The position numbers and the translations under genes were made by a program. A stretch of DNA of 64,000 nt. It comes from an uncultured candidatus Porisulfidus sp. (GTDB taxonomy: Bacteria; Pseudomonadota; Gammaproteobacteria; Poriferisulfidales; Oxydemutatoraceae). Below, one piece after another: positions 1-64,000 of this stretch (position 1 is the first letter of the stretch; each line of letters begins with the position of its first letter). Under the pieces are notes generated by a model. That model saw only the letters and a program-made list of their open reading frames with translations, made no database searches and was not told the origin of the DNA. Location: positions 224,001 through 288,000 of the forward strand of contig OZ244052.1 in the NCBI GenBank assembly GCA_965215125.1, written 5' to 3'.

Positions 1-578
1 ATGACAATCTTGTCGTCGGCAGCATAGCGATACGGTGGGACTTCCAAATTCTTAGGTGCCGGTACACCGCGATAAACACGCCCCGCCAAATCAAAACGCG
101 AACCATGACATGCACAAAAGAAACCACCTTCCCATTTAGCACCCAAATCTTCCGGCGCAATATCGGGCCGGTAAGTCGGCGAACATCCGAGATGCGTGCA
201 TATTCCGACCAATACCAAAAACTCCGGCTTGATCGATCTGTATTCGTTATGCGCATACTCCGGCTGCTGCGGCTGATCCGAATTGGGATCACGCAACTGT
301 GGCTCCACATCCTTTAAGGTCTGCAACATCTTCTTGGTTCTGTTGACTATCCATATCGGCTTACCGCGCCACTCTTCACGCACCATCTCACCGGGCTCTA
401 TCTTGCTTAAATCAACCTCAACAGGCGCACCCGCCGCTTGCGTTTTAGCACTGGGCTCCATAGACTTCACAAAAGGAACAGCCGTTGTGACTATTCCTAC
501 TCCTCCTACTATCTGTGCACTGGAACTTAAGAAACGTCGACGCGTAACGTCAACTTTATCATCATCATCGGTAGGCAT
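1..578 (-). CDS. petA: Ubiquinol-cytochrome c reductase Rieske Fe-S subunit (3' end runs off the window)
   Basis: Manual minus-strand translation from ATG 578: MPTDDDDKVDVTRRRFL (Tat motif)...GICTHLGC...FFCACHGSRFDLAGRVYRGVPAPKNLEVPPY, containing both Rieske boxes. Not in the ORF track because the stop lies outside the window. Confidence 0.95.
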   Translation of the reverse strand, partial: MPTDDDDKVDVTRRRFLSSSAQIVGGVGIVTTAVPFVKSMEPSAKTQAAGAPVEVDLSKIEPGEMVREEWRGKPIWIVNRTKKMLQTLKDVEPQLRDPNSDQPQQPEYAHNEYRSIKPEFLVLVGICTHLGCSPTYRPDIAPEDLGAKWEGGFFCACHGSRFDLAGRVYRGVPAPKNLEVPPYRYAADDKIV

Positions 579-790
579 TGTATGACTCTCTGTTTTTAAT
601 GTTTATATCAATAACTCTTGGGGGGGGTTAGCTAAACCAGCCTACACATCGGTAGACCATCACACCATAATTAGTTAGGCGCAGTGGCAAATGTCAAAGC
701 ACTTAACACCATATACTGGAGATTGCCACTGCTAGTTATATTAACTAATACGGGATTATAGCACAATAGCGGGCGAACTGCATATATTCA

Positions 791-897
791 TTCCCCTCCT
801 TGTAGGAGCAGAATAGAGCCGCCGATTGAGCCAGTAGGTCAATCGGCAATTTTGATGTCCGCCCTTAGGGTGGCAAGCTCCGCCTGACGGGGTGGTT
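791..897 (+). repeat. REP-like palindrome (family A) with nested hairpin element (family B, 814-847)
   Basis: ttcccctcc...ggag left part and gggtggca...gcctgacggggtggtt right part, interrupted by gccgattgagccagtaggtcaatcggc. Confidence 0.75.
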
Positions 898-946
898 GCG
901 TCGTGGGGCTGTTGGAAAAGTATCCACGAACTGTAGGGACGGTACA

Positions 947-992
947 TTCCCCTCCTTCGGAGGGGTGGCAGGCGCAGCCTGACGGGGTGGTT
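947..992 (+). repeat. REP-like palindrome family A (clean copy)
   Basis: ttcccctccttcggaggggtggcaggcgcagcctgacggggtggtt; related copies recur more than 10 times in intergenic regions. Confidence 0.85.
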
Positions 993-1102
993 GCACCGGC
1001 ACGATTAACACATCCCCACCCTACTTTAGCAAACACTTCGGGTACACTCCCCAAACAATTTGCTATACTATTGCTACAAAAAAATTGGCAAGGTTCGGAA
1101 TA

Positions 1103-1267
1103 ATGAAATATAGTTTTATCATAATTTTTGCGTTAGCACTTGGAGGATGCACACCCTTTTATGATTTCAAATATCATGAAACAAATAGTAGCCCAGCCCG
1201 TGTGTGCTATAGTAAATATATCGCCGGCGAACCTATCGGAGATTTTTGCAAAAATAAAATTCATTAA
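1103..1267 (+). CDS. Small putative lipoprotein
   Basis: MKYSFIIIFALALGGC has a hydrophobic signal and a lipobox-like LGGC; 54 aa. Confidence 0.5.
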   Translation: MKYSFIIIFALALGGCTPFYDFKYHETNSSPARVCYSKYIAGEPIGDFCKNKIH

Positions 1268-1359
1268 AAGTTTTAGTTTCTGTTTCAGTCCCTAGGTGAG
1301 TTGTTATACTGTTGCTACTTTTTCAACAGCCCCATTTCCCTTTTCTACTTTGGTTTAGA

Positions 1360-1467
1360 GCGACGCAACAAAAAAGCCGCCCGTAGGCGGCCTTTCGAAT
1401 GTTGCGTATATTCACACTTATTAATCCTGATACAAAAATCGTTAATGTGAAATCCCTAATTCAATTT
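1360..1467 (-). ncRNA. tracrRNA
   Basis: Minus strand reads ATTGAATTAGGG (1465-1454) and GTATCAGGATTAAT (1433-1420), complementary to the crRNA repeat, then AAG and 3' hairpins ending in GCCGCC-TACG-GGCGGC-TTTTTT. It lies divergent from cas9. Confidence 0.85.
1370..1391 (-). terminator. Rho-independent terminator of tracrRNA
   Basis: GC hairpin GCCGCC/GGCGGC followed by a U6 run on the minus strand. Confidence 0.75.
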
Positions 1468-1471
1468 TTCC

Positions 1472-1500
1472 AGCGTAGCACACCTTGAATTAAAAAGCAA
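1472..1500 (-). promoter_or_regulatory. sigma70 promoter for tracrRNA
   Basis: TTGCTT-17 nt-TACGCT with an extended -10 TG; the start would fall at about 1465-1467, right at the anti-repeat. Confidence 0.55.
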
Positions 1501-1587
1501 TTTTTCTTTGCGATTTAGCATGTAACCGTATTTATAGTTATAATAGCAGGTTTCATAAATGGATAACCAATAAGGAGGTATATCGTC

Positions 1588-4500
1588 ATGGGAATTAAAT
1601 ATCGCTTAGGGCTGGATGTCGGTGCCAATTCACTCGGCTGGAGTGTGCTGAAACTAGACACGGATGATAAACCTTATAAAATAGAAAATGCCGGTGCACG
1701 CATTTTCTCCGACGGACGAGAACCTAAAGGTCATAGTACCTTGAAGGCAGTCAGGAGAACAGCACGATCTGCCCGCCGAAATAGAGACAGATTCAAACAG
1801 CGACAAACGTATCTGATAAAGGAACTGGAAAAAGCTAAATTGTTTCCGCCGGAATCCGATACTGCGACGCGCCATGCTATACAAAAACTTGACCCTTTAG
1901 AATTGCGGGCTAATGCGCTGCATGAAAAGCTAGACCCCTACCATATAGGTCGTGCATTATTTCATATAAATCAACGTCGCGGTTTTAAGAGCAACCGCAA
2001 AGACACCAGCAAAGAAACTAGGAGCGGTAAGGTCAGTAAATCCGTGATGGCACTATTCAAGAAAATGGGTTTAGTCCAACAAAGTTCTATCCTCGATGAA
2101 CCAGAAAAGCTCTCTGAAGAACAAAAAAAATGGATCCGACAAGAGGAAGCCAAACAAAAGAAAGAAGCGATCACTAAATTAAAAGATTCAGATATTACTT
2201 TCGGTTCGTTTTTGTGGGAACGACGCAAACAGAACCCGCCACAGGCAACCCGTGCTCGTCCCAACGTAGATGGCAAGTTATACGATCTTTATCCGACCCG
2301 AGATCTATTAGAAGACGAATTTGACAAAATCTGTGCTAAACAACAAAAATATCACCCAAAACTTTTAAGCGCGGAAGTCGTCAAACATTTGAGAAAAATT
2401 ATATTTTATCAGCGACCCTTGAAACCCCAAGAGCGCGGCAAATGTGCTTATATGTATAAGGCAGGAGAACTCCGCGCTTTCCGAGCAATGCCGAGCTTTC
2501 AACGCTATCGCATCTATCAAGAAGTTAATAACTTGGAATGGGCCGGTCCGAGACAACCATATCGTTTGAGAGATTACCCCGAAGCAAGGGATGCCGTCGT
2601 GACACTATTAGAGAAACCTACTACTAAAAAAGGCAATGTCACCTTTACTAAAATTAAGAACGTACTTAAAGATCTAGGAGTCGCAGAAGGCGAGTTCAAA
2701 TTAAATTACGAAACCTTGAAAAGAAAAAAAACAAAAAGTAAAAAAAACGAAAAGCAAAAAAAAGACTCGTCAGGTTTGGACGGCAATCTCACCTCTAATA
2801 TTATGCAAAAAGAGGATTGCATCGGAGCGCAATGGCATGATTGGCCCGTAGAAAAACAAGACTCATTCGTTGAATTGATATTAAATGACAAACTCAGCGA
2901 TGCGGAAGTCCGAGATAAGCTAATGAAAGAATACGAACTCTCTCAGGAAGTAGCTACAGTTTGTCTTGAGGCGCACTTGAAAGAAGGCACGGCTCACCTA
3001 TCCTTAAAAGCTGCCAAATTGCTCACGGAAAAAATGAAAAATGAATATTGTGTGCAATCCAAAGCAGTGGAGCGTGTCTCGGAAGAGCACAACGACTTTG
3101 TTAGTCCACTTAGATCTACCGAAGAGGGAAAATTATTAGAGCGATTACCCTATTACGGAGAGTTTTTTCAAGATGGCAAACATATAATTGAGGGAACCCT
3201 AGATAGAGAAGATGAACACGATGCCTTAAAATTTTACGGAGGTGTGACCAACCCGACGGTACACATCGCCTTGAACCAAATCCGCAATGTAATCAATGAA
3301 CTGATAAAACGATATGGGAAGCCGTCCTCCATTGTCATTGAACTAGGTAGAGAGTTACCTGTCGGTGAAGAGGAACGTAAAGAAATAGAAAAAGAGCAGA
3401 AGGAGAATCAAACGAATAATGAAAGAATTGATACAGAACTTAAGGAACTCGGACAGTTTATAAATAGGGATAACAGAATCAGGTTTCGGCTTTGGGAAGA
3501 ATTAAACAAGGATCCTGCCGGACGCAAATGCCCATTTACAGGCAAAACCATCGGTATTCATGACATATTTAGTGATGAATTTGAAGTTGAACACCTTATC
3601 CCTTTTAGCAGATCATTAGATGATAGTTTCTCTAATAAAGTATTGTGCTCAACACAAGCAAACCGAGACAAAGGGCAAAAAACTCCATACGAAGCATTTG
3701 GCGACAGTCTCGGTGGTTACAGCTGGAATGAGATTTTTGAACGTTCTAAAAGGTTGCCCGATAGCAAGCAGTGGCGATTTGAAAAAGACGCTATGAAAAA
3801 GTGGCAACGCAACGAGTCCGATTTCCTAGCCCGGCATCTAAACGACACCCGATATATCGGCAGATTAACCAAAGATTATCTTAAAGCTATCTGTCCATAC
3901 AATGAGATTTATGTTGTCACCGGAAGATTGACTGCCCTTTTACGTGGTCATTGGGGGTTAAACAGTATCCTAAACGAGATACGAACCGATGAGGAACTTA
4001 AAAGGCTTGGACAAGAGGCTAGTAAAGATAATAGAGTTAGGTATTGGCTTTGGGAAGAATTAAACGAGGATCCCAATGGGCGTGAATGTCCCTTTACAGG
4101 GAAGACTATTATTAAAGATGACATATTTAGTGATGAATTTGAAATCGGATATCTCATTCCTGATAGTACATCAAAGGGCGACAGTTTCTCTAATAAAGTG
4201 TTATGTTCGACACAAGCAAACCAAGACAAAGGACAATGTACTCCATACGAGGCATTCGGTCATAGTCCTGACGATTACAACTGGAATAATATTCTGCAAC
4301 GCTCCGAAAGATTGCCTGAAAACAAGCAATGGCGATTTTTAGAAGACGCTATGGAAAAATGGCAGAGCAGAAATTTTGGTAGCAGCAGCTATAATAAAGC
4401 AAAGAAAAGCCGCGACGACCATAGGCATCATGCGATTGATGCCATTGTAATCGGAATGACTACGAGAAGTATCTTGCAACAAGTAGCAACGGCTGCCAAC

Positions 4501-5406
4501 CAATCCGAGGAGTTAAACCTTCCGTATTTATTTAATAAAAAAGAAAATGGTAAAAGCGCAATTGATCCATGGCTCGGATTTCGTGCAGATGTGAAAAACA
4601 TAATAGATAATATCATCGTTTCTCATAGAAAAAGGAACAAACAGTTAGGACAAGGTAGCACAAAGTTAGGACGCGATAGCACAAGCGGACAGCTGCACAA
4701 TAGTACTGCTTATGGCATAGTGACAAAACATGATAATAAAGAGAGTACGGTTGTAGTGCGCCGATCTATAGACAATTTAGTAGGCAAAAAAGAGGGACGC
4801 AGGAAAAGACTGGAATCCATTTGCGACAATTATTTAAGAGAACAATTTTTAGATGCGTTTGATGGCAATGGCAAGGAGGGTGTGATGATTCTAGCTAAAC
4901 AGAAAAATATCAGAGGGTTGCGTTGTATTCAAAATTTATCAATCATTCCTATTAAGGATAAAGAAGGACGGGAATATAAGGCTTTTCACGGAGATAGCAA
5001 CTGGGGATACGAAATTTACGAATACCCGAAAGGACATAAAAAAGCAGGGAAATGGGTAGGATTTCCCATTTCTACTCATGATGCCAATCAAAAAAACTTT
5101 CAACCGGGTTTAACCTTGCGCCGCCGCCATCACCTTCATCCAACCGCTAAACTTGTAATGCGTTTGCATGTCAATGACTATGTGGAAATTATCGGAGAAG
5201 ATGGTACACCGCAAATCATGCGTCTACAGAAAATTTCAAAAGGCTTAGATTTTATTCCTCCTAACGAAGCAAATGTCGCTAAGCGAGTAAAGAATAAAGA
5301 ATTAAAGTTCTTTAATAAGTCAGGCGGTAGCCTACAAAAGCTAAAAAGTCGTAAAATACATATTAGCCCGACAGGGCTTAAAAATTACGATGGCAATTGT
5401 AGCTAA
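1588..5406 (+). CDS. cas9: Type II-C Cas9 with an extra, catalytically degenerate HNH domain
   Basis: RuvC-I GLDVG, Arg-rich bridge helix, RRGFKSNRK, RuvC-II IVIELGRE, HNH EVEHLIP...SNK...ANRDKG, RuvC-III HRHHAIDA. SD TAAGGAGG at 1571-1578. Confidence 0.97.
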   Translation: MGIKYRLGLDVGANSLGWSVLKLDTDDKPYKIENAGARIFSDGREPKGHSTLKAVRRTARSARRNRDRFKQRQTYLIKELEKAKLFPPESDTATRHAIQKLDPLELRANALHEKLDPYHIGRALFHINQRRGFKSNRKDTSKETRSGKVSKSVMALFKKMGLVQQSSILDEPEKLSEEQKKWIRQEEAKQKKEAITKLKDSDITFGSFLWERRKQNPPQATRARPNVDGKLYDLYPTRDLLEDEFDKICAKQQKYHPKLLSAEVVKHLRKIIFYQRPLKPQERGKCAYMYKAGELRAFRAMPSFQRYRIYQEVNNLEWAGPRQPYRLRDYPEARDAVVTLLEKPTTKKGNVTFTKIKNVLKDLGVAEGEFKLNYETLKRKKTKSKKNEKQKKDSSGLDGNLTSNIMQKEDCIGAQWHDWPVEKQDSFVELILNDKLSDAEVRDKLMKEYELSQEVATVCLEAHLKEGTAHLSLKAAKLLTEKMKNEYCVQSKAVERVSEEHNDFVSPLRSTEEGKLLERLPYYGEFFQDGKHIIEGTLDREDEHDALKFYGGVTNPTVHIALNQIRNVINELIKRYGKPSSIVIELGRELPVGEEERKEIEKEQKENQTNNERIDTELKELGQFINRDNRIRFRLWEELNKDPAGRKCPFTGKTIGIHDIFSDEFEVEHLIPFSRSLDDSFSNKVLCSTQANRDKGQKTPYEAFGDSLGGYSWNEIFERSKRLPDSKQWRFEKDAMKKWQRNESDFLARHLNDTRYIGRLTKDYLKAICPYNEIYVVTGRLTALLRGHWGLNSILNEIRTDEELKRLGQEASKDNRVRYWLWEELNEDPNGRECPFTGKTIIKDDIFSDEFEIGYLIPDSTSKGDSFSNKVLCSTQANQDKGQCTPYEAFGHSPDDYNWNNILQRSERLPENKQWRFLEDAMEKWQSRNFGSSSYNKAKKSRDDHRHHAIDAIVIGMTTRSILQQVATAANQSEELNLPYLFNKKENGKSAIDPWLGFRADVKNIIDNIIVSHRKRNKQLGQGSTKLGRDSTSGQLHNSTAYGIVTKHDNKESTVVVRRSIDNLVGKKEGRRKRLESICDNYLREQFLDAFDGNGKEGVMILAKQKNIRGLRCIQNLSIIPIKDKEGREYKAFHGDSNWGYEIYEYPKGHKKAGKWVGFPISTHDANQKNFQPGLTLRRRHHLHPTAKLVMRLHVNDYVEIIGEDGTPQIMRLQKISKGLDFIPPNEANVAKRVKNKELKFFNKSGGSLQKLKSRKIHISPTGLKNYDGNCS

Positions 5407-5435
5407 CACTCTACATTCAATAATCAATTTTTTGC

Positions 5436-6350
5436 ATGCCCGACCAAATCGTTGAAATTACGCAACCGGGTTATTGGTTGAGTAAGTCACGCGGATTTTT
5501 AGAAGTTCAAAGCAACGATGAAAACCAAATCGGTGGAAAGATACCATTAGATGATATTCTATCGGTTGTTATTTCTACTCCAGGATGTTCTCTATCAACC
5601 GTTCTCATAGATTACCTGAGTCGTCGCAATATCCCCATTACGATATGCGGAGCAAACTACCTACCCACAACACTTATCTTACCGATAGATGGTTACAATA
5701 GACAATTCCAAGTCATGCAAAGCCAAACCGATTTATCGGCACCGCGCCGGAAGCGCGCATGGCAAGCTATAGTCAGAGCTAAAATACAAAATCAAGCCGA
5801 TTTACTGGAGTTTGTCGGCAAAAATAATATGCAATTAAAACGCTTAATCTCAAATGTGAAATCCGGCGATGTGGATAATTGCGAAGCTCAAGCAGCACGC
5901 ATTTATTGGCAAAGTTTGTTCGGCGAAGATTTTCGTCGTGACCGCACTGCCACAGATTTGAATACTCCGCTCAACTATATTTACACGGTTATTAGAGCGT
6001 GTATTGCTCGCGGGATTAGCAGTGCAGGATTACATCCTACATTCAGCATACACCATAAAAATCCACAAAATGCATTCAACCTCGCCGATGATTTGATTGA
6101 ACCCTATCGCCCTATTGCCGATTGCTTTGTTTGGAAAAAATATTTCAATAAATTTGATCGACTGACCCCCGAAGTAAAAGCATCTTTAACAAGCATCGTA
6201 AATCTACAAATCCCTGTAGGAGACGAAGTATCCCCTTTATCGTTGGCTGCCATTAAGACATGCCGTTCTTTCGCAAGCTATTGCCTCAATGAAGCAACAA
6301 ATATCTTACTTCCTAAGCTACCTATGTCTTTAGAAATAGGGGCTTTATGA
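5436..6350 (+). CDS. cas1: CRISPR-associated Cas1 (type II)
   Basis: NCEAQAARIYW, FRRDR, LNYIY, GLHP...HH, FNLADDLIEPYRP motifs; directly after cas9. Confidence 0.95.
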   Translation: MPDQIVEITQPGYWLSKSRGFLEVQSNDENQIGGKIPLDDILSVVISTPGCSLSTVLIDYLSRRNIPITICGANYLPTTLILPIDGYNRQFQVMQSQTDLSAPRRKRAWQAIVRAKIQNQADLLEFVGKNNMQLKRLISNVKSGDVDNCEAQAARIYWQSLFGEDFRRDRTATDLNTPLNYIYTVIRACIARGISSAGLHPTFSIHHKNPQNAFNLADDLIEPYRPIADCFVWKKYFNKFDRLTPEVKASLTSIVNLQIPVGDEVSPLSLAAIKTCRSFASYCLNEATNILLPKLPMSLEIGAL

Positions 6351-6691
6351 GTAGTAACCAAAACCATCTAAGCCCGTATCGCATTATGTGGTTATTTGTA
6401 ATGTTTGACTTGCCGGTAGGCACTAAAAAAGAGAGAGAGCAGGCAACAAAATTTCGTCAAGGGCTTCTTGATTTAGGGTTTGAAATGTCACAATTTTCGG
6501 TATACTTAAAATACTGTCCATCAAAAGAAAAATCGGAAGTAGTTAGTGACAAAGTCAAAGTTAAAATTCCGATTGGAGGTAAAGTAGATATTCTGATGAT
6601 AACCGATAAACAGTTTTCAGGCATGAAAAGATTTTATGCAAAAATCGAAATTAAAAGCAGTGCAAAACCGAAGCAGTTACATATCTTTTGA
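6347..6691 (+). CDS. cas2: CRISPR-associated Cas2
   Basis: MWLFVMFDLPV...FRQGLLDLGFEMSQFSVY; ATGA overlap with cas1. No csn2 or cas4, so subtype II-C. Confidence 0.95.
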   Translation: MSSNQNHLSPYRIMWLFVMFDLPVGTKKEREQATKFRQGLLDLGFEMSQFSVYLKYCPSKEKSEVVSDKVKVKIPIGGKVDILMITDKQFSGMKRFYAKIEIKSSAKPKQLHIF

Positions 6692-6752
6692 TTATTTTTT
6701 TCTACGCAATATAGAAAAAAGTATCATCACAATAACTGCTTCGGCGTTGTCT

Positions 6753-7632
6753 GATTATACCATTGAATTAGGGGGTATCAGGACAACGTACATTGTGATG
6801 ACCTTGTCAAAAAAAAGGATTATACCATTGAATTAGGGGGTATCAGGACAACTCATAATCATCATCAAACAAACTATCGTCTGATTATACCATTGAATTA
6901 GGGGGTATCAGGACAACTGTGTAATAGTTATTAGCGAGATGCTCGTAGATTATACCATTGAATTAGGGGGTATCAGGACAACGCCTGGGTCATTATATAT
7001 CTAAGGAGATTAGATTATACCATTGAATTAGGGGGTATCAGGACAACCTAAATAGACCGGTAGTAAGCGGCGATCAGGATTATACCATTGAATTAGGGGG
7101 TATCAGGACAACACTATGACCCAGCTTTTGATTCACCTGATAGATTATACCATTGAATTAGGGGGTATCAGGACAACTATTTGTTGGAATGACTGGGTTG
7201 AGTTTATGATTATACCATTGAATTAGGGGGTATCAGGACAACTAGAAGGAGACGTTCAACTAGACGTACCTAGATTATACCATTGAATTAGGGGGTATCA
7301 GGACAACTTATCAACTTCAACTTCAACTTCAACGCCAGATTATACCATTGAATTAGGGGGTATCAGGACAACTATATTTTACTTCTTTGCATATGATAAC
7401 TCGATTATACCATTGAATTAGGGGGTATCAGGACAACTTGGTGAGCCTTCTCGTGCAAACTATTTTAGATTATACCATTGAATTAGGGGGTATCAGGACA
7501 ACTTATCAACTTCAATATCAACATCAACGCCAGATTATACCATTGAATTAGGGGGTATCAGGACAACTCCTTGCGCGCCATTAAGAACAGGGGGATTGAT
7601 TATACCATTGAATTAGGGGGTATCAGGACAAC
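6753..7632 (-). CRISPR. CRISPR array, cas-proximal segment (14 repeats)
   Basis: 35-bp repeat GATTATACCATTGAATTAGGGGGTATCAGGACAAC every 65 bp with 30-bp spacers. crRNA sense is GTTGTCCTGATACCCCCTAATTCAATGGTATAATC. Confidence 0.98.
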
Positions 7633-7701
7633 AAACTGACCTTCCCCCATTTTCAGGGCCAAAACTTAAATGAGATCTGTATTATAAGTCACCTCTGTGC
7701 C

Positions 7702-7914
7702 TTATGCTAATAAAATCTTAAATAAAGCTAGATTTCCAAGCTCGCATTCCAATATGGGTTGGTTATTCTCGTTCAGTGGCAATTTAGACAAAATCCTATG
7801 TTGTTGCCTAAATTGAAGTCTTGCAACTAAAAAACCAGCCTCATAATGCGCCTTTAAGCGACGATCTCTAGTCGAGATGACCTCTACTAGCTGCTGATTT
7901 TTAGCTCGTTTCAT
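7702..7914 (-). CDS. Possible passenger ORF inside the IS3 element
   Basis: 70-aa ORF between the orfB stop and the terminal IR; no recognised motif. Confidence 0.35.
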   Translation of the reverse strand: MKRAKNQQLVEVISTRDRRLKAHYEAGFLVARLQFRQQHRILSKLPLNENNQPILECELGNLALFKILLA

Positions 7915-7935
7915 AACTACTAAACAAGCCTTACG

Positions 7936-8754
7936 CTACGCAACACGTGTGGCGAATGCTACCGGGGTCATATAATCTAATGAGCTATGCGGGCGTTCAT
8001 GGTTATAGTGGTATCGCCACTGTTCAATAATATGACGCACTTCCTGAAGGCTGCGGAACCAGTGCTGGTTAAGGCAATTGTCTCTAAACTTACCGTTCAG
8101 GCTTTCCACCAAAGCATTCTGGGTCGGTTTACCCGGTTGAATAAAGTATAGTTCCACGCCGCTATCTTGCGACCAGACCTGCATCTTTTTACTAGTGAAC
8201 TCCGGCCCGTTGTCGCAGACGATGCTTTGCGGACAACCTCGCTCGGCGATGAGTTGCTCTAAACATCTCACCACTTGCCCACTGCTAATCGAAAAACCAG
8301 CGAATTGACCGATCAGTTCGCGACTGTAATCGTCCATCACATTGAATATCCTAAACGACCTGCCGTCGCTTAACCGATCATGCACAAAGTCCATTGACCA
8401 GCGACAATTCACCTGTTCAGGCAATGCCTGCCGTTGCCTCGTGCGGATGAGCTTCTTGCGCAGTCTTTTGGGTACTTGCAGTCTCGCTTCTTTGTAGATG
8501 CGGTGAACCCGTTTTTTATTCACTACAAAGCCTGCCTCTCGTAGCAAACGGTAGAGTAGCAAATAGCCATAGCGTGGATACTTGCTTGCCAACTCGCACA
8601 AGCGACTTCTAATCTCTGCATCACAACGCGGCTGTGTTCGATAGTGATAACTACTACGGCTTATCCCGACCAGCTCGCAACTGCGCCTCTCACTCAAACT
8701 CCAATGGGTATTCAGCTCTGCAACAACGCTTCTTTTGCTTGCCGGGGTCACCAC
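7936..8754 (-). CDS. IS3-family transposase OrfB (DDE)
   Basis: WSMDF, CDNGPEF, QNALVESLNG motifs; A6G slippery site at the orfA/orfB overlap. Confidence 0.93.
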   Translation of the reverse strand: MVTPASKRSVVAELNTHWSLSERRSCELVGISRSSYHYRTQPRCDAEIRSRLCELASKYPRYGYLLLYRLLREAGFVVNKKRVHRIYKEARLQVPKRLRKKLIRTRQRQALPEQVNCRWSMDFVHDRLSDGRSFRIFNVMDDYSRELIGQFAGFSISSGQVVRCLEQLIAERGCPQSIVCDNGPEFTSKKMQVWSQDSGVELYFIQPGKPTQNALVESLNGKFRDNCLNQHWFRSLQEVRHIIEQWRYHYNHERPHSSLDYMTPVAFATRVA

Positions 8755-9011
8755 TTTTTTGATAGCACATCCTTGAGGGCGGTGATTTCTAATAGTTGCT
8801 CGCCGAGTAGTTTCTTGAGTCGGTTATTCTCCGATACAAGGTTCTTTAATCGCTTGGCATCATTGACTTCTAACCCGGCATATTTGCTACGCCAGTTGTA
8901 AAAGGTGCCATGCGCTATACCGAGTTCTCGGCAAATGTCCTCTGTGCTGCGACCTGCCTCGTGCGATTTGATCGCACCGATAATTTGCTCTTCTGTATAT
9001 CGTTTATTCAT
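8748..9011 (-). CDS. IS3-family transposase OrfA (HTH)
   Basis: MNKRYTEEQII...ICRELGI...TFYNWRSKY...ENNRLKKL. Confidence 0.92.
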   Translation of the reverse strand: MNKRYTEEQIIGAIKSHEAGRSTEDICRELGIAHGTFYNWRSKYAGLEVNDAKRLKNLVSENNRLKKLLGEQLLEITALKDVLSKKW

Positions 9012-9118
9012 TTTGAAACCTCCTGTTGTTTACTAATTTAACTGGAAATCTCATCTTTGTCATGGCCCAGTTTTGGGGGGTAAGGTCAAAACCCCGACAA
9101 GACCAACCGTAAGCCTAA

Positions 9119-11168
9119 GATTATACCATTGAATTAGGGGGTATCAGGACAACTAGTGTTGCTGAACTAATGCTTGCTTGAGAGATTATACCATTGAATT
9201 AGGGGGTATCAGGACAACTTGCGGATAAAATTGTCTTCACAACTTGAAGATTATACCATTGAATTAGGGGGTATCAGGACAACTCGACCTCAATCGTAAC
9301 ATCAACACCATGCGATTATACCATTGAATTAGGGGGTATCAGGACAACTTCCAATATCGTACCTTGCGCTGCAGCTGCGATTATACCATTGAATTAGGGG
9401 GTATCAGGACAACTTGCTTCAATATAGCTATATAAGCATATGCGATTATACCATTGAATTAGGGGGTATCAGGACAACGAACAGCACCGACCGCCGGTCT
9501 AAATCTAGGATTATACCATTGAATTAGGGGGTATCAGGACAACGTGCATTGTGATGACCTTGTGAAAAAAAAGGATTATACCATTGAATTAGGGGGTATC
9601 AGGACAACTATTCTTTATCGTAGTTAGGCGGATATAATGATTATACCATTGAATTAGGGGGTATCAGGACAACTACAGTACAGTTGGCTGTATTAAATGA
9701 TTGGGATTATACCATTGAATTAGGGGGTATCAGGACAACTTTCGTGCCTATAAAGTGATATGGAATGAGGATTATACCATTGAATTAGGGGGTATCAGGA
9801 CAACGTAGGCGCCGTGCTTATTGGACGCGTTCCAGATTATACCATTGAATTAGGGGGTATCAGGACAACGTTTGGAAGTATGGTTTTGTTTATTTTAAGG
9901 ATTATACCATTGAATTAGGGGGTATCAGGACAACATATGGGTCCACTCGCCCCTTGCACATTCCGATTATACCATTGAATTAGGGGGTATCAGGACAACG
10001 GCGATAGTCTTTACTCTATTTTCGGTGCAGATTATACCATTGAATTAGGGGGTATCAGGACAACAATGGGACCGCCTGCAGATAAAGACGGTATGATTAT
10101 ACCATTGAATTAGGGGGTATCAGGACAACAATCTAAAATTATTTCCAATGTTTCACATGGATTATACCATTGAATTAGGGGGTATCAGGACAACTAATAA
10201 CGTCTCGATTCGTGATGTATATGCGATTATACCATTGAATTAGGGGGTATCAGGACAACAAACGGCTCCATGTCCCATAAAATTATAAGGATTATACCAT
10301 TGAATTAGGGGGTATCAGGACAACCAAGTTACGGTTACTAATCTATCTCAACATGATTATACCATTGAATTAGGGGGTATCAGGACAACGCGTGGGTCAT
10401 TATATATCTAAGGAGATTAGATTATACCATTGAATTAGGGGGTATCAGGACAACATGACCCCTATTCCGCCTTCCGCTGTTGCTGATTATACCATTGAAT
10501 TAGGGGGTATCAGGACAACTGCGGGCGCAAAGCCAGTATTTTAGACTCCGATTATACCATTGAATTAGGGGGTATCAGGACAACTAATAACGTCTCGATT
10601 CGTGATGTATATGCGATTATACCATTGAATTAGGGGGTATCAGGACAACTCGGCGGTACTGATCTCGGTTCATCGGTTTAGATTATACCATTGAATTAGG
10701 GGGTATCAGGACAACTTTCACTAATAAGCGTAATTTCAACGAGTTGATTATACCATTGAATTAGGGGGTATCAGGACAACGTTATCGGCGAGATATTCAT
10801 AACATTCGTCGATTATACCATTGAATTAGGGGGTATCAGGACAACATAACAATTATACATGGCGTTACAAGCAAAAGATTATACCATTGAATTAGGGGGT
10901 ATCAGGACAACTCGTCGACGACGGCAATTACATCAAGAGAAGATTATACCATTGAATTAGGGGGTATCAGGACAACTTCGTCTTATACCGCCACTTATAC
11001 CCGTTAGATTATACCATTGAATTAGGGGGTATCAGGACAACATCTATCGTAACATTTTCATGAATAGTGTCGATTATACCATTGAATTAGGGGGTATCAG
11101 GACAACTTGTTTCTCTTTCTGCATAAGCGCAAAAAATGATTATACCATTGAATTAGGGGGTATCAGGA
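9119..11168 (-). CRISPR. CRISPR array, distal segment (32 repeats, last one truncated)
   Basis: Same 35-bp repeat with 30-31-bp spacers; the final repeat stops at ...TATCAGGA where the second IS begins. Confidence 0.98.
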
Positions 11169-12399
11169 TGACGTTCTCCCCAAATTTAGTACCAATGTTA
11201 AAGTCAGTTTTTCCGATAAACTAGAGAAGTTAAAAACATTACAGGAGAACCTAACATGAAGAGAACCGCCGATTGAACCAGTGGGTCAATCGGCGTGACA
11301 CTGTGCAGAAACTTAATGTGGTCAAACGAAGCCGGCATGAAAGTAGTAGATATCTGTCGTGATCTAGGCATCGCCGAGAAAACATTTTATCGCTGGCGCA
11401 GAAAGTATAATGGCATGGAAGTATCGGAAGCCAGACGCCTGAAAGAGCCTGAAGCCGAGAACGGCAAGCTCAAGAAGCTATTGGCTGAATCGGTGATGAA
11501 GTGTGAAACACTAGAGGAGGTTTTATCAAAAAAGTGGTAAAGCCGGCGCAGCGCAAGCAGATTGTCAAAGATCTAGTGGGTGCGGGTCGGCATAGTGAAC
11601 GCACCGCTTGCGAGTTGATTGGTGTCAGTCGCAGTGCTTATCGCTATCAAGGCAAGCCAGCCGATAAAGATTGCCAACTGGAAGCCGCATTATCGGAGAA
11701 GGCAAAGCAGTATCCGCATTATGGCTATAAGATGCTGCATGCTCTACTAAAGTGCGAAGGCCGGGTCGTCAATGTGAAGCGCACCTATAGACTTTATAAG
11801 AAGCTCGGGCTTGGATTGAGAACCAAGAAGCACAACAAGCTGTGTCGTCCGCGTTGCGTGCCGACAACACCGACTAGAGTGAATGAGTGCTGGTCAATGG
11901 ACTTTGTGCATGACCAGCTCAGCGACGGCAGACGCTTTCGGGTATTGAACATAGTAGATAACTTCAGCCGTGAATGTGTCGGGCAGATTGTTGATGTTTC
12001 AATTACCGGCCAACGCGTAGCAAACTATCTATCCGAATTGATAGAACGGCTTGGTGCAAAGCCGACACGCATCGTCTGCGGCAATGGCACCGAGTTTAGA
12101 TGCAAGGCCATGTTCCACTGGAGCCGAGACCAGCAGGTGGAATTGGATTTTATTCAGCCCGGCAAACCGACCCAGAATACCTTTGTAGAAAGTTTCAACG
12201 GTAAGTTCCGAGACGGTTGCCTGAACCAGTTCTGGTTTCGTTGAATAAAATAAGCAAGAGAGACTATAGAAGCCTGGCGCATAGATTATAATGAAGTCCG
12301 TCCGCACAGCGCATTGGGGTATCAACCCCCGAGTGTATTTGCGGAGGCAATAGCATGAAAACTGACATTGCAAGTGGTCCTAAAAATGGGGTAACGTCA
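11169..12399 (+). mobile_element. Degenerate IS3-family element
   Basis: IRs tgacgttctccccaaatttagtacc / ggtcctaaaaatggggtaacgtca; no target duplication visible. Confidence 0.88.
11256..12360 (+). pseudogene. IS3 orfA/orfB transposase pseudogene
   Basis: orfA (RBS GGAG, ATG 11256) is interrupted by a family B element (11262-11315). orfB has CGNGTEF in place of catalytic CDNG and a premature stop at 12242-12244; degenerate HNEVRPHS-like coding sequence continues to about 12360. Confidence 0.85.
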
Positions 12400-12416
12400 T
12401 CAACAGCCCCACGACG

Positions 12417-12522
12417 CCACCCCGTCAGGCTACGCCTGCCACCCCTCCAAAGGAGGGAAATTAAATAGTGAAGGTTCGGCACAATGTCACGCCGATTGAC
12501 CTACCGGCTCAATCGGCGGTTC
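12417..12522 (-). repeat. Family A palindrome plus family B element overlapping the permease 3' end
   Basis: ccaccccgtcaggctacgcctgccacccctccaaaggaggg, then aaggttcggcacaatgtcacgccgattgacctaccggctcaatcggcggttc. Confidence 0.8.
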
Positions 12523-13215
12523 ATTCATCTGTAATAAATAAAAGAATACCGAAACGGCACCGGCGGCAAAAATCATACTCATAATGACGATTTGATAGCG
12601 GACTGCTATCAACGGAGAAACACCGGCAAGTATTTGCCCGGTCATCATTCCCGGCAAAGAGACTAAACCTACCGCAAAAAATAAATTGAGCGACGGTATC
12701 AGCGAGGTTTGCAGTGCGGTTTTACGCGCATCGACATAACCGACATTGTTTTTTATCTCAGTATCAAATCGTTCGGCGGCAAGGCTTACCGAATTCATTG
12801 CATTCGCATAAATCATACCGGCTAGCGGAATTAAATATTGCGGTGTCAACCAACGATCAAGTTCCAAAACAAATTCCAGCGTAAAAAATAAAATCAAGGT
12901 GCCGCTCAGTGCGATTGCCGATAAAGATTTAAGATACAGTCGGAAGTTTTTGTGCGCCAAAGGACGCAGAGAAATCCACGCCGACACCAGTATCATCACA
13001 CACAATACTACGATGAGAATAATGTCGTGCTCGGCGGCGAACAGATAATTCAATAGATAACCGACCAACATCAGTTGGAAAAGCATCCTGCCGAACGCGT
13101 ATAAAGTCGTGCGTATTCCTATAGACCACCAATAGAATATAATCACGCTGACCAGCATCGGAATAAAACTCAACGCCAAATTGAATAACGAGATATTAGG
13201 AATCGTATTGCTCAT
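12487..13215 (-). CDS. ABC transporter permease, FetB/UPF0014-like
   Basis: RMLFQLMLVGYLL, PQYLIPLAGMI, GLVSLPGMMTGQILAG.SP..AVRYQI motifs. Confidence 0.85.
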   Translation of the reverse strand: MSNTIPNISLFNLALSFIPMLVSVIIFYWWSIGIRTTLYAFGRMLFQLMLVGYLLNYLFAAEHDIILIVVLCVMILVSAWISLRPLAHKNFRLYLKSLSAIALSGTLILFFTLEFVLELDRWLTPQYLIPLAGMIYANAMNSVSLAAERFDTEIKNNVGYVDARKTALQTSLIPSLNLFFAVGLVSLPGMMTGQILAGVSPLIAVRYQIVIMSMIFAAGAVSVFFYLLQMNEPPIEPVGQSA

Positions 13216-13251
13216 GATAAGCTCCTTTTGAATTAATGAAATTTTGGATAT

Positions 13252-14127
13252 TTATCGTGCGACTAGATCGCCGATCCATCGCCAGTAGTTTTCGCCGGCG
13301 CGGCGACTGATGCCGTGGTGCCCGACACCGTGTACCGTCCGAAATACTTTGTCGTCTATCGGATATTGTCGGTATAAATCGTATCCGTGTTCGAATGGAA
13401 TGATGTTATCCTCGGTACCGTGTATAACAAGCAACGGCATAGTCAAATTACGAACTTTAGATGCCGAGTCAAAAGGATTGTTCAACCCCGGAACCCAACC
13501 CAAGCCTTTGTCTTCCGCCATTCTTAAGCCACTATAAAACGGGGAAACTAAAATCAAGCCGCCGTAATCATTATCGGATACCAAGCTGTCCAAAGCCCCT
13601 ATAGCCACCGCACTCCCCAAGGATCGCCCGAAGATATAAGTCTGCGTAGTCGCAAAACCCAACTGTTCGGATGTGTATTTTAATGTAGCAATCGCATCTT
13701 CATAAACACCCGCCTCGGAAGGTTCTCCGCTACTTTTACTATAGCCTCTATAACTCACGATAAAAACATTGGCAAGTTCGGCTAATTTTAAGCTGTGCGA
13801 CAAACGCCAATAAATATGCGCGCCGTTGCCGTGGAAATAGACGATGAGTTTCCGTGTATTAGGATTAGGAAAAAATAATGCGTGCAATCTGACCTCGGGG
13901 TCGAGTGACTGAAAAAATAATTCCTCAAATTCGGTATCCTCACAATTTCGGTCTGCGACCCGATTAAAATATCGGCACACCGATACGTCGTCCGCTAGCT
14001 GCCTCGCCGGCGCAAATGCAATCGCCTCAAAAATGCTATCTCCACAACCCGATAACGGTAATACGGACAACATAAAAAGAGAAACGAGTATTATCTTGGA
14101 TACTATTGCCTTTACTTGAATTTGCAT
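13252..14127 (-). CDS. Alpha/beta hydrolase, probable lipoprotein
   Basis: YFHGNG, SYRGY, GRSLG nucleophile elbow, IHGTED, GVGHH; lipobox LSGC. Confidence 0.85.
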   Translation of the reverse strand: MQIQVKAIVSKIILVSLFMLSVLPLSGCGDSIFEAIAFAPARQLADDVSVCRYFNRVADRNCEDTEFEELFFQSLDPEVRLHALFFPNPNTRKLIVYFHGNGAHIYWRLSHSLKLAELANVFIVSYRGYSKSSGEPSEAGVYEDAIATLKYTSEQLGFATTQTYIFGRSLGSAVAIGALDSLVSDNDYGGLILVSPFYSGLRMAEDKGLGWVPGLNNPFDSASKVRNLTMPLLVIHGTEDNIIPFEHGYDLYRQYPIDDKVFRTVHGVGHHGISRRAGENYWRWIGDLVAR

Positions 14128-14414
14128 ATTTTCAATATTCCTTCGGGCATATTATAGCCTGTTGCCGGTTCTAGCAGAGCACGCGACATCTTATATGTTC
14201 ATCTATTTAATTTATGGAAACCAAAACCATGTGGCGCAAGCGGTTAGTTTGTGCAGATACGACGCAACTGACCTACACAACCACGCCAGGACTCTGCACA
14301 ACGTGAGGTTGATTGACCTACCGGCTCAATCGGCGGTTCCCCTTGTGTTTTTCCTTTATTATTGATATGCTTTATATCAAATTTTTGATAAACCTAAAGA
14401 CAAAAGAAAATCTT

Positions 14415-14720
14415 ATGAAATTATTTATTAGTACATTACTATTAGCACTTACGATAGCCTTGTCCGCTTGTGTCAGCGAAGAGGGTGCTCGCAAACACGC
14501 TGCAAAAGGACATGCAGATGACTCAAAAGTCGGCATGATGTCGGGAATGATGTGGAAAGCATTTGTCTACAACACAAATGCAAAAGAACAGATGGAGTTG
14601 GGGCATTTTGAGTCGCGTGACGAATGCCACGAAGCAGTGCAAGCACATATGGCCGGACACGAGCAACCTAAGAAAGGACATCTTGCCTCGGCTTGCGTAG
14701 TCGTAAAGGCCGATAACTAA
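14415..14720 (+). CDS. Hypothetical lipoprotein
   Basis: MKLFISTLLLALTIALSAC lipobox; start reassigned to ATG 14415. Confidence 0.65.
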   Translation: MKLFISTLLLALTIALSACVSEEGARKHAAKGHADDSKVGMMSGMMWKAFVYNTNAKEQMELGHFESRDECHEAVQAHMAGHEQPKKGHLASACVVVKADN

Positions 14721-14755
14721 AAGTTTTAGCTATTTTATAACTTGACACAAGCGAG

Positions 14756-15637
14756 TTACGCTTTGTGTGCTTGCTCGCTTACGATCTTAGCCATTGCCGA
14801 CGAATCAAGATCGGCATCGCCGCGTTCTACCAACGACCGCAGACAAGCGTACGCCCGTTTGAGGCCTTCTAAATCTATGCCTTTGCCGTCTACCGATTGG
14901 CAAGCAATTCTCAAGTCTTTGCAGTGCAAGCCTGCCTTAAACCCCGGTTTATAATCGTCGGAAAGCATACGCTGACCATGCACCTCAAGTATTTTGCTGT
15001 TCGCAAAACCACCCAGCAATGCTTTGCGTACTTGTCCCGCATCGACGCCTGCCGCTTTAGCAAACTCTATCGCCTCGGCGGTTGCCATAATGGTTTGTGC
15101 CACTAATAACTGGTTGCACGCTTTGGCAACTTGCCCTGCCCCGTGTTCACCGATACGGACGATATTGTCTCCGATGATTTGAAACACCGGTAAAACCCGA
15201 TTGAATATTGCTTCCTTACCACCAACCATGATCGACAACTTACCTTCTATCGCACCCTGCTCCCCACCCGAGACAGGCGCATCCAACATCTCAATGCCTC
15301 GCGTCGAGAGTACACTCGCAATCTCCCGCGTAACTTCGGGAGAGATAGTACTCATATCAACTATGACATCGCCGCGTGCCGCGCCGTCGGCAAAACCATG
15401 CTTGCCTAATATCACTTGTTCTACATCGGGTGTGTCCGACACCATAGAAAAACAAAGGCTTGCCTCCATAGCCGCACTCGCCGGTGTATCGCATAAAATA
15501 GCACCTTGTTCTATTAAAGGTTTGGCAACTTCAGGGCGGCGTGCGAAAATGGACACCGGATATCCGGCGGACAGCAATCTCCGGACTAGAGGCCGTCCCA
15601 TAATGCCGATACCGACAAAAGCAATTTTTTCGGACAT
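14756..15637 (-). CDS. NAD(P)-dependent beta-hydroxyacid dehydrogenase (2-hydroxy-3-oxopropionate reductase family)
   Basis: GIGIMG Rossmann motif, DMSTISP, LDAPVSGG, AKACNQ. Confidence 0.9.
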   Translation of the reverse strand: MSEKIAFVGIGIMGRPLVRRLLSAGYPVSIFARRPEVAKPLIEQGAILCDTPASAAMEASLCFSMVSDTPDVEQVILGKHGFADGAARGDVIVDMSTISPEVTREIASVLSTRGIEMLDAPVSGGEQGAIEGKLSIMVGGKEAIFNRVLPVFQIIGDNIVRIGEHGAGQVAKACNQLLVAQTIMATAEAIEFAKAAGVDAGQVRKALLGGFANSKILEVHGQRMLSDDYKPGFKAGLHCKDLRIACQSVDGKGIDLEGLKRAYACLRSLVERGDADLDSSAMAKIVSEQAHKA

Positions 15638-15671
15638 TTCTTAAATATGCAAATCTTTTATTGATTGTAAG

Positions 15672-16697
15672 ATGAAAACTTATTTTAACCAATTAGGCGG
15701 ATTATTAGAAAAAAAATTAGATTGTTTTTATCTAATATCCGGCGAAGAACCACTGCAACTGATGGAAGCCGGCGATCTCATCAGGTCGGTAGCAAAAAAA
15801 CAGGCCTATGAACAACGGCATCTATTTTTCGTAGACAGCGGTTTTGATTGGCAAAGTGTGGCACAACAAGCCGACAATCTCTCGTTGTTTTCACAACGGC
15901 GTATTATAGACATTCGCCTCGGTGCTACTAAATTGACCGGCAAAGGAAACGATTTTTTCAAGCGTGTGCTTGAAGCACCCCCGTCGGATGTGCTGTTTAT
16001 AGTGCAGGCATCCAAAGTAGACGGGCGTTCGGCTTGGGTAAAGCGGGTTAGCGAAAAAGCCGTGTGGATACAAGTCTATTCAAAGAACTATAGCGAAACT
16101 AAAAGCTGGTTGATAGAGAGGATGCTACGCAATAATCTCAATGCCGAAGACGGTGTCGTCGAGATTATTGCGCAACGCTCGGAAGGCAATTTGCTATCGG
16201 CAGCTCAAGAAATAGAAAAGCTGAAGCTGAATTACGAAAACAAAACGATTAGTCTGCAACAAGCCGAACAAGTCATCGGCGACAGCGCGCACTACAGTGT
16301 CTACGAACTTGCCGATGCCGCAGTATGCGGCGATGCCGAACGCGCATTGAGAATTCTCAATAGTCTACAAAGCGAAGCGGCACCCGAGCAGTTAATTTTG
16401 TGGTCGCTGGCAAATAATATACGCACCTTGATTAAAATGGAATATCGTATCGCTACGGGTGAATCTCCGCCGGTGGTAATCAATACCGTATGGAAAAGCA
16501 AGCAAGCAACATTCCGCAAGGCACTGCAAAGGAAATTAAGCAGCCGCTGGTTGGAGATGCTATACGCCTGCTACGATACAGATCTGGCGATTAAAGGACA
16601 ATCTTTGGAAGATAGTCGGCAACAATTACATCGCTTGGTGTTGACTATTTGTGGGGTACCCGTATTGGAGGAAAAACCAAATAGCCGTATACTATGA
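15672..16697 (+). CDS. holA: DNA polymerase III delta subunit
   Basis: [32 protein letters not shown]; position next to proA-nadD. Confidence 0.9.
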
Positions 16698-16704
16698 GGG
16701 TGTT

Positions 16705-17976
16705 ATGAACGACCCACTATCTAAAAACACCGATTCTATTGCCGAGATCGGCAAACGCGTTAAAGCAAGCGCACCGTTCATTGCGAATGCCGATACTCGG
16801 ACAAAAAACCGAGTGCTTTCGGCAACCGCAGAAATTCTAATCTCAAAGCGCAACACCTTGATTGCAGAAAACAGCAAGGATTTGGAAGCTGCACGCGAAC
16901 GCAAAATCGGTGCCGCATTGATCGACCGTTTGGAACTCAACGCTGCGCGTATCGAGGCAATGGTAGAAGGCTTGAATCAGATAGCGAGCTTGGACGATCC
17001 GATCGGTGAGATCTCGGATTTATGCACGCGCCCGTCGGGCATACGCGTGGGACGTATGCGGGTGCCTTTAGGTGTCATCGGTATCATTTACGAGTCGCGA
17101 CCGAATGTAACGATAGACGCGGCAGCCCTGTGTATTAAATCCGGCAACGCCGCCCTATTGCGCGGCGGTTCCGAAGCGATACACTCTAATATCGCCATTG
17201 CACAGTGTCTATCCGAAGGCTTGCAAAAAGCCGGGCTTCCGGTAGACTGCGTGCAACTGATTCAAAAGCCGGGGCGCGAAACGGTGGGCGAAATGCTAAA
17301 GCTCGGTGATTGCTTGGACCTAATCATCCCGCGCGGCGGCAAAGCACTGATTGAGCATATTTGCCGAAACTCATCTATTCCGATTATCAAACATCTGCAC
17401 GGGGTCTGCCATGTTTATGTCGACGACGGTGCCGATTTAGAACAAGCATTCGCTATTGCGGTGAATGCCAAAACGCAACGATTCGGTGTCTGCAATGCGA
17501 TGGAAACCTTACTCGTTGCACAATCGGTAGCCGAGGCATTTTTACCGCGCTATGCACGCGAGATGGAAACACACCAAGTTGAAATGCGGGGTTGCGAGCA
17601 AAGTTGTGCCATTCTACCCGACATAAAGCGCGCCGGCGAAGCGGATTGGGGTGAGGAATATCTGGCACCTATACTTGCAGTTAAAGTCGTCTCGGATATA
17701 GAGGCGGCGATCGCACATATCAAACAATACGGTTCTCATCACACCGACGCTATCGTCAGCCGCGATTACACCCGCACGATGCGCTTTATTCGTGAAGTCG
17801 ATTCCAGTTCGGTGATGGTCAACGCCTCCACCCGCTTTGCCGACGGTTATGAATACGGACTGGGTGCCGAAATCGGTATCAGCACCGATCGCCTGCATGT
17901 ACGCGGACCGGTCGGGCTACAAGGATTGACGATACAAAAATATATCGTATTCGGGAACGGTCATATACGTGAATGA
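16705..17976 (+). CDS. proA: Glutamate-5-semialdehyde dehydrogenase
   Basis: [45 protein letters not shown]; start reassigned to ATG 16705. Confidence 0.96.
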
Positions 17977-18616
17977 GCAAACTCGCATTACGGCAATCTA
18001 CGGCGGTGCTTTTGACCCCGTTCACTTGGGACACATTAAAATCGCTCTGCACATCCTCGCCCAACCCGAAATCTCCCAACTTCGCCTACTACCGTGCTAT
18101 CTGCATCCGGATAAAAACGAACCCTATGCAACATCGGTACACCGCTACAATATGTTAAAACTCATCGCTAAAGACTCCTTAACCGTAGATCATTGCGAGC
18201 TGGAACGTCGAGGCGTTTCTTACACCATTGATACGGTAAAACATCTGCGCGCAACACTGGGAGCCGAGATGCCGCTGGCATTGGTACTCGGACTGGACAC
18301 TTATGTAACGATAAACAGCTGGCAAAGTGCCAAACAATTACCCTCGTTGCTACATTTGATAGTCGTCGCCCGTCCTAAAGCGAAGTTTGAGAACAGCAAT
18401 CGTAATAAAAGTTGGCAGCCGGTTGATACATTACAAGAAATGACACGCCATACGGCAGGTACGGTTCACTTCATGTCCGAGCCGTTAATAGACATATCCT
18501 CAAGCCAAATCAGAACGATGATCGCACAGGGCATACAACCTCGCTATCAATTACCGGGAGTAGTGTGGAGCTATATCAAAAGAAACCGACTGTACGATTA
18601 CAAAGAGTCGGCATGA
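17969..18616 (+). CDS. nadD: Nicotinate-nucleotide adenylyltransferase
   Basis: [24 protein letters not shown]. Confidence 0.93.
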
Positions 18617-18972
18617 CATCCGAAGCACTAAAACAACTCGTGATAACCCAGCTCGAAGCCTTGAAGGCGCAAGACATCGTCGCCTTGGATATAAGCAACA
18701 AAACAACCGTCGCAGATTTTTTTATCATCGCCGGCGGCACCTCCACACGACACCGCCAAGCAACCGCCGAGCGTGTTATCGAAGCAAGCAAACTAAACGG
18801 TGTCAAAGTGCTGGGTTGCGAAGGTTTTGACGCCGCCGATTGGATATTAATAGACCTAGGCGATGTCGTACTACATATAATGAAACAAGCGGCACGCACG
18901 CGCTACGATTTGGAAAGTTTGTGGCAAGATACCGACACGCAAGCGCAGACACCGCATGCCGACACACATTAA
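18613..18972 (+). CDS. rsfS: Ribosome silencing factor
   Basis: KAQDIVALD, WILIDLGDVVLHIM, RYDLESLW; start at ATG 18613. Confidence 0.92.
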   Translation: MTSEALKQLVITQLEALKAQDIVALDISNKTTVADFFIIAGGTSTRHRQATAERVIEASKLNGVKVLGCEGFDAADWILIDLGDVVLHIMKQAARTRYDLESLWQDTDTQAQTPHADTH

Positions 18973-19429
18973 AATACTCGCAGTGGGTCGGCGCATGCCG
19001 TCGTGGGTCAGCGACGGAATTGCAGACTACCAAAAACGCATGCACGATATACGCATAGAGATACTGGAAATACCGCAAGTCAAACGTACGGCATCTCACC
19101 CCTCCGCTAACGCCATGCAACAGGAGTGTGCAAAACTACTTTCGGCAACACCGACGGATGCCTATCTCGTTGCGCTCGATCAATCGGGATTACCGCTCAG
19201 CAGCGAACAACTCGCCACACAACTCAAACAGTGGATGCAAAACCATCAAGCGGTTGCTTTTATGATCGGCGGCAGCGACGGTTTGGATAATCGCTGCAAA
19301 AAAGCAAGCCGCGCGATGTGGTCTTTATCCAATATGACACTCCCCCATGCATTGGCTCGGTTGATGTTAGTGGAGCAACTCTATAGAGCGTGGACAATCC
19401 TTAAAGATCATCCCTACCATCGTAGTTAG
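18956..19429 (+). CDS. rlmH: 23S rRNA pseudouridine-1915 N3-methyltransferase
   Basis: AVGRRMPSWV, FMIGGSDGL, SLSNMTLPH, EQLYRAWTIL..HPYHR. Confidence 0.95.
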   Translation: MPTHIKILAVGRRMPSWVSDGIADYQKRMHDIRIEILEIPQVKRTASHPSANAMQQECAKLLSATPTDAYLVALDQSGLPLSSEQLATQLKQWMQNHQAVAFMIGGSDGLDNRCKKASRAMWSLSNMTLPHALARLMLVEQLYRAWTILKDHPYHRS

Positions 19430-19445
19430 AGACTAATGGGCACTA

Positions 19446-19580
19446 TTCCCCTCCTATGGAGGGGTGGCCTATGCATTTTGCAATGCATGCGTTTAGCAGT
19501 TATGTTGAGGTTCTGAACAAAGTCACGCCGATTGACCTACCGGTTCAATCGGCGGTTCTATTCAGCCTGACAGGGTGATT
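19446..19580 (+). repeat. Composite A+B repeat (about 135 bp)
   Basis: Near-identical to 45803-45936 and to the reverse complement of 60441-60574. Confidence 0.85.
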
Positions 19581-19745
19581 ATCATAATTATATAGCTCAT
19601 AGCAGCTGAGTTTTTGCAGTGCCGGTACTTTCTCAACAGCTCCACATTGCTACTTGAGGTTGTCATATACAGTATTTTACCAGTACACCGGATTACCAAT
19701 TATGCTACAATAAAGCTGTCAGTAGAAAACTCAGGAGAAATTAAG

Positions 19746-20024
19746 ATGAACACACACTTGAATGCGGCCCACCACCAGCAGGAAGTGACAAACAACAACA
19801 ATAATAGTTTTATTGATATATTGGCGGTGCTGTTAATCGGAGGTGTTGGCATGTTTATTGCCTTACTTGGCTTATATTTTGATAATCTTCCATTCTTGAT
19901 AGTAGGATATATAATCGCAATCGCTTCTGCTTGGTCTGCTATATCTAAAGCTGGAAAGTCTACTATTGAGTTTATGAGGGAATATCGGAATTATAAAGCT
20001 GAGAAAAAGAACAAAGATCAATAG
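19746..20024 (+). CDS. Small hypothetical membrane protein
   Basis: RBS AGGAG then ATG 19746; two hydrophobic segments. Confidence 0.55.
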   Translation: MNTHLNAAHHQQEVTNNNNNSFIDILAVLLIGGVGMFIALLGLYFDNLPFLIVGYIIAIASAWSAISKAGKSTIEFMREYRNYKAEKKNKDQ

Positions 20025-20181
20025 TGACGTTAATCCATTTGACGTTCCCCCATTTTTAGGATTACCCGCAAAGTTGGTATTCATGTTACTACTCTCACAG
20101 ATATATCAGTGATTGATACCCTGATACGATAGTTCACCAGGCAATGGTTATCGCACTGGCAGGCGAAGGCGAACATAGATT

Positions 20182-23100
20182 TTATTGAAGAAGGCCTTCT
20201 AAAAATACTTTGACATGTATCCTAATCGCTATATGGACACGTACCGAAACGGCCCCTCTACCGCCTAACCCGCCGCTGTCGGTTGCGGTGAATGTAATCA
20301 CCGCTTCTCCGCTCTGCTCGGCGGTTAGTGTAAAGGTGATACTCGTATTGGTCGTTATATCGTCGGTTTCCGCAGATGTCGTCACCGATACAATCGTTCG
20401 GCTCGACGACATCGCTTCCAATGTGACGATATCATCCACATCAAAATTATCATCCGCCACCGAGACAACAATATGAGCCGTACTATTCAGGGATAGTGTT
20501 TGATCCAATGACGGTGTAATCATAATTGTCGGTTTCGTATTCGCTTCTACTCGCACTTCAAATTCCTCCGAAATCCTTGAATTTGATAGACCTCTGCCGT
20601 CATTTACCGTCACCATAATCGTCGCACTACCGGCACCGACACCGCTAACTTCAAGTGTGCGGGTAGCACCATCGGTCGCAATAATCGTTGCGGTTGCAAT
20701 CAGGCTATTGCCGGTATCAATGCTTACACTAAGGCTATCGTCGTCGTCGGCATCGTTTATTGTTACATTCAGCGTAGTCTTTGTTCCTTCCAACAATCTG
20801 ATGGGTTGTTCGGGAATACCAATAATCGTCGGAGCCATGTTCCGCTCCACCGTCACCAAGACCGAAGCCGAAACCAACTCGGTGTGTTCATCGCTCACGG
20901 TGATATTGAGTGTTGCCACACCGGCTTTCAACCCTTTAATCTTTAGAGTTTGTGCGTCTCTTGTAACACTGCCGTTGGTCATTACCATCACACTGGTGGT
21001 CACCAATTCCACTACATCTTGGTTCTCATTCATTGCGGTTAGCGATAAAGTTAAGCTGTCGTCGGTATCGGCATCGGATACCGACACTGCAATAGCCTGC
21101 TCTCTGCCTTCCTTGACCGAGACTGTATTGTCAAAAGATGTAATCGTCGGAGGCGTGTTGACACGCACCGACACGGTTTTACTGTTTGTTGACTCGTTGC
21201 TGTCGGTTGCGGTGAATGTAATCACCGCTTCTCCGCTCTGCTCGGCAGTTAGTGTAAAGATGATACTCGTATTGGTCGTTATATCGTCGGTTTCTGCAGA
21301 TGTCGCCACCGATACAATCGTTCGGCTCGACGACATCGCTTCCAATGTGACACTATCACCCAAATCGAAATTATCATCCGCCACCGAGACAACGACATCG
21401 GTCATGTCATTCAACTGCATCGTTGGAACGGTGGGCGGTGTAATCATAATCGTCGGTTTCGTATTCGCTTCTACTCGCACTTCAAATTCCTCCGAAATCC
21501 TTGAATTCGATAGACCTCTGCCGTCATTTACCGTCACCATAATCGTCGCACTACCGGCACCGACACCGCTAACTTCAAGTGTGCGGGTAGCACCATCGGT
21601 CGCAATAATCGTTGCGGTTGCAATCAGGCTATTGCCGGTATCAATGCTTACACTAAGGCTATCGTCTACATCGGCATCGTTTATCACAACATTCAGCGTA
21701 GTTTCTGTTCCTTCCAACAATCTGATGGGTTGTTCGGGAATACCAATAATCGTCGGAGCCGTGTTCCGCTCCACCATCACCGAAACCGAAACCGGAGCCG
21801 ACTCGGTGTGTTCATCGCTCACGGTGATATTGAGTGTTGCCACACCGGCTTTCAACCCTTTAATCTTTAGAGTTTGTGCGTCTCTTGTAACACTGCCGTT
21901 GGTCATTACCATCACACTGGTGGTCACCAATTCCACTACATCTTGGTTCTCATCCATTGCGGTTAACGATAAAGTTAAGCTGTCGTCGGTGTCGGCATCG
22001 GATACCGACACTGCAATAGTCTGCTCTCTGCCCTCCTTGACCGAGACTGTATTGTCAAAAGATGTAATCGTCGGAGGCGTGTTGACACGCACCGACACGG
22101 TTTTACTGTTTGTTGACTCGTTGCTGTCGGTTGCGGTGAATGTAATCACCGCTTCTCCGCTTTGCTCGGCGGTTAGCGTAAAGGTGATACTCGTATTAGT
22201 GGTTATATCGTCGGTTTCTGCAGATGTCGTCACCGATACGATCGTTCGGCTCGACGACATCGCTTCCAATGTGACACTATCATCCAAATCGAAATTATCA
22301 TCCGCCACCGAGACAATAATATCGGTCATGTCATTCAACTGCATCGTTGGAACGGTGGGCGGTGTAATCATAATCGTCGGTTTCGTATTCGCTTCTACTC
22401 GCACTTCAAATTCCTCCGAAATCCTTGAACTTGATAGATCTCTGCCGTCATTTACCGTCACCATAATCGTCGCACTACCGGCACCGACACCGCTAACTTC
22501 AAGTGTGCGGGTAGCACCATCGGTCGCAATAATCGTTGCGGTTGCAATCAGGCTATTGCCGGTATCAATGCTTACACTAGGGCTATCGTCGTCGTCGGCA
22601 TCGTTTATTGTTACACTCAGCGTAGTCTTTGTTCTTTCCAACAATCTGATGGGTTGTTCGGGAATACCAATAATCGTCGGAGCCGTGTTCCGCTCCACCG
22701 TCACCGAAACCGAAGCCGGAGCCGACTCGGTGTGTTCATCGCTCACGGTGATATTGAGTGTTGCCACACCGGCTTTCAACCCTTTAATCTTTAGAGTTTG
22801 TGCGTCTCTTGCAACACTGCCGTTGGTCATTACCATCACACTGGTGGTCACCAATTCCACTACATCTTGGTTCTCATTCATTGCGGTTAGCGATAAAGTT
22901 AAGCTGTCGTCGGTATCGGCATCGGATACCGACACTGCAATAGTCTGCTCTCTGCCCTCCTTGACCGAGACTGTATTGTCAAAAGATGTAATCGTCGGAG
23001 GCGTGTTGACACGCACCGACACGGTTTTACTGTTTGTTGACTCGTTGCTGTCGGTTGCGGTGAATGTAATCACCGCTTCTCCGCTTTGCTCGGCGGTTAG

Positions 23101-26100
23101 TGTAAAGGTGATACTCGTATTGGTCGTTATATCGTCGGTTTCTGCAGATGTCGTCACCGATACGATCGTTCGGCTCGACGACATCGCTTCCAATGTGACA
23201 CTATCATCCAAATCGAAATTATCATCCGCCACCGAGACAACGACATCGGTCATGTCATTCAACTGCATCGTTGGAACGGTGGGCGGTGTAATCATAATCG
23301 TCGGTTTCGTATTCGCTTCTACTCGCACTTCAAATTCCTCCAAAATCCTTGAACTTGATAGATCTCTGCCGTCATTTACCGTCACCATAATCGTCGCACT
23401 ACCGGCACCGACACCGCTAACTTCAAGTGTGCGGGTAGCACCATCGGTCGCAATAATCGTTGCGGTTGCAATCAAGCTATTGCCGGTATCAATGCTTACA
23501 CTAAGGCTATCGTCGTCGTCGTCGGCATCGTTTATTGTTACATTCAGCGTAGTTTCTGTTCCTTCCAACAATCTGATGGGTTGTTCGGGAATACCAATAA
23601 TCGTCGGAGCCGTGTTCCGCTCCACCGTCACCAAGACCGAAGCCGAAACCGACTCGGTGTGTTCATCGCTCACGGTGATATTGAGTGTTGCCACACCGGC
23701 TTTCAGCCCTTTAATCTTTAGAGTTTGTGCGTCTCTTGCAACACTGCCGTTGGTCATTACTATCACACTGGTGGTCACCAATTCCACTATATCTTGGTTC
23801 TCATTCATTGCGGTTAACGATAAAGTTAAGCTGTCGTCGGGGTCGGCATCGGATACCGACACTGCAATAGTCTGCTCTCTGCCCTCCTTGACCGAGACTG
23901 TATTGTCAAAAGATGTAATCGTCGGAGGCGTGTTGACACGCACCGACACGGTTTTACTGTTTGTTGACTCGTTGCTGTCGGTTGCGGTGAATGTAATCAC
24001 CGCTTCTCCGCTTTGCTCGGCGGTTAGTGTAAAGGTGATACTCGTATTGGTCGTTATATCGTCGGTTTCTGCAGATGTCGCCACCGATACGATCGTTCGG
24101 CTCGACGACATCGCTTCCAATGTGACACTATCACCCAAATCGAAATTATCATCCGCCACCAAGACAACGACATCGGTCATGTCATTCAACTGCATCGTTG
24201 GAACGGTGGGCGGTGTAATCATAATCGTCGGTTTCGTATTCGCTTCTACTCGCACTTCAAATTCCTCCAAAATCCTTGAACTTGATAGATCTCTGCCGTC
24301 ATTTACCGTCACCATAATCGTCGCACTACCGGCACCGACACCGCTAACTTCAAGTGTGCGGGTAGCACCATCGGTCGCAATAATCGTTGCGGTTGCAATC
24401 AGGCTATTGCCGGTATCAATGCTTACACTAAGGCTATCGTCTACATCGGCATCGTTTATCACAACATTCAGCGTAGTTTCTGTTCCTTCCAACAATCTGA
24501 TGGGTTGTTCGGGAATACCAATAATCGTCGGAGCCGTGTTCCGCTCCACCGTCACCGAAACCGAAACCGGAGCCGACTCGGTGTGTTCATCGCTCACGGT
24601 GATATTGAGTGTTGCCACACCGGCTTTCAACCCTTTAATCTTTAGAGCTTGTGCGTCTCTTGTAACACTGCCGTTGGTCATTACTGTCACACTGGTGGTC
24701 ACCAATTCCACTATATCTTGGTTCTCATTCATTGCGGTCAGCGATAAAGTTAAGCTGTCGTCGGTGTCGGCATCGGATACCGACACTGCAATAGTCTGCT
24801 CTCTGCCCTCCTTGACCGAGACTGTATTGTCAAAAGATGTAATCGTCGGAGGCGTGTTGACACGCACCGACACGGTTTTACTGTTTGTTGACTCGTTGCT
24901 GTCGGTTGCGGTGAATGTAATCACCGCTTCTCCGCTTTGCTCGGCAGTTAGTGTGAAGGTGATACTCGTATTGGTCGTTATATCGTCGGTTTCTGCAGAT
25001 GTCGTCACCGATACGATCGTTCGGCTCGACGACATCGCTTCCAATGTGACACTATCACCCAAATCGAAATTATCATCCGCCACCAAGACAACGACATCGG
25101 TCATGTCATTCAACTGCATCGTTGGAACGGTGGGCGGTGTAATCATAATTGTCGGTTTCGTATTCGCTTCTACTCGCACTTCAAATTCCTCCAAAATCCT
25201 TGAACTTGATAGATCTCTGCCGTCATTTACCGTCACCATAATCGTCGCACTACCGGCACCGACACCGCTAACTTCAAGTGTGCGGGTAGCACCATCGGTC
25301 GCAATAATCGTTGCGGTTGCAATCAAGCTATTGCCGGTATCAATGCTTACACTAAGGCTATCGTCGTCGTCGGCATCGTTTATTGTTACATTCAGCGTAG
25401 TTTCTGTTCCTTCCAACAATCTGATGGGTTGTTCGGGAATACCAATAATCGTCGGAGCCGTGTTCCGCTCCACCGTCACCAAGACCGAAGCCGAAACCGA
25501 CTCGGTGTGTGCATCGCTCACGGTGATATTGAGTGTTGCCACACCGGCTTTCAATCCTTTAATCTTTAGAGTTTGTGCGTCTCTTGCAACACTGCCGTTG
25601 GTCATTACCATCACACTGGTGGTCACCAATTCCACTATATCTTGGTTCTCATTCATTGCGGTTAGCGATAAAGTTAAGCTGTCGTCGGTATCGGCATCGG
25701 ATACCGACACTGCAATAGCCTGCTCTCTGCCTTCCTTGACCGAGACTGTATTGTCAAAAGATGTAATCGTCGGAGGCGTGTTGACACGCACCGACACGGT
25801 TTTACTGTTTGTTGACTCGTTGCTGTCGGTTGCGGTGAATGTAATCACCGCTTCTCCGCTCTGCTCGGCGGTTAGTGTAAAGGTGATACTCGTATTGGTC
25901 GTTATATCGTCGGTTTCTGCAGATGTCGTCACCGATACAATCGTTCGGCTCGACGACATCGCTTCCAATGTGACACTATCACCCAAATCGAAATTATCAT
26001 CCGCCACCGAGACAATAATATCGGTCATGTCATTCAACTGCATCGTTGGAACGGTGGGCGGTGTAATCATAATCGTCGGTTTCGTATTCGCTTCTACTCG

Positions 26101-29100
26101 CACTTCAAATTCCTCCGAAATCCTTGAATTCGATAGACCTCTGCCGTCATTTACCGTCACCATAATCGTCGCACTACCGGCACCGACACCGCTAACTTCA
26201 AGTGTGCGGGTAGCACCATCGGTCGCAATAATCGTTGCGGTTGCAATCAGGCTATTGCCGGTATCAATGCTTACACTAGGGCTATCGTCGTCGTCGGCAT
26301 CGTTTATCACAACATTCAGGGTAGTTTCTGTTCCTTCCAACAATCTGATGGGTTGTTCGGGAATACCAATAATCGTCGGAGCCGTGTTCCGCTCCACCGT
26401 CACCGAAACCGAAGCCGAAACCGACTCGGTGTGTTCATCGCTCACGGTGATATTGAGTGTTGCCACACCGGCTTTCAGCCCTTTAATCTTTAGAGTTTGT
26501 GCGTCTCTTGCAACACTGCCGTTGGTCATTACTATCACACTGGTGGTCACCAATTCCACTACATCTTGATTCTCATTCATTGCGGTTAACGATAAAGTTA
26601 AGCTGTCGTCGGTGTCGGCATCGGATACCGACACTGCAATAGTCTGCTCTCTGCCCTCCTTGACCGAGACTGTATTGTCAAAAGATGTAATCGTCGGAGA
26701 GGCATTGACTCGCACCGACACGGTTTTACTGTTTGTTGACTCGTTGCTGTCGGTTGCGGTGAATGTAATCACCGCTTCTCCGCTCTGCTCGGCGGTTAGT
26801 GTAAAGATGATACTCGTATTGGTCGTTATATCGTCGGTTTCTGCAGATGTCGTCACCGATACAATCGTTCGGCTCGACGACATCGCTTCCAATGTGACAC
26901 TATCACCCAAATCGAAATTATCATCCGCCACCGAGACAATAATATCGGTCATGTCATTCAACTGCATCGTTGGAACGGTGGGCGGTGTAATCATAATCGT
27001 CGGTTTCGTATTCGCTTCTACTCGCACTTCAAATTCCTCCGAAATCCTTGAATTCGATAGACCTCTGCCGTCATTTACCGTCACCATAATCGTCGCACTA
27101 CCGGCACCGACACCGCTAACTTCAAGTGTGCGGGTAGCACCATCGGTCGCAATAATCGTTGCGGTTGCAATCAGGCTATTGCCGGTATCAATGCTTACAC
27201 TAGGGCTATCGTCGTCGTCGGCATCGTTTATCACAACATTCAGGGTAGTTTCTGTTCCTTCCAACAATCTGATGGGTTGTTCGGGAATACCAATAATCGT
27301 CGGAGCCGTGTTCCGCTCCACCGTCACCGAAACCGAAGCCGAAACCGACTCGGTGTGTTCATCGCTCACGGTGATATTGAGTGTTGCCACACCGGCTTTC
27401 AGCCCTTTAATCTTTAGAGTTTGTGCGTCTCTTGCAACACTGCCGTTGGTCATTACTATCACACTGGTGGTCACCAATTCCACTATATCTTGGTTCTCAT
27501 TCATTGCGGTTAACGATAAAGTTAAGCTGTCGTCGGGGTCGGCATCGGATACCGACACTGCAATAGTCTGCTCTCTGCCCTCCTTGACCGAGACTGTATT
27601 GTCAAAAGATGTAATCGTCGGAGAGGCATTGACACGCACCGACACGGTTTTACTGTTTGTTGACTCGTTGCTGTCGGTTGCGGTGAATGTAATCACCGCT
27701 TCTCCGCTCTGCTCGGCGGTTAGTGTAAAGGTGATACTCGTATTGGTCGTTATATCGTCGGTTTCTGCAGATGTCGTCACCGATACGATCGTTCGGCTCG
27801 ACGACATCGCTTCCAATGTGACACTATCACCCAAATCGAAATTATCATCCGCCACCGAGACAACGACATCGGTCATGTCATTCAACTGCATCGTTGGAAC
27901 GGTGGGCGGTGTAATCATAATCGTCGGTTTCGTATTCGCTTCTACTCGCACTTCAAATTCCTCCAAAATCCTTGAATTCGATAAACCTCTGCCGTCATTT
28001 ACCGTCACCATAATCGTCGCACTACCGGCACCGACACCGCTAACTTCAAGTGTGCGGGTAGCACCATCGGTCGCAATAATCGTTGCGGTTGCAATCAAGC
28101 TATTGCCGGTATCAATGCTTACACTAAGGCTATCGTCGTCGTCGTCGGCATCGTTTATTGTTACATTCAGCGTAGTTTCTGTTCTTTCCAACAATCTGAT
28201 GGGTTGTTCGGGAATACCAATAATCGTCGGAGCCGTGTTCCGCTCCACCGTCACCAAGACCGAAGCCGCAACCGACTCGGTGTGTGCATCGCTCACGGTG
28301 ATATTGAGTGTTGCCACACCGGCTTTCAACCCTTTAATCTTTAGAGTTTGTGCGTCTCTTGTAACACTGCCGTTGGTCATTACTATCACACTGGTGGTCA
28401 CCAATTCCACTACATCTTGATTCTCATTCATTGCGGTTAGCGATAAAGTTAAGCTGTCGTCGGTGTCGGCATCGGATACCGACACTGCAATAGTCTGCTC
28501 TCTGCCCTCCTTGACCGAGACTGTATTGTCAAAAGATGTAATCGTCGGAGAGGCATTGACTCGCACCGACACGGTTTTACTGTTTGTTGACTCGTTGCTG
28601 TCGGTTGCGGTGAATGTAATCACCGCTTCTCCGCTCTGCTCGGCGGTTAGTGTAAAGATGATACTCGTATTGGTCGTTATATCGTCGGTTTCTGCAGATG
28701 TCGTCACCGATACAATCGTTCGGCTCGACGACATCGCTTCCAATGTGACACTATCACCCAAATCGAAATTATCATCCGCCACCGAGACAATAATATCGGT
28801 CATGTCATTCAACTGCATCGTTGGAACGGTGGGCGGTGTAATCATAATCGTCGGAGCCGTGTTCCGCTCCACCGTCACCAAGACCGAAGCCGAAACCGAC
28901 TCGGTGTGTGCATCGCTCACGGTGATATTGAGTGTTGCCACACCGGCTTTCAACCCTTTAATCTTTAGAGTTTGTGCGTCTCTTGTAACACTGCCGTTGG
29001 TCATTACTATCACACTGGTGGTCACCAATTCCACTACATCTTGGTTCTCATTCATTGCGGTTAACGATAAAGTTAAGCTGTCGTCGGTATCGGCATCGGA

Positions 29101-32100
29101 TACCGACACTGCAATAGTCTGCTCTCTGCCCTCCTTGACCGAGACTGTATTGTCAAAAGATGTAATCGTCGGAGAGGCATTGACTCGCACCGACACGGTT
29201 TTACTGTTTGTTGACTCGTTGCTGTCGGTTGCGGTGAATGTAATCATCGCTTCTCCGCTCTGCTCGGCGGTTAGTGTAAAGGTGATACTCGTATTGGTCG
29301 TTATATCGTCGGTTTCCGCAGATGTCGTCACCGATACGATCGTTCGGCTCGACGACATCGCTTCCAATGTGACACTATCATCCAAATCGAAATTATCATC
29401 CGCCACCGAGACAATAATATCGGTCATGTCATTCAACTGCATCGTTGGAACGGTGGGTGGTGTAATCATAATCGTCGGTTTCGTATTCGCTTCTACTCGC
29501 ACTTCAAATTCCTCCGAAATCCTTGAATTTGCTATATCTCTGCCGTCATTTACCGTCACCATAATCGTCGCACTACCGGCACCGACACCGCTAACTTCAA
29601 GTGTGCGGGTAGCACCATCGGTCGCAATAATCGTTGCGGTTGTAATCAGGCTATTGCCGGTATTAATGCTTACACTAAGGCTATCGTCGTCGTCGGCATC
29701 GTTTATTGTTACATTCAGGGTAGTTTCTGTTCCTTCCAACAATCTGATGGGTTGTTCGGGAATACCAATAATCGTCGGAGCCGTGTTCCGCTCCACCGTC
29801 ACCGAAACCGAAGCCGAAACCGACTCGGTGTGTTCATCGCTCACGGTGATATTGAGTGTTGCCACACCGGCTTTCAACCCTTTAATCTTTAGAGTTTGTG
29901 CGTCTCTTGTAACACTGCCGTTGGTCATTACTATCACACTGGTGGTCACCAATTCCACTACATCTTGGTTCTCATTCATTGCGGTTAACGATAAAGTTAA
30001 GCTGTTGTCGGTGTCGGCATCGGATACCGACACTGCAATAGTCTGCTCTCTGCCCTCCTTGACCGAGACCGTATTGTCAAAAGATGTAATCGTCGGAGGC
30101 GTGTTGACACGCACCGACACGGTTTTACTGTTTGTTGACTCGTTGCTGTCGGTTGCGGTGAATGTAATCACCGCTTCTCCGCTTTGCTCGGCGGTTAGTG
30201 TGAAGGTGATACTCGTATTGGTCGTTATATCGTCGGTTTCCGCAGATGTCGTCACCGATACGATCGTTCGGCTCGACGACATCGCTTCCAATGTGACACT
30301 ATCACCCAAATCGAAATTATCATCCGCCACCGAGACAACGACATCGGTCATGTCATTCAACTGCATCGTTGGAACGGTGGGCGGTGTAATCATAATCGTC
30401 GGTTTCGTATTCGCTTCTACTGGAACTTTAATCGGCACCTCTTCAGACGGCGGCGGTCTGCCTTGATTGGGTATCACCGTGCCGTCGCTATATTTAAGCG
30501 CAGGATACTGCTCGGTGGTGCCAAAATCCCATGCTTCGTTACTCCAGCTTCTATATATCCCGGTTTGCATTGTGGGTCCTTGTAGTGCCATCGTTGTTAT
30601 ACCTTCGCCATCGTCACTTGTCTCTATTCCACTGGTATTTATATCCCAATAGCTGTTCGTGATGGAACCATTATTAATACCGACTAAACCGCCTACATTA
30701 TAATCTCCTGAAACAAAACTCGTCGCATAGCTGTTCGTGATAATGCTAAGTATATTAGTTCCGACTAAACCACCTGCATTTCCATTTCCTAAAACAGAAA
30801 CCATAGCATAGCTGTTCGTGATAGTGCCGCCTCTATTCCAACCGACTAAACCGCCAAGACTACTACCATTTCCTGAAACAGAAACCATAGCATAGCTGTT
30901 CGCGATAACACCGTAATTCTCACCAACTAAACCGCCTACATCGTTATCCCCTGAAACAGAACCCATAGCATAGCTGTACGTGATAGTACCATCTCGATTA
31001 AGACCGACTAAACCGCCTACTTCAAAATTCCCGATAATGTTGACACTTAGTAAACCAACATTAGTAATTTCAGCCCCACTGCCCGTGTAACCGAACAAGC
31101 CTATTTGGCGCGTACCACTTCTATCAATCGTAAGATTAGAAATCGTAAAACCTTTGCCTTCAAATTCGCTCCTGAAAGCATTAGAGAAAGAATCCCCAAT
31201 CGGCTGCCAACCTGCTCCCGTAGTCCATGTAATCCTGTTAGCTGTTGAACTATAGCTTTCATCGTCGTTAAAGTCTAAATCTCTCGTCAGTTCATAGCCT
31301 CTGCACACGTTATTAGGACAACCTACTGAAACCTCAAGTGCCGTCTCGCTTTCTCTATAGCCGGTCCCGTCCAGTTGATAACGTATCGCATTCAACTCCT
31401 CTAAATTATCAACCTCTATCAAACCGTCATCATCCCTATCAACATCTCCGTTAAACTCATAATAATTAAGATAGAGAGTATAAATAACAGTTTGCATTAT
31501 TGCACCCCCATTCTCAACCTCAATTGTGATTGTAGTTATCCCGTCGGTGTTTAACGAAATCATGCCACTCTCATCACCACTATCTATAGTTCTTGTCTCC
31601 TCGTTAGCCGTAATATAAACCTTAGCATCGAGATTTACTGTTATTGGTCTGAACTGTATTGTGCTTGCACTACTAACTAACGTCCCTCTGTAGCTCGGCA
31701 CTACCACATCAAAATCAGGCGATAAATTACCTTCCACTAATTGCAATTCCTTCAAGCCATCTCTCAGTACGGGCGACAACAAACTACCACAGACAGGTGG
31801 GTCTGTTATGGTATCATCCGTACTTGTTGTACGACATTCGCTACTATCCGTGTTAGGATTGTCGGTATATTTAAGGATTGGATATTGGCTGCCAGTGCCG
31901 AAATACCAATTCGTAGTACTCCATTCGTAATAGGGTTTGTTACTGTCTGTGTCTTGTGCGCTCCCTGCTATCAATTCCCCCCTGGTTTTACCCATGCCAT
32001 TGGCACCTCCTGCTATTCCACTGGTATTTATATCCCAATAGCTGTTCGTGATAATACCTCTACTATTCCTACCGACTAAACCGCCTACATCGCTACCTTC

Positions 32101-34374
32101 TGAAACAGAAGCCGTCGCATAGCTGTTCGTGATAGAACCTCCACTATTCAAACCGACTAAACCGCCTACCCGAACAACTCCTGAAACAAAACCCGTCGCA
32201 TAGCTGTTCGTGATAGTGCCTTCATTCCTACCGACTAAACCACCTACATCATTATTACCTCCTGAAACAGAACTCGTCGCATAGCTGTTCGTGATAGAAC
32301 CAGCATTCCTACCGACTAAACCGCCTACCCAGAGAACTCCTGAAACAGAACCTATCGCATAGCTGTTCGTGATTGTACCGTCATCATTCCTACCGACTAA
32401 ACCGCCTACATCAGAACGCCCGATAATGTTCACATTTAGCAAAACAACATTAGCAATTTGAGCACCACTACTCGTGTAACCAAACAGACCTACTTCACCC
32501 GTGTCACTTCTGTCAATCGTAAGATTAGAAATCGTAAAACCATTGCCTCCAAACTCGCTCCTGAAAGCATTAGAAGAATCCCCAATTGGCTGCCAACCTG
32601 CTCCCGTAGTCCATGTAATCCTGTTGGCTGGTGAACTATAGCTTTCATCGTCGTTAAAGTCTAAGTTTCTCATCAATTCATAGCCTCTGCATCTGTTGTT
32701 GGGACAACCTACTGAAACCTTAAGTGCCGTCTCGCTTTTTCTATAGCCGGTCCCGTCCAGTTGATAACGCATCGCATTCAACTCCTCTAAATTATCAACC
32801 TCTATCCAACCATCATCATCCCTATCAACATCTCCGTTAAACTCATAGTAATTGAGATAGAGAGTATAAATAACAGTCTGTGTTGTTTCACCTCTATTCT
32901 CAACCACAATTGTGGTTGTAGTTATCCCGTCGGGGTTTAACGAGATAATGCCGCTCTCACCACCACTATCTATAGCCGTACCTCTCTCCTCGTTAGCCGT
33001 AACATAAACCTTGGCATCGGGATTTACTGTTATTGGTCTAAACTGTATTGTGCTAATACTATTAACTGCCGTCCCTCTGTAGTTCGGCACTACCACATCA
33101 AAATCAGGCGATAAATCGCCTTCCGCTAATTGCAATTCACTCAAGCCATATCTCAGTGTAGACGACAACAAACTACCACAGAGAGGTAGATCTGTTGTGG
33201 TATCGTCTTCACGGCATTCACTACTAACTGTTCTAGGATTATCCGTATATTTAAGGATTGGATATTGGCCACTAGTGCCGAAATACCAATTCGTAGTACT
33301 CCATTGGTAATAGGGTTTGTTACGGTCTGTGTCTTGTGCACTCCCTGCTATCAATTCCCCCCTGGTTTTACCCATGCCATTGGTGCCTCCTACTATTCCA
33401 CTGGTATTTACATCCCAATAGCTGTTCGTGATAGAACCAGCATTCCTACCGACTAAACCGCCTATATTTCTATCAACTCCTGAAACAAAACCCGTCGCAT
33501 AGCTGTTCGTGATGGTGCCACTGAAATTATCACCGGCTAAACCGCCTACATCGCTATCTCCTGAGACAGAACCTGTCGCATAGCTGTTTGTGATGGTGCC
33601 ACTGAAATTATAACCGACTAAACCGCCTACATTACTATCAACTCCTGAAACAGAACCCGTCGCATAGCTGTTCGTGATAGAACCCCTACTATTATCACCG
33701 ACTAAACCGCCTACATCGCTACTTCCTGAAACAGAACTCGTCGCATAGCTGTTCGTGATGATGCCATTGAAATTATAACCGACTAAACTGCCTACATTTC
33801 TATCTCCTGAAATAGAACCCGTCGCATAGCTGTTCGTGATAGCACCTCCATTACGACCGACTAAACTGCCTACATCAAAATTCCCGATAATGTTCACATT
33901 TAGTGAACCAACATTAGTAATTTCAGCCCTACTGCCCGTGTAACCGAACAAGCCTATTCCAGACGTGCCACTTCTGGAAATCTTAAGATTATAAATCGTA
34001 AAACCGTTGCCTTCAAACTTGCCACTGAAAGCATTAGAGAGAGAATTCCCAATCGGCTGCCAGCCTGCTCCCGTAGTCCATGTAATCCTGTTGGCTGTTG
34101 AACTATAGCTTTCATCGTCGTTAAAGTCTAAGTTTCTCATCAATTCATAGCCTATGCATCTGTTTTTAGGACAACCCTCGGTAATTCCCATCACCGTCTC
34201 GGTGGTTGTCGTCCTATAACTCGTGCCGTCCAGTTGATAACGAATTGCATTTAAGGTTTCCAAATCGTTGATGTCTATCAGCCCGTCTCTATCGGTGTCT
34301 ATGACGGTGTTGGTTTGAGCAACTATATTCGTGCTGAATAGTGCAAATAAGATAATCAACAAGAGGGTTTTCAT
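20182..34374 (-). CDS. Giant secreted repeat protein (putative adhesin): three GLUG-repeat blocks, cadherin-like beta sandwiches and about 33 Ig-like repeats
   Basis: Sec-type signal peptide, DxDxDG loops, repeated VGGLVGxN...ITNSYATG motifs, and a 308-aa tri-domain repeat with DADxDD Ca-binding-like motifs. Confidence 0.88.
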   Translation of the reverse strand: MKTLLLIILFALFSTNIVAQTNTVIDTDRDGLIDINDLETLNAIRYQLDGTSYRTTTTETVMGITEGCPKNRCIGYELMRNLDFNDDESYSSTANRITWTTGAGWQPIGNSLSNAFSGKFEGNGFTIYNLKISRSGTSGIGLFGYTGSRAEITNVGSLNVNIIGNFDVGSLVGRNGGAITNSYATGSISGDRNVGSLVGYNFNGIITNSYATSSVSGSSDVGGLVGDNSRGSITNSYATGSVSGVDSNVGGLVGYNFSGTITNSYATGSVSGDSDVGGLAGDNFSGTITNSYATGFVSGVDRNIGGLVGRNAGSITNSYWDVNTSGIVGGTNGMGKTRGELIAGSAQDTDRNKPYYQWSTTNWYFGTSGQYPILKYTDNPRTVSSECREDDTTTDLPLCGSLLSSTLRYGLSELQLAEGDLSPDFDVVVPNYRGTAVNSISTIQFRPITVNPDAKVYVTANEERGTAIDSGGESGIISLNPDGITTTTIVVENRGETTQTVIYTLYLNYYEFNGDVDRDDDGWIEVDNLEELNAMRYQLDGTGYRKSETALKVSVGCPNNRCRGYELMRNLDFNDDESYSSPANRITWTTGAGWQPIGDSSNAFRSEFGGNGFTISNLTIDRSDTGEVGLFGYTSSGAQIANVVLLNVNIIGRSDVGGLVGRNDDGTITNSYAIGSVSGVLWVGGLVGRNAGSITNSYATSSVSGGNNDVGGLVGRNEGTITNSYATGFVSGVVRVGGLVGLNSGGSITNSYATASVSEGSDVGGLVGRNSRGIITNSYWDINTSGIAGGANGMGKTRGELIAGSAQDTDSNKPYYEWSTTNWYFGTGSQYPILKYTDNPNTDSSECRTTSTDDTITDPPVCGSLLSPVLRDGLKELQLVEGNLSPDFDVVVPSYRGTLVSSASTIQFRPITVNLDAKVYITANEETRTIDSGDESGMISLNTDGITTITIEVENGGAIMQTVIYTLYLNYYEFNGDVDRDDDGLIEVDNLEELNAIRYQLDGTGYRESETALEVSVGCPNNVCRGYELTRDLDFNDDESYSSTANRITWTTGAGWQPIGDSFSNAFRSEFEGKGFTISNLTIDRSGTRQIGLFGYTGSGAEITNVGLLSVNIIGNFEVGGLVGLNRDGTITYSYAMGSVSGDNDVGGLVGENYGVIANSYAMVSVSGNGSSLGGLVGWNRGGTITNSYAMVSVLGNGNAGGLVGTNILSIITNSYATSFVSGDYNVGGLVGINNGSITNSYWDINTSGIETSDDGEGITTMALQGPTMQTGIYRSWSNEAWDFGTTEQYPALKYSDGTVIPNQGRPPPSEEVPIKVPVEANTKPTIMITPPTVPTMQLNDMTDVVVSVADDNFDLGDSVTLEAMSSSRTIVSVTTSAETDDITTNTSITFTLTAEQSGEAVITFTATDSNESTNSKTVSVRVNTPPTITSFDNTVSVKEGREQTIAVSVSDADTDNSLTLSLTAMNENQDVVELVTTSVIVMTNGSVTRDAQTLKIKGLKAGVATLNITVSDEHTESVSASVSVTVERNTAPTIIGIPEQPIRLLEGTETTLNVTINDADDDDSLSVSINTGNSLITTATIIATDGATRTLEVSGVGAGSATIMVTVNDGRDIANSRISEEFEVRVEANTKPTIMITPPTVPTMQLNDMTDIIVSVADDNFDLDDSVTLEAMSSSRTIVSVTTSAETDDITTNTSITFTLTAEQSGEAMITFTATDSNESTNSKTVSVRVNASPTITSFDNTVSVKEGREQTIAVSVSDADTDDSLTLSLTAMNENQDVVELVTTSVIVMTNGSVTRDAQTLKIKGLKAGVATLNITVSDAHTESVSASVLVTVERNTAPTIMITPPTVPTMQLNDMTDIIVSVADDNFDLGDSVTLEAMSSSRTIVSVTTSAETDDITTNTSIIFTLTAEQSGEAVITFTATDSNESTNSKTVSVRVNASPTITSFDNTVSVKEGREQTIAVSVSDADTDDSLTLSLTAMNENQDVVELVTTSVIVMTNGSVTRDAQTLKIKGLKAGVATLNITVSDAHTESVAASVLVTVERNTAPTIIGIPEQPIRLLERTETTLNVTINDADDDDDSLSVSIDTGNSLIATATIIATDGATRTLEVSGVGAGSATIMVTVNDGRGLSNSRILEEFEVRVEANTKPTIMITPPTVPTMQLNDMTDVVVSVADDNFDLGDSVTLEAMSSSRTIVSVTTSAETDDITTNTSITFTLTAEQSGEAVITFTATDSNESTNSKTVSVRVNASPTITSFDNTVSVKEGREQTIAVSVSDADPDDSLTLSLTAMNENQDIVELVTTSVIVMTNGSVARDAQTLKIKGLKAGVATLNITVSDEHTESVSASVSVTVERNTAPTIIGIPEQPIRLLEGTETTLNVVINDADDDDSPSVSIDTGNSLIATATIIATDGATRTLEVSGVGAGSATIMVTVNDGRGLSNSRISEEFEVRVEANTKPTIMITPPTVPTMQLNDMTDIIVSVADDNFDLGDSVTLEAMSSSRTIVSVTTSAETDDITTNTSIIFTLTAEQSGEAVITFTATDSNESTNSKTVSVRVNASPTITSFDNTVSVKEGREQTIAVSVSDADTDDSLTLSLTAMNENQDVVELVTTSVIVMTNGSVARDAQTLKIKGLKAGVATLNITVSDEHTESVSASVSVTVERNTAPTIIGIPEQPIRLLEGTETTLNVVINDADDDDSPSVSIDTGNSLIATATIIATDGATRTLEVSGVGAGSATIMVTVNDGRGLSNSRISEEFEVRVEANTKPTIMITPPTVPTMQLNDMTDIIVSVADDNFDLGDSVTLEAMSSSRTIVSVTTSAETDDITTNTSITFTLTAEQSGEAVITFTATDSNESTNSKTVSVRVNTPPTITSFDNTVSVKEGREQAIAVSVSDADTDDSLTLSLTAMNENQDIVELVTTSVMVMTNGSVARDAQTLKIKGLKAGVATLNITVSDAHTESVSASVLVTVERNTAPTIIGIPEQPIRLLEGTETTLNVTINDADDDDSLSVSIDTGNSLIATATIIATDGATRTLEVSGVGAGSATIMVTVNDGRDLSSSRILEEFEVRVEANTKPTIMITPPTVPTMQLNDMTDVVVLVADDNFDLGDSVTLEAMSSSRTIVSVTTSAETDDITTNTSITFTLTAEQSGEAVITFTATDSNESTNSKTVSVRVNTPPTITSFDNTVSVKEGREQTIAVSVSDADTDDSLTLSLTAMNENQDIVELVTTSVTVMTNGSVTRDAQALKIKGLKAGVATLNITVSDEHTESAPVSVSVTVERNTAPTIIGIPEQPIRLLEGTETTLNVVINDADVDDSLSVSIDTGNSLIATATIIATDGATRTLEVSGVGAGSATIMVTVNDGRDLSSSRILEEFEVRVEANTKPTIMITPPTVPTMQLNDMTDVVVLVADDNFDLGDSVTLEAMSSSRTIVSVATSAETDDITTNTSITFTLTAEQSGEAVITFTATDSNESTNSKTVSVRVNTPPTITSFDNTVSVKEGREQTIAVSVSDADPDDSLTLSLTAMNENQDIVELVTTSVIVMTNGSVARDAQTLKIKGLKAGVATLNITVSDEHTESVSASVLVTVERNTAPTIIGIPEQPIRLLEGTETTLNVTINDADDDDDSLSVSIDTGNSLIATATIIATDGATRTLEVSGVGAGSATIMVTVNDGRDLSSSRILEEFEVRVEANTKPTIMITPPTVPTMQLNDMTDVVVSVADDNFDLDDSVTLEAMSSSRTIVSVTTSAETDDITTNTSITFTLTAEQSGEAVITFTATDSNESTNSKTVSVRVNTPPTITSFDNTVSVKEGREQTIAVSVSDADTDDSLTLSLTAMNENQDVVELVTTSVMVMTNGSVARDAQTLKIKGLKAGVATLNITVSDEHTESAPASVSVTVERNTAPTIIGIPEQPIRLLERTKTTLSVTINDADDDDSPSVSIDTGNSLIATATIIATDGATRTLEVSGVGAGSATIMVTVNDGRDLSSSRISEEFEVRVEANTKPTIMITPPTVPTMQLNDMTDIIVSVADDNFDLDDSVTLEAMSSSRTIVSVTTSAETDDITTNTSITFTLTAEQSGEAVITFTATDSNESTNSKTVSVRVNTPPTITSFDNTVSVKEGREQTIAVSVSDADTDDSLTLSLTAMDENQDVVELVTTSVMVMTNGSVTRDAQTLKIKGLKAGVATLNITVSDEHTESAPVSVSVMVERNTAPTIIGIPEQPIRLLEGTETTLNVVINDADVDDSLSVSIDTGNSLIATATIIATDGATRTLEVSGVGAGSATIMVTVNDGRGLSNSRISEEFEVRVEANTKPTIMITPPTVPTMQLNDMTDVVVSVADDNFDLGDSVTLEAMSSSRTIVSVATSAETDDITTNTSIIFTLTAEQSGEAVITFTATDSNESTNSKTVSVRVNTPPTITSFDNTVSVKEGREQAIAVSVSDADTDDSLTLSLTAMNENQDVVELVTTSVMVMTNGSVTRDAQTLKIKGLKAGVATLNITVSDEHTELVSASVLVTVERNMAPTIIGIPEQPIRLLEGTKTTLNVTINDADDDDSLSVSIDTGNSLIATATIIATDGATRTLEVSGVGAGSATIMVTVNDGRGLSNSRISEEFEVRVEANTKPTIMITPSLDQTLSLNSTAHIVVSVADDNFDVDDIVTLEAMSSSRTIVSVTTSAETDDITTNTSITFTLTAEQSGEAVITFTATDSGGLGGRGAVSVRVHIAIRIHVKVFLEGLLQ
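20520..30420 (-). repeat. Intragenic tandem repeat, 924/927-bp unit (10 full units plus one 624-bp unit)
   Basis: The anchor ttcgtattcgcttctac recurs at about 20535, 21458, 22382, 23306, 24233, 25157, 26081, 27005, 27929, 29480 and 30404. Confidence 0.95.
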
Positions 34375-34443
34375 TTTTTCAATAAATCATTATAGTTTCT
34401 CTAACTTTTCTACATTATAATAATTTTGAAATAATAATCCACC

Positions 34444-34626
34444 TGACTTTACCCCATTTTTAGAACCACCCCGTCAGGCAAAGCCTGCCACCCCTGCAAA
34501 GGAGGGGAATAAACCACCCCGTCAAAAGGTTTTACATTTTGTAATATTTACTAAGATTCTGCACAACGTTACGCCGATTGACCTACTGGCTCAATCGGCG
34601 GTTCTGTTGCGCCTGCCACCCCCCCA
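34444..34626 (-). repeat. Solo IS3-type IR followed by two family A copies, the second with a nested B element
   Basis: tgactttaccccatttttagaacc resembles the IS end at 12376-12399, followed by ccaccccgtcagg...ggagggg and gccgattgacctactggctcaatcggc. Confidence 0.7.
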
Positions 34627-34682
34627 TACGGATTTTAGCAATTACGCATATAATAGGCTTATAGCCGAAGTTTCCCCCCAAG

Positions 34683-35600
34683 TTGAATGGTATGACTGAA
34701 AATAGCGACGATTACATGCTGTCCATAGAGCGTTTTTTGAATATCTTGCTTTCGCAGCAAGGTCTATCGGCGAATACACTGGCCGCATATAGGCACGATT
34801 TACAAGGTTTCGCCGCACAACTGAAAAAACAAGGTAAAGGTTTGAACAGCGCAGAAAGAATAGACATACAAAATTACCTTTTAAGTCGGCTGGAACAAAA
34901 TTATGCCGTCAAATCCAATACCAGATTACTCTCAACCTTGCGTAAATTTTACGCGTGGATGATGCAGAACAAACTGATAACGATAAACCCTTGCGACCGG
35001 ATTCATTCAAGCCGACAAGGACGACATTTACCCCAAGTGCTCGGCGAAGAGGAAATCGAGCGGCTACTCGAAGCCCCCGACATCACGACACCCGAAGGGC
35101 TGCGTAACAAAGCGATGTTGGAAGTGATCTATGCCTGCGGGTTGCGCGTCTCCGAACTCGTCGACCTGGTGTTCTCGCAACTGTCTTTGGATGCCGGATA
35201 TTTGAGGATTATGGGCAAGGGTAATAAAGAGCGTCTAGTACCCATCGGCGAGCAGGCGTGCGAGTGTCTGGAACTCTATATCAAGCAGGCTCGCCCGCAA
35301 TTACTCAAATCGGGACAACACTGCGATTATGTTTTTATATCCAAACGCGGCAGGCACATGACCCGTCAGACCTTTTGGTATGCGCTGAAACGCTTGGCAA
35401 ATATTGCCGAGATTACAAAGCCCTTTTCACCGCATACGCTAAGGCACGCCTTCGCAACCCACCTACTCAATCACGGTGCCGACCTACGTGTTGTACAATT
35501 ACTATTAGGACATAGCGATTTATCAACTACGCAGATATATACTCATGTTGCTAAACAACGCTTAAAAGATTTACATCAACTACATCATCCGAGGAGTTAA
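34683..35600 (+). CDS. xerD: Tyrosine recombinase XerD
   Basis: YACGLRVSEL, GKGNKERLVP, SPHTLRHAFATHLLNHGADLRVVQLLLGHSDLSTTQIYTH; followed by dsbC. True start may be ATG 34692. Confidence 0.95.
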   Translation: MNGMTENSDDYMLSIERFLNILLSQQGLSANTLAAYRHDLQGFAAQLKKQGKGLNSAERIDIQNYLLSRLEQNYAVKSNTRLLSTLRKFYAWMMQNKLITINPCDRIHSSRQGRHLPQVLGEEEIERLLEAPDITTPEGLRNKAMLEVIYACGLRVSELVDLVFSQLSLDAGYLRIMGKGNKERLVPIGEQACECLELYIKQARPQLLKSGQHCDYVFISKRGRHMTRQTFWYALKRLANIAEITKPFSPHTLRHAFATHLLNHGADLRVVQLLLGHSDLSTTQIYTHVAKQRLKDLHQLHHPRS

Positions 35601-35602
35601 TT

Positions 35603-36319
35603 ATGTATCGTATATTTATTATTGCCGTCGCACTCTTACTATGCGCCACCCAAGCCGCAACCGAAGAAGCGGTTGTAGAAGAAAAACTGAAAAGTTCCCT
35701 GAGTAATCATCTTCCCGGGAGCTTGGAGATTCGCGAGACACCCTTAAAAGGCATCTACGAAGTCGTTCACGATAAAAGCAATGTGTTCTACACCGATGCC
35801 AACGGTGATTTCTTACTGCAAGGTGCTTTGATCGACATAAAGCAACGCAAAGATTTGACCGACGAGAGATTAAAACAAGTGCGTCAGGAAACCCTCGCCG
35901 AAGTTCCTGCCGATCGTTTTATAGAATTCGGTAACCCCGAAGCCGAGCACGAGGTCGTGGTGTTCACCGATGTCAACTGCGGTTATTGTAGAAAACTGCA
36001 TAACCAACGAACCCGATACGCCAAGCATGACATCAAAATCCGTTATTTATTGACCCCTGTTTTAGGTTCCGACTCAACCGATAAATCAACGAGCGTTTGG
36101 TGCGCGGACGACCGCCAAACCGCGCTTACCGATGCAAAGATGGACAAAGATATACCTAAGGTCCGCTGCGACGCAAACCTAGATAACAACTTGAAAATCA
36201 TGCGAGGTTTTGATATCCGCGGCACCCCTGCCATCTTGCTGGAGGACGGTACCCTGCTCAGGGGTTATGTAGAACCCGAACAACTGCTGGAACAAATAGA
36301 ATTATCAAAGGAAGGATAG
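35603..36319 (+). CDS. dsbC: Disulfide isomerase DsbC
   Basis: Signal peptide, FTDVNCGYCRKLH, RGTPA. Confidence 0.92.
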   Translation: MYRIFIIAVALLLCATQAATEEAVVEEKLKSSLSNHLPGSLEIRETPLKGIYEVVHDKSNVFYTDANGDFLLQGALIDIKQRKDLTDERLKQVRQETLAEVPADRFIEFGNPEAEHEVVVFTDVNCGYCRKLHNQRTRYAKHDIKIRYLLTPVLGSDSTDKSTSVWCADDRQTALTDAKMDKDIPKVRCDANLDNNLKIMRGFDIRGTPAILLEDGTLLRGYVEPEQLLEQIELSKEG

Positions 36320-39300
36320 TCGTACAAAAAACCGCTACGGGTGAACAAGATGGACACCCTGATTGCTTTGCCGGGAAATAACTTGGCAAGCCCCGCTTCA
36401 TAACAGCGCATCTGCGGTAAATAATGGGATGCCAATCGGTGATAAAACCGCTTCGCATCCTGCTCGGGCGGTTTGTTGCTCTTGTAATCGATAATCCATA
36501 CTTGATCTTGCGCAACACACACCCGATCTACCTTGCCGTAAACGATACGCCCGTCGTCGTCCTGATACAACAAAGGCATCTCATGATAAGTTCTGCTATA
36601 GTGCGATTTATTAAATAACACCTCCAGTTCGGGGTTCTGCACTAAAGACCACGCCTCTTCGGCGCACACATTGCGGATATCGTCGTCGACATCGGAGTAA
36701 TTCTCAAACTCGCGCTTGAACATTGACAAGTTGTCGTACGATTTTTGACCCAGTAATTCCAGAGCTTTGTGTGTCGTCGTGCCATGCAGTCTTGCGCGAT
36801 CGGTTGCCGGTGTGGATGAAAATACTTTTTCCATCCCCACACGGCTAGGCTCTATCTGCTGCACCGTAGTATTCATCGGCACTTCGCCGTCAAACAATTT
36901 CAAGTCCGGCAACGGCTCGGAGCTTGGTTCGGCAACCTCTGCTTGCGTGCCGTTTGCTTGTTTTAAGGGATCATCCCCGAAAACCGTTTGCTCACCGCAC
37001 GACTCTTTAATCAAGCGATACCAGTGCTTGTGTGTGGACTCGGTTTTGCCGCTACCCGAAATAAAAAGGTATTGCTTCGCCCGCGTCAGCGCAACATACA
37101 TTAAATTCATCTCCTCTCTGAGGTTGCGGGCGCGACGCGTTTCGGTCAATTCGGATAATATCCGACTACGCTCGGAGGTGGGCGGCATCAATACAAAATG
37201 CCTAGGACGTTCATCGTCGGTCGGCCAATCAACCAACACATCGTGGGTCTCTTTGTTCGGTAGCTTAAAAGCACAGTCTATCAAAAACACAACGGGGGAC
37301 TCCAAGCCTTTGGCACCGTGTATGGACATCATCTTCACACAATCTTGCCCTTCGGGTGCTACGACTTCCTCACCCTGGTCTTGCACGAGTGCGGCGTGAT
37401 CCAAAAAACGAGCGATATCGGGATAGCGACCACTATCGTAATCAAGCGTGTATTCCAAAAAAGCCTCCAAATAGAGTTGGACTTGCTCGCGTTCTATAGG
37501 ATGCACCGATGTTTTATATCGGCTGATTAGATTTTGTTCGGCAAAAATCGTATAGAGTAAATCGTGTATAGGAAGACGACCGCAAAGCGTACTCCACTTT
37601 TTGAAACTATGATAAATCCCCGACCACGGTTCACCTCTATCGGCTAAATGCTTCAGCTTAGTGAAGTACTGCGCGCCTTCCTGACAACCGAGTTCCAACA
37701 AATGCCGATCGCTCAACGAATAAATCGGACTGCGTAATACTTGAGTAAGTGCTAAATCGTTATATGGGTTATGCAGTGCTGCCAACAACTGCAACATATC
37801 GGCAACTTCCAATCGGTTGAGCAAACCTGCTTCGTACGAGCTGACGACCGGAATCTGTCGATGGCGCAACGCCCGTGTGAACAATTCAAAGTGTGTCTTT
37901 TGTCGGGCGATGACCAATATATCGCGATACGCGATAGGTCTGGGTCCGTCGGAATCTTCGACGGTCATCCGGCTTTGATACAGCCGTGCAATCGTTTGTG
38001 CCACGGTTGCCGCTTCTTCGCTGCGCGAATTCTGCGACGACAACAGCGGAGCCTTCAGAGGGTTGCGCCATTCACCGTCATCGTCCGCCTTGTCGGCAAC
38101 TGCGGGTTCAAACAAATCAAATATGCGGACGCCGCCTTTGATATCGCGCTTCGTATGATGGTGCTTGAAATCCGACAATAGATTATTACGGGTAAAGACT
38201 CTATTCACAAAATCAATAATCTGCGGGGCAGAACGATACGAGATATCCGCACTCTCCTCAATCCCCGCTAAATGCGCCTTAAGCCATTGCCCGGCTTTGA
38301 CCTGCAACTCGGGGTCGGCGCGCCTAAAACCGTAAATCGATTGCTTGCGATCACCGACGATAAACACACTGCCACCTTGTTGAGATGCAATTTCCTGCAT
38401 CAACGGCTGTAGCAACTGCCATTGCGTCGGATTGGTGTCTTGGAATTCGTCTATCAAAACATGCTCTATGCGCGAAGCCAGCCGGTATTGTATCCAGTGA
38501 CTGCCGTAATCGGGTTGGGTCAATAGCTTGCTTGCGATACTTTCCAAATCGCCGAAATCAAGGAGCTTATGTTGCTGCTTGAGTGCCGTATAAATATCCA
38601 ATACACGGCTACCGACTTTATACCACGCTTGGTTCAAGTAATAGTTGTTGTTACGGTTAATGCCCTCGCGCATTTGCATCACCGCCTCGCTGATCTCGGC
38701 ACACAAAGTAAGTAGCCGCTCAGCCCCCGACTCGCCCAGCGATTTTACTAACGCTTTACTCAAGTCACGCTGCCTCGGCAAGCCTTTACCTGTGTGAATA
38801 CATTTGTTGAGCTTATCAAAGTCATCGTCGGAGAGTTCGTCCAATACAACGAGTTTGCTCAAACATTCGGCGTGTTCAATATTCTTTATCGTTTCATGCC
38901 CGCCCAATAAGATGCCGTAGTCGGCAACCGAGTCGCGTATGCCCTGCCATATCCGAGAGACGGGTAGCGTGTCGGCAATTTTCAACTGCGTATACAAATG
39001 CTTGTCGGCCTCATCGGCACCGACCGAGTTATCCGAAACATAGCTCAACCAATCGTTTTGCCGCGCTAAAAAAGCCTCCAGTATAGTGCGCATAACATTC
39101 ACACTACGAATTTCCGCATAAAGCGTATCCAGAGCGTCGCTGATTTCCTTGTCTTGGGGAGTCGTTGTTGCAAATAATGTATCTATCGCCTTCGCTCGCC
39201 ATTCCTCTGCGTTTTCTGCAATCCGAAAATCCAAAGGCACACGGCTTTGCAACGGGCATAAAGAAATTAGCTTTTGACAAAAGGCATGAAAAGTGGTGAT

Positions 39301-39633
39301 TTGCAGTTGCTCGGTTGAATGTAGCAATCGCTCGTAAAGATGTCTCGCCCTTTCACTATATTTTTCGACATCCTCTATACCGATCTCCCTAAGATCGGCT
39401 GCCAAGCCATCCGCTGTTCGGGTACTCCATTCAAGCACTCGCGCCTCTACCCGCTCGCGCATTTCATCGGCAGCTTTGTTGGTAAAAGTAATCGCCAATA
39501 TAGAACCCGGGCAAACATCGTCCAACAATAACCTCAACACACGAGAGATCAATAACCATGTTTTACCGGTGCCTGCCGATGCATATACGATGCCGCTGGC
39601 TTGCGGTGAAAGTAACTTGAGTAAAGATTCCAT
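36265..39633 (-). CDS. addA: AddA/RecB-like UvrD helicase with C-terminal PD-(D/E)XK nuclease
   Basis: ASAGTGKT, AITFTNKAA, DEFQDT, VGDRKQSIYGFR, SIHGAKGLE, YVALTRA, GKVDR...IIDYKS. Confidence 0.85.
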   Translation of the reverse strand: MESLLKLLSPQASGIVYASAGTGKTWLLISRVLRLLLDDVCPGSILAITFTNKAADEMRERVEARVLEWSTRTADGLAADLREIGIEDVEKYSERARHLYERLLHSTEQLQITTFHAFCQKLISLCPLQSRVPLDFRIAENAEEWRAKAIDTLFATTTPQDKEISDALDTLYAEIRSVNVMRTILEAFLARQNDWLSYVSDNSVGADEADKHLYTQLKIADTLPVSRIWQGIRDSVADYGILLGGHETIKNIEHAECLSKLVVLDELSDDDFDKLNKCIHTGKGLPRQRDLSKALVKSLGESGAERLLTLCAEISEAVMQMREGINRNNNYYLNQAWYKVGSRVLDIYTALKQQHKLLDFGDLESIASKLLTQPDYGSHWIQYRLASRIEHVLIDEFQDTNPTQWQLLQPLMQEIASQQGGSVFIVGDRKQSIYGFRRADPELQVKAGQWLKAHLAGIEESADISYRSAPQIIDFVNRVFTRNNLLSDFKHHHTKRDIKGGVRIFDLFEPAVADKADDDGEWRNPLKAPLLSSQNSRSEEAATVAQTIARLYQSRMTVEDSDGPRPIAYRDILVIARQKTHFELFTRALRHRQIPVVSSYEAGLLNRLEVADMLQLLAALHNPYNDLALTQVLRSPIYSLSDRHLLELGCQEGAQYFTKLKHLADRGEPWSGIYHSFKKWSTLCGRLPIHDLLYTIFAEQNLISRYKTSVHPIEREQVQLYLEAFLEYTLDYDSGRYPDIARFLDHAALVQDQGEEVVAPEGQDCVKMMSIHGAKGLESPVVFLIDCAFKLPNKETHDVLVDWPTDDERPRHFVLMPPTSERSRILSELTETRRARNLREEMNLMYVALTRAKQYLFISGSGKTESTHKHWYRLIKESCGEQTVFGDDPLKQANGTQAEVAEPSSEPLPDLKLFDGEVPMNTTVQQIEPSRVGMEKVFSSTPATDRARLHGTTTHKALELLGQKSYDNLSMFKREFENYSDVDDDIRNVCAEEAWSLVQNPELEVLFNKSHYSRTYHEMPLLYQDDDGRIVYGKVDRVCVAQDQVWIIDYKSNKPPEQDAKRFYHRLASHYLPQMRCYEAGLAKLFPGKAIRVSILFTRSGFLYDYPSFDNSICSSSCSGST

Positions 39634-39902
39634 TAGCAGTCTATGTTTTGAAGCATTAGTTTAGCCTAAGGCGGATACTTTAGAGTAGTATTCCCCTCCT
39701 TCGGAGAGATGGCAGGCGCAATAGAACCGCCGAAGAACCGCCGATTGAGCCGAGTAACCCCCCTACTTACTCCGGTTTGGCAGAAGGTTTTTCCCATCAA
39801 ATTCAAAGGCTTATAGAGATTTTGGAAATAAATGACCTTGAAACTCTTTTTTTTAGTAAAAAAGTGTCCTTATTATTCTGTTTTTTACGCTAAAATAGAA
39901 CC

Positions 39903-41036
39903 ATGTATAAGAGGCTATTTACTCCTCCCAAAAAATCTAGTTTTTTTCTCTTCGGTCCAAGAGGCGTAGGGAAAACTCATTTTATAAGGTCTTTCTACAA
40001 AAAATCCCTCTTTTTTGACCTTCTCCAGTCCTCCCTGTACCAGAGCTTCCTTGCCTCTCCCGAGAGGCTATCGCAACAAATTCCCTCCGACTATACGGGA
40101 TGGGTTGTTATTGACGAGGTTCAGAAAGTTCCGGCTCTTTTAGATGAAGTGCATAGGCTCATAGAAACAAGGAAACTTCTTTTTGTTCTCACCGGCTCAA
40201 GTGCAAGAAAGCTAAAGAGAGAGCGAACCAACCTCCTTGCCGGCAGGGCTTTAAGATGCCTTATGTATCCCCTTAGCGTAGAGGAGTTAAAAGATGACTT
40301 TGACTTAAAAACTTCTCTGGAGTTAGGTCATATACCTAGAGTATTTTCATCGGAAAACCCGAAGGCTTTTCTAAAAAGTTATATTGAAGTCTACTTGAAA
40401 GAGGAAATCCAACAAGAAGGATTAACTCGAAGTCTTCCCGCTTTCAGTCGCTTTTTAGAAAGTGCGAGCTTTGCTCAGGGTTCGCCTCTTGTGATGACTA
40501 ATATAGCGAGAGATTGCCATGTGTCGGCAAAAGTCGTGGAAAATTACTTCTCCATTTTAAGGGATACTCTTTTATCTTATGAACTTCCCATTTTTTCAAA
40601 AAGAGCAAAACGGGCTCTAATGAATAAAAGGAAATTTTATTTTTTTGATGTCGGTGTGTTCAAGGCGATACGACCGCAAGGTGTTTTAGATTCTAGTTCT
40701 TATCTAAATGGAATTGCACTAGAAACTCTCGTTTTGCAGGAAATCTCGGCATACAATGAAATCCACCAATTAGGCTACGAAATTTTCTACTGGAGAACGA
40801 GAAAACATTTAGAAGTGGATTTCATTCTCTATGGAGAGAAGGGGTTTAAGGCCATTGAGGTAAAGTGCCAAGAGAGGATTAACCAAAAGGATTTTAAGGG
40901 ACTACTTGAGTTTAAGAAAGACTATCCTGAAAGCGACCTTCTGTTTCTTTACATCGGTTCAAAAGATTATAGCTATCAAGACATTCAAATTCTTAATGTA
41001 GAAAGGTTCTTAAAGAATTTAAGCACCTTTCTTTAA
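39903..41036 (+). CDS. AAA+ ATPase with DUF4143-like C-terminus
   Basis: GPRGVGKT, IDEVQK, LTGSS, KFYFFDVG, EVDF...IEVK. Confidence 0.85.
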   Translation: MYKRLFTPPKKSSFFLFGPRGVGKTHFIRSFYKKSLFFDLLQSSLYQSFLASPERLSQQIPSDYTGWVVIDEVQKVPALLDEVHRLIETRKLLFVLTGSSARKLKRERTNLLAGRALRCLMYPLSVEELKDDFDLKTSLELGHIPRVFSSENPKAFLKSYIEVYLKEEIQQEGLTRSLPAFSRFLESASFAQGSPLVMTNIARDCHVSAKVVENYFSILRDTLLSYELPIFSKRAKRALMNKRKFYFFDVGVFKAIRPQGVLDSSSYLNGIALETLVLQEISAYNEIHQLGYEIFYWRTRKHLEVDFILYGEKGFKAIEVKCQERINQKDFKGLLEFKKDYPESDLLFLYIGSKDYSYQDIQILNVERFLKNLSTFL

Positions 41037-41083
41037 GGTTGGAAGAGCATGTACCGACACTGTACTTGTACAGATACGCTGCG

Positions 41084-41128
41084 ACCACCCCGTCAGGCTG
41101 CGCCTGCCACCCCTCCGAAGGAGGGGAA
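41084..41128 (-). repeat. Family A palindrome between convergent genes (possible terminator role)
   Basis: accaccccgtcaggctgcgcctgccacccctccgaaggaggggaa directly after the trpC stop. Confidence 0.8.
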
Positions 41129-41131
41129 TAA

Positions 41132-41953
41132 CTATTCCCACGGGTGTTGTTCTCCTAGCAGTTCTTTTAATTTGGCACTTCGGTCGGGAGCGGTCATCAG
41201 GGCTTCGCCTATCAGGTAGGCGTGTATATGGTGTTCGGCGAGTGTTTGTATATCGGCAGGGGTGTTGATGCCGCTCTCGCTAATCACGACTTTGTCTTCG
41301 GGGATTTGTGCCGCAAGCGCAATACTGGTTTCCAGTTTGGTTTCAAAAGTACGAAGGTTGCGGTTGTTGATGCCGATGAGTTCAATGCCGTCAAGTTTTA
41401 GGGCGCGTTCCAGCTCCGCTGCATCGTGTATTTCTACCAACACATCCATATCGAGTTCGCGTGCCTTGCCGTATAGGGCATGTAGCTGTGCGTCTTCGGG
41501 CAGTGCGGAGACAATCAGCAAGATGCAGTCGGCACCGATGGCTCGGCTTTCGTATAGTTGATATTCGTCTATGATGAAGTCTTTTTGCAGGGTTGGTAAC
41601 ATGCAGTGACGGCGCACTAGATCCAGTATGGGGGCCGAACCTTTGAAGAATTTTTTATCGGTGAGTACGGATAAGCAGCTTGCACCTGCCATCATGTAGT
41701 TGCGGGCAATTTCCAGTGGGTTAAAGTCTTCGCATAGCATGCCTTTACTGGGAGACGCACGCTTAATCTCGGCGATGATTGCGGTTTGTTTGTTTGCCAC
41801 GCGTCCCTTTAATGTACGAGCAAAGCCGCGCGGTGCACCTTGCTCTTGTGCGTAGTCCTTGAGTGTGTCTATACTGTGCCGTTCGCGCAGTTCGGCAATT
41901 TCCTGTCTCTTATGTGCGAGTATCTCGGGCAGTATGGATTGTCGCTCAGGCAT
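41132..41953 (-). CDS. trpC: Indole-3-glycerol phosphate synthase
   Basis: IAEIKRASPSKG, SVLTD, GINNRNL, SESGI, LIGEALM. Confidence 0.96.
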   Translation of the reverse strand: MPERQSILPEILAHKRQEIAELRERHSIDTLKDYAQEQGAPRGFARTLKGRVANKQTAIIAEIKRASPSKGMLCEDFNPLEIARNYMMAGASCLSVLTDKKFFKGSAPILDLVRRHCMLPTLQKDFIIDEYQLYESRAIGADCILLIVSALPEDAQLHALYGKARELDMDVLVEIHDAAELERALKLDGIELIGINNRNLRTFETKLETSIALAAQIPEDKVVISESGINTPADIQTLAEHHIHAYLIGEALMTAPDRSAKLKELLGEQHPWE

Positions 41954-42980
41954 CGTTCGCTGCCTCTGCTCGGCTGACTTCGATCAATCCCTGTAGTTTG
42001 TCCGAGGCTTGCCCTGAGCGCATCGTGCGCATCGCCGTCTCGGCACCCTCTTTGACATCGGATGCCAGTTGCGCAATATAAAGTGCCGCACCGACATTCA
42101 TCGCAATCGCCTGTGAGGCGGGTGTATTGCCTTCAAGTGCGGCTTTGAGCATTTGTAAGCTATGTTGCGGCGATCTAGTTTGTATCGCCGATAGCACTAC
42201 GGGACTGTAAGCAAAGTCTTCGGGGGTCAGTGTGTATCGTCGGGTTTTGCCGTCGGTGATTTCTACGATATGTGTCGGTGATGCAGGACTTATTTCGTCC
42301 AAACCGTCCTCCGAATGTACTACCATCACTCGCTTAACATCTAGTGCAACCGCTGCTTGTGCCATCGGTTCAAGCCAAGCGCGGTCAAATACTCCGATTA
42401 CCCGATACGGTGCGCGTGCCGGATTGGTCAGCGGACCTAAAAGATTGAACACGGTACGCACACCGAGCGATTTGCGGATGCCGACAACATGGCGCATCGC
42501 CGGGTGAAAGTTAGGGGCAAACAAAAAACCTATGCCGACTTTTTCTATACACGCACGCACCGCATCGGTGGATAAATCAATGCGTACTCCTGCCAATTCC
42601 AGACAATCGGCACTACCGCAATGGCTTGAAACCGAACGGTTGCCGTGCTTGGCTACAACCGCGCCGGCGGCTGCGGCAACCAATGCCGAACCGGTGGAGA
42701 CATTAAAAGTCGTAGCACCGTCGCCGCCGGTACCGCAAGTATCCAGTAGGTGGTCGGCTTGGATGTCCAGTGTTATCGCAAAGTCAAGCATCGTTCGGGC
42801 GGCGATCGTCAGTTCCTCTATCGACTCGCCCTTGGCGCGCAGCGCAACCAGCAAAGCACCGGCTTGAACGGCATCCATCTCTCCGCGCATCAATGTCTCC
42901 ATCACACCTCTCATTTCTTCCGGCGATAGGCTACAACCGCCGACAAGTTTATCTATCAGCTTGTTAAATTGCATCTTCAA
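41946..42980 (-). CDS. trpD: Anthranilate phosphoribosyltransferase
   Basis: [37 protein letters not shown]. Confidence 0.96.
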
Positions 42981-43548
42981 GAAAGTTTTTCAGTAATTTG
43001 TGACCGTATTCGGTCAATATAGATTCCGGATGAAACTGCACACCCACCGTCGGATAACTACGATGGCGTATCCCCATAATCTCTTCTCGTTGATGATCGT
43101 CTAATTCGGTCCACGCAGTCATCTCCAAACATTCGGGCAAAGACTCCGCTTCAATCACCAACGAGTGATATCGGGTTGCCTGAAAAGGGCTGTCTATACC
43201 GGTGAACAGACCTATTCCGGTATGATGAATCTCCGAAGTTTTACCGTGCATGATACGCTTCGCATGGCTTATGGTGCCACCGAAAGCCTGACCGATCGCC
43301 TGATGACCTAAACAGACCCCGAGTATAGGAATGTGTTCTGCAAAATGTTCTATCACCGCAAGCGATATACCTGCGGAGTCGGGCGTGCCGGGTCCGGGAG
43401 AGATTAAAATCCGCTGCGGCTTGATGTCGTCGATCGCATCGGTGTCTATGCTATCGTTGCGCACAACCCTAGTCTCCACACCCAGTTCCCCTAGATACTG
43501 CACCAAGTTATAAGTGAAGGAATCGTAATTGTCTATAACCAGTATCAT
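42964..43548 (-). CDS. trpG: Anthranilate synthase component II (glutamine amidotransferase)
   Basis: [29 protein letters not shown]. Confidence 0.93.
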
Positions 43549-43561
43549 CTCTCAACTATCC

Positions 43562-45034
43562 TCAAACAAAATCTTTTGCCGTTTGTGCGGCAGCGAATAA
43601 TACATTCGCTTTGTTCATCGTCTCCATCCATTCTTTATCGGGTTCGGAATCGTAGACCAAACCGGCACCCGTCTGCACGAATAATGTCTGCTCCTTGATG
43701 ACCGCAGTGCGTATCGCAATCGCAGTATCCATAATGCCGTTCCAACCTATATAACCGACCGCCCCCGAATAGATATTGCGCTTGATCGGTTCCAGTTCGG
43801 CAATGATCTCCATCGCCCGCACTTTGGGCGCACCCGAGACGGTGCCGGCGGGGAAAGTTGCCCGCAATACTTCTATGGCACCGATATCTTGCTTCGCTGT
43901 GCCGACGACATTGGAGACGATGTGCATAACATGCGAGTAGCGTTCTATCAACATCTGCTCGGTTACCTTCACACTCCCCGCCCTCGATACGCGCCCGATG
44001 TCGTTGCGCCCTAGGTCTATCAACATCAGATGTTCGGCAAGCTCTTTGGTATCCGATAACAATTCTTTTTCCAACCGCAAGTCTTCGGCATCGGTCTCGC
44101 CTCGGCGACGGGTGCCGGCAATCGGTCTCACGGTGAGGCAGTCGGCCTCTTTGCGCACTAAAATCTCCGGCGAAGAACCCGCTATTTTGAAATCATCAAA
44201 ATCAAAATAAAACATATAGGGCGAAGGGTTCAACCTTCTTAACGCACGATACAGATTGAACGCATCGCATTCAAAAGGTGCTTGCATGCGCTGTGATAAA
44301 ACGATTTGCATCGCCTCGCCGTCAATAATATAACGGCGACATTGTTCTACGGCATCCATATAGGCACTTCGCTCGAAACCGAAAGCGAAGCTATCTTTAT
44401 CCGGCACCTTAATCGTTGTGGACGGCGGATGTTTAAGCGGTTCATGCAACCGAGTCTCTAATTGTGCCAAAGCATCTACCGCGTGTTGATAGCCGTCGGT
44501 CTTCGACGCATCGGCATAGACTATCAACGACAATGTGCCTCTTAAGTTATCAATCACTGCAATCTGCATAGACACCAATAGCAATATGTCGGGCGTGCCG
44601 AGTTCATCGGTCTTGTTGTTATGCCCTAACTTGGGCTCTATATAGCACACCGTTTCATAACCGAAATAACCGACCAAGCCGCCGCAAAAACGCGGCAACG
44701 ACTCTACCTTTGCAATTTTGAAACTAGCGAGATAATCGTCTATCCACGCCAACGGATCGGACACCGTTTGTTGGGAACTCAGGCACCCGTCCTCGTATAA
44801 ACTGACGGTGAAATCGTTCACGCAAATATAATTATTACAGCTGGTTCCGATGATTGAATACCGCCCCCAATAGCGACCTTCGCTTGCAGACTCAAGCAAA
44901 TAACTATTGGGGTCGTTTGCCAGCTTTAGATAAACACCGACCGGAGTGTCCAAGTCCGTGGGCAGTTCTCGCAGCAAAGGAATATGAGTGTAACCTTGTG
45001 CTGCCAGCTGCTCGTATTCGCTACGGCTAATCAT
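43562..45034 (-). CDS. trpE: Anthranilate synthase component I
   Basis: [40 protein letters not shown]. Confidence 0.96.
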
Positions 45035-45708
45035 TGCATTTTATCGGCGTTGTTTATGCGGTCGCGCATCTCGGCAATCGTGCGCCGGTAATCGTCGCTA
45101 CCGAATATCGCAGAACCGGCAACAAAGGTGTCGGCACCCGCAGCCTTCACTTCGGCAATGTTCCCTGTTTTAATGCCACCGTCCACCTCCAGCCGTATTG
45201 ATGTTGCGTGCCGATCCAGAAGTTCACGAGTTTGCCTGACCTTGTCTAAAGTCGAAGGAATGAATTGCTGGGCGGCTCGCCCCGGCACGACCGACATCAG
45301 TAGAACCATATCCACCCGATCAATGACTCGCTCCAGCCCGTCTATCGAAATATCGGGACTGAACACCAACCCGCTCTTGCAACCCTGCTCTCGAATCAAC
45401 TGCAAACTCCGCTCGCTATCCTCACTCGCTTCACCGTGAAAACTGATGTAATCGGCACCCGCTTCGGCAAAATCCACGATAAGCCGATCCACCGGCTGCA
45501 CCATCAAATGCACATCAATCGGCGCGGTAATACCGTAATCACGCAATGACTTACAAACCATCGGTCCGAAAGTTAGATTAGGCACATAGTGGTTGTCCAT
45601 CACATCAAAGTGAATCATATCGGCACCCGCCTCAAGCACCGCGACAACATCCGCGCCCAATCGCGCAAAATCGGCGGATAGTATGGATGGACAAATTAAA
45701 TCCTTCAT
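45031..45708 (-). CDS. rpe: Ribulose-phosphate 3-epimerase
   Basis: [38 protein letters not shown]. Confidence 0.96.
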
Positions 45709-45802
45709 TTGCTTTAACTATTTTTACTAGATACCTCTGAGAGAAACCGGTGAGGTTGCTATTATGACATATCGGAGGCAAACATCACTAGGTGGCGCAC
45801 CA

Positions 45803-45936
45803 TTCCCTTCCTTCGGAGGGGTGGCCTATGCATTTTGCAATGCACGCGTTTAGCAGTCATGTTGAGGTTCTGAACAAAGTCACGCCGATTGACCTACCGG
45901 TTCAATCGGCGGTTCTATTCAGCCTGACGGGGTGGT
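45803..45936 (+). repeat. Composite A+B repeat upstream of the first rpn gene
   Basis: Near-identical to 19446-19580; inverted relative to 60441-60574. Confidence 0.85.
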
Positions 45937-46151
45937 CGCGTCTTATCTGCACCACCGCAACTACTCGCGCCACTGATTACGCAAACCACCATTCCCCTCT
46001 AGAGAAGAAAAATAATCCGCTCCAAGACACACTATTTCCCAACACCTCATACCATTTATCGGATATTTACTACTGTTAATCCAGTTGTCTCCAGACACTC
46101 CAAATATTCGCCCAAACTATGGGTTTTTAACTAAAACTTAACGGAGATCTC

Positions 46152-47132
46152 ATGGCTAAAAAAACTCAACTTAAATACTTAGAACTAACAAAAGACATTG
46201 TCTTCAAACGATACTTTACCAGCAACAAACGATTACTGCTCTCGCTCATTAAGAGCTTCTTGCCGATCTCCGACAATGTCTCGGATGTCGTCGTCCTAAA
46301 CACCCCAAAAAACAAAACTGCTGCCAACGCTGCAAAAGCAGCCGAACAACAGCAACAGAAATCAGGTGATAAACTACGGTTCAAAGATACCTCCATCCCA
46401 CCACACAAACCACACGGCAAACAAGTCGTCCTCGATCTCAGTGTCAAATTAAGTGGCGGAGAAAATGTCCACATAGAAATGCAAGTCGCTTTCAAAGAAA
46501 ACTTCCTACTGAGAATGCTCACTTATTGGGCTATGCTGCTTACTCAAGACCTAGACCGTGGCGATGACTATTCAGCCCTCAACCCGACCTACTCGTTGGG
46601 ATTTACCCGGTTCACGGTATTCAAGGGAAAGCAAAACTTTATCAGTGGCATAGGATTTGCCGACCGTGAAGAGCTAGAATACCATTTTAATATCGGTGCG
46701 AAGATTGTCATAGTGGAATTGAATAAGTTCAAGAAGAGCTACCGCAACCTTGTTGATATGAAGGATAGGTGGTGCTATATTATTAAGCACTCGGCGGAAT
46801 TGACCCTCGAGCAAGTAGCGTATTTATCACAAGACGGAGAGACGAAGATGGCATTAGAACATTTAGAGGAAATATCAAAAGACGAGGAATTAGACTGGGA
46901 GACTATGGATCGCAGGAAGTATGAGATAGGGATTCAGTTGGAAAGGCGCGGTGCGTTAAAGAGAGGTTTGGCAAAAGGTCGGATCGAAGGCCTGGAGGAA
47001 GGACGAGTTCAAGGCCTGGAGGCAGGGCAACGAGAAATCGCTTTGAATATGTTGCAAAAGGATCTGGAGGTTTCGCTAATTTCCGAAGTCACAGGTTTAT
47101 CTGTCATCAAGATCGAACAGCTAAAAAGATAG
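46152..47132 (+). CDS. Rpn-family PD-(D/E)XK nuclease (putative transposase family)
   Basis: DIVFKRYF, LDL...HIEMQ, C-terminal EGLEEG repeats and EIALNML...ISEVTGLS. Confidence 0.85.
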   Translation: MAKKTQLKYLELTKDIVFKRYFTSNKRLLLSLIKSFLPISDNVSDVVVLNTPKNKTAANAAKAAEQQQQKSGDKLRFKDTSIPPHKPHGKQVVLDLSVKLSGGENVHIEMQVAFKENFLLRMLTYWAMLLTQDLDRGDDYSALNPTYSLGFTRFTVFKGKQNFISGIGFADREELEYHFNIGAKIVIVELNKFKKSYRNLVDMKDRWCYIIKHSAELTLEQVAYLSQDGETKMALEHLEEISKDEELDWETMDRRKYEIGIQLERRGALKRGLAKGRIEGLEEGRVQGLEAGQREIALNMLQKDLEVSLISEVTGLSVIKIEQLKR

Positions 47133-47184
47133 ACCGCCGTTTGTTGCGATGGCACAAACGGCGTGACGTTATGCAGAACCTTAG
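47130..47184 (+). repeat. Variant family B hairpin element starting at the rpn stop codon
   Basis: tagaccgccgtttgt...acaaacggcgtgacgttatgcagaaccttag. Confidence 0.7.
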
Positions 47185-47379
47185 CGTGGGAATGTAGGTC
47201 GGACAAGCTAAGGCTTGTCCTCACGGATGCAGAGCAGTGAAATTGTGCAAATCCGTACTATGCATGATACGGTGATTGTTTAATTTTCGATCTTTTCACA
47301 AGACAAATGACCGCCGATTGAGCCGGTAGGTCAATCGCCGATTCTACCTTCAGTAGCCCTACCTAATTCCGCAATAAAA

Positions 47380-47470
47380 ATCGGCGTATGGGTTATAACA
47401 GGTTCCGTCCGCATGGTGCATTGGGGTATTAAATCCCCGATGCATCTTTGGCGGCGGCAGTAGAAAACCC
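47380..47470 (+). pseudogene. IS3 orfB 3'-end remnant
   Basis: ttataacaggttccgtccgcatggtgcattggggta resembles 12285-12325. Confidence 0.55.
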
Positions 47471-47510
47471 CACTTCGGGTGTATCACCAAAACAAGATAA
47501 AATCAGTACT

Positions 47511-47774
47511 ATGGCACAACATATTTCAATCATAAATTCAAAGCGCAAAAGCCTGCAAAAAATCGCAAAAAGTTTTTTTGAAAAAACCTCACGAGGGATT
47601 GAGGCAATTTCCGGGTCACTGAAATTTGAAGAGTTACCATACAAAAAATATAAGATAACTTTTCATGACAGAGTTTTTTTAACCGAACGAAATATGAACG
47701 GGAAAAAAGAAAAATTTGAACTACACTACGATACGGAAGCTGAAAAAATATTAGATGTATTTCTTGTGAAATAA
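47511..47774 (+). CDS. Hypothetical protein
   Basis: AT-rich 87-aa ORF from ATG 47511; no motif recognised. Confidence 0.45.
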   Translation: MAQHISIINSKRKSLQKIAKSFFEKTSRGIEAISGSLKFEELPYKKYKITFHDRVFLTERNMNGKKEKFELHYDTEAEKILDVFLVK

Positions 47775-47779
47775 ATCTT

Positions 47780-47905
47780 TAACTTGCCCCATTTTCAGAA
47801 CTAGAACTTAAATGAGATCTTTATTATGAGTCACTTCCACGACCGATTCTGAAAACCTTAAATGAGTTAGATTTCCAAGATCGCGCTCCAATGTCGGCTG
47901 GTTTT
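47780..47905. mobile_element. Relic of an IS3 end homologous to 7637-7765
   Basis: Shares ccccattttcag...aacttaaatgagatct.tattat.agtcac...tagatttccaag.tcgc..tccaat with the IS in the array. Confidence 0.65.
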
Positions 47906-47993
47906 CCGGTAGTTAGCGTGAGATCATATAGACTTTCGGCATTTGCTTTTGCAGTCTGATATAATGCCTCTTAAGCAACCCCATCTAGCTAAA

Positions 47994-48377
47994 ATGAAAT
48001 TGTCGATTCAAATTATTCTAGTAATTGGTGTAGTTATAATAGCTACAGCATTAGTAGTAATAATATGGTTCTTTTCTTTCGTTTGGGAAAACAATTATGG
48101 TGAAAGGACGATTTTAATTGATTCTATATCCGCTCAGTTGACTATATTTGAGATATTAGTTGCATTCGCAGGTATTGGAGCGGCAATATTGGGATTTTTC
48201 GGATATCAAAACCTCAAAAAGGCTATAACAAGCGAAGTTATAGAATCTATCAACGATATTGTTAGTACAAGGGTGAACTCAATATTAAACGAAAAGGATT
48301 ATGACTCAACCAGCCATAAAACTGATACCTCCACAATAGAAACATCTTCAAAGGATAAATCTCAAGAAAATGTCTGA
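47994..48377 (+). CDS. Hypothetical membrane protein (2 TM)
   Basis: Two hydrophobic helices; overlaps the next gene by 8 nt. Confidence 0.6.
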   Translation: MKLSIQIILVIGVVIIATALVVIIWFFSFVWENNYGERTILIDSISAQLTIFEILVAFAGIGAAILGFFGYQNLKKAITSEVIESINDIVSTRVNSILNEKDYDSTSHKTDTSTIETSSKDKSQENV

Positions 48378-48858
48378 AATAACTAAAAATAGAGAGTTGG
48401 TATTGAATATCATAGATGAGAAAACCAAACCGCCGGTTTTAGTGGTGCCTATTGCCGATAGACTGGGAATAGAAGTCTACAATGTACGAGGATGGAGCGA
48501 TAAGTTATCAGGGATGATAAGAAGAGATACAGAGGATGGCGGGAAAAGTGGTTATGCTATCTATGTAAATGCCAGACATGCTGAAACAAGACGACGGTTC
48601 ACCATTGCTCATGAAATAGCTCATTATGTATTACACAAAAATCTGATACGGGACGGAATAGTGGACGATACTCTATATCGTAGTGGATTGAGCAACCTTA
48701 TTGAAACGGAAGCCAACAGATTCGCCGCAGAGATTTTAATGCCTACACATTTGATTAGAGCAGCAATTAGAAAAGAATCCTCTATATCAAAATTAGCCGA
48801 GCAGTTTAAGGTGTCAAGCGAGGCAATGGCTATTCGGTTGCAAGTGCCTGAGAAGTAG
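48370..48858 (+). CDS. ImmA/IrrE-family metallo-endopeptidase
   Basis: RRRFTIAHEIAH (HExxH), ETEANRFAAEILMP, LAEQFKVS.EAM.IRL. Confidence 0.9.
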   Translation: MSEITKNRELVLNIIDEKTKPPVLVVPIADRLGIEVYNVRGWSDKLSGMIRRDTEDGGKSGYAIYVNARHAETRRRFTIAHEIAHYVLHKNLIRDGIVDDTLYRSGLSNLIETEANRFAAEILMPTHLIRAAIRKESSISKLAEQFKVSSEAMAIRLQVPEK

Positions 48859-48869
48859 CCTTAAGAAAG

Positions 48870-51800
48870 TTATTGTTGGGCTACAAGTTCCATTAGTTTA
48901 TCAAAGCTGTTAACCGTATCGTACTTTATTTTATCCGGGTCTATTTTTTCATTAAGGGCTTCAAAAAATTTTCTGGCACATTTAATTTTTTCCTTTTCAA
49001 TTTCTCTCAGTTGCATAGATGACATAGAGCCTTTTATCTCGGCAACAAAATAGATGTGCTTGACGGAATTTTTATAAAAGCAGATAGCCCAATCCGGGTT
49101 ATAGCTTCCTACAGGCGTGGGAATATAAAATCCTCTCGGTAATTTCGCATATACTTCAATCTGTTTGGCGCGTTCAAGGTTGTCTACAAACTCCCGTTCT
49201 ACATTAGAATCAGTGGCAACATAATCGTAAATGTGTTTTTTTAATTTTTTCTCTGTTTTGCTAAAGAATTGGTGGCTTTCGGCATCCGTAAATATCTCTG
49301 TTGTATAGGTTTCGGCAATCGGATTATAAGTTAAATGCTCAATCATCATCGTTGCTTTTTGTTCGTTTATCAAGGTGATGAATTTTGAAATAAATGCCTC
49401 CGGATTTTTTTTGAATTGTGCAAAGGTTTCTTCTTTAATTTTTGTGAGAATGCTCGCTACCGTCTTTCTCTTAAGACCCGTCCCTTCGGTTATTTTGCCG
49501 ATTAAGTCATATTTTACTTCGGGATGAATAGTTTGGGTTTCGGTTTCATAACGTATTTCCGTCTTGTCAAAAATCCGACCCGCCAACACTTCTTCATCTT
49601 CAAGGTTGTCTCTCTGTTCCCCGGTTGTTTTGGCATATTGAAGAGTAGGCACCGTGAATTCTTTCTCTTCCAACTTATTTAATACTTTTTCTATCAATTC
49701 GGAACTGTCAAACTTCACACCATATAGAGCTTTTTTATTGATACGCTTCCATAATTCTTTGAATGCTTTTGTCTTGAAGTTGTCATTTAAGATATTCTCT
49801 TTTTTGTCTCTATCATTTTCGGCGCCCGGTATATTTTTATCGGAAACCACGCCGGCAATGAGTTCTAATATCTGCTTTTCATATTTTTTGAGTGACTCCG
49901 GCACTTCCGCTAGGCGATCATTTTCCAAGTCCTCAAAATACTTATCCGTAATATGATCGTTATCATCTACATAGTCATTTTTTATTAAGTATCTCCTATG
50001 AATCTCTGTTGCCATCTGATCCTTTATTTCGATATCTTCCTCGCCTTCGCCGGTTTTTATTAATTTACCTCTAAAATAACTTTCGTTGGCTTTTCTAGGT
50101 CTGCCCGAAAGCGCATCTTTGATTTCACTTTGCAATGCGGAGACAAAATCCTCATAACTCTCGTTTGCGATAACGGTTAGGATATTGATTTCGTGCACGG
50201 TATGCTTATCATCTTGTCTTTCTCCTCGTTGATTAACGGCAATACGAAGACCGCGTCCTACTTCCTGTCTTCTCGGGATGGCATTATCACCGCCGCCATA
50301 CTTTAAGGGGCAAATGACAAAAACATTCGGATTATCCCAGCCTTCCCTTAAAGCCGAGTGAGAAAAAATAAAGCGAGTCGGCTCTTCAAAGGAAAGTAAC
50401 CTTTCCTTGTCTTTTAGGATCAGGTCATAGGCGTTTGTATCATCACTTTCATCATTGGTTCTCCCAGTAGCCGGATCAACTAGTTTTTTTGTCTTTTTAT
50501 CTACAGCAAAATATCCGTTATGCGTTTTAGAGGTTTCTATTGTTTCAAGATAATGTTTATAGCTTTTATCGGCTTTCTTTTTTACTTCCTTAAGATGAGT
50601 GATATATTCCTCTTCAAAAATCTTAGCGTATTCGCCATTCTCTTTTTCCCCGGTATCCGAGTATTTTCGGTAATTTGAAACCTTATCTATAAAAAACAAA
50701 GTTAAAACTTTGATGCCCTTATGAAATAATTGTTTTTCTTTGTCAAAATGCGCCTGAATAGCTTCTCGTATTTGGATTCTTCTAATAGATAATTCGTTAA
50801 TATTTCCTTGAACCTCGCCTACTTCAATTTTTATCCCGTTTGTAAAACTTACTTCCTTAACTTTGTTAGTTCTTGCATCAATTTCGGAGACAACGAAATC
50901 CTTATATTGATCCAACTTGGAAATATCATGTAGATTGTCTCCTTTTTTTATTTTCCTCATGATCTTTTTAATGCCACTTTTTTGCTTTATCTCAATTTCC
51001 ATTCTTGCGACAGGTGCGGAGGTTGAAATCTCTATAGACCGTAAATAGAGGTAGGCGTTGGTTCCGGAAAGCCCTATTTCTTTAATCCCTCTGACCGATA
51101 TTTTTTTGACAAGTTTTTCCTTATAGGCATCAATGGCATCTAAACGGTGAACCTTGTTATGATTTGTCTTGTGTGTTGCCGAATACCGCAAAATCATTAA
51201 GGGATCAAAATTTTTCAGAGACTCAAGTGTTGTTTTACCCTCCATTTTCTGGGGTTCATCCAATATAAGAATGGGTTTATTTACCTTTATAACATCAATA
51301 GGTTTTCTACTTTGGAAGTCATCCAATTCTTCATAAATTCTTCTATTGTCTCTCCCTGTAGAATTGAAGGCTTGTATGTTGATTACCATGATGTTTATAC
51401 CGGCATCGGATGAAAAATTTTCTAATTCATGAAGTTGCCTTGAGTTATAAATAAAGGACTTGGCTTTTTTGCCATAAGATTCTAGAAAATGTTCTGCGGT
51501 GATTTGTAACGATTTATATACCCCTTCTCTTATTGCAATGCTCGGGACGACGATAATAAATTTAGACCAGCCGTATCTTTTATTCATCTCAAAAATCGTT
51601 TTTATGTAGCAATAGGTTTTCCCTGTTCCGGTTTCCATTTCAATGTCTAGGTTGAACGGCGAAATGTTACTTTCCACCAAAGATTTATCAACAGCTAAGT
51701 TTTGCGAATGTTGGATTTTCTTAATGTTCCGAAGGACCTGCTCTTTTGGTAACTTTATGTCTTTATTCCTGAATCCTGTATGTTCAAGGCGGAGGTCGGT

Positions 51801-51917
51801 CTCTCCCGGATCTATTCTGTAATCCAGCATTTCAGCTTCAGGCTGACCCTTAAAACAATTGACCACAGCTTCCACCGCTTTGGTTTGAAAATCTTGTATC
51901 TTAAATCTGAGTTTCAT
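48870..51917 (-). CDS. res: Type III restriction endonuclease Res subunit
   Basis: IEMETGTGKTY, ILDEPQ, RYSATH, SALREGWDNPNVF, QEVGRGLR, YNPDW...AEIKG. Confidence 0.93.
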   Translation of the reverse strand: MKLRFKIQDFQTKAVEAVVNCFKGQPEAEMLDYRIDPGETDLRLEHTGFRNKDIKLPKEQVLRNIKKIQHSQNLAVDKSLVESNISPFNLDIEMETGTGKTYCYIKTIFEMNKRYGWSKFIIVVPSIAIREGVYKSLQITAEHFLESYGKKAKSFIYNSRQLHELENFSSDAGINIMVINIQAFNSTGRDNRRIYEELDDFQSRKPIDVIKVNKPILILDEPQKMEGKTTLESLKNFDPLMILRYSATHKTNHNKVHRLDAIDAYKEKLVKKISVRGIKEIGLSGTNAYLYLRSIEISTSAPVARMEIEIKQKSGIKKIMRKIKKGDNLHDISKLDQYKDFVVSEIDARTNKVKEVSFTNGIKIEVGEVQGNINELSIRRIQIREAIQAHFDKEKQLFHKGIKVLTLFFIDKVSNYRKYSDTGEKENGEYAKIFEEEYITHLKEVKKKADKSYKHYLETIETSKTHNGYFAVDKKTKKLVDPATGRTNDESDDTNAYDLILKDKERLLSFEEPTRFIFSHSALREGWDNPNVFVICPLKYGGGDNAIPRRQEVGRGLRIAVNQRGERQDDKHTVHEINILTVIANESYEDFVSALQSEIKDALSGRPRKANESYFRGKLIKTGEGEEDIEIKDQMATEIHRRYLIKNDYVDDNDHITDKYFEDLENDRLAEVPESLKKYEKQILELIAGVVSDKNIPGAENDRDKKENILNDNFKTKAFKELWKRINKKALYGVKFDSSELIEKVLNKLEEKEFTVPTLQYAKTTGEQRDNLEDEEVLAGRIFDKTEIRYETETQTIHPEVKYDLIGKITEGTGLKRKTVASILTKIKEETFAQFKKNPEAFISKFITLINEQKATMMIEHLTYNPIAETYTTEIFTDAESHQFFSKTEKKLKKHIYDYVATDSNVEREFVDNLERAKQIEVYAKLPRGFYIPTPVGSYNPDWAICFYKNSVKHIYFVAEIKGSMSSMQLREIEKEKIKCARKFFEALNEKIDPDKIKYDTVNSFDKLMELVAQQ

Positions 51918-51926
51918 TTCAACCCA

Positions 51927-53828
51927 TTAAATGGTTTTGATGTCTGTTTCGGGGGACTTCAGCTTGAAAATCTGCTCTACATTTATTTTTACGCTATCAT
52001 CCTCAAAGCCGGAGTCTCTAAAAATTACTCTTAACGGTTTCCTCTCGGCAATTTCACGACACAATTCTTCCGTTACTTTTCCATCTTTTACAAAGCAAGC
52101 AGCAAGCGCATCATCATCTACAAAAAATACATCTATGCCCGACAGCTTTTCTTTTCTAATCGGGAGAGATAGGTCTACTCCCCAGCTAAGAAGCACTTGA
52201 AACAGGATATCTTCGGGGGTTCTGTCTGCTTTGATGTTATCTGCAACTTCTTCTATTTTCTGTTGTATTATTTCATCCGGTCGGTAGTAGACATCTTCCA
52301 TGTTACTGCTGTCAACTTTCAAGACTCTGAAGCCGATATCTAAGTCATCTGCATTGATTGAATCATCCTCAAGGAGATTTTTTTGCTTGTTTTTGCTTTC
52401 AGTTTCCTCCTTTATCTTTTTGCCTGCTAGGCGAATACGCTCTTTACCTATGTCTGCAATAGTCTTGAGTCCTTCCTTAAAAGCCTCCGATTTTTCATCA
52501 CAAGGTTCAGGCAACTGAACCATAATATATTTACGATTACCGCCATCATCTTTATTTAAGTCTATTACTGCATGAGCAGTTGTTGCAGAGCCTGAAAAAA
52601 AGTCTAAAACTATATGATTTTGTTTTGTAGAGTGAAAAACTAACTTTTTTATAAGTTTATAAGGTTTTACGGTTTCAAAACCATGATCGCGTTCAAGGAT
52701 TTTAGTTAATTCTTGTTTTGCAGATTCTGTTGTTCCCTCTTCTTTTGAGAAAAATGCCCAAAATGGTTTTGTTATCTGATTTCTTTCATCTTCTGGTCTC
52801 ATTTTTATATATAACTTCTCATTTTTTTTAAGAATATCTCCTCTTTTGTCGAATTCTCTAATTTTATCTAACCCCCATTTCCATTGCTTTCCTTCTCCAG
52901 GCTTTATTCCATGAATGCAAAAAATCATTGATTTTCTACCTCTTATACCAGATGCATTCATTTCCTCAATAAGGTGATAACGAAAATGGCCTCTTTGATC
53001 TTCTTCGGGATAAGTTTTTTCCTTTTTTATGTACACATTAAATCTTTGTTTCTTTTGCTTTCCATAGCAAAGAATATATTCAATTTTAGGCTGTAATTTA
53101 TTGAAAGAGTCGATCGTATTTTGAGATTTTGTTTTAGACTCCCATCCGATGCTTCCAACAAAATTTTCTGAACCGAAGATTTCATCGCACAACTTTCTTA
53201 AATTATCAACTTCATTATCATAAATGCTGATAAAAATAACTCCGTCGTCTCTTAAAAGATTCCTTACCAACTTTAATCGGGGATACATCATAGATAACCA
53301 GTCCGAATGAAATCGTCCGTTAGACGGGAGGTTGTTGATAAGCCGGTTGCCTAGGTCGTCAATTTGACCGCTTTTTTCAAGTTCGCTTTTCACATCGCGT
53401 CTAAAATTGTCTTTATAAATAAAATCGTTTCCCGTGTTATAAGGGGGATCAATATAGATCATCTTCACTTCCCCGAGATATGTCTCTTGCAGAAGTTTCA
53501 GCACATCTAAGTTATCTCCTTCAATAAATAAGTTTCTTGTTTTATCAAAATCAACACTTTCTTCTCTGCAAGGTCTTAAAGTTTTTTCAATGGAGGTATA
53601 TGCCGTATTCGAGGCTTTTTCTTTCCCGGGCCAATTGAGTTGATAGTATTCTTTCGCGCCTTCAACGACGGAATCCGAGAGTTCTTGTTTTAGAAGATCA
53701 AAGTCTATGGACTTTTTAATATTACCTTCATCGTCTTTACTTTCTACAACGCAGTTCGGGAACAGTTCCCCGATTTTTAGAATATTTTCATCCACAATGT
53801 TCGGTGTTTGTAATTTCAGTTTGTCCAT
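51927..53828 (-). CDS. mod: Type III R-M N6-adenine methyltransferase Mod
   Basis: IEGDNL, IYIDPPYNTG, LDFFSGSATT. Confidence 0.94.
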   Translation of the reverse strand: MDKLKLQTPNIVDENILKIGELFPNCVVESKDDEGNIKKSIDFDLLKQELSDSVVEGAKEYYQLNWPGKEKASNTAYTSIEKTLRPCREESVDFDKTRNLFIEGDNLDVLKLLQETYLGEVKMIYIDPPYNTGNDFIYKDNFRRDVKSELEKSGQIDDLGNRLINNLPSNGRFHSDWLSMMYPRLKLVRNLLRDDGVIFISIYDNEVDNLRKLCDEIFGSENFVGSIGWESKTKSQNTIDSFNKLQPKIEYILCYGKQKKQRFNVYIKKEKTYPEEDQRGHFRYHLIEEMNASGIRGRKSMIFCIHGIKPGEGKQWKWGLDKIREFDKRGDILKKNEKLYIKMRPEDERNQITKPFWAFFSKEEGTTESAKQELTKILERDHGFETVKPYKLIKKLVFHSTKQNHIVLDFFSGSATTAHAVIDLNKDDGGNRKYIMVQLPEPCDEKSEAFKEGLKTIADIGKERIRLAGKKIKEETESKNKQKNLLEDDSINADDLDIGFRVLKVDSSNMEDVYYRPDEIIQQKIEEVADNIKADRTPEDILFQVLLSWGVDLSLPIRKEKLSGIDVFFVDDDALAACFVKDGKVTEELCREIAERKPLRVIFRDSGFEDDSVKINVEQIFKLKSPETDIKTI

Positions 53829-54493
53829 TAGATACCTTTCAGGGTTTCAATTTTTCTTTCAAGTGCTTTTATGTTGCTGTTGAGGTCAACCTGCCGGTTA
53901 AATTGTTCCTCTTTCCTAAGTCTCTTTTTCATTTTCTGTGCTTCCAGTTCTTTATTTTTTATCTCTTCAATCCTCTCAATATAAGCATTTATTTCTTCAT
54001 TTTCTCTCAACGGCACAGATAAAATCTTACATATTAATGCTTGATATAATTTCAACAAATTCAAAGTAGCAGGCAATTCGATTTTATCGGCATTTTCAGG
54101 CAACCAGCTACTTCTAAAATAACTGCTTATAACCCGTTTAGTTTTGTCGGCTTCGCTGACTCTCTTATAAGCCACAGCATAACAAACCTGATTCCGATAT
54201 CTTAAAACAAAAATAATCGGAGAGAGTATAGCTTTGTCTATCGCCATTAGCACTTCGTCATTCAGGCGTTTGGTTTTTAATGAAAGCGTGATGATTTGAA
54301 TCTCTCGCGGATATTGCTCGCAGGGTATATTGACGGTTCCGGGAGCAAGTTTATAGCTCCATACTATTTTCTCCACTTGTGATGTTAAATAGGATTTTAT
54401 TTTGGTATTCGGCTTTGCTTCCCGATAAATTTTCTCTTTGGGAATCTTTCTCTCAAATTTGGTACTGTCGGGAAAATCAAAAAGTGCGTTCAT
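53828..54493 (-). CDS. DUF4391-like protein of the type III R-M locus
   Basis: KIPKEKIY, KIVWSYKLAP, EIQI, C-terminal coiled coil EEQFNRQVDLN; lies between the helicase and mod. Confidence 0.75.
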   Translation of the reverse strand: MNALFDFPDSTKFERKIPKEKIYREAKPNTKIKSYLTSQVEKIVWSYKLAPGTVNIPCEQYPREIQIITLSLKTKRLNDEVLMAIDKAILSPIIFVLRYRNQVCYAVAYKRVSEADKTKRVISSYFRSSWLPENADKIELPATLNLLKLYQALICKILSVPLRENEEINAYIERIEEIKNKELEAQKMKKRLRKEEQFNRQVDLNSNIKALERKIETLKGI

Positions 54494-54494
54494 C

Positions 54495-57400
54495 TTAGGT
54501 CTGTTTGATAATAAAAAAAGTAATCAACTCAAAATCATCCATGTCGGAGAAACTCTCGGTTAATGCCGTCGTCTTGTCTTCTCTAAATAAACTATCAATA
54601 TCTTTTTCCCGATTCACTCCGCCAATAGATTCAAACGCACGCCGTAATAAATCGGAATATTTTGACATATCTTTTCCTTCTTTTGTCTCGGTATTAAACT
54701 TTTTGCAAAGACTCAATACGGGTTCTTTCATATTGTGGCAACGAGAACGAATAATATCTAAGATTTTCTTTACTTCTCCGTGATTCTTTATCACTTCTCC
54801 CTCTTCGGAGAGATAGACGAGGTAGTACGGATGAAGACGATTATATGAACTGATTTTCAGTTTTGAGTTTTTATTCTTAAGCACAAAAATAACGCCTGGG
54901 GATATGTCTAAGTTTTCATCCGGAGCAAAAATTGCATGCAATCCGTTGGGAAGGCTCTCTATACCTTGATTTTGATTCATATAGTTGAGTAAATCCATCC
55001 TGAAGTCGTTAAGCCCCAAGTCGGTTATGCTCACCCCGGTTTTAACATCTTCTAAATCTACCACCTCGTCTTGTAATTTTTTCAGTTGCGCTTTCCGATA
55101 AGACATATCGGATGACTGCGAGGCAAGCACATTGTCGTCGCCGGTGGCGGTGATGTCGGTTATTACCATCCTGTTTTCAACCCGTTCTTTCAAATTGATA
55201 TATTCGTCAAGGGAAATATCCGGCCAATAATTTACTAGCTGAATACTTTCATTAAGCGAACCGATTCTGTCTATGCGTCCTAGCCGTTGGATAATTCTTA
55301 CCGGGTTCCAATGAATATCGTAGTTAACGAGGTAATCGCAATCTTGTAAATTTTGACCTTCCGAAATGCAATCGGTGCCTATCAAAATATCAATCTCCGC
55401 ATCTATCTCGGAATACAATAAATCTTTCTCTTTAGAACGCGGAGAAAATAAAGTTAAGATAGTACGGAAATCATAACCTTTGCCGACCGTTGTTTGCGCA
55501 GTATCACTCCCTGTAACTTTGCCGAGATGCAGCCTTTGTTCTGAAAAGTGTTGTTTCAAATGCTCGTATAAATAATTGGCTGTATCCGAGAAGGCCGTGA
55601 AAACTATGACCTTTTTATTGTCTTCGTTAATCGGATGCTCGGTTTTTTCTTTAATGACACCCTTTAAGTGATTAAGTTTGAAATCATGTTCGGGAGAGAC
55701 TTTCCCCATAGAAACGAGTAAATCCTCCACCACAGTTAAATCCTCCTCAAGATCGCGTTTCCACGAAGGCACATCCATGTCCTCTAAACTCACCTTTGTT
55801 TTGTCTCCGATTGTCAAATTATCAAAGTCCGTGATGTCGCCACCCTCTTCCAAACTCCCCGTATTTTCTATTGCCATTTCTAGATACGAGAATTCTCCGG
55901 TTTCCTCATACTCATTAATTTTTTTTATTGTTTCATCGTGCCGATCTTTTAAGGATTGAAGGGTGAGTCTAAAAGAGTGTACGGAACTTTCCAATCTTTT
56001 TAATAGATTGACCGTCATTAAAGCACGCAAACATGTTTCTCGATCCCGTTGCTTAAAATTTTCTGTGTCGTAGAGATCTTCGTATTTCTTTCGCTTGCTC
56101 GGGTGAACAAAATTTATCGGCATATAGATTGAAAGCTTGAGTTGTTGCAATCTCGTATAGATTTCGTTGTAGCTATAAACATCTTCCCTTTGAGTCAATT
56201 TGCATCTATGAGAAATGGGTTTTTCCCTGACCGGGAAACGACCAATATCCTTGGTATCGTAAAAAGTTTCAATATGTTTTCTCGATCTAGCAATGGTGAC
56301 ATTGTCAAGCAGATGGAAAAAATCAAAACTAAGAGAATTCAAAATTGCTTCAACGGTTCGCTCTTCATTCGGTAGCTTGACCCATTCATTGAATACGGCT
56401 TGAGCATTACGGAAAATCTCATTAACGCTTTTTCCCGTATCAAATTGTTCTTCCCAGCCTTTTGAATCTCCTTCATACGCCAATGCCAGTTGATTTTTTA
56501 AGTCGCTAAATTTGTTATTGACGGGCGTTGCGGATAGCATCAAAACCTTTGTTTTTGCACCTGGACGGATTACAGAATTCATTAACCTTTGATAACGTGT
56601 TTCTCTATCCCTAAAGGCTTCATTGTTTCTAAAATTGTGCGACTCATCAATGACAAGAAGATCATAAGTTTCCCAGTAGACCTTATCAAGAGCAATCCCG
56701 CAAGATTCACCTCTGGTACGCTGAAGATCGGTATGATATAGAACATCATAGCGAAACTTATCTTCCGGGAAGATGTTCGTTTTTAGATTCTTGTTATAGT
56801 TTAACCAGTTATCCGCTAATCTTTTGGGACATAAGACCAAGACATCTTTGTTTCTCAATTCATAATACTTGATAACACCGAGTGCGGTAAATGTTTTTCC
56901 CAAGCCGACACTGTCCGCTAAAATGCAGCCGTTAAACTTTTCCAGTTTATTGATAATCCCTATAGTTGCATCTTTCTGAAAATTGTATAGCTTGTCCCAA
57001 ATTTGAGTTTTTTTATATCCTTTGCGCTCATTCGGAAGTTCATCTTCGTTCAGGTCGTCTAAAAATTCGCTAAATATGTTGTAGAGGGTGAGGAAATATA
57101 TTTTTTCCGGGGAGTTCTCTTGATAAACGGATTCAATATGATGAGAAATAGTTTCGGTCACCTCTTGCAACTTGGTTTTATCATTCCATATATCCCTAAA
57201 TAATTGCAGACACTGTTCCGTTTCGGGTGCATGATCAAATTTGCTGATGAAATTAGAAACAGCATCACCTTGCTGGTAGCCTATATCTACTGCAGTGAAA
57301 CCCTGAATAGGCATATACACGATATTTTTTCCGCTATGCTGAATTGCCGAAAATTGCTGCATAGGAATGTCGGATGTGTTTGACTTAAATTTCGCCTTTT

Positions 57401-57740
57401 TTCTAATCCACTCGGCACATTCTCTCGCAACAGCCTTTTGAGTAAGCTGATTTTTTAATTTGATTTCAAATTCGCTGCCGTATAGATTCTTCTGCCTTCT
57501 AATTTTAGGTATATAGAATTCCCTTCGCTGCCTGTTTCGCTTGTCCGTAACATCGTCCGGAGTAAAAGCCGGTGCCGTAAAAATAAACTCCAGAGCATCT
57601 ATCTTTGCTAATTCTCGCTTCAGATATTCAAATGCATAGATTGAAAAACAAGAAGCCGCAATTTTCAGCTTCGAACCCTTCCCGAGTTCCTTTTTTAAGT
57701 CATCTCCCCAACGAGTATTAACGTTGTCTATTATGGTCAT
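54495..57740 (-). CDS. SNF2-like helicase associated with the type III R-M locus
   Basis: ILADSVGLGKT, IDESHNFRN, LSATPVNN, TDCISEGQNLQ, WNPVRIIQRLGRIDRIG. Confidence 0.9.
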   Translation of the reverse strand: MTIIDNVNTRWGDDLKKELGKGSKLKIAASCFSIYAFEYLKRELAKIDALEFIFTAPAFTPDDVTDKRNRQRREFYIPKIRRQKNLYGSEFEIKLKNQLTQKAVARECAEWIRKKAKFKSNTSDIPMQQFSAIQHSGKNIVYMPIQGFTAVDIGYQQGDAVSNFISKFDHAPETEQCLQLFRDIWNDKTKLQEVTETISHHIESVYQENSPEKIYFLTLYNIFSEFLDDLNEDELPNERKGYKKTQIWDKLYNFQKDATIGIINKLEKFNGCILADSVGLGKTFTALGVIKYYELRNKDVLVLCPKRLADNWLNYNKNLKTNIFPEDKFRYDVLYHTDLQRTRGESCGIALDKVYWETYDLLVIDESHNFRNNEAFRDRETRYQRLMNSVIRPGAKTKVLMLSATPVNNKFSDLKNQLALAYEGDSKGWEEQFDTGKSVNEIFRNAQAVFNEWVKLPNEERTVEAILNSLSFDFFHLLDNVTIARSRKHIETFYDTKDIGRFPVREKPISHRCKLTQREDVYSYNEIYTRLQQLKLSIYMPINFVHPSKRKKYEDLYDTENFKQRDRETCLRALMTVNLLKRLESSVHSFRLTLQSLKDRHDETIKKINEYEETGEFSYLEMAIENTGSLEEGGDITDFDNLTIGDKTKVSLEDMDVPSWKRDLEEDLTVVEDLLVSMGKVSPEHDFKLNHLKGVIKEKTEHPINEDNKKVIVFTAFSDTANYLYEHLKQHFSEQRLHLGKVTGSDTAQTTVGKGYDFRTILTLFSPRSKEKDLLYSEIDAEIDILIGTDCISEGQNLQDCDYLVNYDIHWNPVRIIQRLGRIDRIGSLNESIQLVNYWPDISLDEYINLKERVENRMVITDITATGDDNVLASQSSDMSYRKAQLKKLQDEVVDLEDVKTGVSITDLGLNDFRMDLLNYMNQNQGIESLPNGLHAIFAPDENLDISPGVIFVLKNKNSKLKISSYNRLHPYYLVYLSEEGEVIKNHGEVKKILDIIRSRCHNMKEPVLSLCKKFNTETKEGKDMSKYSDLLRRAFESIGGVNREKDIDSLFREDKTTALTESFSDMDDFELITFFIIKQT

Positions 57741-57869
57741 TATTGATTGAGTGTTCTAAGAATTTGCGATTTATATTATGCACGATATATGATGTGCGAG
57801 GAAATTGTTAATATCATATCAGCTCTGGCTTGGCTTATTAGAAAAAGCAAGAACGATGTCCGATAATAG

Positions 57870-57968
57870 GAAACCGGCGCATGCACTATAATGAAGTCCG
57901 CCCCGCACAGCGCATTGGGCTATCAACCCTTAGTGTATTTGCAAAGGCAATAGAATGAAAACTAACTT
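57870..57968 (+). pseudogene. IS3 orfB 3'-end remnant
   Basis: tataatgaagtccg.ccgcacagcgcattggg.tatcaaccc...agtgtatttgc...gcaatag.atgaaaact matches 12287-12365. Confidence 0.7.
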
Positions 57969-57996
57969 CAACATTAGTATTAGTTTGGAGAGAATG

Positions 57997-58362
57997 TCAA
58001 TTTTTTTCTTCCATTAATTTTTCATCATATAGATATTTCAGTATATTTCTTTCTTGCTCTAAAAATTTCTTAATATTATCTAAAGAATTACTACCTTGTC
58101 CTTCTGCTGCATTGCGATTAAACGCTGCCTCCATTATAAGAATCTTCTCCGTAGAAATTTTCAAACGATAAAGAGCTCTCTCGTACTCAGTTAGACAAAT
58201 ATCTGGCATAAGCCAAAATTCATGTCCTTCACGCGGCGTAATCTTTCCTTTTATTACTTCTTGGTTGTACGATGCCATGACATATTGGACAAATGGGGGC
58301 AAAAGGAAGCAAGCTGTTGTGTCGATTTTCAATAGTTTCACATATATTTTCAAAAAGTACAA
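57997..58362 (-). CDS. Hypothetical protein (start uncertain)
   Basis: AT-rich ORF divergent from DUF5131; the real start may be MASYNQ at about 58278. Confidence 0.4.
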   Translation of the reverse strand: MYFLKIYVKLLKIDTTACFLLPPFVQYVMASYNQEVIKGKITPREGHEFWLMPDICLTEYERALYRLKISTEKILIMEAAFNRNAAEGQGSNSLDNIKKFLEQERNILKYLYDEKLMEEKN

Positions 58363-58368
58363 AGAATA

Positions 58369-59115
58369 ATGGCAACTTCAAAAATTGAGTGGACAGAGTT
58401 TACTTGGAATCCGGTGACGGGTTGCACAAAAGTATCTCCGGGCTGCAAAAACTGTTATGCCGAAAGTTTAGCGAAGCGTCTGCGCACAATGCATGTAGGG
58501 GGTTATGAGATGCCGTTCACCGAAGTGCGGGAATTGTCCGACAGGTTAAACCAACCGAGACACCGAAAATCACCCACCGTTTATTTTGTAAATTCAATGA
58601 GTGATTTATTTCATGAAAAAGTTTCATTTAAGTTTATAGATAGAGTATTCTCCGTGATTAAAGATACCAGCCATCATACCTACCAAGTTCTAACAAAACG
58701 TTCTCAGCATATGGCACGGTATTTTGCACGCCGAGAAGTCCCTCCTAATGTATGGCTCGGTGTTTCGGTTGAAGATAAAAAATATGGCTTGCCGAGAATT
58801 CCGATATTACGGAAAATCCCTACGCAACAAAGATTTTTATCGGTGGAACCCCTGTTGGAAGATTTAGGTCCGATAAATTTGGACGGTATACATTGGGTTA
58901 TTGTCGGTGGTGAATCCGGACACAAGGCTAGACCCATGAATAAGGCATGGGTGATTTCAATTCGCAAACAGTGCAGAGCGCAAAAAGTTCCTTTTTTCTT
59001 CAAACAATGGGGGCGGTGGGGTGAAGATGGAAAAAGCCGTAATAAAAAAGCAAACGGTAGAACCCTAAACGGGCGTGTTTGGAACGGCATACCTGCAGTA
59101 ATGCAACATAGTTAG
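58369..59115 (+). CDS. Phage Gp37/Gp68 (DUF5131) family protein
   Basis: SKIEWT..TWNPVTGCTKVSPGCKNCYA, FVNSMSDLFH, FLSVEPLL, WVIVGGESG, FFFKQWG. Confidence 0.9.
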   Translation: MATSKIEWTEFTWNPVTGCTKVSPGCKNCYAESLAKRLRTMHVGGYEMPFTEVRELSDRLNQPRHRKSPTVYFVNSMSDLFHEKVSFKFIDRVFSVIKDTSHHTYQVLTKRSQHMARYFARREVPPNVWLGVSVEDKKYGLPRIPILRKIPTQQRFLSVEPLLEDLGPINLDGIHWVIVGGESGHKARPMNKAWVISIRKQCRAQKVPFFFKQWGRWGEDGKSRNKKANGRTLNGRVWNGIPAVMQHS

Positions 59116-59223
59116 TGGTGACGCAAGCGGTTGTGAACCACCCTGTCAGGCTTCGCCCTCCACAGGAGAGGAATGTACCGGCACTATACCTGATGCGACA
59201 CGCTGCAGGCTCAATCAGCAGTA

Positions 59224-60162
59224 CTACTCGGTGGTTCTGTTTTTTAGCTGTTTAATCTCGTCAGCAGATAAACCTGTCAATTTTGAAATCTCAGAAATCT
59301 CATAACTCTCTTGCAACATATTCAGAGCAATTTTTCGGGCTTTGTTTACTTCGCCTTCTTCCATGACTTCTTCCATGATCTCTTGCTTTCTCAAGTGCCG
59401 TTCCCACTCTCGTCTCTCTATGGATATAGCGTTCCAGGCATCTATATCCTCTTTTGATATTTCCTCTAAATGTTTTAATGCCATCTTCGTCTCTCCGTCT
59501 TGTGATAAATGCTTTACTTGCTCGGCCGTCAATTCCGCCGAGTGCTTGATAATATAGCACCACCTATCCGTCATATCAACCAACTCAAGGTGGCTCTTGT
59601 TGAACTTGTTCAATTCCACTATCACCAACCCAAAATCCTTAGTCAATTCCTTATGCCGATGCTTACGCAGAGTGATCGTGGTTTCGTTTATATAGTCCTC
59701 TTCATCAAACACCGTGAACCGGGTAAACACCAGTAAGTAGCTCGGATTAATCTGACTAAACTTTTGTCCACGCTTCATACCATAAGAGTGCAACTGCACC
59801 CAATAAGCCAACATTCTACTAAAGAAGTCCTTTTGAGAATAGCCCTGCATCTCTATGTCGATATTCTCACCGCTATTTAATTTGACATGGAGGTCTAGCA
59901 CTACTTGTTTACCACCCGGTGTGCCCGGTGGGATAGAACTATCCTGCAGATGTAGCTTATCGCCCGATTGGTTTTGTTGATTTGCGGTTTCGGATGCAGG
60001 GTTGAATATGCCGGGGTTGAGTATCATCATATCCGGCGCATTATCGGGGATCGGCAGGAAGCTCTTAATCAACGAGAACAATACTTGCTTATTGCCTGAG
60101 AAGTATCGCTTAAAGGAAATATCTTTTGTCAAGTCTAAGTATCCGAGATGTTTTTCATCCAT
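59224..60162 (-). CDS. Second Rpn-family PD-(D/E)XK nuclease
   Basis: DISFKRYF, VLDLHV...IDIEMQ, KIALNML...ISKLTGLS; RBS AGGAG before ATG 60162. Confidence 0.85.
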   Translation of the reverse strand: MDEKHLGYLDLTKDISFKRYFSGNKQVLFSLIKSFLPIPDNAPDMMILNPGIFNPASETANQQNQSGDKLHLQDSSIPPGTPGGKQVVLDLHVKLNSGENIDIEMQGYSQKDFFSRMLAYWVQLHSYGMKRGQKFSQINPSYLLVFTRFTVFDEEDYINETTITLRKHRHKELTKDFGLVIVELNKFNKSHLELVDMTDRWCYIIKHSAELTAEQVKHLSQDGETKMALKHLEEISKEDIDAWNAISIERREWERHLRKQEIMEEVMEEGEVNKARKIALNMLQESYEISEISKLTGLSADEIKQLKNRTTE

Positions 60163-60286
60163 AGTAAATCTCCTATAAATTGGGTGTAAAACATCTACCC
60201 TAAACTTGGTATTGAGTAGGGGGAGAGACAAATAGATGAACGGTATATTAGAGGGTGATATTCCTCTCTGAAGGAGAGGGATTAAA

Positions 60287-60574
60287 TGGTGCAGACCCTT
60301 AGCAACCACCCCGTCAGGCTTCGCCTGCCACCCCTCCATAGGAGGGGAATTGACTGGTGCAGACCCTTAGCAACCACCCCGTCAGGCTTCGCCTGCCACC
60401 CCTCCATAGGAGGGGAATTGACTTATGCAGGTCCTTAACGACCACCCCGTCAGGCTGAATAGAACCGCCGATTGAACCAGTAGGTCAATCGGCTTGACTT
60501 TGTTCAGAACCTCAACATGACTGCTAAACGCATGCATTGCAAAATGCATAGGCCACCCTTCCACAGGAGAGGAA
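60287..60574 (-). repeat. Cluster of family A copies (68-bp tandem duplication) plus a composite A+B repeat
   Basis: tggtgcagacccttagcaaccaccccgtcaggcttcgcctgccacccctccataggaggggaattgac twice, then the composite at 60441-60574. Confidence 0.85.
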
Positions 60575-60621
60575 TACTCTACCCTTAAAAATGAGGTGAT
60601 GTCATCAATGTACGCGTTTGT

Positions 60622-61752
60622 CTATTTATACAGTGCTATATACTCCGACAAAGCGAATAGCCTGTTCCTTGAGAAGCCGGTCACTTCTTTTAAGATCCCC
60701 ATGCTTTGAAAATCGTTTATCAATCTTCCGGTCGCAGCAACCCCGACCTCTAAATGCTGCGAGGCTCTCTTGATAGATACGATCGGATTAGAAAACAAGA
60801 ACAATAATAATTGTTGTGCCAATTTTGCTCTTCTTCCCATCGTTATGATTTCGGTTTCGTACCGTTTTTTTAGTTTGATGATAGCCTCCAGAGTTTCCTT
60901 TGCGCTTTTTGCCGTTTCAACAACTCCCGAGAGGAAAAATCTAATCCACTGGTCAAGGTCATTAGAGGCTCTTACCATACTTAACGAGTCATAATATGAT
61001 CCTTTATTACGCTCGAAAAAATCCGAGAGATAAAAGCATGGTTTATTCAATATCTCCGCCTTGACCAGTTGCAAGGTTATAAGTAGACGACCTATTCTTC
61101 CATTCCTGTCTAAAAACGGATGTATAGTTTCAATCTGATAATGACTTATCGCTATCCGAATGAGGTGCGGAAGATTTATTTTTTGGTTATGCCAAAATTT
61201 TTCGAGATCGCTTAATAAATCCGGCAAGTCTTGGTGGTGAGGCGGCACAAAAAAAGCATCTTTCAAACTTGAACCACCAATCCAGTTTTGGCTACTTCTT
61301 ATTTCACCGGGAAGTTTATGCCTCCCTCTTACACCGGAAAGTAATATTCTATGAACCTCCTTGAGTAATCTCATAGATAAAGGCAGTCTATTGAGTTCGT
61401 CTATTGCAAAATTCATTGCACTAATGTAATTTTGAACTTCCCCCCAATCGTCACGTCTTTCGGGATGAATTTCATTTTCAGGCAACACAACTTCGTCAAT
61501 GCCGGTTTTTTTCCCCTCAATTCGGCTAGAGGTCGTTGCTTCTTTCATCACATGCATCTTAATAAAAAAATCAACATCCGGCACAAGTGCGGAATAAGCA
61601 TTGAGTTCTCCGAGATAACGCATGGCATCTTCCAACAAGATAACGATCCTGTCGTCTTTCCAGTGATAATCGGTGTTTATTAACGACGGTAAAAAACTTT
61701 TGTATTTGTATTGCTGTTTGTAAGCCCCGGACTGATACTTATTTATAGGCAT
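60622..61752 (-). CDS. Fic-family protein with C-terminal HTH
   Basis: SSRIEG inhibitory-helix motif, variant Fic motif [13 protein letters not shown]-terminal [11 protein letters not shown]. Confidence 0.9.
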
Positions 61753-61911
61753 GATTAGAATCTCATTTATATGTAAATTGAGGTTATATTATCATTTTTG
61801 GGACTTATAGCGATTAGTTGACAAACCACAATTATTAAAACTATTAGTTGACAAACAATCCTTTTAATTATTACAATAATCCCTATAATAGAAACACAAT
61901 TAGGAAAAGTC

Positions 61912-62838
61912 ATGGCGAAAAGATTAGCAAAAACATTAAGTCTATTTGACTTGATGAAGCAGTACCCTACTGAGTTAGATGCGATGAGGTACATAGAGCG
62001 TATGCAGTGGGGAGATACACTCTGTTGCACTCGTTGTGGAGCGACCGACAAAATTACTGAACGCGAAGACAAACTGGCAAACTATTGGTGCGGTTATTGT
62101 CGCAAATACTTTAATGCTAAGACCGGCACACCGTTGGAACATAATCGTATCCGTGACCAAAGAGTGTGGATATACGCTGCGTATTTGTTAATAACTGCCC
62201 GCAAAGGTATTAGCGCAATGCAACTTCACAAGGAACTTTCTATTAGCTATAAAGCAGCTTGGTATCTACTGCACAGACTACGGCTTGCTTGCGGTCATCA
62301 TCTGGCAGCCTTGCGTGGTGAGGTTGAAATAGACGAGACCTATATAGGCGGTAAAGAAAAGAACAAGCATGAAAGGAAGCGATTAAAGGTGGGTGGCGGG
62401 GCCGGCGGTAAATCTACCATACTCGGCCTGCTGCAGCGAGGCGGTCAGTTGATAGCAATGCCGATAAGCGACACCACCAAACAAACGCTACATCCGATTA
62501 TTAGGGATAACATTATGTCGGGTAGCACTTTATACACAGACGATAACCCGTCCTACACAGGAGCCTATAGAAGACATCAAGTCGTCAACCATTCGGCAAA
62601 GCAATATGTTAATGGTATGGCACACACTAATAGCATAGAAAGTGTATGGGCTTTGCTGAAGCGCGGATACAACCGAACCTATCATAACTGGAGCATGAAG
62701 CATTGCCGGCAATATGTAAATGAGTTTGCCTTCCGTCTCAATGACAGGAATTGTGAGAGAGATACGCAGGATCGGCTAGATAGCCTGTTTTCTATGATGA
62801 CAGGCAAGCGAATAACTTATACGAAATTAACCTCATAG
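61912..62838 (+). CDS. IS1595-family transposase
   Basis: Zn ribbon CxxC...CxxC, VEIDETYIGG, LYTDD, HTNSIESVW, YVNEFAFR.N. Confidence 0.93.
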   Translation: MAKRLAKTLSLFDLMKQYPTELDAMRYIERMQWGDTLCCTRCGATDKITEREDKLANYWCGYCRKYFNAKTGTPLEHNRIRDQRVWIYAAYLLITARKGISAMQLHKELSISYKAAWYLLHRLRLACGHHLAALRGEVEIDETYIGGKEKNKHERKRLKVGGGAGGKSTILGLLQRGGQLIAMPISDTTKQTLHPIIRDNIMSGSTLYTDDNPSYTGAYRRHQVVNHSAKQYVNGMAHTNSIESVWALLKRGYNRTYHNWSMKHCRQYVNEFAFRLNDRNCERDTQDRLDSLFSMMTGKRITYTKLTS

Positions 62839-62896
62839 TTTGTCCAAAACAACAATGTCATTCTCTAATAGACAATTGGTGATATAGTGATTACTT

Positions 62897-63061
62897 ATGC
62901 GACAAAAAGATCAAACCAAACTAGACAAGGCGGTGCGTGTATTGCTGAATATGGGTAAAGTGCCGCCGCATAAGCCACTGAAGTTCACCAAAGAAGGCCT
63001 TAGAAAAAAATTCAAAATCAAGGTGTCCAGAAGTGGAAAAGGAAAAATAGAGGAAATATAA
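62897..63061 (+). CDS. Small basic passenger ORF in IS1595 (54 aa)
   Basis: Manual translation MRQKDQTKLDKAVRVLLNMGKVPPHKPL...EEI*; below the ORF-track cutoff. Confidence 0.45.
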   Translation: MRQKDQTKLDKAVRVLLNMGKVPPHKPLKFTKEGLRKKFKIKVSRSGKGKIEEI

Positions 63062-63238
63062 AGAAACTTTGTCAACTAATCGCTATAGTTCCCTCATTTT
63101 TATACTTAAATGATAATATAAATATCCATATTATCGTTTCAGACTCTAAATAATAATATGGAATTCTATATTGTCACTTTCTCACATTAGGGATAACGTC
63201 AGGGTGGTCGGCAAATATAGGTGGCGCAAGCGGTTGTG

Positions 63239-63363
63239 AACCACCCCGTGGAAAGGCTTTACATTTTGTAATATGTACTAAGATTCTGCACAACGTTACG
63301 CCGATTGACCTACTGGTTCAATCGGCGATTCTATGCATAGACCACCCCGCCACAGGCAGGGAA
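63239..63363 (-). repeat. Composite A+B repeat variant
   Basis: Shares ttttacattttgtaatat.tactaagattctgcacaacgttacgccgattgacctactgg.tcaatcggc with 34513-34626. Confidence 0.8.
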
Positions 63364-63373
63364 TGGATATGCT

Positions 63374-64000
63374 TTAGATTAGTGTATTTTTCTCTAGGGT
63401 TTTTAAGAAATTTTTAAGTGTATATACCTCTAAGGAATCGGCTTTTAGATTTTTATCACCTAAATAAACTCCGATAGCTCTATCGATAAATTTCTGCGCT
63501 TTGACTTTCTTAAGATATTTGCCGAATTCCCTCTTCCAAACCTTAGAAGATTTAAGTTCTATTCCGATTCTTTGAGCGTTTATTTCTACAAGAAAGTCTA
63601 TTTCGGAATTATGGTATGTTTTACAAAAGCTGATTTTTGCGCCCCAGTCATGAATCTGATTCCATGCTTTCAGTTCGTGGAGCAGATAAGTTTCCAAAAG
63701 AAATCCTTTATCGTAATCGTGTATGGGGTCTCGCAACTGCCCTCTCAAAGCTCTGACGACACCCGTATCAAAAAAGAAAAATTTAGGATGAATTGCCGTT
63801 TTGACCCGTGCTTTTGTCCTCCACGCGGGGAGCCAAAAACCAATGAGCGTGTCTTCTAGTGCTTGAAAGTATCCCATAACGGTAGTTCTGGCAACACCCG
63901 AATCTCTTGCCAACGAGGCGATGTTGATTGTTTGAGCATTGCATAGGGAGGCGATGTCTAAAAAATTAGAGAAACTGTTCATGTTTTTTACTATGGCTTC
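63374..64000 (-). CDS. AAA+ ATPase/DUF4143-like protein (5' end outside the window)
   Basis: LARDSGV, LEDTLIG, KFFFFDTG, EIDF...IELK; paralog of 39903-41036. Confidence 0.8.
   Translation of the reverse strand, partial: EAIVKNMNSFSNFLDIASLCNAQTINIASLARDSGVARTTVMGYFQALEDTLIGFWLPAWRTKARVKTAIHPKFFFFDTGVVRALRGQLRDPIHDYDKGFLLETYLLHELKAWNQIHDWGAKISFCKTYHNSEIDFLVEINAQRIGIELKSSKVWKREFGKYLKKVKAQKFIDRAIGVYLGDKNLKADSLEVYTLKNFLKTLEKNTLI

What the first reader, a model, noticed from the sequence alone, without database searches (positions are those of the whole stretch)
3430..4365. Cas9 with two HNH domains: a dead second HNH inserted into RuvC-III
Seen: aa 615-740 (nt 3430-3807) is repeated 558 nt downstream as aa 801-926 (nt 3988-4365), with no indels and 88 of 126 residues identical by hand count (about 70%). 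Copy 1 keeps E668-H669, N683 and N692. Copy 2 has G854-Y855 at the catalytic positions but keeps both Asn and the CPFTG, SNKVLC, TPYEAF and KQWRF core. It sits between HWGLNSIL and KSRDDHRHHAIDA, normally a short loop in II-C RuvC-III. Many synonymous differences plus an intact frame argue for an old, retained duplication, and several K-to-E changes make copy 2 more acidic. Known: Cas9 has one HNH, and the anti-CRISPRs AcrIIC1 and AcrIIC3 bind HNH. Inference: copy 2 may be an anti-CRISPR decoy or an allosteric/fidelity module on an otherwise intact nuclease.
Basis: partly seen in the sequence, partly recalled or inferred. Interest (0 to 1): 0.93.

Follow-up and report, generated by a model that had tools for sequence, protein, structure and literature searches.

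The report
Cas9 with a second, dead HNH
A sponge-symbiont-type bacterium carries an otherwise ordinary CRISPR Cas9 that holds a second, catalytically disabled copy of its HNH nuclease domain, and related species have kept that copy under selection, so it probably does some non-cutting job.

Summary
The 1272-aa type II-C Cas9 (window 1588-5406) holds two HNH_4 domains. The repeat is aa 615-740 against aa 801-926: 88 of 126 residues identical, no indels, and at most 21 of 126 in any other self-comparison.

Copy 2, with its linkers (aa 795-938), sits where solved II-C Cas9s have essentially no loop, about 10 residues before the RuvC-III His/Asp motif. It is not an assembly artefact. Seven distinct proteins share the architecture, three of them in species of one genus at a syntenic, complete locus, and contigs from a second study bridge both copies.

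All seven HNH2 copies form one clade, so there was one duplication. None keeps the full catalytic set: six have G-Y instead of E-H, and two have Lys at the metal-binding Asn. HNH1 and the RuvC residues are intact. HNH2 is under purifying selection (dN/dS 0.12-0.15), folds confidently as a Cas9 HNH domain, and is acidic.

Two single-HNH alleles nest inside the clade, so the insert was lost or swapped by recombination. Its function is unknown. I favour a non-catalytic regulatory module next to RuvC. An AcrIIC1-type decoy looks less likely.

I found no description in print. It is a new variant of a known kind.

The parts
1588..5406 (+). cas9, 1272 aa, type II-C, with two HNH domains
   Evidence: ORF and its translation P0001. 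TIGR01865 cas_Csn1 scores 695.7 bits against a cut-off of 100. Pfam finds HNH_4 twice, RuvC_III and Cas9_a. D10, E585, H948 and D951 are present.
3430..3807 (+). HNH1, aa 615-740, the canonical HNH. Homology with copy 2 extends to about aa 611-743 (nt 3418-3816).
   Evidence: HNH_4 at 87.6 bits. E668-H669, N683 and N692 are present. pLDDT is about 78-93 in the full-length model.
3589..3594 (+). Codons of E668-H669, the catalytic pair of HNH1
   Evidence: E/D-H is kept in HNH1 of all 7 double-HNH proteins (alignment).
3808..3987 (+). First segment of RuvC-III, aa 741-800, lying between the two HNH copies and ending in HWGLNSIL
   Evidence: Aligns to solved Cas9 chains up to residue about 712. 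Lowest dN/dS of the gene, 0.05-0.12.
3970..4401 (+). The whole insert relative to solved II-C Cas9s, aa 795-938: HNH2 plus its connecting segments
   Evidence: Query aa 794 and 939 abut at chain residues 711-712 of 9ar4 and 8uzb. Single-HNH relatives have 6-42 aa here.
3988..4365 (+). HNH2, aa 801-926, a degenerate, acidic second HNH domain
   Evidence: HNH_4 at 64.9 bits. 88 of 126 residues identical to HNH1. The domain model has pLDDT 94.2 and pTM 0.88. Its best PDB matches are Cas9 HNH domains: 7mpz with TM 0.76, 5vgb with TM 0.72. Net charge -10, pI 4.56. dN/dS 0.115-0.150.
4147..4152 (+). Codons of G854-Y855, at the place of the catalytic E-H pair
   Evidence: G-Y in 6 of 7 HNH2 copies. 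The seventh (P0004) has E-H but Lys at the second Asn.
4366..4410 (+). Linker from HNH2 back into RuvC-III, aa 927-941, predicted to be flexible
   Evidence: pLDDT is below 50 for residues 929-941 in the full-length model.
4420..4440 (+). RuvC-III motif HRHHAID, aa 945-951, with the catalytic His and Asp
   Evidence: H948 and D951 are invariant in the 94-sequence alignment.
5436..6350 (+). cas1, type II
   Evidence: TIGR03639 cas1_NMENI scores 255.4 bits against a cut-off of 120.
6347..6691 (+). cas2
   Evidence: TIGR01573 scores 55.8 bits against a cut-off of 24.5.
6753..7632 (.). CRISPR array, first part: 14 identical repeats (35-nt core, 65-nt period)
9119..11172 (.). CRISPR array, second part: 32 more copies of the same repeat, separated from the first part by an IS3-type element
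   Evidence: for the repeat positions. for the transposase ORFs 7936-8754 and 8748-9011 on the minus strand.
1375..1485 (-). Putative tracrRNA (inferred only): an anti-repeat at about 1423-1485, then a hairpin with a U-run at about 1376-1400
   Evidence: Duplex with the repeat is -29.9 kcal/mol; 200 shuffles give a mean of -17.5 and a best of -27.3. Sequence. The region is 98% and 83% conserved in the two sister loci. No Rfam match.

Best explanation
This is a working-looking type II-C CRISPR-Cas9 locus. Its Cas9 carries an internal duplication of about 130 aa: the whole HNH domain with the ends of its two linkers, re-inserted about 55 residues downstream. The insertion point is a surface loop of RuvC-III, just ahead of the RuvC His/Asp motif.

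Shown: the duplication happened once, in the ancestor of a small clade of Cas9 alleles found in one genus of uncultured gammaproteobacteria. After it, copy 2 changed quickly. It lost the catalytic Glu-His pair (now Gly-Tyr) and/or the metal-binding Asn, and lost basic residues so that it became acidic. It then came under purifying selection as strong as on the rest of Cas9. It keeps the Cas9 HNH fold.

Inferred: HNH2 does not cut DNA. It is a pseudo-nuclease module tethered at the entrance of the RuvC active site. It enlarges a loop that was already acidic and of variable length in the nearest relatives. Most likely it modulates nuclease activation, for example by gating access of the non-target strand to RuvC or by influencing where HNH1 docks. 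HNH1 and RuvC would do the cutting.
For: Architecture:
- Two HNH_4 hits and a split RuvC_III match.
- The insertion point maps to a near-zero-length loop in solved Cas9s.

Breadth:
- 5 of 270 fetched Cas9 proteins have two HNH domains.
- With the genes of L002 and L003 that makes 7 distinct proteins.
- 3 of 61 genomes searched carry it full-length, all in the window's genus.
- Only 2 of 87 other loci have two HNH places.
- cas1, cas2, the array and the upstream flank are syntenic in the two sister loci.

Single origin:
- All 7 HNH2 copies form one clade (100/100) on a stem of 0.36 substitutions per site, against tips of 0.06 or less for all but P0004_H2 (0.13).

Dead active site:
- 0 of 7 HNH2 copies keep E/D-H plus both Asn; 7 of 7 HNH1 copies do.
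- From recalled knowledge, SpCas9 D839A, H840A or N863A each abolish HNH cleavage.

Selection:
- HNH2 dN/dS is 0.137, 0.150 and 0.115. The rest of the gene gives 0.268, 0.159 and 0.172, and HNH1 gives 0.328, 0.161 and 0.231.
- The share of non-synonymous changes is 0.40-0.45 against 0.82 expected under neutrality, p = 1e-4 to 2e-8 (the three pairs are not independent).

Fold:
- The domain model has pLDDT 94.2 and its top PDB matches are Cas9 HNH domains.
- In the 1200-aa model HNH2 has the same order of secondary-structure elements as HNH1.

Acidity:
- HNH2 has net charge -4 to -10. The loops of the nearest single-HNH relatives have net charge -3 to -8.

Locus likely in use:
- The array has 46 repeats and 44 spacers.
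- No spacers are shared among the three species.
Against: No experiment or coordinate-level model places HNH2 relative to RuvC, HNH1 or DNA.

Single-HNH alleles P0006 and P0007 nest inside the clade. They are sister to P0003/L003p with 100/100 support, and the AU test rejects a monophyletic double-HNH backbone at p = 0.0003. Cas9 in this lineage therefore does without HNH2 in some genomes.

One HNH2 (P0004) still has E-H, so loss of the catalytic pair was not immediate and catalysis cannot be excluded for that allele.

Activity of this Cas9 has not been shown. No protospacer was found for 2 spacers tried. No RNA run is on record.
Confidence: 0.55

Rival explanations
1. Anti-CRISPR decoy. HNH2 is kept because it soaks up, or sterically blocks, phage inhibitors that bind the HNH domain, so HNH1 is spared.
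For: Solved structures show that several Acrs bind II-C HNH domains; Nme HNH complexes with AcrIIC1 and AcrIIC3 are among the fold matches. HNH2 keeps the HNH fold and 40 of 126 positions invariant across all HNH1 and HNH2 copies. It is under purifying selection. A fast-evolving stem followed by conservation fits a new binding role.
Against: AcrIIC1 hydrogen-bonds the conserved catalytic residues (PMC5859409, passages read), and these are replaced in HNH2. A cis decoy is stoichiometric at 1:1, so it would at most double the inhibitor dose needed. No Acr is known for these hosts. No binding test was run here.
Confidence: 0.15
2. A tolerated passenger. A duplication landed in a permissive, variable loop and has no function of its own. 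Its conservation reflects only the need to stay folded so as not to poison Cas9.
For: The loop is highly variable in length, 6-42 aa in 13 relatives. Single-HNH alleles nest within the clade. The catalytic site has decayed in more than one way.
Against: dN/dS on HNH2 is as low as or lower than on HNH1 and the rest of the gene in all 3 pairwise comparisons. Protein identity between orthologs is higher for HNH2 than for HNH1 in most pairs, for example 95.2% against 82.5% for P0001 and L002p, and 91.2% against 76.2% for P0003 and P0005. 11 substitutions are fixed in all 7 HNH2 copies and never seen in 13 HNH1 copies. No frameshift or partial deletion is seen in 7 copies.
Confidence: 0.15
3. HNH2 is still a nuclease and makes an extra cut or nick, by a non-canonical mechanism or, in the P0004-type allele, with its retained Glu-His.
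For: P0004 HNH2 keeps E-H and the first Asn. The whole beta-beta-alpha core is kept, including CPFTG, SNKVL and TPYEAF.
Against: 6 of 7 copies have Gly-Tyr at the general-base pair. The seventh has Lys at the metal-binding Asn, so 0 of 7 have a complete site. The domain is acidic, net -4 to -10, which is unfavourable for DNA binding.
Confidence: 0.05
4. Assembly or collapse artefact: the duplication does not exist in the organism.
For: None found.
Against: The two copies differ at 98 of 378 nucleotides. The same architecture is found in three separately assembled genomes and four further protein clusters at 82-95% identity. Contigs from two studies bridge both copies and show no joints.
Confidence: 0.01

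Closest known systems
Type II-C Cas9 (NmeCas9, GeoCas9/ThermoCas9, CjeCas9 type)
   Same: Same gene order (cas9-cas1-cas2-array) and the same domain order RuvC-I / REC / RuvC-II / HNH / RuvC-III / C-terminal lobe. The catalytic D10, E585, H948 and D951 and the HNH E-H, N, N set are present. The best solved relatives by sequence are 9ar4 (E = 1.2e-39), 8uzb and the Nme1Cas9 entries. TIGR01865 is matched.
   Different: A second HNH domain of about 130 aa is inserted in RuvC-III where these proteins have no loop. The protein is about 150-190 aa longer than they are (1272 aa against 1082-1092 aa chains). I found no description of a Cas9 with two HNH domains in the full-text searches.
Nearest single-HNH alleles P0006 and P0007 (1127 and 1128 aa, from ENA assemblies)
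   Same: 81% identical to this Cas9 overall and 91.5-92% identical to the double-HNH P0003 and L003p. They nest in the same clade.
   Different: They have a 22-aa acidic loop (GYISKPTEEISDGATKDGDDNK) where this protein has HNH2.
The original HNH insertion in the RuvC fold of IscB/Cas9 ancestors (recalled knowledge, not tested here)
   Same: An HNH domain is inserted into the RuvC-like domain. Here the same kind of event has happened a second time, about 55 residues further along the same domain.
   Different: The second insert is a paralog of the first and is catalytically degenerate.
Catalytically inactivated nuclease domains kept in CRISPR effectors, such as the inactive RuvC of Cas12k (recalled knowledge)
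   Same: A nuclease fold is retained under selection after loss of its catalytic residues.
   Different: Here the active copy is kept alongside the dead one in the same polypeptide.

Membership tests
Cas9 (TIGR01865, type II effector) | Whole-protein match above the curated cut-off | tested here: met
   695.7 bits against a cut-off of 100
Cas9 (TIGR01865, type II effector) | RuvC catalytic residues in motifs I, II and III (Asp, Glu, His, Asp) | tested here: met
   D10, E585, H948 and D951 are present. E585, H948 and D951 are invariant and D10 at least 90% conserved in 94 sequences.
Cas9 (TIGR01865, type II effector) | One HNH domain with the catalytic Asp/Glu-His, Asn, Asn set between RuvC-II and RuvC-III | tested here: met
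   HNH1 has E668-H669, N683 and N692 and scores 87.6 bits on HNH_4.
Type II-C locus | cas9, cas1 and cas2 only, with no csn2 or cas4, next to a CRISPR array | tested here: met
   cas1 lies at 5436-6350 and cas2 at 6347-6691. The array starts at 6753. No other ORF of 60 aa or more lies between cas9 and the array on the + strand, apart from one at 6636-6836 that overlaps cas2 and the first repeats.
Type II-C locus | A tracrRNA with an anti-repeat | tested here: inconclusive
   Candidate at 1423-1485 on the minus strand. Its duplex with the repeat is -29.9 kcal/mol, and 0 of 200 shuffles reach that. It has a 20-nt internal bulge, no Rfam match and no expression data.
Type II-C locus | RNA-guided DNA cleavage activity | not testable with these tools
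   Needs a biochemical assay.
HNH_4 (PF13395), for HNH2 | Domain match above the gathering score | tested here: met
   64.9 bits against a cut-off of 22, covering profile positions 1-54 of 54.
HNH_4 (PF13395), for HNH2 | Cas9-type HNH fold | tested here: met
   The model has pLDDT 94.2. Its best PDB matches are 7mpz with TM 0.76 and 5vgb with TM 0.72, both at probability 1.00.
Active HNH nuclease, for HNH2 | General-base His with its Asp/Glu partner, and the metal-binding Asn | tested here: not met
   G854-Y855 in this protein. 0 of 7 HNH2 copies have the complete set.

The most novel reading that the evidence does not exclude
HNH2 is a naturally evolved regulatory pseudo-nuclease built into Cas9. 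One reading is an acidic, HNH-shaped gate at the RuvC active site that sets a cleavage checkpoint for specificity or timing. The other is a built-in counter-measure against HNH-directed anti-CRISPRs. Either would be a mode of Cas9 control not seen in characterised orthologs, and the module would be portable for engineering.
Probability: 0.3. Interest if true: 0.85.

Novelty: new variant of a known kind. Interest (0 to 1): 0.74.

Why it matters
Cas9 is among the most thoroughly studied enzymes, and its one-HNH, one-RuvC plan is treated as fixed. Here the HNH domain has been duplicated, disabled and then kept by selection in several species. That shows the RuvC-III loop just before the catalytic His can hold a whole folded domain. 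It also gives a natural experiment: nearly identical alleles with and without the module (P0003/L003p against P0006/P0007, 92% identical) for asking what an extra HNH-shaped domain does to nuclease activation, fidelity or anti-CRISPR sensitivity. For engineering, it marks a tolerated insertion site next to the RuvC active site. For evolution, it repeats the HNH-into-RuvC insertion that is thought to have produced the Cas9 and IscB lineage (recalled knowledge).

Tried and rejected
Assembly artefact: rejected.

Self-targeting spacers: two spacers of the first array part matched the window at 9544 and 10390. These turned out to be near-duplicate spacers inside a second part of the same array, not self-targets.

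Protospacers: 2 spacer patterns were tried against viral contigs, with 0 matches each. I did not pursue this further.

More double-HNH loci in JGI metagenomes: two degenerate patterns for HNH2-specific peptides gave 0 matches each.

Shorter or stand-alone HNH2-like proteins: 0 of 99 candidates reached E = 1e-20 or better.

Other double-HNH Cas9 lineages: phmmer of HNH1 against 1.84 billion representatives listed 150 proteins. Two of them showed 2 matched stretches (P0157, P0201), but Pfam finds one HNH_4 in each. The representative of this clade's own 50% cluster is evidently a single-HNH form, so this library can hide double forms.

Rfam: no match in window 1-9000.

Expression: no RNA holder is listed.

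Complex prediction was not used. I make no claim that specific proteins bind, and a stand-in Acr from another host would not be informative.

Loss against allele swap in P0006 and P0007 could not be settled. I could not tell whether the E-H of P0004's HNH2 is ancestral or comes from gene conversion by HNH1.

Supplementary files of papers were not requested. Supplements of Cas9-diversity surveys could list such proteins without my having seen them.
Full report
**Observation.** The window holds one long ORF at 1588-5406 on the + strand (1272 aa, P0001). It is followed by cas1 (5436-6350), cas2 (6347-6691) and a CRISPR array.
- NCBIfam calls the ORF Cas9: TIGR01865 scores 695.7 bits against a cut-off of 100.
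- The repeat finder reports a 300-nt direct repeat pair 558 nt apart inside the gene.
- 280 of 378 nucleotides are identical, and third codon positions are the most diverged (75 of 126 identical, against 102 and 103). No other ungapped self-comparison of the protein exceeds 21 of 126.
- Pfam gives two HNH_4 matches, 87.6 and 64.9 bits against a cut-off of 22, and a RuvC_III match split in two.

**Where the insert sits.** In phmmer alignments to the closest solved Cas9 chains (9ar4, 8uzb), the query runs colinearly up to aa 794 at chain residue about 712. It resumes at aa 939 at chain residue about 711. So about 144 residues (795-938) lie where those proteins have no loop, roughly ten residues ahead of the RuvC-III HRHHAID motif. 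In 13 single-HNH relatives the same loop is 6-42 aa. In the five nearest ones (P0006-P0010) it is acidic, with net charge -3 to -8. Homology between the copies runs from about aa 611 to 743 in copy 1. The duplicated unit is therefore the HNH domain plus the ends of both linkers. It is not a simple tandem repeat, because the 60 aa of RuvC-III between the copies are present only once.

**It is real and shared.**
- A word-indexed search of the region found 4 other full-length proteins that cover it completely, at 82-95% identity (P0002-P0005).
- Searching 61 genomes around the window's own, three carry the gene full-length: G000, G003 at 90% identity and G001 at 83%. All are in the same genus. 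A fourth genome of the genus has an unrelated Cas9 and a fifth has none.
- Public titles of the two sister records name a Candidatus Oxydemutatoraceae MAG and an uncultured Candidatus Porisulfidus MAG.
- The genes in L002 and L003 are not identical to any P-protein, which gives 7 distinct double-HNH proteins.
- Of 87 other Cas9 loci in hand, only these two have two HNH places.
- The sister loci have cas1 (98% and 96% aa identity), cas2, arrays with the same or a near-identical repeat, and the same upstream flank.
- Contigs of four public runs cover the stretch. One contig (X1) spans 3000-4368 with no difference. One from another study and organism label (X4) spans 3000-4292 with 31 differences. 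No joint skips a copy.

**History.** In a tree of HNH domains all seven HNH2 copies form one clade (100/100). The clade branches from among the HNH1 copies of the closest relatives, on a long stem of 0.36 substitutions per site, with short branches inside it. This indicates one duplication, a burst of change, then conservation. Paralog dS (0.8-1.6) exceeds ortholog dS (0.2-0.6), so the duplication predates the three species.

On a backbone tree built without the insert columns, the double-HNH proteins and two single-HNH proteins (P0006, P0007) form a clade of nine (100). P0006 and P0007 are sister to P0003/L003p (100/100). Holding the seven double-HNH rows together costs 77 log-likelihood units (AU p = 0.0003).

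The alleles are mosaic. P0003 and P0005 are 98% identical in windows around the insert but 62-70% identical in several others. P0005's HNH2 groups with that of P0003, while its backbone groups with P0001. So HNH2 was either lost in the P0006/P0007 line or moved between alleles by homologous recombination. The 22-aa loop of P0006 and P0007 matches the outgroup P0008 in length and acidity, which makes me lean to an allele swap. That is inference.

**State of the two HNH copies.** HNH1 keeps E/D-H, Asn and Asn in 7 of 7 proteins. In HNH2 the pair is G-Y in 6 of 7. P0004 keeps E-H but has Lys at the second Asn, and L002p also has that Lys. So 0 of 7 HNH2 copies have a complete site. From recalled knowledge, each of the equivalent SpCas9 substitutions (D839A, H840A, N863A) abolishes HNH cleavage. 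The site has thus been disabled in at least two ways.

P0004's HNH2 branches first in the HNH2 clade. This is consistent with E-H being ancestral there, but a short gene-conversion tract from HNH1 would look the same.

Eleven positions are fixed in all seven HNH2 copies with residues never seen in 13 HNH1 copies, among them R634 to W820 and K647 to E833. Forty positions are invariant across both sets. HNH2 has net charge -4 to -10 (pI 4.6-5.3). HNH1 has net charge -6 to +4 across all 20 proteins compared.

**Selection.** Nei-Gojobori estimates between the three orthologous genes give these dN/dS values:

| Pair | HNH2 | HNH1 | Rest of gene |
|---|---|---|---|
| L001-L002 | 0.137 | 0.328 | 0.268 |
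| L001-L003 | 0.150 | 0.161 | 0.159 |
| L002-L003 | 0.115 | 0.231 | 0.172 |

The non-synonymous share in HNH2 (0.40-0.45) is far below the neutral expectation of 0.82, with p = 1e-4 to 2e-8. HNH1 and HNH2 do not differ significantly. The three pairs share branches and are not independent. Protein identity between orthologs is higher in HNH2 than in HNH1 for most pairs. A decaying passenger is therefore unlikely.

**Fold.** HNH2 alone, with a 54-row alignment, folds with mean pLDDT 94.2 and pTM 0.88. Foldseek's best PDB matches are Cas9 HNH domains: GeoCas9 7mpz with TM 0.76, and NmeCas9 HNH bound to AcrIIC1 (5vgb) with TM 0.72. 47 matches have E of 0.001 or better. In a model of residues 1-1200 (mean pLDDT 77.2, pTM 0.48):
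- HNH2 scores 62-86 per 10-residue block.
- It repeats the helix and strand order of HNH1.
- Residues 929-941, after HNH2, fall below 50, which suggests a flexible return linker.

**Is the system in use?** RuvC residues D10, E585, H948 and D951 are present. The array has 46 identical or near-identical repeats and 44 spacers. It is split by an IS3-type element. The three species share no spacer. A candidate tracrRNA lies upstream of cas9 on the minus strand. These points suggest a live system but do not show activity. No RNA data are on record.

**Mechanism.** What is shown: HNH2 is a selected, folded, acidic HNH-like domain without a complete active site, tethered next to the RuvC catalytic motif.

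What I infer (confidence about 0.55 for a non-catalytic regulatory role, less for any particular version): it acts as a pseudo-nuclease module that modulates activation. It might gate non-target-strand entry to RuvC, or influence where HNH1 docks. It extends a role that the acidic loop of its relatives may already have had.

It is weakened for AcrIIC1-type inhibitors, which bind the catalytic residues (PMC5859409, passages only), and by the 1:1 stoichiometry of a cis decoy. A passenger (about 0.15), an active second nuclease (about 0.05) and an artefact (about 0.01) are the other rivals.

**Novelty.** Full-text searches returned no paper that describes such a Cas9:
- "two HNH domains" with Cas9: 6 papers, 5 listed. 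By title and abstract these concern Cap5, TIGR-Tas and Argonaute-HNH systems.
- "second HNH" with duplication: 0 papers.
- duplicated, tandem, dual, additional or extra HNH: 0 papers.
- duplication and pseudonuclease terms: 7 papers, 6 listed, none relevant by title or abstract.
- Porisulfidus with CRISPR: 1 paper. Sponge symbiont with type II-C: 2 papers. Neither set concerns this protein.

I saw only listings for these. Subscription-journal papers and supplements were not searchable. I rate it a new variant of a known kind. A Cas9 specialist would probably find it surprising, and the natural with/without allele pair makes it directly testable.

Noticed in passing
window 7633-9118 (ORFs 8748-9011 and 7936-8754, minus strand): An IS3-type insertion element (HTH_Tnp_1 plus rve/rve_3 ORFs) splits the CRISPR array into 14 and 32 repeats. 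A second rve-type ORF pair lies just past the array, at 11295-12244.
   Followed up: partly
window spacers at 6788/9544, 6983/10390, 7308/7503, 10195/10585: Four pairs of near-identical or identical spacers lie within the array, with 2, 1, 3 and 0 mismatches. L013 has a three-spacer block repeated exactly. This suggests repeated acquisition from related targets or segmental duplication in the array.
   Followed up: partly
window about 1375-1485, minus strand: Candidate tracrRNA. Its anti-repeat pairs with both halves of the repeat around a 20-nt internal bulge, and a GC hairpin with a U-run follows. No Rfam match.
   Followed up: partly
cas9 aa about 379-396 (window about 2722-2775): A lysine-rich insertion (KTKSKKNEKQKKDSS) in the REC lobe is present only in P0001 and P0002 among the 10 closest proteins. 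Its pLDDT is below 50.
   Followed up: no
cas9 aa about 1019-1032 (window about 4642-4683): P0001 alone has 7 extra residues (LGQGSTK before LGRDSTS). This looks like a small tandem duplication. The region has low confidence in the model.
   Followed up: no
loci L015-L061: Cas9 relatives at about 50-60% identity sit in MAGs whose titles span several phyla and orders: Nitrospirales, Candidatus Poriferihabitaceae, Arenicellales, Rhodobiaceae and Pseudohongiellaceae. This suggests horizontal spread of this Cas9 lineage among co-resident marine or sponge-type bacteria.
   Followed up: no
window 868-899 and 963-994: A 32-nt direct repeat, 91% identical and 95 nt apart, lies in the intergenic region upstream of the CRISPR locus. 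A similar element recurs in the sister loci.
   Followed up: no
window 4339-4653: Runs X1-X3 each hold two contig variants of this stretch of cas9, one identical and one with 26 differences in 315 nt. Two cas9 alleles or strains therefore coexist in the same samples.
   Followed up: no
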